Source of the DNA: Plasmodiophora brassicae | Taxonomy: Eukaryota | Assembly (NCBI GenBank): GCA_036867785.1 | Contig: CP145420.1 | Location: forward strand, 1,054,001-1,118,000 | DNA length: 64,000 nucleotides | Reading direction: 5' to 3' | Shown here: piece after piece, positions 1-64,000 of the stretch | Numbering within the stretch: the first letter of the stretch is position 1 | How the letters are laid out: each line of letters opens with the position of its first letter | Notes under the pieces: model-generated | Database searches by the model: none | Told to the model about the DNA's origin: nothing | Seen by the model: the letters and a program-made list of their open reading frames with translations, nothing else | Position numbers and translations under genes: made by a program

Positions 1-329
1 GCCCAGGGTTCAGCCACAGCGCCGCACGACGCCTGGCACACGTTCACCCCACCTAGCGCAACGCGGTTGTAATGGTCCACGGTCGACAGCAGCACCAGCG
101 GGTGGACAACGACCAGGTCCGGCAGCGGCGCGGGTCCCGACATTCTCCCCAACCACGAGGAACGAAATGATCCTCAAAGTCCGATCGCTTTTCGCCATAA
201 TCGCCATCGGCGTTTTTGGGTTTTGCTGCCGCCGTGCGTTTCTTTTTTTTGGTGCGATCTGGGTGTGCATTTCCCGACGACAAGTTTGTGGTAGCGCGCG
301 GGGGCTGCCATTTGCCAAATGCCTCGGTG

Positions 330-3300
330 ATGGCGACGTCACTGGCAGCGTCAGCGGCGACGTTGCTGTCGTTGCCGCCGCGGGTCCGTGGCGACGTGCA
401 GGGCTGTGCGAACGTATCGATCGGGAGGATCGCGTGGGCGCCGGCGACCCCGTCGTTCACGACACCGGCGCGTGCCGCCATCCGGTTCGGCGATCGTGCG
501 TTCCTCCGTTGCTAGACGCCGGGGTTAACAACCCTGACAGGTTGTTATGGTGGGGTGAACATGGCCGTGGGACTTGGCTAATGGAGGGCGAACACGCTTC
601 GTTCATCATACGCTGCGCGCGAGCTGACATGATCGGTTCGTGCCCGTGGATCGCGTTAGGCGTATTCTAATTCTCCATTCTTCAGCGTATTTGAACGACA
701 TGCAGACGATGGTCCTGGATATCCATGATGGTCATGATGGGCGTTCCATCGCCGAGTCGACCGTGGATCTGTCCCTCATGGTCTCGGACGTTCTTGAAGC
801 GTCGCTGCCTGTTATTTCCAAGGCATCCGCTGTTGTTGGGTACCTTTCGTTTCGTCTTGATGTCTCCTTCTCCGATGCCCCGTCGACACAGTTGTCTGAT
901 CCCGGTCCCATCAAACTTCTGACGGCATCGGATCCATCGTCACTGAATTCCCTGAAATCGTTTGATGATCGAAGCAAACCTGGCGAGTATGCTAAGCCTA
1001 CTAAGGCTCCCGGCAATCTGCAGATTGCGACATCCCCCGCGCCTCTTGCAGAAAATGTTCCTGGGGCTCAGAAGGCCCAGATGAGGCCGAGCTCGAAACC
1101 TCAGGCTACCGTTAAGGGGCGCCGTCCACAGCATCGCAAGGATGGCAATTCCGCCTTACAAAAGGAAAATATTGCCAGATTGCTTGCGCGTGGTCGGATG
1201 CTTCGAGAGCGTCTTGAGTCTGCCGCCATTGAGGCGCCCGCATCGACCTCCATCCTTGTCAATGCCCTCAACGAAGCTCAGCCCTCTTCCGATGACGACG
1301 CCGACGTTTTGTTCGCGAAGCTGTTCTTTGAACCGAACGGCTCCGAGGCTGTCGAAGCAGAGCGTCAGAAGAAGAAGCTGGCGCAAGCCGAGCTCAGGCG
1401 GGCCAAGGACCTTGAAGCGAAACGGCAAGAAGCAGCAGCTGCCGTTGCTGCCGCCGCAGCCTCGGAGGCCAAACAATCTTCTACGTTCGACGTTACGCTG
1501 GCCACATTGCATCTGGACAGCGCCGAATTCCCCGCGCCACACATCGTCGCGATCCGCGTCGATTTCGAAGTTTCCGGTGGTCAGATTGGGGGGCGAGGCT
1601 CTGCCGTCGTCGCCGTAGGCCGTCGTGGACAGTCCGTGTTTACAGTGGGCCATAAGGCGTCCTTCACGTTTCCGGCGTCTGTCAGCAAAAGCAAGATGCG
1701 GTTCTCGGTCCACGTGGACGGCCCTCGTGGTCGCCGACGAACGGTATCAGGTTCGTGCAATTTGTTCACAGCTGCCCAGACCGTCGTGGTTAACCTCAAC
1801 GAGCGAGGGAGAAAAGTTGGAGATTTAGAGCTTGTTATACTACGTTCCAGTCCAGAGTTGACGCCCGGATCCCCGATGCCTTGTACCAAGACTCCCGGGC
1901 ACTTCGCTGACGCTTCGCAATCGGATAGAGACAATGCTTCCATTCCTCGGTCTTCGATATCCCCGGGTGTCACTCCTTCTGGTCCACCGCTGTCATTCTC
2001 CAAGTCGCCGTCGGTTTCCATGGAGCGAGGTGTGCGTGTTGCCGAAGTCAGAGGTCCTCCTGATGTAGACGATAACATGTCAAAGTCTAGCATACTCCCA
2101 GGGGACCTGCTTGTTTTCGAGTGTGTCGTGGGTTCGGCCACTTTGGACCTTGCCGGTCTGCCGCGATGCCAAGACACTTTCGTCTCATACCAGATGTTTC
2201 CGGATCACTCTCGAGTTCGCACAGTAGGCTCGTCAGCTCGCCTTCGGCCCGTGTTTAATCACCTTGACCACATTCCCCGGCTGTATTCAGAGAAGCTTCA
2301 TCTTTTTCTGGAAACGGCAATCCTTGTCCTTGAGCTCTGGACGTCTGGAGCCAACGGCCAGGCGCTTCTGCTCGGGATTGGAAAGGTACCCCTCCGACGT
2401 TGCATCGACGCGTTAAGGCATTACTCAAAGGAAGCCACTAACGACATTGTCCATGTTCTGTCTACCATTGCATTCAATGGCGATGTCGACATTCGCGACA
2501 TTGGGACCGGTGCACGCGTCGCGCGACTTGGCGTATCGGTCGCTCTGGGATCTTCGACGCAAATGTCTCTTCTCGGCGATCTGCAACGTTCCGCTCCTAT
2601 AATCCAACGCTTTGCCCGTGGATCTGCTGCTCGCCGAAGGCTCGGTATCGTGCGTCGTCGCAACAAACCGGCAACTCCCCAGTCGGAGGTACCGTCAGGG
2701 CCTCTCGAATTAATGGAACCATCAAGGCAGGAGTCCTCTGGGTCGCCTTCTGTACTCCATCGTCGACACCTGTTTTCGATTGCGATCCAGTATGTATCCG
2801 GACTTCGCCTGTCTAAGGATCACATCGCAGCTGGTCGTTCCGTCTCGGTTTCTTATCGGTTCCCTGGACAATCAGCTGTCACGAAGACCGACCCGTCTCC
2901 CATCAGCTCCGACCCCTGCGTACAGTTTAATGAGACCTCCATCGGGCACGTTGTTGAAACACTGCCTGGCACTACGCTTCAGCGACTGTTGCTGAAATCG
3001 CACACACGTGATATCGTGTTCGAACTTTGCCTCGATGACGGTACCATCCTAGGGAGAACGCTGTTGCCTTTGCAGTGCTTGCTGTCAGCTGCTTCTCCGA
3101 GTCATCAGGAATTCCACCTTTTCGTCAGACCGTCCAGAGGTCTTCTTCCTGCCCCTCCACCTTGTGAACTCCATCTCTCCCTGGATTATACCTCTGAAGC
3201 GTTGGAAGCTGCCGATGCTCAACCGGAGGACGATCCCCAATCAGTCAAGGTGGTTGTCGAAATCGTCGCAGTCGAAGGGCTGAAGGCTGCCACCGCGTCG

Positions 3301-6300
3301 ATGGCGAAACGTTTCCCAAGGATGAGGTCGGCCTTGAACACTGGACTCAATGTTTCTGCGGTGTTCCGTCTGTGTGATACTGCTGGCTCTCAGTTGCAGC
3401 GTGAGACTACTGTCATTGCACACACGTTTTCACCACATTTCCGGCACTGTGAGGAACTGGCGATCAAAACGAACGAAGGCTGTAACGCATTTGGCAACCT
3501 GCACGTCGACGTCGTCCATCACTTTACGGATGTTTCAAACGATGCCGCTGCGGTTTGCGTCGCTTCGTGTGACGTATCACTAAGTAGCCTGCCTGTTGCC
3601 GGGTGGTTCCCAATGTACCAAGATCGGGCGGAATATCGTGATACTCCTGTATCCACAGTCCAGTTAGCCGTCAGACTTTGCTCAGATCCGCCACCCGAGC
3701 AATCGCCTCGGCCCAGTCCTTCTCCAGCTAAACCGGTCGCCGAGGAAGAGAGGACTATCGAGTATGTTGTTGCAGAAAAGGAGCTTGAAACTGTTACCAC
3801 CGCTGTTCCTGGTTCCTATTCACTCGTTGTTGAAGTTGACAAGCTACGCGGAATTCCAGATAACGGCTTCTACATTTTAGTCTTCAGGTTTCGCGATCAG
3901 GTACGCCGCTCGTCAATTAAGTTAACTGCCTGCACGAGTAACACTACACAGGTACATTCTTCGCCGCCTCAGCGAGGCTATGATGTGCACAGTCGGGTGT
4001 TGTTCCCCGTTATTCAGTGCGAAGACGCCACAGCGCACGATCGCGTCCACGTTGAGGTCTGGTCCTGCTCTGATGTCACCTCATCATCACCAGGTGACCT
4101 GCGCAATCACATTGACCATGCGGCAGCTGACCCACGTTGCAGACATTCTCTTGGGGACTGCATTCGTTGATGTATCCAGTATACTTCATCATCCGTCAAT
4201 GGACGTGCCACCGGTTATCCAGGAAATTGAGCGATGCGAACCTGGTACTGGCAATTCGTGCTAACGGAACGCGATCGGCTACTGACAACAATCCTGACAG
4301 TGGTCACATCGCTTCCCGCAACTCTTCGAGCTCGAGTAGAAGTCGATGTTCCTCGACCTCCGCCGGCGATGAATGGGTTTCAGACGCCTCTTCGCCGGAC
4401 AATATCATACCGTCAGCCTGCCCGGCTACCACGCCATATAGACCCATCTCTGTTCATGACTCCTCCTTCGAAAAGGTATAATGGCTCCACTGCATTACTA
4501 ACCAGTAGTTTGATTCGTATTTCACCAGTCCAACGCTGTTTGTCCCATTGGAGCCTGTTGACGACAGACAACCTGGACAGGATGGTCATCTGGTTGTCAC
4601 TTGCAAACAGGCGGCGTGCATCGCTTCCCCGGACGCGTTGACGGGAATGCTTTTCGTATCATTCGCTCTTGCGCCACGTCCTTCATCGGCATGGCAAGCG
4701 GCTCAATCAGTCACTGGTCTCGTCCCAGGCAGCAGCCACCCCATCTGGGCGTACCGTATCTCACTCAGCACGGCAGTCCTCCCTGCACCTGATGACCTGC
4801 TCTCTCGTCGTGTCGAATTTACACTCTTCCATCGCGTATCCGGGGATGCTGACAAGCCCATTGGGAAAGGCAGCGTTTCTATCGCGTCCGTTGTCGATTC
4901 CGGCAAGTTTGCGGACTGGGTTGACCTCGTTGACAATTCGTCGCCGGTCGGGTACTTGTACGTTATTCTTGCTCCCGATCCTATTCTGCTCGATGCTCTC
5001 AAGCATGCTACTCCATCCGCAATTTGTCCCCCGAATGAGGGCAGTCCCCAGACCAAGTGCTCTAATTCGTCATCCGACATCATCCAGGTACATTGCTTGT
5101 TCGTGGTGTGCGTCCAACCAATAACTCGTGCTTTGCACAGGTGGAATCCGAGGAGGATTGCGAGGACGTCGAGGTTTCGATCGAAGACCCAGTCGGTCCG
5201 CTCGGGGTCCCCGACCTGATACCACCCGCCTCGATGGATGATCTGAGAAAACGCATGAGGGAGCTGGACGCTGTGCGGTCCCGCCTGGACACGTTTGACT
5301 CCTCAGCGATCTCAAAACCTGACCTAACACCGAGTTGCACACCGCTACGTAGACGAGCGCCAACCGTGTTTACTCCCGCCCCAGTTCAGGTGCATGTCGA
5401 AATCCAGACCGAGAGCGCGTCCGTCTCCCCAAGGCGCACGCTTGTTGCTAATTCGGGTCGTACCGACAGAGCAGATGCGAACGTTTCATCAGCGTCGATT
5501 GCCGTCGATGTTATTGTGGACTCTTCTGGTGACGCTGTCGCGACAATCGTCAAGCATGACAACGGGAGAGCTGACACCTCTGCATCGCTGGACGTCACGG
5601 ATGTGTTGGCCGATGATGGTCATCGGTCCTGTTCTCCTGTCCTACCTCCTGCGGCAACGCCCGATCCCAGATCGCCATCCCCTTGTCGTCGAGACGGACT
5701 TCAACTGAGCGACCACGGATCTCCTTCTCTGGAATCTTGCCAACGTGGAGCACGCTGTCCTACTCCTTGTCTTCGCGATATTGGGCAACTGGGCGCCCAA
5801 GCGTCTCCTGTCCCCGTCTGCGGAGCCGAATCACGATCGCCACTTCACCGCCTTCCAGGTGATGCCCTACCTAACGATGAACCACCTTTAAATGGCGCTG
5901 ATTACGAAGCTGGGTGCCGGTCATCTTCCGCTAATACCCGATCGCCTTCGCCTCATGGCGCTGTCGTTCTGCCACTCAACGAACAAGCGCCTCATACGGC
6001 ACCTGCCTCTTCTCTGCATGGGTGCCGTTCACCCAGTCCGAGTCACGCCGATGCGGCTCAACTCGAAGACCGGGCGTCTCCTGAAGTGCCGGATGACAAA
6101 CCGGCTGTGACCGTGGACTGGCAATCAAAGCCGGCCTTGGCAGATGATCGAGAAGCCGGGACCATGCTGGACGACGAGCCTAGTACTGCGTCATGCGACA
6201 AGGGCCCCGTGCTTGGACATCTCGGCAGTAACGCTGCGGCAGGCGAGTGGTCTCCCGGTGGCAGTGGAGTAACTGACGAGCCTGTAGCGGTGGCGCCCAC

Positions 6301-6766
6301 GAGCCAGTCAGGGCCACCATCGCCGGATCCTGTCACATCGTGCGGTTCGCCGGAAACGAAGACATGCTTCGAGGAGCTTTGCGACCAATCGTCGGCGTCA
6401 AGTTCCTGTCAAGCGTCGCGTGCATCATCGCCATCGCTACCACTGCCCGTGTCGCGACGTCTGCTGGACTGCGACTCGGAGCCTGAATCGCAGCAGGCAT
6501 CATTGGCCGACGATAACGACGACGACGACGACTGCGCCCCGATCGTGGAGAAGCTGGCGGCACCCGGCCCGTTACGATTCCGAATCGCGTCAGCGTCTAG
6601 TTCCCCATCACCGCCGCCGTTACGGGTTCCACTAGGGTTGCCACCTCGACCACCCCGGCCTGCCCCCGCCACACGGGACGGAACCGCGACAACCCCTGCC
6701 ACTGCTGCCGAGGACAGAGCCCGGCTCGAACGAATCGCCCGCATATTCGCTGGCAAACGACGATAA
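330..6766 (+). CDS. C2CD3: C2 domain-containing protein 3 orthologue (centriole/basal body distal-end protein), multi-exon
   Basis: The spliced N-terminus LPPRVRGDVQGCANVSIGRIAW...WWGE...FIIRC...AYLNDMQTMVLDI resembles the C2CD3 N-terminal C2 domain. Several further C2-like beta-rich blocks lie in ORFs 640-4170 and 4548-5219, with an IQ-like motif (IQRFARG). The C-terminus RLERIARIF resembles the C2CD3 tail. The ORF pieces are joined by short GT-AG introns. Confidence 0.8.
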
Positions 6767-6789
6767 TTTTAATCAAACACGTGTTCATA

Positions 6790-7110
6790 GTCAGCGTGTC
6801 GCAGTGATACCGTCCGACAAGGTGCGCTTCGACGACGACGCAGTGACGACCATGGGCGTGTCTGGACCCATCGGGTGCCAAAGCGTTAGCAAGGGTGGTA
6901 TCCATCTTTTGTACTGGCGACATCTCGTCGTCCGCGATTTGTCGAGGGGAACCTGCGGGGCAGTGCTGGACCATCAGTGCTCGTTGGCGTCGACGTCGGG
7001 GCCAGGGATATCTCCTGGAAGCATTCGAAGAATGCCATGGTGGTGATCAGGGCGCGACACATCGATGTCTCGAACGCGATGCGCCTACGAAAGTCAGTAA
7101 TCCTCTTCCT
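6790..7110 (-). pseudogene. possible degenerate ankyrin-repeat remnant
   Basis: Minus-strand fragments DIDV..HGILRML..PGPDVDA* and HGRHCVVVEAHL look like broken ankyrin repeats. They sit directly downstream of the ankyrin gene and have no intact frame. Confidence 0.25.
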
Positions 7111-7177
7111 GCGACTGTATTCATTGCAAGGCGCAGACAGTGCGCTTCTCCTGCCTGCATCGTGTCTGCCTTGCAGG

Positions 7178-8383
7178 TCAGGCGCCCTGTCCGGTCCTGG
7201 GCAGCAGTCCTCGCATCCGCCTCACAGGAAGGCAGCGGGGCGGCTCCGAGAGTTTCGCCAGCAACAGCGCAGTGCCATGATGGCCACTCTGCAGAGCCAG
7301 CGCAAACGGCGTGTTCCGCCGCTCATCGAATGCGTGGATCTGGATCCCAGGCGCCTCTGCCAGCGCCTTAACGACGCGATAGCGGCCAAGCTTGGCGGCG
7401 TTGTGGAGCGGCGTTCCCCCGGTCGAGTCAAGCGCGTTCACTTTGGCGCCGTGTTTCAGCAGCACGCGAACAACGTCGTCGTTCCCGTATAGCGCAGCGA
7501 CGTGCAGTGGTGTCCTCCTGTAAGGCGCAACGCGTGAATTCACGTTGATATCGGGGATTTGCAGGAGCATGTCGACAACCACACAGAGGCCATGCGCTGC
7601 AGCCCAGTGCAGCACGTTCACGGGCACGTTCCCGGTGATGCGGGCCCATACGCCCTTGTTGACCAGGGTGGCATGAGCTTCTCGTTGTCGGAAGAGATCC
7701 GCATCCTCTCCGAGAACGAGAAGTTTACGGACCCCCTTAACGATCGCCGAGCGCGTACGAGTGTTCCCGGCACGACGAAGCTGGGACATGCCGCGGGAGC
7801 GGTCGACGACGAATCGGAGGATATCCGGAGGCATCTGTTCGCGTATGGATGCGAAGTCCGCCCAGGTACGCATCGATAACAGGACCGCAACCAGGAGCAG
7901 GTTCATGTCCAAGTAGCGAGCGGGGTCCAGTATTCGTTGCAGACTTGCCTGGCAGAGCCTCTCCTTGCGGACCAGTCTGAACCCAAACCGAACGGTGCTT
8001 TGCTTAATGGTTCTGTCGCGTACCCACTGGACGGCGCTTTGGACCTGTCCCAATGGCGTCAACGATCGATAGATATGTAGCGCGCAGCAGTCGAGTAATC
8101 CGGAACGTACGTCATCGTGTGCAATAGTTTGCATGAATTTCACAATCTGTCCCAGGTCCCTCCGTGCGACGTTGGGCAGGCGAACGAGCAGTCCGTCATT
8201 GTCAGCAACGTCCTCAAGCAGGTGCTTCAGCAGTGTGGAATGGGCGGCCGCAGGTATCTCGTCCACAGTGAATTCGGCGCCATCGCTGGAGCGGACTGTG
8301 ATGGTCACCGCGTCAATGAGGCCCGCGAGGACCGCGGCCAGGACGACGGCTCGCGATACGCGCATGCGATTGCCGATCGACAT
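7178..8383 (-). CDS. secreted SKP1/BTB-like + ankyrin-repeat protein (copy 1)
   Basis: Signal peptide (AVVLAAVLAGLIDA), then ITVRSSDGAEFTVD..HSTLLKHLLED..LPNV..L.QIVKFM (SKP1/BTB POZ-like), an in-frame intron at about 8045-8110, and about 4 ankyrin repeats (TPLHVAA, TPLHNAA). Confidence 0.8.
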   Translation of the reverse strand: MSIGNRMRVSRAVVLAAVLAGLIDAVTITVRSSDGAEFTVDEIPAAAHSTLLKHLLEDVADNDGLLVRLPNVARRDLGQIVKFMQTIAHDDVRSGLLDCCALHIYRSLTPLGQVQSAVQWVRDRTIKQSTVRFGFRLVRKERLCQASLQRILDPARYLDMNLLLVAVLLSMRTWADFASIREQMPPDILRFVVDRSRGMSQLRRAGNTRTRSAIVKGVRKLLVLGEDADLFRQREAHATLVNKGVWARITGNVPVNVLHWAAAHGLCVVVDMLLQIPDINVNSRVAPYRRTPLHVAALYGNDDVVRVLLKHGAKVNALDSTGGTPLHNAAKLGRYRVVKALAEAPGIQIHAFDERRNTPFALALQSGHHGTALLLAKLSEPPRCLPVRRMRGLLPRTGQGA

Positions 8384-8600
8384 CGTGTCTTTCCTGACCT
8401 GTCGGGATTGTACGTCTGTGCAAGCAGATAGAGCCTATGCGTCCAGGCGCCGCGGAGCTTTTGGGATGCGTCAAGGCGCCGCGGGCTTTGCGAAACTGCG
8501 CCCGCACACTTGTGGGCCTGGACGCGCGCGGATTGCGTGACCTGGACCAGTGACGCAATCGACGCCCCGCAGGGCATTGGTCGATGTATTGGGCCGCACG

Positions 8601-10237
8601 CTACCCGCGGGTCGTCATCAGCAGATCCATGATACCGCGATGCGCACCCGTATGCGCAGCCACGTCCAGCGGCGTCATTTGGCGATTGTCGCGTACGTTG
8701 ACGTCGGCCCCAGGGGCATGCAGCAGTAGAGCAACGACTTGGGCGTGTTGTTCGGAAACAGCATGGTGCAACGGCGTCTTTCCTTCGGTGTCGCGCGCGT
8801 TGACGTTGACCAGGGGCGCCCGGAGCAGCAACTCGACGATGTCGCCGCGTGGCAGGTACGCAGCCCAGTGCAGAGGTGTCCTGCCGCTGCCATCGCATGC
8901 GTTGGCGTCGATCCCGGGCGCCTTCACCAGCGACGCTACGACGTGGACACGTTGCCAAATCACAGCACGGTGCAATGCCGTCATATGGTCAGACGTTAGG
9001 GCGTTGACGTCGATTCCGGGTGCTTGCAGCAACTCGTCGGCAGCATCGCTTCGCTCAACGACGACCGCGCTGTGCAACGGGGTCATCCCGATGGCGTCGC
9101 GCGCGTTAACATCGATCCCGGGGACTCTCAGCAGCGACCTGATGACGCCTGGGTACCCGCCGATGGCCGCAGCGTGCAATGGTGTCATCTGGTCCTCATC
9201 GCGAGTACTGGCGTCGACCCCTGGGACAGCCAGCAGCCGCCTGACGACGTCAACGTGCCCGTGAAACGCAGCCCGATGCAGAGGCGTCATTTGGGCATCA
9301 TCCCGGGCGTTGATGTCGACCCCAGGGCAGCTCAGCAGCGTGTCGACGACCTCAGTTCGTCCACCAGACGTGGCAGTGTGCAGCGGCGTCTCGTTCATCG
9401 GGTGGTTTCCATTCACGTCGATCTCGGGCGCCTGCAGCAACAGCCTGACGATGGCAACATGTCCCCAAATCGCGGCCTTGTGCAATGGCGTTAACTGGAT
9501 ACAGTCCCGTGCGTTGACGTCAAGGCCGGGTACGTTCAGGAGCAACTCGACAACCATGTCTTGTCCAACGTTGGCCGCCCAGTGCAGAACGTTGCGGAAG
9601 GTTCCCCATTGTGCGTCGTTGATGAGTGATGCATTGCCACCCGCGACGAGACGATGCCGAATATGCTCGACCAAGGCCCTCTGCTCGTCGGTGTGTGCGG
9701 CATTGCCGAGCTGGACAATGCCAGGAGCGTTGTCGACCATGAACTCGAAGGCGCCGGTCACCAGCATCTCGCGCATCGTGACGAGATCGCCCCAGGAGGG
9801 CTTCGCCAAGACGATGGTGCGCATCAGCGGGCGCATGTCGAGGTAATGCGCCGTTGTCAGCAGGCGGCACTCGGCCATCGTCCCAGGAGCCCTGTCGCGA
9901 ACCCATTGAGCGGCGAAGTCGACCTGTCGGTTCCGTTCATGACTGCGACGTTCCATATGCGTCAGCGTTGGATGCCTACCTCGTCGACTGCGACGGTATT
10001 GATGAAGTCCACAATTGGCTCCAGATCGCTTCCCGCCGTTTGAGGGACAGGAACGGGGTTGCCGTCGCCGACATCAGACACGAGGTTGCGTAGCAACCCG
10101 GAATGGGCGACGGCGGACGTCGTGTCGACGACGTGCAGGGCGTCGTCGCTGGACCGCAGCACCAGCGCGTCATCAGGAGCGACGAGCAAGGCCACTGTCA
10201 ACAACGACCACAGACGGGCCCGTTCGCCGCCCGACAT
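8601..10237 (-). CDS. secreted SKP1/BTB-like + ankyrin-repeat protein (copy 2)
   Basis: MSGGERARLWSLLTVALLVAPDDA signal, then LVLRSSDD..SAVAHSGLL, an intron at 9924-9979, and about 10 TPLH ankyrin repeats. Confidence 0.88.
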
Positions 10238-10670
10238 TGTCGTCACGTTGGTACCAACTTGTGTACACGTTTGATGATTTCGGGACCCCACCAACTTGCG
10301 AATCCACAGACACCGGCGAGTGCCACAGTCGCAAGTCGCACCCCGCGACTGTGCCATGTAACGCCGACGTCGCCACACGGGGCTGACTCGGACTGGCCCT
10401 GCGGGGCAATGTTCACCCCCATTGGACCACGTCCCCCACCCCACCCCGCAGCTGCAGGCGCCGCACAGTGGGTAACAGTCGGTAGTCCGACTCGGCAGCT
10501 GCAAGCATTGTAACGCAACTGCCGCCGGGTCAGCAGCCGCCGGCTGGCCAATACACGCCCCCCGGAGTCGTTTCTGTTCGGCATAGTTCATTTGCCGGCT
10601 GCACGTAGACGTATTAGGTATACTGCGGTGGGCCGCCCGCAGCCGGAGCCCGCAGTGTCGACGGACGTCA

Positions 10671-12354
10671 ATGGGGATCAAGGGTTTGCCCGGCGGGTGC
10701 GGAATGGCCGCGAGTGTCCCTGATGGTCGGCGCGTGTAGGTCTGCAGAAGCTGATATCCGACCATGCGGTGTCGGCCATCAAGGAATCCGAGATCGGCAA
10801 CTACTTCGGGCGCAAGATCGCCATTGACGCGTCGATGGCGATTTATCAGGTGCGCGCGGCCTGGTGCCCGTTCGGTATCACACTGGGCGTTGACATGCGC
10901 ATGGGTCGCACAGTTTATGATTGCGATTCGGACGTCGGGCGAATCGGGTTCGGTCCAGCTGACGAATGAGAATGGCGACGTCACGAGCCACCTGCAGGGG
11001 CTGTTCTACCGGACGATTCGCATGATGTCGGCGGGCATCAAACCCGTTTTCGTGTTCGACGGCAAACGTATGTGCCATGGAACGTCACACCCCACATAAT
11101 TGATTGCTCTAATTGCGAACCTTCAACAGCGCCGACCATGAAGAGCGGAGAGGTCTGTCCTAGCAGGTCCGGTCGTTGTCGTCCAACGCGTCTTGATATT
11201 CGTCCGGATAGTTGCTCAAGCGGACAGATCGTCGCGCAGAGGCAGAACAGAATCTGGCACAGGCGCACGAGGACGGCAACAAGGCCGACGTGGACAAGTT
11301 CAGGTACGCTGGGCAACCGCTCCCGTGGGATCGACCGTCGTTTGACTGTTGGCCGTAGTCGGCGCACTGTAAAGGTCACCAGGGAGCACAACGAGGAATG
11401 CCAGAAGTTGCTGAAGCTAATGGGCGTCCCCGTTGTCCAGGCGCCATGCGAGGTATGGGGCGTCTCCACTCGCGTTCTGTTCTATAACCCCCTGTCTTAC
11501 TATTACACGTTCAACCTGTGCAGGCCGAAGCCCAGTGCGCAGCAATGGCCAAGGCCAAACTCGTGTACGCGACGGCCACCGAGGACTTGGACGCGTTGAC
11601 GTTTGGCACACCTGTTCTGCTTCGACACTTGACGTCAGCGCTTGTCGTGTGCCTCTTGCTCGGTTGCCCTCTCTCACACACACGCACGCGTTTGTAGGTA
11701 CTCGGCGGCACGGAAAGTGCCGGTCGCCGAGATCCATCTGGAGCAGGTCCTGACCGACATTGGCATCAGCATGGAGCAGGTATGTCGTGTATCAGCAGTG
11801 TGGCGTTGCAGAACGTGGTGACCCGTCCACAGTTTCGCGAGTTGTGCATTCTGTGCGGCTGCGACTACACTGGCTCCATTCGAGGTATCGGCCCGCAGAA
11901 GGCCCTGACGCTGATCAAGCAGCATTCGACTATCGAGGAGGCACTGAAGCACATCGATACCGAGAAATTCAAGTAGGGTGCAGGCCCTGTTCAACGCCGA
12001 CCCGCTAGCTCTGACATTGTTGGCCTTTCCAGGGTGCCCGACGACTTCTTCTTCACCGAGGCCCGTGCCCTGTTCGACCATCCCGAAGTCCTCGACCCGA
12101 GCGCCATCAAGTTGGAGTGGGCGGATCCGGACGTCGAAGGCATTGTCAAGTTCCTCGTCCACGACAAGCAGTTCGACGAAGGTCGGGTCCGGGCCGCCCT
12201 CGACAAGCTGAAGGACGCGAAGAAGAAGAGCTCCCAGCAGCGCCTCGAGAGCTTCTTTGGGGCGCCGGTCGTCACCAAACGAAAGACGGCCGCGTCTGCA
12301 GGCAAGGACAAGAAGCCACCAGCGAAGAAGCGCGGGCCCAAGGCGTCAAAGTAA
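10671..12354 (+). CDS. FEN1: flap endonuclease 1 (about 9 introns)
   Basis: The spliced product contains [61 protein letters not shown], a PIP box (QQRLESFF) and a basic tail. Confidence 0.97.
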
Positions 12355-12446
12355 TTGTCATCCGCAGCTAACGCTTCGTCGATACATCACGTTTCCTGCG
12401 GTACAGTTGGCAACGTCAACAGGCGTCGACTGAGACAAAGTACAAT

Positions 12447-22682: not shown

Positions 22683-25600
22683 ATGCGCCGACGACAGGGT
22701 TACGTTTTGGGTCGCCGCGTGCCGCTCGGCAGGGTGCACTTTGCGGCATCCGTCGACGCGACGTTCGGGGGGAGTAGGTACGACGTACGTAGGAAGCGCT
22801 GGGGCACGCAGCGCATGGCCCGAGCGACCCGGCAGGCGACGGCGCCGCGCGCCGGCCAGGTCGTCCTCCTGCTGGACGCGGTCGGTGTGCCCCGCGAGCA
22901 CGTCGGCCGCACCGGCGTCATTGCCGATGTGCGACCGTCCGCCTCTGTCGTCGTTGTCGTCGACGGCGACAGCGGCGCGCGCGAATCCGTTGACGTTCCA
23001 GCGGGGGCGTTCCTGACGGCTGAAACGCTGCTGTACAATGACAAAGGTAGGCTCGGCCACGTTCCGGGCGTACAACGCCCCCCTGAGCCCAGATCAGATT
23101 GTCTGTCGCCCATGAGGCCACCTCCTGGCCTACTTCACAAGCAGGATGATAGGAACAACGGTACAGTGCGCCTGTTGCCAGCGATAGGACCTCACGTTGA
23201 GCATGTTCGTAGGGAGAGTGGACGAAGAGGTGGACGAGGCCCTGTCATGCTGGGTCGAGTATGCTGTCGCGTTCATCGACCCTGAGACCTGCATTGACCT
23301 CTGCGTCATGTGCCTTGGAGGCGGAAGCCCAGCCGACTTTGTCAGATGCGCCTGCCGCGCGTCTACACATGCCTCTGGCTGACGCTCGGGCGCCGACACA
23401 GTTGATCTGCATCGACTGTGGAGAATGCTGTCACACGTACTGCATCGGCGATGCGACGACGACCATCACGGTGCGCTGTCTTTGTCGTCGTCCGTGTATC
23501 CATCGGTTGACGCTGTGCTAGCTGGCCCGTCGCGAGCGCTGGCGTTGCCCGAATTGCATGATCTGTATCGAGTGCGGGTCCGCCGACTGTGCCGAACAGC
23601 TGCTCCAGTGCGACATCTGCGATTCCGGAACGCACCTGGCGTGCACGCGCCCTCGTCTGTACAGGGTAATAGACGTGCCTTGCCGGTGCCGCTGTCGACG
23701 TTGCGCGTTGTGACGCTCCTGGCAGATTCCCGAGACGGCCTTTCTGTGTGGGCTGTGTGCTCCTTGCATTGGGTGCGGCCAACATCTTGCCAATCAAGAT
23801 ACCCGAATCTGTAGCAGCTGCGCGTCAGCACGACGGCAATGCATGCTTTGCCCTATCTGTCGGCAGGTCGCGTCTCCATGGATGGGTGCTGTTGTTCGAC
23901 GTGCCGCTGACGTCGCGATACCTGCAGTCGTGGCGAACAAATGACTCTGAACCCATGGTCCAGTGCGACCAGTGCGACCTGTGGGTACACTGCAACTGCG
24001 ATGGTACGAATTAGCAGGAGAATTACAAGGGAGTGGTGCTGACGCGTTTATCGCACAGGGATCGATGGCGATCAGTATGATGCACTCACGAACGATTTCA
24101 ACGCCACCTATTTCTGTCCGTTCTGTCGCTGCGATCGACCTTGGTCTCCCGGCCACCTGTCACCTGTTGATAGTGAGCAGTCGTCTTTGCCAGGTATGAT
24201 GCCGAATTGACACGGAAACTATCTCTCTCTTTCGCTCTCTCGCTCTCTCATGCAGTCGTGCCGTAGACTTGTTTGGTTCAATTCGGGAAATGGTCGCCCA
24301 GACGCAGGAGAAGCGCCGGCGTTCCCGCAGGAGGCTCCTGTTGAATACTGCTAGGCATTTGTCGAAGGTACGTTGTGGCATCTCGTATCAAACGCTGTCC
24401 ACTGAGTCGACCTATTTCCAGGGCAATGCCCATGTGAAGGTCCTGAGCCGGAAACGTCATTTCCGTCTCATCCGTCTGCTGCCAGCCGAAAGTGCAAAGC
24501 CACCGACTGCGCCTGTTGTCGACAAGAATGGGGCGGTGCCTGCTGCTTGCACCTGTATGCTTCCCGCGGCTGCTCGTTGGCATTTATATGTGATACCACC
24601 AACAGCATTTGCGAGCGTACTGTCGTCGTTCGTTGACAAGAGACAATGCTGTTTCTGCGGCGCGGTTGGCGACCTTTCAGATGCCGATCGCTCACGTCTT
24701 CTGCCATGTCGACGCGTCTGCATGATCATCAGGTAATGTTGTTTCAGGCGCGTTGCTCATCAACGTTACTGTAGGGCCTGTGGGCGCATGCGAATTGTAT
24801 AATCTATTCTTCGGCGACAATCGACTCTGAGACCGGCACGATAACCGGGATCGAGGCTGCGATAGGTCGGGCCCTATCAGCGATGTCGATAACTTGTCGC
24901 TGACAGAACGTAATGGTACAGAGAGAAGTCGCCAGTTACAATGTGAACAGTGTGGAGGATCAGGTGCTGGGCTCTCTTGCCGCGCGTCCAGCTGTCGTCG
25001 CTCCTATCACCTACACTGTGCAAGAACGAGTGGGTGTTTACCCGCTGGACCTGAGGGTATCAGCCAGTTCACCTGCCTGGATCACATGCCTCGTGGTGCC
25101 GCAAGCAAGCGCGTGCTCGGCGATATGGAATCCACGATCAGCCGGGTCCGTTCCTGCCTCACGGTTCCTCGCAATGTGCTGGAACAGCCTTGGTACGTTC
25201 CAGGTCTGTATCGAAACCTCAATGCTGTCCAACCTTATTCTCCGATAGGGCTTTCCCGTCCCCGACGCCGTCCATTCGCATCGGGGCGCTTACTGTGGAT
25301 CGGTTGCCGCAACGAGGTACCTTCGCATCCGAACTGTGTCATGCCAGCCAACCCGTCATTGTGGGGTGTAGGTCTTGTCGGGTTCTGCTCTCGTCGCATC
25401 TTCTGGTCGACGCTGGCGCCCGCCTCGCGAACCGTCTACACGTGCATGGTCAGTGAGGGCGTCCAGTTCACAATATCGGAAGGCGACCGGCCTGGATTTG
25501 TCATCCGCACGTCATCGGCCTCGTCCGCGTTCCAGGGTACGCGCTGCTGCGCTCGACGCTGGTGTTTCGCTGTGTAAATCACCCCGTTGCCAACAGCTCT

Positions 25601-25838
25601 CATCGAGGCCATCCCCGCGTTCATTGATCGTAACGCGAAACGCACGCCTGCGCCTGGAGGTGGCTATCTAGCGTTCGGTCTGACGGGTGACGTTTTCTTT
25701 GGATTCGGTATGCTCGCCACCCTCTCCCCCCTTTGTTGCTGATTGGCATCTGACGTCCGCTGCTTAGGTCATCCTGGCATACAACGGCTGACGTCGCTGG
25801 GGCAGCGGCGGCCGTCTCATCGGAGATTGGGCGCATGA
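22683..25838 (+). CDS. trithorax/KMT2-like chromatin protein: PHD fingers, extended PHD, FYRN/FYRC; no SET domain seen
   Basis: Cys/His patterns include MVQCDQCDLWVHCNCDG, CCFCG..WAHANC and CEQCG..GAGLSC..C..SYHLHCA. FYRN-like segments (IRIGALTV; GFCSRRIFWS..RTVYTC) and an FYRC-like FGLTGHPGIQRL precede the stop. Many introns; the ends are approximate. Confidence 0.72.
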
Positions 25839-25945
25839 CATTCTCGTTCGCGCCTTGAATCACGCTGGGTAATATTGCTTCGCAACTGCCAAGCGTTTAA
25901 TATATCGTGTTGCATTGTTCGAACGCGCGCGGCTGCGTTGCCGGG

Positions 25946-26425
25946 TTAATGGGATCGCGGCCGGGGCTGTTTCACGAGCTGCTCTGCAAAGCCCAACGAC
26001 GTCGCATTGCCGAGTAGGCGCTGTAGGGCGTCCAGGGTTTGGTTCTGCTCGCGAGGGATTGCCTTCCATTCGTCGGCGGTCACTGTCTCGCCCATCAGGT
26101 CGTGCGCCTTGGCGACCTCGAGCTTCTCCAGCAGCGACAAGAGCTGCGACTTGCCCTCGTGCGCATTGGCATACGCCGGACGCAACTGGTTGACCAGGCC
26201 TGCTAGCCGGATGGCGTGCAGCAGGTCGCTCTTGAGCCGGCTCTGCTGCCAGAAACTGTAGATCAGCGTGCCCGAGGCGACGACGGCGAACAGGTTCCCG
26301 AACCAGGTCACGACCGAGATGGCGATGTTGTTCTGGAAGTAGATGCCCAGCAGGACCTTGAGCAGGCTGAGCACGGCGCTGACGATCGAACAGACGATGA
26401 TGATGATGTTGGCCACGTCAGCCAT
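25946..26425 (-). CDS. hypothetical 2-TM protein, tandem paralog A
   Basis: Intronless 159-aa ORF with two N-terminal hydrophobic helices; aligns end-to-end with 26562-27095. Confidence 0.75.
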   Translation of the reverse strand: MADVANIIIIVCSIVSAVLSLLKVLLGIYFQNNIAISVVTWFGNLFAVVASGTLIYSFWQQSRLKSDLLHAIRLAGLVNQLRPAYANAHEGKSQLLSLLEKLEVAKAHDLMGETVTADEWKAIPREQNQTLDALQRLLGNATSLGFAEQLVKQPRPRSH

Positions 26426-26561
26426 CGCTCAGCGGGTTTGACTCCAGACATGGTGCGCGTGCCCCTCGTCGGGCAATCGGGCACAGGGTCCTACGATGGC
26501 ACTGTGCGTCGGCATCGTTCCTATCGCTGCAAGCACACTGGCTATCGGTATGGCTGCGGTT

Positions 26562-27095
26562 TTAATCGAACGCTGAGGGTGGGGGCGGCTGCAACGTGAG
26601 GAACCGGGCGAATTCGATCGGGGTCGCGAACGACAACAGTTTCTTCAGGGAGCTGAGATTCTGGCCCTGTTTTAACGGGATTGCAAGCCATTCGTCGGCG
26701 TCGAGGTCGTTGCCGACAAACCGGCCAGGCCTCGTGCTCTCGAGCTTATCGAGGATGGACAGCAGGTGCCGGCTGCCCTGTTTGGCGTTCCCGTAAGACG
26801 CCCGGAGCTGATTGGTCAGGCCCGTCACGGTGATGGTGGTCAGGGTGTCCCGCGTGCGCTGGTTCTGCTGCCTGTAGCTGTAGATGAGGCCGACGGACGA
26901 GGCGACCGTGAGCACGTCGGCCAGCCAGGTCAGGATGGAGATGGCGATGCTGTCCGTGACGGCCAGGCCCAGTGCGATCTTGCACAGGTTGAAGATGGCG
27001 CTGAGCATCGAGCAGGATATGATGGCGATGTCGATCACATGCGGTGCATAGCGCGACGCGATGTCGACAACGGCTCCAGGTTGTCGTAACTGCAT
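26562..27095 (-). CDS. hypothetical 2-TM protein, tandem paralog B
   Basis: Shares IAIS..TW, LIYS..QQ, GL.NQLR..Y.NA..G, LLS.L.KLE and ADEW.AIP..Q.Q.L with paralog A. Confidence 0.75.
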   Translation of the reverse strand: MQLRQPGAVVDIASRYAPHVIDIAIISCSMLSAIFNLCKIALGLAVTDSIAISILTWLADVLTVASSVGLIYSYRQQNQRTRDTLTTITVTGLTNQLRASYGNAKQGSRHLLSILDKLESTRPGRFVGNDLDADEWLAIPLKQGQNLSSLKKLLSFATPIEFARFLTLQPPPPSAFD

Positions 27096-27371
27096 TCTGA
27101 AGTGGGCACGCGCCCGTCAGGTCTCCTGTGTCAATACTGGACCCGATCGCGATACGCGGGTACGTCTGAGCGCTGATGGGCGCGGCATGACGTGTCGGTG
27201 TCCACTCTGCCAGTCGCCGTGCCGGGCGTGCGCCTTGGCCTGGCACGGCGCGGGGTCCAGATATAGTCCTCGCCAACGCGAAGGAGGGCGCCGGGTTCGT
27301 GTGCCGGGGACTTCGGGACGTCGCTCTCACACACACCCATCGGTACCCTGACGGCCCTGTACGGCGACGCA

Positions 27372-28752
27372 ATGCCCATCGGCGGCCATCCCAGCAGTCG
27401 CTTCCTGCCGATGCTCATCGTCATCGTGGCGCGCACGAACGCGGTCACACTCCGATCCAGCGACGGCGGCCTGCACTATGTCCACACGTCGGCCGCCGTC
27501 GCCCATTCCCGCCCGCTGGACGAGATGACGCGGTACGCCGGATGCGGCGACCACGACCCCGTCTGCCTGCCGGGCATCGCCGACCCCGACCTGCGTCTCG
27601 TCGTGCAATTCATGAACGCGATTCGAATCAACGAGGTACAACGCGGGCGGGTTGCTGTGCCGACACGCCTGGCACATGACGATCCGTCCAACGTAGGGTT
27701 CGCGAGCGACGCAATGGACCCGGGACCGCCTCGCATCGATGGACCTGGGAGCGACGTGCCGGCTGCTGGCGGCCGCGTACCAGCTCGACCTGCGCCTGCT
27801 CATGACCGCCATCGCCTCGGCGACGACGCGCACCTGGGGCGACATCCCTGCCATGCGCGAGATGCTGCCGCCGGGTGCCCTGCGCTTCCTGGTGGACAGC
27901 GCCCCCGGGTTCGTTCGACTGGCGCGGGCGGCCAGCACCGCCGACCAGAAGGAGATCGTCGGGCGGATCCGCGACCTTCTCGTCCGCGGTGGCAGGGCCA
28001 CGTTCGTCAACAACGCGCGATGGTGCCAGTTCGGCGCCGTCCTGCACTGGGCCGTGTGGCGCGACGAAGCACCGGTCGTCGAGCTCCTCCTGCGCCTACC
28101 CGGTATTGATGTCAACGCGCCCGACAACTTCATGCAGGCGCCCCTGCACTGTGCAGCGACGTCGCCGGGTCGGGGCCACCTCGTCGGGCTGCTGCTGATG
28201 GCCCCCGGGATCGATGTGAACGCGCGCGATCACCTACAGAAGACGGCGCTGCACGTCGCCGTGATGTACGGGCGCGACGACGTCGTCCGCATGCTTCTGA
28301 AGGCGCCCGACGTGGACGTCAACGCGGGCGACCTGGACCAGATGACGCCATTGCATTGGGCGTCGGCCCTGGGGTTCGCCCCGATCGTCAGGCTGCTGCT
28401 GGCCGCCCCAGAGATCGACGTCGACGCGCGCGACCGATACCAAACGACGCCGTTGCACAGGGCGGCGTCCTCGGGGCGTCGCGCCGTCGTCCACGAGTTG
28501 CTGCTGCGGCGCGCCGCCGAGGTGAACGTTGAGGCGCGCGATATCGCCGGCAGGACGCCATTGCATTGCGCCGCGTCGAACGGGCACGACGACATTGTCG
28601 AGATGCTGCTGAAGCGACGCGGCCCGCCGGATCCCCTTGTGGCCCCTGCGGGCGACCAGAGCGAACGTCGACCGCGGCTCAGTACGTTCGGGGTCTTGCG
28701 CGTCCTGAAGAGGTGGGCCAGCTGGCCGAAGACGAAGCGGGGCGGCTGCTAG
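27372..28752 (+). CDS. secreted SKP1/BTB-like + ankyrin-repeat protein (copy 3)
   Basis: FLPMLIVIVARTNA signal, then VTLRSSDGGLHYV..AAVAHS, an intron at 27636-27696, and about 6 ankyrin repeats. Confidence 0.85.
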
Positions 28753-28867
28753 GGCGCGTGGCGTGGGGAGGGTCCCGAAGGTTCCGCCCTAAACCGAAAC
28801 GAAATTGTATTGCACACAGTAGGCCGTTCTACTGGGGCGAATCGCATACGACAAACAAACCCGGCCC

Positions 28868-29296
28868 TTAGCCGATGACGATGCCACACGACAGCGTCCC
28901 GAGGACGGTCAACATCAAGGTCGAGGTGCCCGGCAACGTGTGGGCCGAGGACGACGCTGCAAAGGCACCCGTTGCCTGGACGCTCCTTGATGTTGCCCCT
29001 GGCATTCGTTGGCGCCGGCGCGCTCGTTGCCCGCGTGATCGGTACCCGCAGGCTCTTCGCTTTGGGGCGGCCACTGGTCCGGCCTGGGCGCGTTGCCGAT
29101 GATGTCGTCCGGGATGGCGCCCCGCGGGAAGAACCAGGTGACGATGCCGGCGGCGTCCCACAGCGTCGCGTACACGCCGCCGCCGTTGGCGTTGAAGTCG
29201 GCGCCCGTACGACCCGGGCGTGTACGCCAGGTTGGCGCAGCCGGTGGCGTCGGTGCCCACCAGGCACTCCTGGCCGACGCTGACGGCCGTCTGCCT
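28868..29296 (-). pseudogene. GH16 (Lam16A-like beta-glucanase) C-terminal fragment, frameshifted
   Basis: GC..PGSYG/ADFNANGGGVYATLW..GIVTWFFPRGAIPDDI..PRPDQW, with an extra base at about 29204-29206. No catalytic EIDIIE region or start codon is seen. Confidence 0.6.
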
Positions 29297-29400
29297 ATCC
29301 GGTCAGCCGCCTCGCGTGTTGGATGACCGGCGTCGGTCGTGTACGTATTTATGATGAACCGGACAGGAACGGAACGCGACGACGACGAGCGGCGCGCGGG

Positions 29401-32034
29401 CTAGGACGCGTGCGCGGCGAGCCGCCGGTACCGGAAACAGTTGCAGAGGCGCTCCAGCGCCTGGCGCAGGCAGGCCGACGGCATCGACGACGACGCGTCG
29501 ACGATCGGGGGCGGGTGCGGCACGTCCCAGCTGACCAACGTGCGGGTCGGTCGGGCGACCGATGGCGTGGCATCGCTGGCGGCGACCTGGACCCGGTGCC
29601 GACGGTTCAGCGTCGACAGGCGCGTCGGGTCGCATGGACGGCGGCAGGCGTCGCAGGCGGGCGTACCGGCGTCGGCGGGGGGCGACGACGGGTCGGCGGC
29701 GCCCGGGTGCCCGATGTAGACCTCGAGGACCTGCCGGTCGAAGTCGAGGACCCAGGTGTCGCCCGGCGTCGTCGCCACGCTGATCGAGCGCGACTCGTGG
29801 AAGTGGGTGGCGGGCAGGAACACCTCGGTGACGAGGCGGGCGGGCGCCAGGCCGATCGGTTGCCGGGGCCAGGGCTGCGATTCGAGGCACGACGGGCAGA
29901 CGCGCAGCGACGACTCGAACTGGAAGTCCAGGCGGGACGCGTCCGCGTCGAAGGCGAACGCGCGCGCCAGGCCGCAGGTGGCCCTGGGGAACGGGCGCAC
30001 GAGGACGCTGGCGCAGCGGGGCCGCCCGCGCCCGTCGACCACGCTCAGGTTCTCGCCGTTCCACCGGTCGCCGTACACGTCGTCGTTGTCGCTGACGTAG
30101 GTCCACAGCGTGGCGTTCAGCAGGTTCCGCTCGATGGCGCGCAGGTTGGCGTCCAGCGCCCGGCGCCTGGACGCCTCGCCGGGCATGTCGAACGGGACGC
30201 CGATCTCGCCGAGCAGGACGGGGAAGTCGCCGACGAGGTCGGCGCCCTCCTCGGCGATCAGCGCCAGCTGGCTCTGCATGCCGCGCCTAATCGCCGGGTA
30301 CCCGAGGCGCAGCGCGCCGACCAGCGTCTTCAGGCCGCGTAGCACGTGCAGGTAGTCGACGTTGAACGGGTACAGGTCCTTGTTGATCAGCGTCAGGCCG
30401 TCGTACCAGTGCGGGGCGTAGACCAGGTCGCGATGCAGGTCGTCGTCGTCCTGGGCGCCGCTGTCCAGGAACGGCGGCCGCTCGTTGACGGGCGGGTCGA
30501 GGAAGATCCGCATGCGGGGGACGACGCGGCGCAGGGCACGCGCGAACCGACGAACGAACGGCAACCAGAACGCGTCGATGAACGTGTCGGCGTCGTGCCG
30601 AGGCGCAAAGTACGCCGGGTCGAGGAGCGCGCCCGACGTCGCGTCCCAGACGCCATGGCCGGCCCAGATGCAGCAGCCGTCGGGCAGGTCGGGCGTTGCG
30701 ATCGCCGCGTCGACGTGCCTCAGGACGTCCCTGTTGACGGTGACGCGGGTCCCGTTCGCCGCGTTCAGACCGGCGGCGCGAAGGTCGCGCGGCGCGGGCC
30801 GCCTGGGCAACCAGGCCGACGCGCCCTGGCCGTTGACCTCGACGAGGCCGTCCCAGGTCGGGCCGTACCACGCGACGCGATAGTCGCTGATGGTCTCCGC
30901 GTACCCAGCCCCGAGCCTCAGCGCCTGGAACGGCGTCGGGGTCGGCCCGCTGCGAAACGTCTGCCAGGGCAGGTGCCCGGTGATGTCCGGGCACCCGATC
31001 CACCCGGGGTCGGGCTCGTTCAGCGAATCCCAGCCGAGGACCGCCACGTCGGCGTCGTGGACGCGCCTGGCGACGTACGTCATGGCGGACACGAAGTGCG
31101 CCTGGAGATAGTCCTGGACGTTGTACCGGGCGCCATCATCGTCGGCGTCGTCGACGAGAAACCGGGGCGCGAACCGCCGACCCCTATGGTGTGTACAGTG
31201 AGACCCGGGTAACGCGCGCCCGACGTTCGATGGCACGCACCCGAAGAACAGGGTGAACATGGTGGCACTGGCAAGTTTGGCATCTAGACGGGAGGGGGGC
31301 GCGCACGGGTCAGGCCATCGGGAAACGCAGACGCAGGTGTCGTCGTTACAGTTCGTCTGCCAGATCATCGCCGGGTAATCCTCGACGCGACGCCGCTTGT
31401 CCGCCTTCAGCCACTGCGAGTGGCAGATGGCGGCGCCCGACTCGAGAAACGCCTCCGCGTTGAGGCCGGCCAGGCGCAAGGTCCAGTTCGGGGCCCCGCT
31501 CCCGCCGCAGCTGTCCACCGAGAACGGGCGTCGTCAGCCACCAACGGATACGCACGAGACGACGACGACGACCGCCTACTGTCGCGACCACACGTCCTGG
31601 TGTGGGTCCAGGAAGCAGGACAGGCCGTGGCGGGACGCCCGTCGTATGATTTCGATCAGGTAGTCGACGTAGTCGTCGTCGTAGATGCCCGGGCCGAAGT
31701 GCTCGACGGCCTCCCAGGTCAGCACCAGGCGGATGACGTTGAACCCCCACGACCGGATCCGGCTCAGGTGCAGGTCGGCCTCGTCGAGCGGGAACGGCCG
31801 CCCGACGAAGCTGACGTCCAGGTCGTTGAAGAACGCGCCATCGCCGTCCTCGTACGATGGCAGGTACGGGCGGAACGGCAGCTTGCACGACCCGGACAGG
31901 TTGACGCCGCGCAGGATCAGTCGCCTGCCATGCTCGTCGATGAACCACGGCCCGGCGGTCGACACCCCCGCCGACGCCGACGCCGCCAGCTTTGTAGCAG
32001 CGGCGACGACCTCACCTGACTATGACGGCGTCAT
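29401..32034 (-). CDS. GH5 endoglycoceramidase-related / steryl-beta-glucosidase (EGCrP-like)
   Basis: FIDEHGRRLILRGVNLSG, FVGRPFPL, WEAVEH.GPG.YD, DPHQDVWSR, WDSLNEP (acid/base), APHWYDG, LLGEIG (nucleophile), GDRWNGENLS. The start is uncertain. Confidence 0.88.
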
Positions 32035-32443
32035 GCACCGGGGGGGCGCGCGCGCGTGCTCCGTCGCCCCCTCGCCGAAGGCGTGATTCAGGTCAAACCC
32101 CGCAGGGGGAGAGCTGAGGCGCGGGCGTCGCGACACGCGCCTTCTCCCGGGGGCGCCAACCTATTTCGGGGGGTCCCCTCTTACACACTCCCCCCGTCGG
32201 CCTATTTTTGGACCACTGGGCACTGCACTGGCCGACTGCACTGCATTGCAGCTCGGCCACGTGCCTGCTGCAATCTCATGTATACAGGCGAGACGTGGCC
32301 CATCGTCAGGAGGTGGTGGGCATGGCGGCAAAACCGGTCCGAGCTGCACATGCAGCGCGCCCAGTGTGGATCCTATATTTGGGACGGCTGCTGCCGGGCC
32401 GCGGATGAAGTGCCGCGCACGCGCGCGTCCGCTGTCGCGTCAG

Positions 32444-33904
32444 ATGGTGCCGATCATGGACTGCGAGGTGGAGCGCCGGTTCTTCGGCCGCCACCTGGAG
32501 GCGCTGCCGTCGGTCTACGCGCCGCTCTGCTCCAACCGCATGACGCTGCTGTACTTCACGGTCGCGGCGCTGGACCTGCTGGACGCGCGGCCGGCCGGCG
32601 ACGCGGCGCGCGCCATCTGTGCCTGGATCATGGCGCAGTTCGTCAGGAGCGACCGTGTCGGCGGGTTTCGCGGTGGATCGTACCTCGGGGCGTCGTACGA
32701 CCCGAGCGGAACCATGCCCGTTCATCGCCACGATGAAGGCCATCTGGCAATGACGTACACCGCGCGTACGTGGCCGCGCTGCTGCCGATGGACGAGGTTG
32801 CCTGAACCACGTTTGCCTCCAGTCTGCACGCTGTTCGCGTTGGAGTACGACTTCGCCGGCTTTGACTGGAGCGGCATCGTTCGGTCGATGGGTGCACTGC
32901 AGCGCTCCGATGGCAGGTACGTTCCGTTGTCGACGAGGGCATCCCCTCGGTCGGTTGCTGATCCAGGCGGGCAGTTTCGCGCCCACGATCGCCAGCACCG
33001 ATATCGACAGCCGGTTCACGTTCTGCGCGTAACGCCCCCGACCCCCACGTGCGTTCGTATGACGCCGCTGCTCGCTGATGAAGGACGCCCAGGTGTGCGG
33101 TCGCGTGGATGGCCGGCGACTGGAGCGGCATCGACCGGGACCTGGCGACGGGCTACCTCCTGAAGTGTGTCAGCTTCGACGGCGCGTTCGGTTTCGCGCC
33201 TGGCCAGGAAGGGCACGGTACGTCGCTCTGTGCGAGGCCGGCGCCGTCCCGGGCCGCTGTCTAACGCGCCCCGTTCAGGCGGTTCGACCTACATTGCCGT
33301 TGCGTCCTTGTTCCTGATGGGCCGGCTGGACCGGCTGAGTCGGCACCAGCGACGAAGAACGATCGCGTGGTGCATCAGGAAGCAGGGCGACGGGTACCAT
33401 GGCCGAACGAACAAGCCTGCCGATTCCTGCTACTCCTACTGGCGTATATATATCTCCTGCGTGTCATCGGTCGCCTGCGTTTGCTGAATGCTGTGCGCTT
33501 GTTGTAGTCGGGGCGGCCCTTCGCCTGCTGGGCGCCGAGCAGTACACCGCCAAGTCGTCCAATCGTGACTTCAACCTGTCGTGCAAGACCGTGTGTGGCG
33601 GGTTCGGCAAGGTGGGCATGGAAGCGCTTGCGACGCGCCGCTAGTTCGTCTCGTGGATGTCTGACGTCGCCGGTTCAGTTGCCCGGGTGCGACCCCGACT
33701 TGATGCACTCCATGTACGGTCGTCGTTCGGTGGGGGTGCCATCGCCCCTGGACCTCGCTCTCACACTCGTCGTGTGTGTACAGGATGGGTACGGCCGGCC
33801 TGAGCATCATTGGCATGGACAGCAGCGTCCTGCTGCCGTTCGACGTTGCGATAGGCGTCACGGCGCGAACGTCCTCGACCATCCATACACGTTCGTCGCA
33901 GTAG
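32444..33904 (+). CDS. PGGT1B: geranylgeranyl transferase type-I beta subunit, multi-exon
   Basis: NRMTLLYF..ALDLL, GFRGG, HLAMTYTA, DSRFTFCA, PGQEGHGGSTY, GRTNKPADSCYSYW, DLMHS. Confidence 0.9.
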
Positions 33905-33978
33905 GCCCGCGCGTTCGTCGTCCTCGATCATCGTCAGCAATATCTTTGCTGGGCCGTACCTGGCTCTGCGCTGTGGGG

Positions 33979-35494
33979 ATGGCGACGCCCCGTCTGGACA
34001 TCGACGCCGTCCTGAGATCCATCACCGACCGGATCGCCCGCGAGAACCAAGGCGCTGCTGCCGTACAGCCGCCGCCGGCCTCGTTCGGCGCCGACCTGCC
34101 GCCCGCGTACTGGGTCGCCCGCGTACTGGGTCGCCCGCGGCATCGTGGACGCAGGCCACCAGGCGTGCGATGCCAGCGCCGAATCGCTGACGGTCGGCGT
34201 GCACTGGGAGAGCGCGCTGCTGGCGCACGCCTTCCAGACGGGCACCCTCGACTGCAACGCGAACCGGGCGCTGGCCGGCGCCGTTTGGCAGAGCGCCCTG
34301 CGGCTGCTCGGCGACCTCCACGATCGGCTCTGGCGGCGCATCGCCTGCCCTGCCGACGCGTACGCGCTGCTCACCATCAAGGGCGGGTCGCCGCGAACGC
34401 TGCTGGCCTTCGCCGACTACGCCAGGAGGAGCGGCGCCGGGTTCGATCGGCTCGTCAGCGGCGACGCGCCGAACGACGACGCGTACGGGAAGCTGTCCGA
34501 GGCGATGGTCCCCCCGATCCGGGAGACGCCTGCCGGGCTCGTCCAGCACTGGCGCCGTGCCTTCTTCTGGAAGTGGCGCCTGGAGAGCGACCCCGGGCAC
34601 CCCGATGCGACCGTCCGCGCCGTTGCCGATCGTCGCTTCCAGCGCTGCCTGGACGCCCTGGCGGCCTGCACGATCGTCGACGACGACGACGACCAGGCAA
34701 CGTCGCCGAGCGACTTCCTGGACGCGTTCCGGGACCCGGTCGGGATCGTCAGGGACGAGCGGCGCCCCGATGGGTACCCGGTCGAGCTGGACTCTGTCGT
34801 CGACGACCTGGATCGGGCGTTCCTCGCGCTGGGCACCATCACCATGGGCCTGGACGAGCTCAGCGGGGACCTGCAACGTGGGCGTCCAGCGCGCGACGAC
34901 CTGGACCGCGCGCTGCTGGCGCTGTGCGATCGAATCCAGCCGCGAGCGCTCTCGCTGCTGCACTCGTACCCGCCGGAAGTGCTCGCGATCCGCTCAACGC
35001 GGTCGTTGCGGGCGCAGGTCGACGAGGTGGCGCTGCCGCTGGACCTGGTGGCGCGCGCCATCGTCCAGGCCAGGGCGCGGTCCGGCCAGCGGCCCAGGCG
35101 CGGCGTGTACCTGTACAGCATCCCAGACGACTACACGCGCGCCGTCCTGGCGTCCGACCTGACCGCGTTGCGCATCGGCCACGTCGCCGGCCCTGGCGAG
35201 ATCGCCGTCCGCGTCGCAACGTACGACCTGTTCCAGCGACGGTTCGGTCGTGGCGTGTCGTTCTGCGGCCCGGCGGGCACCGCCTGGCAACTCCTGCAGG
35301 TGCTGCGGCTGGCGGGCCGCCCGATCTCGGACCGGGCGGCCGCCATCGCGTTCGCGTCCACCGCCTGGCAGTACATGGGCGCCCTGTACCATACGCGCGC
35401 CGAGATCGTCTGGGTCGTCGCCCTGGACGCCGGCCTCGACCCCGTCGACCTGTACGACCAGTTCGAGCGCAACGATCCTTCGTCGGCGCAATAA
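33979..35494 (+). pseudogene. intronless ~500-aa hypothetical gene frameshifted by a 16-bp tandem duplication
   Basis: GCCCGCGTACTGGGTC occurs twice at 34101-34132. Deleting one copy joins the ATG-33979 frame (MATPRLDIDAV..PAYWVAR) to ORF 34145-35494 (GIVDAGHQ..). Confidence 0.65.
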
Positions 35495-35600
35495 ACCGCG
35501 CCCGGCGGTGGGGCACCGTCGGAGACCGTCGGAGACAGGTGCGTCCGCTTGGGCACCATATACGGCTGCTGCGGGTGCGTGCCAGTCCGGCGAGCGTGCG

Positions 35601-37487
35601 ATGGCGACGCTGGTCGAGGTGGTCGTCGCCCTGGGCCCGCGCCTGTCCGACTACGAGGCGGACCCGCGCCTGACGTACGCCGTCCGCGACATGTGCGACA
35701 ACGGCAACATGCTGGCGCTGGAGATGCGGCAGCTGCGTCGCCAGCCCCGCATGATCATGGTGAACTCGACGGGCAAGGGCGGCGGCGTCGCCGAGGTCCT
35801 CCCGTCCAACGTCCAGGTCCTGCGCCGCATGGGCTTCGAGGCCTACTGGCTCGTGCTGACTCCCGACGACGACAGGAAGAGCCGCTTCTTCAACCTGACG
35901 AAACGACGTAGGGGGAGCGCGTATATACGCCTCGTGCTGCCCCATCGCTGACGTCCCCATGGCGCAGTGCACCGGCTGTTGCACGGGTACGTGGCCGAGG
36001 ACGGGTCGCGCGACGTGATCACCGAACAGGACGTGGCCGACTACGAGGCGGTGACGAGGGCGGCCGCCGACGAGCTCGTCTCGCAGGTCGCCGACGGCGA
36101 CATTGTCGTCCTGCACGACCCGCAGACGATCGGGATGGCGCCGCGCCTGCGCGCCCTGAACGACAATGTCGTGATCGTGTTCCGGTGCCACATCGGGTCC
36201 GACGAGACCAACGAGGCGTCCCGCGCCGGCTGGGACTTCCTGCGCCCGTACGTCCAGGTATCTGTCTGTTCACGATCAGGCAGCAGCTGGGTGCACTGAA
36301 CGTCGTCGTCGTCGTCATCGTGCAGTGCGCCGACAAGTCGGTGTTCTCGGCCACCGAGTACATCCCGTCGTTCCTGACGACGCGGGCGGTGGTGATCCCG
36401 CCAGGCATCGACCCGACCGACAGCAAGAACCGGGAGCTGTCGCCGCCTGACGTGACGAACATCCTGGCGAACGCCGGCCTGATCCGCCCGCACCACCCGC
36501 TCTGCATGCGCTCGTACCGGGCGACGGTCCGGCGCGTGCACGCCGACGGCACGTTCGGGTCGGCGATCGACCCGGACGAGTTCGGCTTCCTGTTCCGCCC
36601 GATCATCACGCAGGTGTCGCGCTGGGACGAACTCAAAGGGTGGATGCCCCTGTTCCGCGCGTTCGTCCGCCTGAAACGCGACCAGGTGGGCGGCGGGCGG
36701 GCGTGCCCACACACACGCGAGGTGGTTCAGCTGAACCAATGCGTTCCCGCAGCACCTGTACCTGTCGAGTCGCAGGCAGAAACGATCCCGGGAGCGGCAC
36801 GCGTGCCTGCTGGCCAGCGTGCGCCTCGTGCTGGCCGGGCCCGACCCGAGCTCGATCCAGGACGACCCGGATGCGGGCGCCGTCCTGCGCGAGCTCTGCG
36901 ACGAGTACGCCAAGCTGGAGCGCGACATCCAGGAGCAGATCGCGATCCTGTCGCTGCCGATGGAGTCGCGCAAGGAGAACGCCCTGATCGTCAACGCGTT
37001 GCACCGTTGCTCACTGGTAGAGTTGCCTGCCGTCAGCCGGTGGTGTGTGTGTGCGGTGCCCCTGTCTGACACGACGCGCGCGCGCGGTGGACAGATTGTC
37101 ATGCAGAACTCGATCAAGGAGGGCTGGGGGCTCTCCTGCACCGAGGCGATGCTGAAGGGCCTGCCCGTCATCAGTACGCGCGCGTGCGGCATTCGCCAGC
37201 AGATCAACGACGGCATCGAAGGGCGGCTGGTGCAGGACCCGAACGACGTCGAGGAGCTGGCGCAGACGATGAGCGACGCGCTGAAGAACCTGAAGCAGAG
37301 CGAGGCGCAGGGCGTCAAGGCGCGTCGCCGCGTGTTCCAGGATTTCACCATGTTCCGGGTCATCATCAAATGGTGCGAACTGTGGCGCCGCCTCGTCGAC
37401 GAGAAGCGCATCGCCTTGTCGTGCGCGGACGGGTACCCGTCGACGGCGACGACGACCGACGACGAGTCGATGACGGAACGCGACTGA
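35601..37487 (+). CDS. GT4 glycosyltransferase, TreT / trehalose synthase-phosphorylase-like
   Basis: VNSTGKGGGVAE, FFNLTK..H..LHG, VLHDPQ, FRCHIG, QVSRWDELKG, IVNAL, QNSIKEGWGLSCTEAM (EX7E). About 4 introns. Confidence 0.88.
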
Positions 37488-37521
37488 GCAACGTTGCAGA
37501 TCAGTAAAGCGTTTAACCTCG

Positions 37522-38400
37522 TCATGCCTGCGTGGCGATGCGCTCCAGCAGCCGCATGGGCCCGCCCACGTCCTGCTGCAGCGTCGTCATCTGCGAGTCG
37601 TCCTTCAGGAAGATGCATCCGGCGAACGCCAGCGAGTTCACGCCGATGCCCATGCACTGGCTCGCTGATCGCGGCACGACGACCATGAAGTCGCTGCACA
37701 GCAGCCAGCTGTACGACGTGGACGTGTCCAGGGCCAGGGCGCCCAGCATCGACAGGTACAGCTGCTCGACGGCGTCGGGCGTCGCCGGCGCCTGCTCGCT
37801 GAACCGGACGGCCCGGTGCCGGAAGCGCCAGACGTCGATCGTGAACGTCTGCAACGGCGGCACGTGGTCGTGACGCGCGATCACGTCGGCGAGCGGGACG
37901 TCGTCCAGCTGGTCGGTCTGGCGCCGGGGGATGATTTGCACATGGAAATGCGGCTGTGTGCCGCCGCTGTCCGGCCCGTGGTTGAAGAACGCCAGCCCGT
38001 GCAGGGCGTTCATGCACGGGATGATGCAGCGCAGGGCGCCGGCCGTCAGGTTGCGGTTCTGCGGCTGGAACTCGGTCGTGACGACGAGGACGTGGCGGGC
38101 GGAGATGCAGAACTTGTTGAGCAGCAGGCGGTGCTGGTCGTCGAGATCGCCGACGAACAGGCCCGTCTCGAACGGCGGCAGGAACGGGAACCGCGGGGCG
38201 ACGCGCTGCCGCGCATCGGACGCCTCCTTGGCCACCAGGTTCTGTGCAATCCGCACCTGGAACCGCATGCCGCTGCCGTCGTCGTCGACCACGACGACCT
38301 CGCCCGTCCGAATCCCGACGAGGGTGCCGGCCCCGCGGCCCGCCTCGATACACGCATCGACGCGACGCACGAGGTCGGCGGCATCGCCCGCCAACATCAT
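37522..38400 (-). CDS. ATP adenylyltransferase / Ap4A phosphorylase (APA family), intronless
   Basis: PFLPPFE..LFV, LLLNKF..HVLVVT..F.PQ, FFNHGPDSGGTQPHFHVQ (HXHXQ), VNSLAFAG. Confidence 0.88.
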   Translation of the reverse strand: MMLAGDAADLVRRVDACIEAGRGAGTLVGIRTGEVVVVDDDGSGMRFQVRIAQNLVAKEASDARQRVAPRFPFLPPFETGLFVGDLDDQHRLLLNKFCISARHVLVVTTEFQPQNRNLTAGALRCIIPCMNALHGLAFFNHGPDSGGTQPHFHVQIIPRRQTDQLDDVPLADVIARHDHVPPLQTFTIDVWRFRHRAVRFSEQAPATPDAVEQLYLSMLGALALDTSTSYSWLLCSDFMVVVPRSASQCMGIGVNSLAFAGCIFLKDDSQMTTLQQDVGGPMRLLERIATQA

Positions 38401-38630
38401 CCCCCCGAACCGACACACGACACCCCGACTGTGCCGACTGTGCCGAGGCGACCGGCGACGCCAAAAAACGATACGAAACGACGTCCAAAACAGGGCGGAA
38501 CAGTCGGCTCGGCCAAAATAAAAATAAAAACAACGGGACGCAAGCCCAGAGACAAGCCCGGGTCGGCGTCCACCTGCGAAGTCACGACCTACTCAAACCG
38601 GCGAGAGCCGCCACGCAGAGCGTTGATCCG

Positions 38631-40337
38631 TTAGCCAGCAACGGCGTCGGCGCCATTGTTAGTGACCTCGAGTCGCGGGTCGTCGCCGCAGCTGCGATGG
38701 GCGGAGGCGAACGCGCACGCCACGAGGCCATTGCCGGACAGGGCAGCGCGGCTCTGCGCGTACTGCTCGAGCTTCCGGACAGCGGCGTCGTCGCCGGCAC
38801 GGCCGCAGCAGGTGACCAGGCGGGTGAACACAGGGGCGTCGACGTCCATCTTGGCCCGCACCATCTCGTCAAACGTGGCCATGGCGTCGACGACGCGCTG
38901 CGCGTTGACGAAGACGGACAGGATGTTGGTCCAGGCCGCCACGTTCAGGCGCAGGCAAGCGCCCTTCAGACGCGCGATCACGTCGATGGCGTCGGCGAAC
39001 CGGCCGTGATGGCTATACGCGGCGATCATCGCATTGAACGTCGACACGTCTGGCGGCGCCGATCGCGGCCGGCCGATTCGCCGTTGGAAGACGGCCGCGG
39101 CGGCCTGCACCTCCCCGCAGCGGTCGTACGCCGAGATGAACGTCCGAACGATGACTTCGTCGTCGTCGGCCCAGCAGCGGTCCTGGGCGATGCGTTCCAG
39201 CTGGCGGACGGCCGTCACGTCTTGGCACCGACCGTACGCCGACGCCAACGCGGCCACAACGAACGGGTCGCCCAGCAACGGTTCGGCCGCGTGTTCGATC
39301 GCGTACCGATGCAGCGCCTGCAGGGAGGCACGATCGCGAGCGCGACCTGAACACGCGCACAGGACCGAGAAGACGGGGCCGGAGATCATCAGGTTCCTGT
39401 CGACCATCGCCCTGAACAGCGCCATCGCGTCGCCGAGTCGGTCCGCGTCGCCCAGGGCGGACAGGACGTTCGTGCAGACCGGCATCGACGGCGGCAGGCC
39501 GATGGAGTTCATCACGTCCAGCGCCTGCAACGACGTGCCCAGACGGTGATCGGCGAGCAGCGCCTTAACCAGGTTGCCGAGCGACGCGTCGACAACGTGC
39601 CCGGGGTCGACCGACCCGGTCCGGATCATGTCCAGCAACCGTTCGGCGGTATCGGCGCCTGCCTGGACCGAGGACGACGATTCCGCGCAGCAGGCGGCGA
39701 ACATGGAGAACAGCCTCGTCGACATCTCGACGTGGTTGTCGACAACGTCGGCGACGAGCGGGAGCGCCGCGTCGGGATGCGACGCCTTCCGGCACAGGTG
39801 CGCCATGGCGTAGATGCTGGAATGGGTACGCGGGCCGTGCCTCGTGTACAGGTCCAGGGCCTCCTGGAAGATGGGCGGGTCCGTCGCCAGGCACGCGTGG
39901 ACGAACGTCCCGAACAGGGTGTCGTTGGGGACGATCCCGCGCCCGACGGCCGTGCTGAGGATATGCGGCGCCTTCCCCGGTAGGTTCCGCCTGCAGAACG
40001 ACATCATGGCCTGGTAGAAGGCGATCTCGGGGCGTGTGCCCGTCTCCAGAACGGAGTGGAACACGGCCAGGGCCCGGCCCGGTGCGGTTTCCGCCTGCAG
40101 AGCCCGGACCGCACGAGGGACGGAAGGAGCGCGCAGGAACCGGACGTACGCCGGCGAGGGCGGGGCGGACCGGCCGGCCGCATCGTGAGGCGGACGCGAT
40201 CGGTGATCCGCATAGCAGCGACAGTGACGACCCGCCCAGGCGGCGTAGGCAGACGGGTGCTGCTGCTGCTGCCGGGCGCCAACGATGACGCGTCGCGACG
40301 CCAGACGCAGCAGCATGCGGACGCCCACGTTGCTCAT
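38631..40337 (-). CDS. pentatricopeptide-repeat protein, probably mitochondrial
   Basis: Arg-rich presequence (MLLRLASRR) and repeats such as PDVSTFNAMIAAYSHHG, FISAYDRCGEV and WTNILSVF..A.ATFDEM. Confidence 0.85.
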   Translation of the reverse strand: MSNVGVRMLLRLASRRVIVGARQQQQHPSAYAAWAGRHCRCYADHRSRPPHDAAGRSAPPSPAYVRFLRAPSVPRAVRALQAETAPGRALAVFHSVLETGTRPEIAFYQAMMSFCRRNLPGKAPHILSTAVGRGIVPNDTLFGTFVHACLATDPPIFQEALDLYTRHGPRTHSSIYAMAHLCRKASHPDAALPLVADVVDNHVEMSTRLFSMFAACCAESSSSVQAGADTAERLLDMIRTGSVDPGHVVDASLGNLVKALLADHRLGTSLQALDVMNSIGLPPSMPVCTNVLSALGDADRLGDAMALFRAMVDRNLMISGPVFSVLCACSGRARDRASLQALHRYAIEHAAEPLLGDPFVVAALASAYGRCQDVTAVRQLERIAQDRCWADDDEVIVRTFISAYDRCGEVQAAAAVFQRRIGRPRSAPPDVSTFNAMIAAYSHHGRFADAIDVIARLKGACLRLNVAAWTNILSVFVNAQRVVDAMATFDEMVRAKMDVDAPVFTRLVTCCGRAGDDAAVRKLEQYAQSRAALSGNGLVACAFASAHRSCGDDPRLEVTNNGADAVAG

Positions 40338-40683
40338 TAATGGGTGCGCGCGCGCAACGCCAACAATGGCGCCGCCCACCGGAACCCTGCCTGCCCCACG
40401 ACGTCAGCGGCTCGCCGGACGTCTATTATACATTGTTCGACCGTTCGCCGGGAAACAGTCGGCGCTTGGTCGACGCGTGCCGGGGTAGGTAGGGGCTCGG
40501 ATCGGCGATTGTCAAGTCGTGTCGAGGCGTATACGGGGGCCCACGGGTCGGGTCGGGACTCGTCAGGAGCCCGTTTAGGAGGCGCAACGCAGGCAGGGTC
40601 GGGGAAGGCATACCTAGATTTGTGTGGTCGGCGTGGGCGGACGGCAGGATTCATCGATTTCGACAAGCGCGCAGGTGGACGAT

Positions 40684-41215
40684 ATGGTGATGCTGGACAA
40701 GGAGGTGGAGCGGGCGGCGCGAGAGCGCTGGCACGACCCGAAGTACATGGAGCCGCCGGACGATCCCAAGCTTCTCATGTCGCAGGGCATTGACGAGGAG
40801 ACGGCCAGGAAGGAGTATTTCCTGGCCACCGCCGACCTGAACGGGGTCACACATCTGCCACCGATCACGGTCGATGAGAACGGGCACCCCTTGCGCAAGC
40901 CATGTACAGTGTGATCAGTATCCCGCTATCACGTGCACTCCTGACATTCGGTTGCTCATGTTAGTGGAGCTGTTATCCAAGGACGAGGTCATCCGCCTGG
41001 CCGTCAAGAAATGGGGAGAGGACGAGCTGGCTCGGAAGCAAGAAGCACGGATCCACCATCGCAAGAGTGTTCAGCGCGACGATTACCAGGAACAGCCTTT
41101 CCACGCGCGTCAGGACGCCCCATCGCGTCGCAAAGACCGCTCCGAAGAGCGCCACCGCCAGGCGATGTCTCGTCGTCAGCACAAATCGCCACCAGTGGCC
41201 ACCGGGTCGCTCTAA
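40684..41215 (+). CDS. small protein with XPA C-terminal-like domain
   Basis: IDEETARKEYFLATADL...LELLSKDEVIRLAVKKWGEDEL resembles XPA_C. Intron at 40904-40964. No N-terminal Zn finger. Confidence 0.55.
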
Positions 41216-41456
41216 TGGACCTGTTTAACGACCTGATCCGACGACGCGATGCGCGTTCCATAAACAATTTCGAACAAGGGCCACGATAAATGCACTCAGC
41301 TTCGTACCTACCAATAGACCTACGCGTCCAGGCGGAAATAGCATTGACAACGAACCTAGGATCGCCGAAATAGGTAACCAAATTCCTAAATTTGGAAGGT
41401 CAGGTCACGTTGCCCGGAAGGCCAATGGCCTTCAGAACCACGAGATCGTTCGTGAT

Positions 41457-42140
41457 ATGAGTCGGCCGTCAGCCAGCCTGCCTGTGGGGTTCCAGAAGTC
41501 GTCCAGCAATTATGCCATGGTGCGGAAAGCGATGCTGACGGTGTTCTCTGTCGGCGTCATCGCCCTGTCGGCCGCCCAGTGCTGTGTGTCGTTTCTGGCC
41601 GTTTCCGTATGGGACGGGAGCGGAGCGGAATCTACGAACGGTCGAAACCCGCTGCATAGGACGCGATACGCGATCATTGCCTGCGGGTGCGTCGGAGGCC
41701 TGATCGCCACCTGTACTGCGATGTCTTGCGCCTACCTGTACGGGAGGTTTGCCGTTGGGCACAGGAGTTACCCGCGTTGGGCCACCGGAATTCATCTGGC
41801 CCACCTGGTGCTGAGTCAGCTCGCCGTTGCGGTCCTGATCACATGCGAGTCAATGGACCGACGCGATTCGCTCGCAGGCATGTCGCCGAACGGTAAGGCA
41901 GAGTGGCAAACGGAACAGGAACACGGCCACCCTGCTATATACCCTGTCCGATTCGTCGCTCTGGCGCTGGCCTCGTGGAACGTGGTCGGCCTGCTTGTGG
42001 CTGGCATTGTAAGCATCGCGTTTAAGCACAAGGCACCGTTGACAGGGAAGCAGATTGCGTTCGTTGCAGCACCTACTGCCAGCGTGTTTCTAGCGGTTAA
42101 CAAGACAATCGATTTCGAAATGGGCTTTGAGCATCAGTAA
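41457..42140 (+). CDS. hypothetical multi-pass (about 4 TM) membrane protein
   Basis: 227-aa intronless ORF with four hydrophobic segments. Confidence 0.65.
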   Translation: MSRPSASLPVGFQKSSSNYAMVRKAMLTVFSVGVIALSAAQCCVSFLAVSVWDGSGAESTNGRNPLHRTRYAIIACGCVGGLIATCTAMSCAYLYGRFAVGHRSYPRWATGIHLAHLVLSQLAVAVLITCESMDRRDSLAGMSPNGKAEWQTEQEHGHPAIYPVRFVALALASWNVVGLLVAGIVSIAFKHKAPLTGKQIAFVAAPTASVFLAVNKTIDFEMGFEHQ

Positions 42141-42530
42141 TCGCGACTGCCAGCGGGTCGCGTCAGGAATAACGCAACAAACGAAAATAATGGAAATCGC
42201 CCAGGTCACAGCCAATGTGCCCGCGCATCGCTGAGCAACGGTCTACCCAGTAAACATCTTCAAACACACGGTTCCTGGCGAATGTATCTGCCCAAACCAG
42301 GTCGTCAGCTCACCCCATTTCTGAGCAGTACCATGTGCCGTCTTACAATTGAATTTGAACGTCGTACAATAGAACTTGATCGCGATCATCATGGAATGTA
42401 GGCGCCGTCGATCGTCAGGTAACTCCTCGTTGTCGTACAGGATAATGGTCTACCAGAGGGGGTACAACCAGATTTGGGATCGTGAAGAAGGACGCGGACA
42501 CCTGGGACGAGGCAGAACCGTAACTGCGTG

Positions 42531-42915
42531 TCACAAAAGCTTCTTGGGCGTGAATGCGCCCATCTCCTGTATCCTGGCATACTTCTGCTGGACGCCCTCC
42601 AGCCGCTTATCCAGGTTATTCCGTTCAATCAGCAACCTGTTGACCTCGTTCTTGTCGTTGGAACTCAGCGCCCAGTCGATATGGAACTGGATGTCATCGC
42701 GTTGCTGGCGCAGCGTCGCGTACTCTGTATACCGCATCCGGGGGCGTCAGACGCGTGAGTCCCCCCGCGCGCGCGCGCCCTGCCCCGCCGCACATACCCC
42801 GCTCTACAGCAATCAACCTGTTGCGCCGCTGGATCGTGCGCATGACGATGCGCGCCGACATGGCCGCGAAGGCGACGACGATCAGGGTGATCAGCAGGCG
42901 CGCGATCAGGTCCAT
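42531..42915 (-). CDS. small single-pass membrane coiled-coil protein
   Basis: MDLIARLLITLIVVAFAAMS, then an intron, then EYATLRQQRDDIQFHIDWA..LDKRLEGVQQKY. Confidence 0.65.
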
Positions 42916-43095
42916 CGGCACTGCGCCCGTCCAATGTCCGGCGCAAACGCGCCTTTTTTGTCCCACCCGACTGCTCCGCGGGAACCGCTCCGTTCAACGT
43001 CTGCGCACCTGTTTACTATTATTAGGCACACCAGTGTACGGTAGTATCGATCGCGACGGCCACGTCTTAAACGACATTGGCGTGCTGGTCAGCCG

Positions 43096-44504
43096 ATGGT
43101 CCTGGCGGCGTCGTCGAGCACGTCGGCGCTGGTCGACGCGATCTCGACAGGGGCGATCGGTCCGGTGCTGGACTTGTCGTACGGGAAGGTCGTCGCCGAC
43201 CTCGGCAAATTCGAGCAAATCTGCAACGCGTTGAGCGCGTCGACGAACGTGTATGCCGTCGAGCTGGCCGGGTGCGAACTGTCGATCGAGCACGCCGTAC
43301 TGCTAGCCCGAACGTTGGGTGCGAATCGCGGGATTCAGGTCCTGGACCTGGCTGGCACCGCGTACGTTTCGCCGTTCTGTGCGCGAACTCGGTGCCTGAC
43401 TGTCTCCGCGTAGGCTCGACGACGACGCCTTGTCCGAATTGTGCAACGCTGTCGCAAAGTCGTCCTTGCTCTGCCGGCTGTCTCTCCATCACAATGCACT
43501 AGGTTGGCATGGTTCGTACCACCGGGCCGTACGTTCGTTATCGTAACTGGTGATCCTGCGCAGGCGAGACCTCGGCGTCGACGCTGTCGGACGTGATTTC
43601 GTCGAACAAAGCGATCCGGAACCTACAGATAGGGTGCAACCCGTTCTGCGAAGGGCAACGGGAACCTGTGGACCAGGCGCTACAGACGCGCCCCGAGCTG
43701 AACTGCGACCTGATCGTTGATATCAAGCCAGAGGACCGTCCCGTCCTCGAGGCGCCCGAGAAAAAGTGGCTCACGGTACCCGTCCGACAGCGATACGCGA
43801 AGTGCAAACCAAACCAGTTGGACTACTACCAATGTAGACGGGCGCCGCATATCGCTCGGCATGTATATACGTGATGGGATGACGATCTGTGCAGGCGTGG
43901 CTAGCGGGAACACGGCCCGCTTGGGCAAACTGATGAAGGCACTGGGCAAGGAAATCGATATCGCTGCATGCCATCCGGAGGGGTTCACAGCAATGCACAT
44001 CGCGGCTGCGAATGGTCATGCGAAGATGCTCAAGGAACTGCTCAAGGTATGCATTCGCCGTAGTCCTCATCGTTACAGCAACCGACAGCCTGTCGTAGAT
44101 GGGCGTCCCGTTTGACACAAAACTGCCATGTGACCTTGGCGGCCATCCGAGGTGGTACGCGACGCCTGCCGGAAAGATGATGAGGTTCGCCCTGTCCAGA
44201 CGCTCGACTCCCCTGTTCTTCGCCGTGGCCGCCGGCAGTATCCCGTGCGTTAAGGCGCTTCTAGCCGCTGGCGACAAAGCATCGGAACCGTCGGTCGCGG
44301 CTTGTTCGCGTGCTTGAACAATCGCTGACACGCCAGCCCAACAGGAACGCGAACGAGATCTGGCCCGTCGATCTCGCCTCGGAGCCGTGCCGCGCCGAGC
44401 TGCCCGTCGTCGACAAGGAGGTCGCCATGAAGATCGAGATGGAGCGCCGCGTCAAGGCCGCCAGATCAAAGAGCGCCGCCGGCAAGACCAAGAAGAAGAA
44501 ATAG
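43096..44504 (+). CDS. LRR (RNI-like) + ankyrin-repeat protein, multi-exon
   Basis: VELAGCEL, IQVLDL, LQIGCNPF LRRs; GFTAMHIAAANGH and TPLFFAVAAG ankyrins; Lys-rich tail. Confidence 0.75.
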
Positions 44505-44685
44505 AGTCGCGCGATCGGACCAGGCCAATCGATCGAATCGAGATCCCCATGAGGTGTCTCCTCCGTGCGTGGACTGCAGACGCGCCGGTGGGCTGCGCGC
44601 CGTTCGTGTTTTGTGCGCGCGGAACGATCGACTGGCAGAGAGTGCGGGAGCAAAGTGGGTACTTGGTGCTTGGTCGGCGGTTGAG

Positions 44686-45699
44686 ATGCGCGTGGAGCCG
44701 TTGCATGGTGGTCACCTCGACGACGTCGTGGTGGTTGCGGGTGACGATGACGACGACGGCGACGGGGTGCCGATCGACCGCATCCTGGCGGGGCGTCCGT
44801 TTCGGGTCGCGCGCCTGCTCATGGATGACGTGGCGGTGATGTCGCCGGGCCAGGTCGACCTCGTCCTGCACTGCCGGTGCCGCTGGCTCAGCCTGCAGCG
44901 ATGCGCATCGCTGACGGCGGGGTTGATGGCCGATCTGGAGCCGGCGTTCGCCCGCCTGCATCACCTGGACCTGTCGGGGAATTCCGCCCGGGAGCACCTC
45001 GACGTCGTCGTCATCGCGCGAGTTCTCCCTCGCCTCACCGAGCTGATCCTCGAGGGATGCGACCTGGTCAGCGACGACGTCGTCGTCCTCGCCGACGCCA
45101 TGCGGGTCGACCCGCGTCGGATGCGACTCCTGAACCTGTCGGCGAACGCCGGCCTGGGCGACGAAGGCCTCCAGGCGCTCTGCGCTGGACTGGAAGGGCA
45201 TGCGAACCTGGCCGATCTGTCGTTGGCGGACTGTGGCCTGACGGCCGCCGGCGCGTCCCTCCTGTCCGACGCCCTGGCCACGCTGCCCGATCTCCAGTCG
45301 CTGAACCTGGAGTTCAACGTCGTTGGCGACGACGCCGTCGCCCGCCTGATGAACGTCATGGCACAGACGGGGACCGTGCGGTCGGTGAACGTCGCCCAGT
45401 GCGGGTGCGATCCGATAAAGGTGGTCGAGGCGGCCGCCGCCGTCCCCACCATCGTCGACCTGGTCTGCGATGGGGCACCGGCGCCGGCGGTCGCATCCGT
45501 CGTCGAGAGGCATCGCGCGGCGTGCTCGGAAGCCGCCAAACTGATCTTCCTGGCGTCGCGCCCGGCCAGAACGCTCCTGTGCAACCCGAGCTTCGATCGG
45601 GAACTGCTCAACCTGATCTTCGACCTGGCCCTGCCCGCGTCCGACGCCGACCGTCGTCGTCGCCGGGGACGGCAACGACACCAGTTGTGCCAGTGCTGA
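44686..45699 (+). CDS. RNI-like leucine-rich repeat protein
   Basis: LHHLDLSGN, LTELILEGCDL, LLNLSAN, LADLSLADCGL, LQSLNLEFNVVGD. Confidence 0.85.
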   Translation: MRVEPLHGGHLDDVVVVAGDDDDDGDGVPIDRILAGRPFRVARLLMDDVAVMSPGQVDLVLHCRCRWLSLQRCASLTAGLMADLEPAFARLHHLDLSGNSAREHLDVVVIARVLPRLTELILEGCDLVSDDVVVLADAMRVDPRRMRLLNLSANAGLGDEGLQALCAGLEGHANLADLSLADCGLTAAGASLLSDALATLPDLQSLNLEFNVVGDDAVARLMNVMAQTGTVRSVNVAQCGCDPIKVVEAAAAVPTIVDLVCDGAPAPAVASVVERHRAACSEAAKLIFLASRPARTLLCNPSFDRELLNLIFDLALPASDADRRRRRGRQRHQLCQC

Positions 45700-45726
45700 G
45701 TGGACGGCACGACCCCCTGTCGTACT

Positions 45727-47210
45727 TTATAGGACGATGGGATTCCGATGGGACCCGCCGTCGCGGTCGACGTCGATCTGGTTTGCCATGGCGCTGACGA
45801 TCACGTCGGCCAGGCGTCGTCGTCGCTCGCTTGGGAAGCCGCCGGGTTTATCCGCCGTGTACATCCTGAAATCCACCGACACGTACGACAGCCCTGCGTC
45901 GAGCGCGACGTTCTCGAACAGCCTGGTCTCGAAAGCGTAATCTGCCAGCGAACCGGGTCAGGGTAATGCGCGCGTGCGTCTCGTCGCTGGGTGATAGGCG
46001 ATGGACCTGTTCGCAGCTCCACCAGGGCGGCGCCATCGCGCGCGTAAAGCGCGTTGACGAGCCCTGCCCCGTGTGTTCCCAGGACGCAGGAGGCGTCCTG
46101 CATGATCTCCAGCAGGCCGACGATGTCGTCGAACTGGTCGCCGCCGCTGATGACGGTGACGTCGAGGTGCCTCGCCTGCAGGTCTCCGACGAACGCCTCG
46201 AAGTCGGCCTGCGCCATGGCCCGGCCGCCGCCTCCGGTCCTGTGGAAGAACACGACACGGTTCGAGCGGTCCGCTGGCCGCTTCGGACGATACAACTGAC
46301 GAACGTAGCGCTGCCACCTGTGGGCGAATTCGTACCAGTACGGGGCGGGCGCCAGCGCGTCGATCTCGAACCAGGACCGGTAGAACGGCTGCGGGCCGTA
46401 TCCCCAGACGAGGTGGTCGAGGCAGACGGTCCGCTGGTCCCTGGGCATCCCCCGAATCGTGCCGAACATGCGCGCCTTGGTGTCGTGCAGGACGGCCAGC
46501 TCGGGCCGGTCAGACGGGATCTCGAACAGCGTGCAATTCGGCAGCAGCGGCACGACGCCGAGGCGGTCGGCCTGCCAGAACAGGGGCAGCAGGTTGTCGT
46601 TGTGCGCGTGGAACGCGTTGTTGGCCACCCAGACGCTCGACAGGAACGACGTGCCGCGCACGTGTTCGTCGCAGAACGACGGCGGGTCCCAGGGGCGCGC
46701 GTCCGCATGGAACCGCTGCTGGAGGTCGACAATGCCGCCGTTCAGGAAGGCTCGGTACCTGGGCGATTGCGCTGGTCGATTAGCGCCGCCGGGCGCCTGG
46801 CCACACCGCCCGCTGTCACCGACTTGTACGCCTGCGGCTCGATGTCGCGGACGATCGTGCTGTTCGCCTGGCCGAAGAAGACGATGTGGCCCCGGTGGAA
46901 GGCTACGCGTCTGAATTCGAACCACTGAGGGGCGCTCTCCAGGCAGTAGGCGTCGCCGGCACAGTCGCCTGCGTGCATGGCCTGGATGGCGGGCGCCTCT
47001 GACGGCGCCACCACCGGTCTACAGGACGCCGCCAGGGGAACGTCGGCAACCGCGGGTACAGGACGACGGCAACGCTGCGCCGACGTACCTCGTCAGCGGC
47101 GGCGGATCGCGTACCAGGCGGGTAATGACGCGCGATTGCATGACCAGCGACGCGATTGATATAGCGAGGACGACTACAAGGCCCCAGGTGATCGACGACC
47201 TCGGCACCAT
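45727..47210 (-). CDS. glycosyltransferase family 61 (DUF563), type II membrane
   Basis: N-terminal TM; NAFHAHND, VVFFHR, ASCVLGTHGAGLVNALY..AALVEL; last exon LFENVA..GLSY. About 3 introns. Confidence 0.82.
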
Positions 47211-47503
47211 CGTCGAGAGCAACTGTAGATCGTGGTGTACCCTGCACTAGTCTACCGTATTGTACAGAATGTCGTATGTACCCGTCAGGATGTTGTACGC
47301 GGGCTTTTGACCCACCACGGAATGCGTGAAATTGCCGACGCGGACCGCCAATGGCCGCCACCCATTTGCTTGTCGTCATGATTGTGAGCAAAGTGAGGCG
47401 CCATCATGCGTGCCCCAACACGCGTTGGCATTGTCTTCATTGATATTATTTGCGGGGCGTTTCGCGGGCGCAGTTGGCGTTTAGTTACGGTAAAGCGCGC
47501 TCC

Positions 47504-47853
47504 ACGATATTACGGGGGCACTGCGCGGCCAGAGACCGACTGACTCTCCCCTGGGCGGATGGTGTCTCCAACAGCCTCCATTACGCTTGAGGCAGTGCTG
47601 ACCATTTCATTAAGCTGTTCCAGCTGCACGGGGTGGAGATGAATGGCCGATTGCAAGGTCTCAGCCGACTGTTTGACTAGATCAAGCCAGCTCCACCCCA
47701 TCCAGCTGGATAAGCCTAATGGAACGGTCAGCACTGCCCCAAGCGTAATGGGGGCTGTTGAAGACAGGATACGACCGCCAGTGATGGGAATGACAAGCGG
47801 TCGAGTCCGGTAACGGGGTTATATCGTCCTACCGACGGGAACCCGCAGGCAGG
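47504..47853 (-). ncRNA. candidate structured RNA / fold-back element (unclassified)
   Basis: 76-nt inverted arms at 47563-47638 and 47691-47766 (66/76 complementary, no indels), plus outer and apical helices. Mismatches favour G-U pairs on the minus strand. Confidence 0.5.
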
Positions 47854-48019
47854 CCGGCGCCACTAGACAACGACCGACCCGGGTCTGCTGAATCGCCGCT
47901 CCACGCGCGGCACACGGTCCAGATCAGACGGCGCGACCATCACCACGAACCGAGGGGACGGGCACTGCACGGCGGTACTGTGTATATATACAACGCGCGC
48001 GTGCACGAGGTCGCCACCC

Positions 48020-48655
48020 CTACGTCTTCACGAGTTTCATGCCGAACATGGCGTTGGCGTAGCTGTAGACGATGCTGCACAGGGTCGTGCCGCTGGGCTG
48101 GCTGCCGATCGTCGGCAGGCCGCGCCCGCTGCTGATGCGTTCCGGGAGCCACCGGGCGCTGACGCTGGAATGCCGATACGAGACGCCCGTATCGGGCAGC
48201 CGGGTCGGTGGGCCCAGGTCCGGCTCGGGGCACTCGGCGAAGCTGTCGGGGCGCAGCACGGCGTAGGCGATGACAACGGACCCGGCTTCCATCAGGATCC
48301 GGTCCTGGTCCTCGGGCGACGGGATGGCGCCGTCCCGCCGCGACGGCGCCAGGATATGGACGACGGGGTCGGGCGCGATCGGATCGCCCTCGGGCGCGCT
48401 GCCCTTGTCATCGTGCAGCGAGCACGCCGACACGTACTCGCTGTGCGGCCCGCTGCCCTGCATCAGGATGACATTGTAGAACGCCTCGGTGTGCACCTTG
48501 CCCTTCTTGTCGACGGACGCCCCGGACCGGCGGATGCGCCGCATGAACTCCTTCGACAGCGGCGTGAAGCACCCGGTCGGCCGCGTCACGTCCGGCCCCG
48601 GCGCTGCTGCCGTCCGCGCCCACCTCCTACACACGGCCTGCGACACGCGATACAT
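48020..48655 (-). CDS. hypothetical protein, possible mitochondrial presequence
   Basis: ATG 48655 (MYRVSQAVCRRWARTAAA) followed by an open, GC3-rich frame to 48020. Confidence 0.55.
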   Translation of the reverse strand: MYRVSQAVCRRWARTAAAPGPDVTRPTGCFTPLSKEFMRRIRRSGASVDKKGKVHTEAFYNVILMQGSGPHSEYVSACSLHDDKGSAPEGDPIAPDPVVHILAPSRRDGAIPSPEDQDRILMEAGSVVIAYAVLRPDSFAECPEPDLGPPTRLPDTGVSYRHSSVSARWLPERISSGRGLPTIGSQPSGTTLCSIVYSYANAMFGMKLVKT

Positions 48656-48994
48656 GGCAGGCAGGCCGTCGGTCGCGATTCGCACAACGATCGCTCGGAC
48701 CGCTCGCGGACGCGCAGGTCTACCAATGTAGAGGTGCGCACGCACGCCGCACCCTGCGCGCCGCTGCCCTACATGCGTACAGGTAGGTTGTCCATGCCCG
48801 GACGGGCCTTGCGGGTCCCGCCCACGTTGCTCTGCTGCGATTCCTGGCCTGGGACGGGTGCGCTCCCCGGGTGGTGCTCCCCGGGTGCGGCGTGACTTAC
48901 GTTGCACGGGCGTCGGATCCAGCCGTTGTCGGAGCCCGGCCCCGTCGTATCGGACTGGGCAACCGGTACGGGCAAGGGTAGTCAGTGGCCGGCG

Positions 48995-49807
48995 ATGAGC
49001 GACGACGACGTCGACGAGCGCCTGGGCCGTGCCATCGCGGTGCTGCGCGTGGTGGTCGGGGACCTGCAGGCCGCCCGGGAGCGCAACCGGCGCCTGGAGC
49101 GGGACAACCGGGCGCTGAAGGCGTCGTGGCATGCGCGGCGGGACCGGGCCGCTGTGCTGATCCAGCGGCGGTTCCGACGGTGGCGCCGGGCCCGCCTCGA
49201 AGAAGACCGACGGTACGATGCGATCGTCCGGCGTCTGGACCCGGAGGACCCCCGGCGCCGTCTGCTCCTCGACCTGGAGCGCCCGCTCTCCGATCGCCCC
49301 GTCGACTTCCGCCGCCGCCCATCGTCGGTCCCGTCCGACGACGAGGTCCTGCGCGCGGCTGTGTCGTCGGACAGCGCGTCGTCGTCACCGCGAACGTCGA
49401 AACTGTTCATCCCGGTGCCGCTCTGCGGGACGATGTCGACCCGGTACCTGTCGCCGAGGCCGCTGGCCCTGGATCACGACGCGGAGGACACGTCCACGCC
49501 GACGTCGTCCGTTCGGCACCCGTCCGTCTCGGACGCGTCCTCGCTGGGCATCTCCCGGTCGTCGTCCGTATCGTCGCCCGTCGCCAGTCGGTGGGAGGCG
49601 GCGATCACCCCGATCAAGGACGACGCCCTGGACGCGGCGTCGCCCAGCGGGTCCAAGTTGCATCGCTGGTGGCCGGACATCACGGACGACGGCGCCGGCG
49701 GCAACGATGGGGCCGGCAAACCAGGGCCAGGCAGCCTGCAGGCGCTGCTCGACACGATCAGGAATACGACAACGCGCCGGGCGCCGCTCCTGGCGACCCC
49801 GCTCTAA
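48995..49807 (+). CDS. coiled-coil + IQ-motif protein
   Basis: Coiled coil, then AAVLIQRRFRRWRRAR (IQ), then a Ser-rich tail. Confidence 0.7.
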   Translation: MSDDDVDERLGRAIAVLRVVVGDLQAARERNRRLERDNRALKASWHARRDRAAVLIQRRFRRWRRARLEEDRRYDAIVRRLDPEDPRRRLLLDLERPLSDRPVDFRRRPSSVPSDDEVLRAAVSSDSASSSPRTSKLFIPVPLCGTMSTRYLSPRPLALDHDAEDTSTPTSSVRHPSVSDASSLGISRSSSVSSPVASRWEAAITPIKDDALDAASPSGSKLHRWWPDITDDGAGGNDGAGKPGPGSLQALLDTIRNTTTRRAPLLATPL

Positions 49808-49877
49808 ATACAGGGGCGGCAGGCGTGCCTCGCCCTCGTCCGACAGTACACGTCATCGCCCCCGTCGATAGTCTAAA

Positions 49878-52035
49878 ATGGTCGACGGCCGCATCGATGG
49901 CGTCCGCCTCGCCCTGCTCGTCGTCGTCGTCGTCGTCAGTGTCGCTCGACCCGTGGGCGCCGTCCTGCTGCGCTCCAGCGATGGCGTTGTGCACCGGGTG
50001 GACAGTGCGGTCGCCATCGCCCACTGCGACCTGCTGGGCGCCCTGGTCGGCGCGGGCGACGACGACGTCGTCGTCCACCTGCCCACCGTCGACAATACCG
50101 AGTTACAGCTGATCGTGGAGTTCCTCACCGACGTCGACGAGGCCTGCTGCGGCGACCGGGTGGGTGTTTGTGCCCCCTGGCGCTTGCGACGAACGATGCA
50201 CTGACTCGATGGAACGACAGGTCGACCGGGCCGCCCGGTGGGCCCACCAGCACCGCCTGCTCGGACAGGCGAGCGACGAGCACACGCAGCGACGCCTGCT
50301 GTCGGCGGCACACTACCTCGGCATGCAGGCGCTCGTCGCCGCGATCGTATCGACGCGGGCCAACTGGGCGGCCGCCTCCGAGTCCTGGCACGTGCAACGC
50401 CAGGTGATGCGAGCGAACGTCCCCGGGATCATGACGCGGCTCGCCCGGGCCGCCGCCGGCGAACGTCAGCGCGCGGTCGTCAAGCGGGTCTACGACGTCG
50501 TCGCGGGGGCGACCGGGGACGCGTCACCCGTCGACGTCAACGACGCCGAGTGGTTCCAGGGCGGCACCGTCCTGCACTGGGCCGCCTGGCACGGCGAGGA
50601 GTCGATCGTCGCCCTGCTGCTCGACGTCGCCGGCGTCGACGTGGACGCGCGCAGCCAGCTGGAGCGCGAGACGCCCCTGCACTGGGCCGCCCTGACGCCG
50701 CATCGCTCGCCGGGCGTCGTCGACCTGCTGCTCGCCGCGCCCGGCGTCGACGTGAACGCGCGCAACGACCGCAACGAGACGCCCCTGCACCTGGCCGCCC
50801 GGCATGGGCGCGACGACGTCGTCCGGGTGCTGCTGGCCAGCGACCGGGTCGACGTGAACGCGCGCGACGCCCACCTGATGACCGCCCTGCACTGGGCCGT
50901 CACGCACGGCAGCGACGCCGTCGTCGACCTGCTGCTGGGCGTGCCCGACGTCGACGTGAACGCGCGCGACGGCCGCACCCGCACGCCCCTGCACGACGCC
51001 ATGCGCCTGGGGCGGCACGGCGTCGTGCAGCGCCTGCTGGACGCGCCCGGCATCGCCGTCGACCAGCACGGCGCCGACCTCGGCACGACCCCGCTGCACT
51101 GGGCCGTCGCCCACGCCGACGACCGCGTCGTCGCCGCCCTGCTGGCGCGGGCACGAGGCGATGTCGTCGTCAGCGCGCGCGACCGCACCGCCAGGACGCC
51201 GCTGCACGTCGCCGTGCGGCTCCGGCGCGATCGCGTCGTCCAGATGCTGCTCGAGGCGCGTCGTCGTCGCCCTGCGCTGGGCGGCGGCGGCGGCGGCTGC
51301 CTGGGCCTGGGCGGGTTCGACGACGACGACGACGACGACGCGGACGTCGACGTCAACGCGCTGGACGACGACGGCCTGGCGCCGCTGCACTGGGCCGTCC
51401 TGGACGGCACCGACGCCGCCGTCGCGCTGCTGCTGGCGGCGCCCGGCATCGACGTGAACGCGCGCGACGGGCGGCAACGCGCGACGCCGCTGCACTACGC
51501 GGCGTCGGGCGGGCGCGCCCGGGCCACCCGCCTGCTGCTGGCGGCGGTCGGCGTCGACGCCCGGGCGCGCACCCGCGACGGCAGCACGCCGCTGCACGAG
51601 GCGGCCGCCGCCGGCTGCCCCCACGTCGTCCGGCTGCTGCTGCTGGCGGCGGTGGCCCGCGGCGTCGACGTGAACGCGCGCGACGACGACGACCGGCGCA
51701 CGCCGCTGCACGTGGCCGTGCAGCACGGCCACGCCGACGTCGTCGTCGTGCTGCTGGCGGCGGCCGCGGCACCCGGCGGCGGCGTCAACGTGAACGCGCG
51801 CGACCGCTGCGGGCGAACGCCGCTGGATTGGGCGGCGGCCGGCCGCCGCGCCGCCATCGTCCAGGCGCTCGTGCTGGCGCCCGGGATCGTCGTCAACGCC
51901 GCCGTGAGGACGGGGCGTCGACGACATCGCTGCTGCACTCGGACGTCGCCGTCGTTGGAGGCGATCGCGTGTTGTGGAACGCCGCGCGATCGTCCAGGTC
52001 GTCAGGGCAGCGAGTCGGCGCCGCGATTCGACTGA
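49878..52035 (+). CDS. secreted SKP1/BTB-like + ankyrin-repeat protein (copy 4)
   Basis: LALLVVVVVVSVARPVGA signal, then VLLRSSDGVVHRVDSAVAIAHC, an intron at 50160-50220, and about 12 ankyrin repeats interrupted by a poly-G/poly-D insert. Confidence 0.88.
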
Positions 52036-52303
52036 TCGACGACGAGCGTTGCATTATAAACCGGGGTCAGCCGGGGGTGCCGGCGGTGACGTCGTGGCCG
52101 CCCATCTGCACGTCGCTCCGCGTGTTGATCGACGATAGCGTTCTGCAGGGCGGCTATAATGCAGGGTTCACGCGAAGGAGCGCAGACACGTCGCCGCGCT
52201 CGTCTGATCGGCGCCGGAAATGGGATCGTGCTGTACGTGGCGGCGTCCGAGGAGGCAGGCCCGCATTCTGCAGAGGTTTTCGCCGTCTATACGTCGTCGC
52301 GAC

Positions 52304-53514
52304 ATGGACCGCGCTCGCCTCGCGTCACCGTTCGCGCTTATCGTGGTCGTCGTTCTGGCCGGTGCTCGGACGGACGCTGTCGCGCTCCGGTCCAGCGATG
52401 GCGTCGTGCACCATGTGGCCACGTCCGATGCTGTCGCCCAGTCCGGACTGCTGAACAGGTTGCTCGGCGTGATCGGCGAGGACGACCTGGTCCCCTTGTC
52501 GGCGGTCGGTAATTCCGAGCTGCGCCTGATCGTCGAGTTCGTCAACGCGACGGCCAGGCATGATCAGGTAGGGCGGGCGTGACGTGACGTACGATCTGAT
52601 CCGCCGATCGACAATCACTGACGTCTGGACAGAGCGACTTCGCCGCCGCCGCCGCCCGATGGGTCCGTCGTCGGCTTTCAGGGGCAGGACCCGACGCGCA
52701 ATGCCGATTCCTGACAGCGGCCGATTACCTCGACATGCGTTCGCTGATGGTGGCCATCGCGTCCACGAAGCGCACCTGGGGTGATGTCGTCGCGATGCGC
52801 GAGGAGATGCTGTCGCCGAATGCGCATCGTTTCGTCGTGGACAACGCCCCGGGCGTCGTCCGGCTCGGCCAGGTCGCGTCCACGAACAGCCAGCAGGAGC
52901 TGGTCGAGCGGATTCGACATCACCTCGCCGCCGGCGACGGCGGTGGCGACATCGCCTTCGTCAACAGTGTACGATGGAATCGCCTCGGGAACGTTCTGCA
53001 TTGGGCCGCCTCGCAAGGCGAGGATCTGATTGCTGAGTTGCTGTTAAGCGCGCCCGACATCGACGTCAACGCGCGATGCACCAAGTCTTTCGGCACGCCG
53101 GTGTCCGGCAACACATTCCTGCACCTGGCGGCGAAGTCGGGACATGCTAACGTCGTGCGCCTACTGCTGAAGGTCCCCGGTATCGACGTCAATACTCGCG
53201 ACGGCTCGGGGATGACCGCCCTGCACTGGGCAGTGGTGAACGCAAGCCGTCGTGTCGTTGCCCTGTTGCTGGAGGCACCTGGCATCGATGTTAACGCCCG
53301 CGAGCTCCGGTTCCGATGGACGCCGCTGCACTGGGCCTGCGAACTTGGCCTCGTTCCCATCGTCGGGTTGCTGCTGAACGCCCCTGACATCGATGTCAAC
53401 CTTGCCGATTGTCAGACCATGCTGTATGCATCATGGTCTGGGCATAACGGCATTGTCGAACTGCTGCAGAACGCGACGACGTCCTGCACGACGCCGGAAC
53501 CATACCATTCGTAG
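52304..53514 (+). CDS. secreted SKP1/BTB-like + ankyrin-repeat protein (copy 5)
   Basis: FALIVVVVLAGARTDA signal, then VALRSSDGVVHHV..AVAQSGLL, an intron at 52568-52632, and about 5 ankyrin repeats. Confidence 0.87.
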
Positions 53515-53852
53515 ATGGGAAGACGGCCCGTCAGCAGGCGCCACCAACACGAGTAGCTGCTAGCGGGTGATGATGATGATTGTGAATGAATCAGCAGGGC
53601 TCAGCAACCCATTCGTCATGTCGCTCCTGGCTCTGAATGTTGTATCAGGAGCGTCGGCAGCGCGGGTGCGATGTTCGTCATTGCCCTGCAGGGCAACTGC
53701 ACTACCCGCAAGTTCTATTTGTAGCCGCCGGGTGCAGGTCCTGGCGTTATGGGTCCCGCCGCTCCCGGGCCGAGCTCGCCCTCGGGGGCGCTTCGTACAA
53801 TAGCAAAGTATGGTGTACGTGTAGGTAGAAGACGCATTCAGTGTCTGGTTGG

Positions 53853-55236
53853 TTACTGCGTCGCTATGCTGCTGGCACGACGCTCGCGCTGCTTCGACTC
53901 GATCTTGAGAGCGGTGGCCCGCGCGAAGAACTGCTGCCGAGCCAGCATCCGTACCCGCTTCAGGTACGCGGTGATGTCAATGAGGCCATCCTGATGGCAA
54001 CCCCCGGTCAGTACACCTTGCGGAGGGCGACCAATGAAATCGCCCGGCCGGGTGACATGCCTGCAACGCAGCGTCCAGGCAGTAGAGCGTGTCATCAAGG
54101 GCAAAGTCCTGCGCGACGACGTCGAACATCTGCCGGGACCAGACGTCCGCCGGCGACACCTTCTCCTCGACCGATGCAATCTGCGGAACATGCAGACGTT
54201 CAGGCACACACACGCCGTCGGGGACGATAACGGCCACAGGACGCGAATACCTGCTCGTCCAGTGTCGGAGGTATAGCCGGCGTGTTCGCCGCACACCATG
54301 CCTCAATGGCAGACGTTTCCGCTTGGAGCTTCTCCAGATGTTCAGACAGGGCGGCCCTGCAGGCGGACCCGCGTTAGACGACCTTCACGGTCTGCCCGGT
54401 GGGGTGACTCACTTTGTTGTTCTCAGCGCCGCGACGTGGTCGCGAATGGCAACCTCGCCCTGCTTCTGCTCGAACTGGTGCGCCATCAGCTTATCGATCC
54501 ACTTCGCCGAACGTGCCGAGAACGTTGACAGGTAACTGTGCACAACCACATCTAACTGCGTCACACACGTCAGCGGCCGACGGACGCCAGCGAAACCCAG
54601 AACGAACCTTTGCCAACAACGCCGATCGTTCGTCGGTGGGCGATGCAGCAGCAGCAGCAGCAGATCGAACTGGTTGCTGGACGTGCATCTGTGGGGCGGC
54701 TACCACGACAATCGTCAGAAGATGCAAACGGAACGGAACATGTGGAGTCAGGGTGCAGTACGTCTCGGCTGGGGCGACGGCTGCGGCTGGTTCGGGTTGT
54801 ACCGGTAGACGGGCGGATCGTTGCTGAACACGATGCTGAGCTGCGAAGTGAGCTCGACGAGCGTCGACTGCGCCCGGTTCCACATGTGCAGGTATTCGAT
54901 GTAGACGTGGCCCTGCATGTCGACGGCGCCATGGTTCGGCTTGATGCGCATCTCAGCGGTCGGCGTCACGTAGACCATGGGCGGTTGGGCCGGGTACAAT
55001 TCCGGCAGCCAGATGCTCACCGGGATGTGGTACTTGCCGCCGCGGTACTCGATCGGGACCGTGCCGCGCAGGCACAGCAGGTGCACGACCTGGCCGTCGT
55101 TCGAGACGAACGTGTCGAGGAGGGGCGACAGGCCCCGGTTGCAGGTCAGGCAGTGCGTCACCTGGCGATCGACCACGTCCGGCTGACGGTACCGAACCTG
55201 CGACAGCAGACGCGCGACTTGCCCCGGCGACGCCAT
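53853..55236 (-). CDS. TSG101: ESCRT-I subunit Vps23/TSG101
   Basis: UEV domain (LRGTVPIEYRG..YHIPVSIWLP..YP..PP..YVTPT), Pro/Gln-rich linker, and steadiness box (DDTLYCL..; YLKRVRMLARQQFF). Confidence 0.92.
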
Positions 55237-55593
55237 CGACGGATCGCCGTCGTCACGGCCAAATCGGACAGCGGGCCGCGAATAGCAACCCGTCTGCGTG
55301 CGGTGCCGCACTCGGACTCGGAGGCCCTCAGGCCCATCGGCGCGCACGCTGGTTGCAGCGTCACTGCTGCAGTCTCGCGCGGGATGCAGCTCACGGTAGG
55401 TGTGCAGCCACCGGATGCAGCTCGCACTGGGCGCAACCCTGGTGGTCGACGTGCAGTTGTAGCTCCCCACTGGGCGCACATTTGTGTCGTGCGGCCCGCG
55501 CGCGCTGCAGGCGCATGGGCCGTCGACGTCTCACGCGAATCTGTCCCGTTGTGACGGGCGGCCCTGCCAGTGTGCCGTGTCGGTCCGTCTCGC

Positions 55594-64000: not shown

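Follow-up and report, generated by a model that had tools for sequence, protein, structure and literature searches.

Several kinds of hairpin that yield small RNAs have been described. A typical miRNA stem yields a single duplex. By criteria of the ShortStack type, the miRNA lies in the stem, at most five duplex positions are unpaired and there is no large asymmetric bulge. Animal hpRNA loci, which produce endogenous siRNAs, and the long-hairpin miRNAs of Chlamydomonas usually have stems of hundreds of base pairs and release many siRNAs. miRNA hairpins may also derive from MITEs, in which case TIR-like arms surround a short spacer. Finally, young plant MIRNA genes are said, in the work of Allen et al. 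in 2004 and in later work, to be long near-perfect fold-backs that originate from inverted duplication.

The small RNAs of the rhizarian Plasmodiophora brassicae were published in September 2026 (Zhang et al. 2026, Adv Sci, PMC13547706); all statements made here about that article and its tables refer to the portion of it that was available. A total of 234 miRNAs were annotated from small-RNA sequencing. Among the small RNAs of this species, 90.3% are 21 nt long; they are phased, with an offset of 2 nt between the strands, and most begin with C. Two AGO proteins and no Dicer are reported for the genome, and biogenesis requires a Drosha-like RNase III, PbDRL. There is also no RdRP in P. brassicae, so that double-stranded RNA has to come from fold-backs or from convergent transcription. 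Validation by northern blot and RT-qPCR concerns miR002, miR041 and miR045 only, and PbDRL dependence, AGO loading and target silencing are documented for the pathway and for these same three miRNAs only. The miRNAs were called with ShortStack (strand_cutoff 0.5, foldsize 1000, dicermin 18, dicermax 38). With settings as lax as these, the label 'miRNA' could also have been given to a hairpin-siRNA locus or to one with reads on the two strands. Table S8 of the same article gives sequences for mature RNAs only and lists precursors as locations; its entry for Pb-miR081 has a precursor at Ctg_5:505450-505657 (208 nt) and the mature sequence CUGGAUAAGCCUAAUGGAACG.

We describe here a fold-back detected in the window, by which we mean the whole 64-kb stretch of P. 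brassicae DNA that was analyzed. This fold-back is very probably the precursor hairpin of Pb-miR081. As far as the available part of the article goes, it is already catalogued as a small-RNA precursor and is not a new kind of RNA. Coordinates of the locus and of its neighbors are collected in Table 1.

Table 1. Features of the fold-back locus and surrounding genes (window coordinates)
Feature	Position	Strand	Evidence and remarks
LRR-protein gene A	44686..45699	+	GC3 periodicity; Pfam LRR_6, E 5.6e-7; first in-frame ATG 44686
GT61 gene, 4 exons	45727..47210	-	Pfam PF04577; ATG 47210, 294 nt from 47504
Core fold-back, very probable Pb-miR081 precursor hairpin	47553..47776	+	89-nt imperfect arms, 46-nt spacer
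5' arm, main stem	47563..47638	+	MFE helix begins with 47563 paired to 47766
Predicted miR081* (5p, 2-nt 3' overhangs)	47605..47625	+	Derived from the MFE pair table
Terminal loop region	47639..47690	+	Small hairpins not above chance
3' arm, main stem	47691..47766	+	Inverted-repeat search and base-by-base arm comparison
Mature Pb-miR081, 21 nt, 5' C	47706..47726	+	21/21 match to the Table S8 sequence (available part of PMC13547706), in the 3' arm
Gene B, 211-aa ORF	48020..48655	-	GC3 periodicity 0.80-0.95; stop codon 167 nt from 47853
Further gene	from ~48896	+	Third-position GC periodicity

Geometry and folding of the fold-back

A search for inverted repeats with arms of 30 nt or more returned 19 cases in the 64-kb window, among which the fold-back is the only long one. 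Its arms (47553-47641 and 47688-47776) measure 89 nt each, are 83% complementary, with 15 mismatches, and are separated by 46 nt. The remaining 18 repeats have arms of 30-55 nt with 70-79% complementarity; by reading, they are mostly GC-rich and several contain GAC/GTC runs. The original prediction, made from the letters of the sequence, had delimited shorter arms of 76 nt inside this repeat, and our base-by-base comparison reproduces them: 66 of the 76 positions are complementary, with 10 mismatches and no indels. The description of the differences was likewise exact, seven of the ten being transitions, from which five G-U pairs result when the minus strand folds and two when the plus strand does.

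The meaning first attached to these G-U pairs does not hold. The 5:2 asymmetry had been taken to designate the minus strand as the selected one; it is not significant (two-sided binomial p = 0.45, hand calculation), and the mature RNA catalogued in the available Table S8 is on the plus strand. The two arms differ by 13-17%, and a transition to transversion ratio of 7:3 is the neutral-decay expectation for two copies. With such a neutral-looking substitution pattern, selection on the hairpin structure is unsupported.

That the region folds far better than chance was confirmed on both strands. Over the whole 350-nt stretch initially considered (47504-47853), the folding energy is -187.9 kcal/mol on the plus strand (z = -12.2) and -203.2 kcal/mol on the minus strand (z = -13.9), a level reached in 0 of 100 shuffles in each case. 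When the 224-nt core is folded by itself, the plus strand reaches -137.8 kcal/mol (z = -15.2, 0 of 200 shuffles) and the minus-strand fold is again the more stable, at -150.9 kcal/mol.

The structure as first proposed was wider than this core: a rod of 350 nt, extended by interrupted outer pairing (ACGATAT with ATATCGT, among others) and ending in a fork of two small loop hairpins. We evaluated the outer pairing by holding the core fixed and shuffling the flanks with conservation of dinucleotides (n = 200). At z = -0.7, with 48 of 200 shuffles equally good, the plus-strand pairing is at chance level; on the minus strand it is marginal (z = -2.0, 7 of 200 equally good). The loop fork is no different from chance either, with z = -0.04 on the plus strand and -1.2 on the minus strand in folds of the loop only (1000 shuffles). 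Since outer pairing and loop hairpins are at chance level, the real feature is the core of about 204-224 nt rather than a forked rod of 350 nt.

A separate small hairpin had also been pointed out at 47828-47853, with a preference for the minus strand. This holds in part: the minus-strand fold is marginal (z = -3.2, 6 of 1000 shuffles), and the plus-strand fold is not distinguished from shuffles (z = -1.5). The hairpin is GC-rich, has a folding energy of -15.1 kcal/mol on the minus strand and is placed between the miRNA hairpin and the stop codon of gene B. Chance may account for it, as its site was chosen after the fact.

Correspondence with Pb-miR081

The mature sequence given for Pb-miR081 in Table S8 occurs letter for letter at one site in the window, in the 3' arm of the fold-back. 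No other site is found on either strand of the window at up to three mismatches, and 0 of 100 shuffles gave any match. The precursor size listed in Table S8, 208 nt, agrees with the 204-224 nt of the core. Furthermore, the neighboring entry of the same table, Pb-miR080 (Ctg_5:501985-502302), is found at 51000-51021 on the plus strand of the window, at a distance and in an order that fit Pb-miR081. Both precursor loci are accommodated by one collinear, reverse-oriented mapping, c = K - w, where our arithmetic puts K in the range 553176-553302. The GT61 protein encoded next to the fold-back, which NCBI names for P. brassicae, agrees with this identification. The exact positions of the two mature RNAs and their fit to one reverse mapping argue that the window is reversed relative to contig 5 and that the fold-back is the published locus. 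In the available Table S8, Pb-miR081 bears no a/b/c suffix such as would denote paralogues.

The idea of a small-RNA precursor, cut by an RNase III, thus receives support from the mature Pb-miR081 found in the 3' arm. The claim that the locus was new does not survive, as Pb-miR081 was already in print in September 2026 (PMC13547706). Nor does the proposal of a Dicer substrate in the strict sense: the available part of that article reports no Dicer homologue in P. brassicae, and the Drosha-like PbDRL takes its place. Among the papers listed by a further literature search on Plasmodiophora miRNA-like RNAs, judged by titles and the beginnings of abstracts, none dealt with the pathogen's own miRNAs.

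The neighboring Pb-miR080 presents a different picture. This 22-nt RNA matches the window exactly, within the second-ranked local inverted repeat (50989-51032 and 51200-51243), and its hairpin is weak, with 44-nt arms that are 77% complementary and 167 nt apart. It lies inside an open frame of the plus strand (50238-52454) with a third-position GC content of about 0.9 and no Pfam family. Pb-miR080 resembles a GC-rich small RNA derived from an exon and may be a doubtful miRNA call. In Table S9 of PMC13547706, 185 predicted targets are listed for miR080, compared with 12 rows for miR079, 5 for miR082 and 73 for miR083; the available table has no row for miR081.

Duplex anatomy and register of the mature RNA

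In the MFE fold, Pb-miR081 lies wholly within the stem and is paired with 47603-47623. Inside the duplex, positions 47711, 47712 and 47716 are unpaired, a single G-U pair is present and asymmetric bulges are absent; a further unpaired position, 47725, belongs to the 2-nt overhang. With three unpaired positions and one G-U pair, all symmetric, in a core whose z-score is -15.2, the duplex stays within the ShortStack-type limits for a miRNA hairpin. The segment used is nonetheless the most mismatched 21-nt segment of its arm, 5 of its 21 positions being non-Watson-Crick.

The position of Pb-miR081 along the stem is also informative. The stem base, 47563/47766, had been defined in the original prediction independently of the miRNA, and the MFE fold agrees with it. 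When a 2-nt 3' overhang is added at this base and the 3' arm is divided into 21-nt steps, the successive registers are 47748-47768, 47727-47747 and 47706-47726. Pb-miR081 coincides exactly with the third register, for which the chance expectation is about 1 in 21. Considering the phased 21-mers of both arms, two of the eight start with C, and Pb-miR081 is one of these two.

Gene neighborhood

The 350-nt stretch is located between two tandem genes of the minus strand: in their reading direction it occupies the interval 167-516 nt beyond the gene B stop codon, which is 294-643 nt ahead of the ATG of a GT61 gene. GC content in this gap is 55-58%, against 67-75% in the flanks. We mapped the GT61 exons by placing back on the window an NCBI protein of 427 aa that bears the name Glycosyltransferase 61 catalytic domain-containing protein [Plasmodiophora brassicae]; our 305-aa query is 100% identical to this protein over the aligned 78%. 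The four exons, in the direction of the minus strand, are 47210-47089, 47018-46824, 46758-46007 and 45941-45727, and they are separated by GT..AG introns at 47088-47019 (70 nt), 46823-46759 (65 nt) and 46006-45942 (65 nt). On the strand of the mature miRNA, the nearest upstream gene is the LRR gene A. No Pfam family was found for gene B or for the gene labelled C, and a metagenome scan with gene B matched 112 pattern stretches, of which 0 were confirmed by tblastn.

A minus-strand frame of 102 codons (47510-47818) overlaps the fold-back and was considered as a coding exon. We rejected it: GC content by codon position is flat (0.49/0.59/0.59), compared with 0.9 at third positions nearby. This frame also has no Pfam family at E<=0.1.

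Contigs from sequencing runs over the locus

In the DNA run X2, a single unbroken contig of 18,839 nt passes through the hairpin. The X2 bins covering 47113-47916 carry the depth of this contig alone, which implies that no other contig of at least 95% likeness maps there. The hairpin is also bridged by contigs of two runs whose RNA origin is a guess and whose strand is not given, X14 (44637-47696 and 47669-48729) and X16 (44649-48695). From the LRR gene A through GT61 and the hairpin to gene B, these contigs follow the genome as a single collinear block and keep all three GT61 introns. Being collinear through all of these introns, they are not mature GT61 mRNA and constitute no proof of transcription; they may represent antisense (plus-strand) RNA, unspliced RNA or intron retention, or DNA carry-over.

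Run X19 does hold RNA, as seen from one spliced joint (50158/50220, GT..AG), and its contigs keep GT61 introns 3 and 1 despite splicing of the intron 50158-50220. Among the X19 contigs listed, 47386-47636 and 47757-47952 are covered and 47637-47756 is without cover, which proves nothing. None of the sequence differences listed for runs X2, X14, X16 and X19 falls in the hairpin. Contig starts cluster in three runs at 44637-44649, with the first in-frame ATG of the LRR gene 37-49 nt downstream, and the X16 contig ends at 48695, where Illumina adapter letters follow. Both positions look like sharp transcript ends: gene B, on the minus strand, would start at 48695, and gene A, on the plus strand, at 44637-44649.

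Alternative readings of the locus

The same biology might deserve a different label. At a hairpin-siRNA (hpRNA) locus, phased 21-nt duplexes would be released, possibly from both strands, and Pb-miR081 would be the most abundant product only. The stem, at 76-89 bp, has room for four 21-nt duplexes, both strands fold well, the hairpin sits between genes of the opposite strand, and an organism devoid of RdRP depends on fold-backs or convergent transcription for its double-stranded RNA; the ShortStack settings of PMC13547706, with a strand_cutoff of 0.5 and a dicermax of 38, could also let such a locus pass. However, ShortStack called a hairpin miRNA here, and the available tables of that article place the locus in neither of the siRNA classes: Table S6 (phasiRNA-like) has no Ctg_5 entry between 488960 and 574037, the nearest loci being 487560-488960 and 574037-574991, and Table S7 (hc-siRNA) has none between 415106 and 1034020. 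Neither table thus holds a phasiRNA-like or hc-siRNA-like locus in the part of contig 5 covered by the window. We regard an hpRNA locus as quite unlikely, and it remains the main alternative label. In another reading the locus plays no part in silencing and the 21-mer is a breakdown product; the fold-back would then be left over from a MITE or fold-back transposon, or be a local inverted duplication in decay. This would account for the long TIR-like arms, their 13-17% difference and the neutral 7:3 ratio. TIR elements are present in the P. brassicae genome (Table S5, PMC13547706), and the lack of predicted targets for miR081 in the available Table S9 is compatible with this reading as well. 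The decayed MITE had itself been named as an alternative in the original prediction, and it fits poorly with what we found: the fold-back is single-copy in the 64-kb window, no other X2 contig maps to 47113-47916 at 95% likeness or above, and the arm core retrieves 0 loci among metagenome contigs. Nor did any of 625 border pairs give a convincing target-site duplication; the best was the 5-nt GATGG, with asymmetric borders. Moreover, the length of the 21-mer, its 5' C and its exact register from the stem base are those expected of RNase III products in this species, going by the available description of its small RNAs. A relic of this kind is very unlikely.

Two further readings were weighed. 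In one, the minus strand would encode a structured non-coding RNA acting as a whole molecule, such as an SRP-like rod. The greater stability of the minus-strand fold (-203.2 vs -187.9 kcal/mol), the five G-U pairs against two and the minus-strand hairpin at 47828-47853 (z = -3.2) all point in this direction, but the outer pairing and loop fork that would make up the rod are at chance level, the G-U bias has a p-value of 0.45, and the sole product catalogued in the available tables is a 21-mer from the other strand. The likeness to SRP RNA finds no echo in Rfam: a cmscan of 46800-48600 on both strands with all 4227 families, those of RNase P/MRP and the snRNAs included, at E<=10, gave nothing on the hairpin and only two weak bacterial-sRNA matches, at 46949-47066. 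We deem such an RNA highly improbable. In the other, the repeat would act as DNA between the tandem minus-strand genes, as a cruciform, a terminator or insulator, or an element of the GT61 promoter. A gap of lower GC content (55-58% vs 67-75%) between the stop codon of gene B and the start codon of GT61 would suit this role; however, nothing links the repeat to transcription control, and this role would leave unexplained why the 21-nt RNA catalogued in the available Table S8 fits the register of the stem exactly. This makes a DNA-level element scarcely credible.

Proposed biogenesis and significance

Taking the fold-back as the precursor of Pb-miR081, we may outline its processing from the known pathway. 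A plus-strand transcript, antisense to both flanking minus-strand genes, would fold back on itself, giving an imperfect stem some 76-89 bp long. PbDRL would then cut this stem at its base (47563/47768) and subsequently every 21 nt, and the 3p strand of the third duplex, which begins with C, would be retained by PbAGO1/2. A local inverted duplication may have given rise to Pb-miR081, which would then be a young miRNA under weak constraint.

A more daring hypothesis concerns the origin of the transcript. The hairpin might be carried by a plus-strand transcript initiated at the LRR promoter (around 44640) and running antisense across GT61, with the 21-nt RNA acting in cis or on host transcripts. 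Such read-through would explain why the bridging contigs keep all three GT61 introns. Any transcript of the minus strand that crosses the gap between gene B and GT61 would pair perfectly with the 21-nt RNA, which would thus act in cis; as no endogenous target is predicted for miR081, host transcripts could also be targets. The whole scheme is distinctly doubtful. If true, it would couple the expression of one gene to the production of a 21-nt RNA in an organism that has no RdRP.

The locus opens no long-standing question. Its interest lies in that a site spotted from raw sequence turns out to be one independently catalogued by small-RNA sequencing, in a crop pathogen, the agent of clubroot, with an unusual Dicer-less RNAi pathway. 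To the published table we add the placement of the hairpin opposite two tandem genes, between the gene B stop and the GT61 start, the exact 21-nt register of the mature RNA with the stem base, the observation that miR081 has no predicted target, and the conclusion that neither the wider 350-nt structure nor the G-U strand bias is meaningful.

Comparison with known systems

Young plant MIRNA genes offer a parallel outside P. brassicae: the locus shares with them a long imperfect stem with several possible phased 21-nt duplexes, a single copy, arms that are 83-87% complementary and a neutral-looking pattern of divergence. It differs in that the window shows no gene similar to the arms that could be their parent or target, nor is one predicted in the available part of PMC13547706, and in that processing in P. 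brassicae is by a Drosha-like RNase III, with no Dicer, according to the same source. With animal hpRNA loci and the long-hairpin miRNAs of Chlamydomonas it has in common a genomic inverted repeat that would give intramolecular double-stranded RNA, presumably diced in phase; in contrast to these, the stem here is of 76-89 bp and one product is catalogued in the available tables. MITE-derived miRNA hairpins resemble it in their TIR-like arms, short spacer and total length of about 220 nt; unlike these, the fold-back has no second copy in the window, in X2 or in metagenome contigs, and no target-site duplication. The closest described system is the Pb-miR081 locus itself, as far as it can be compared from the available part of PMC13547706: the mature 21-mer is identical, the size and the neighbor Pb-miR080 agree, and the only difference is the reversed orientation of the window.
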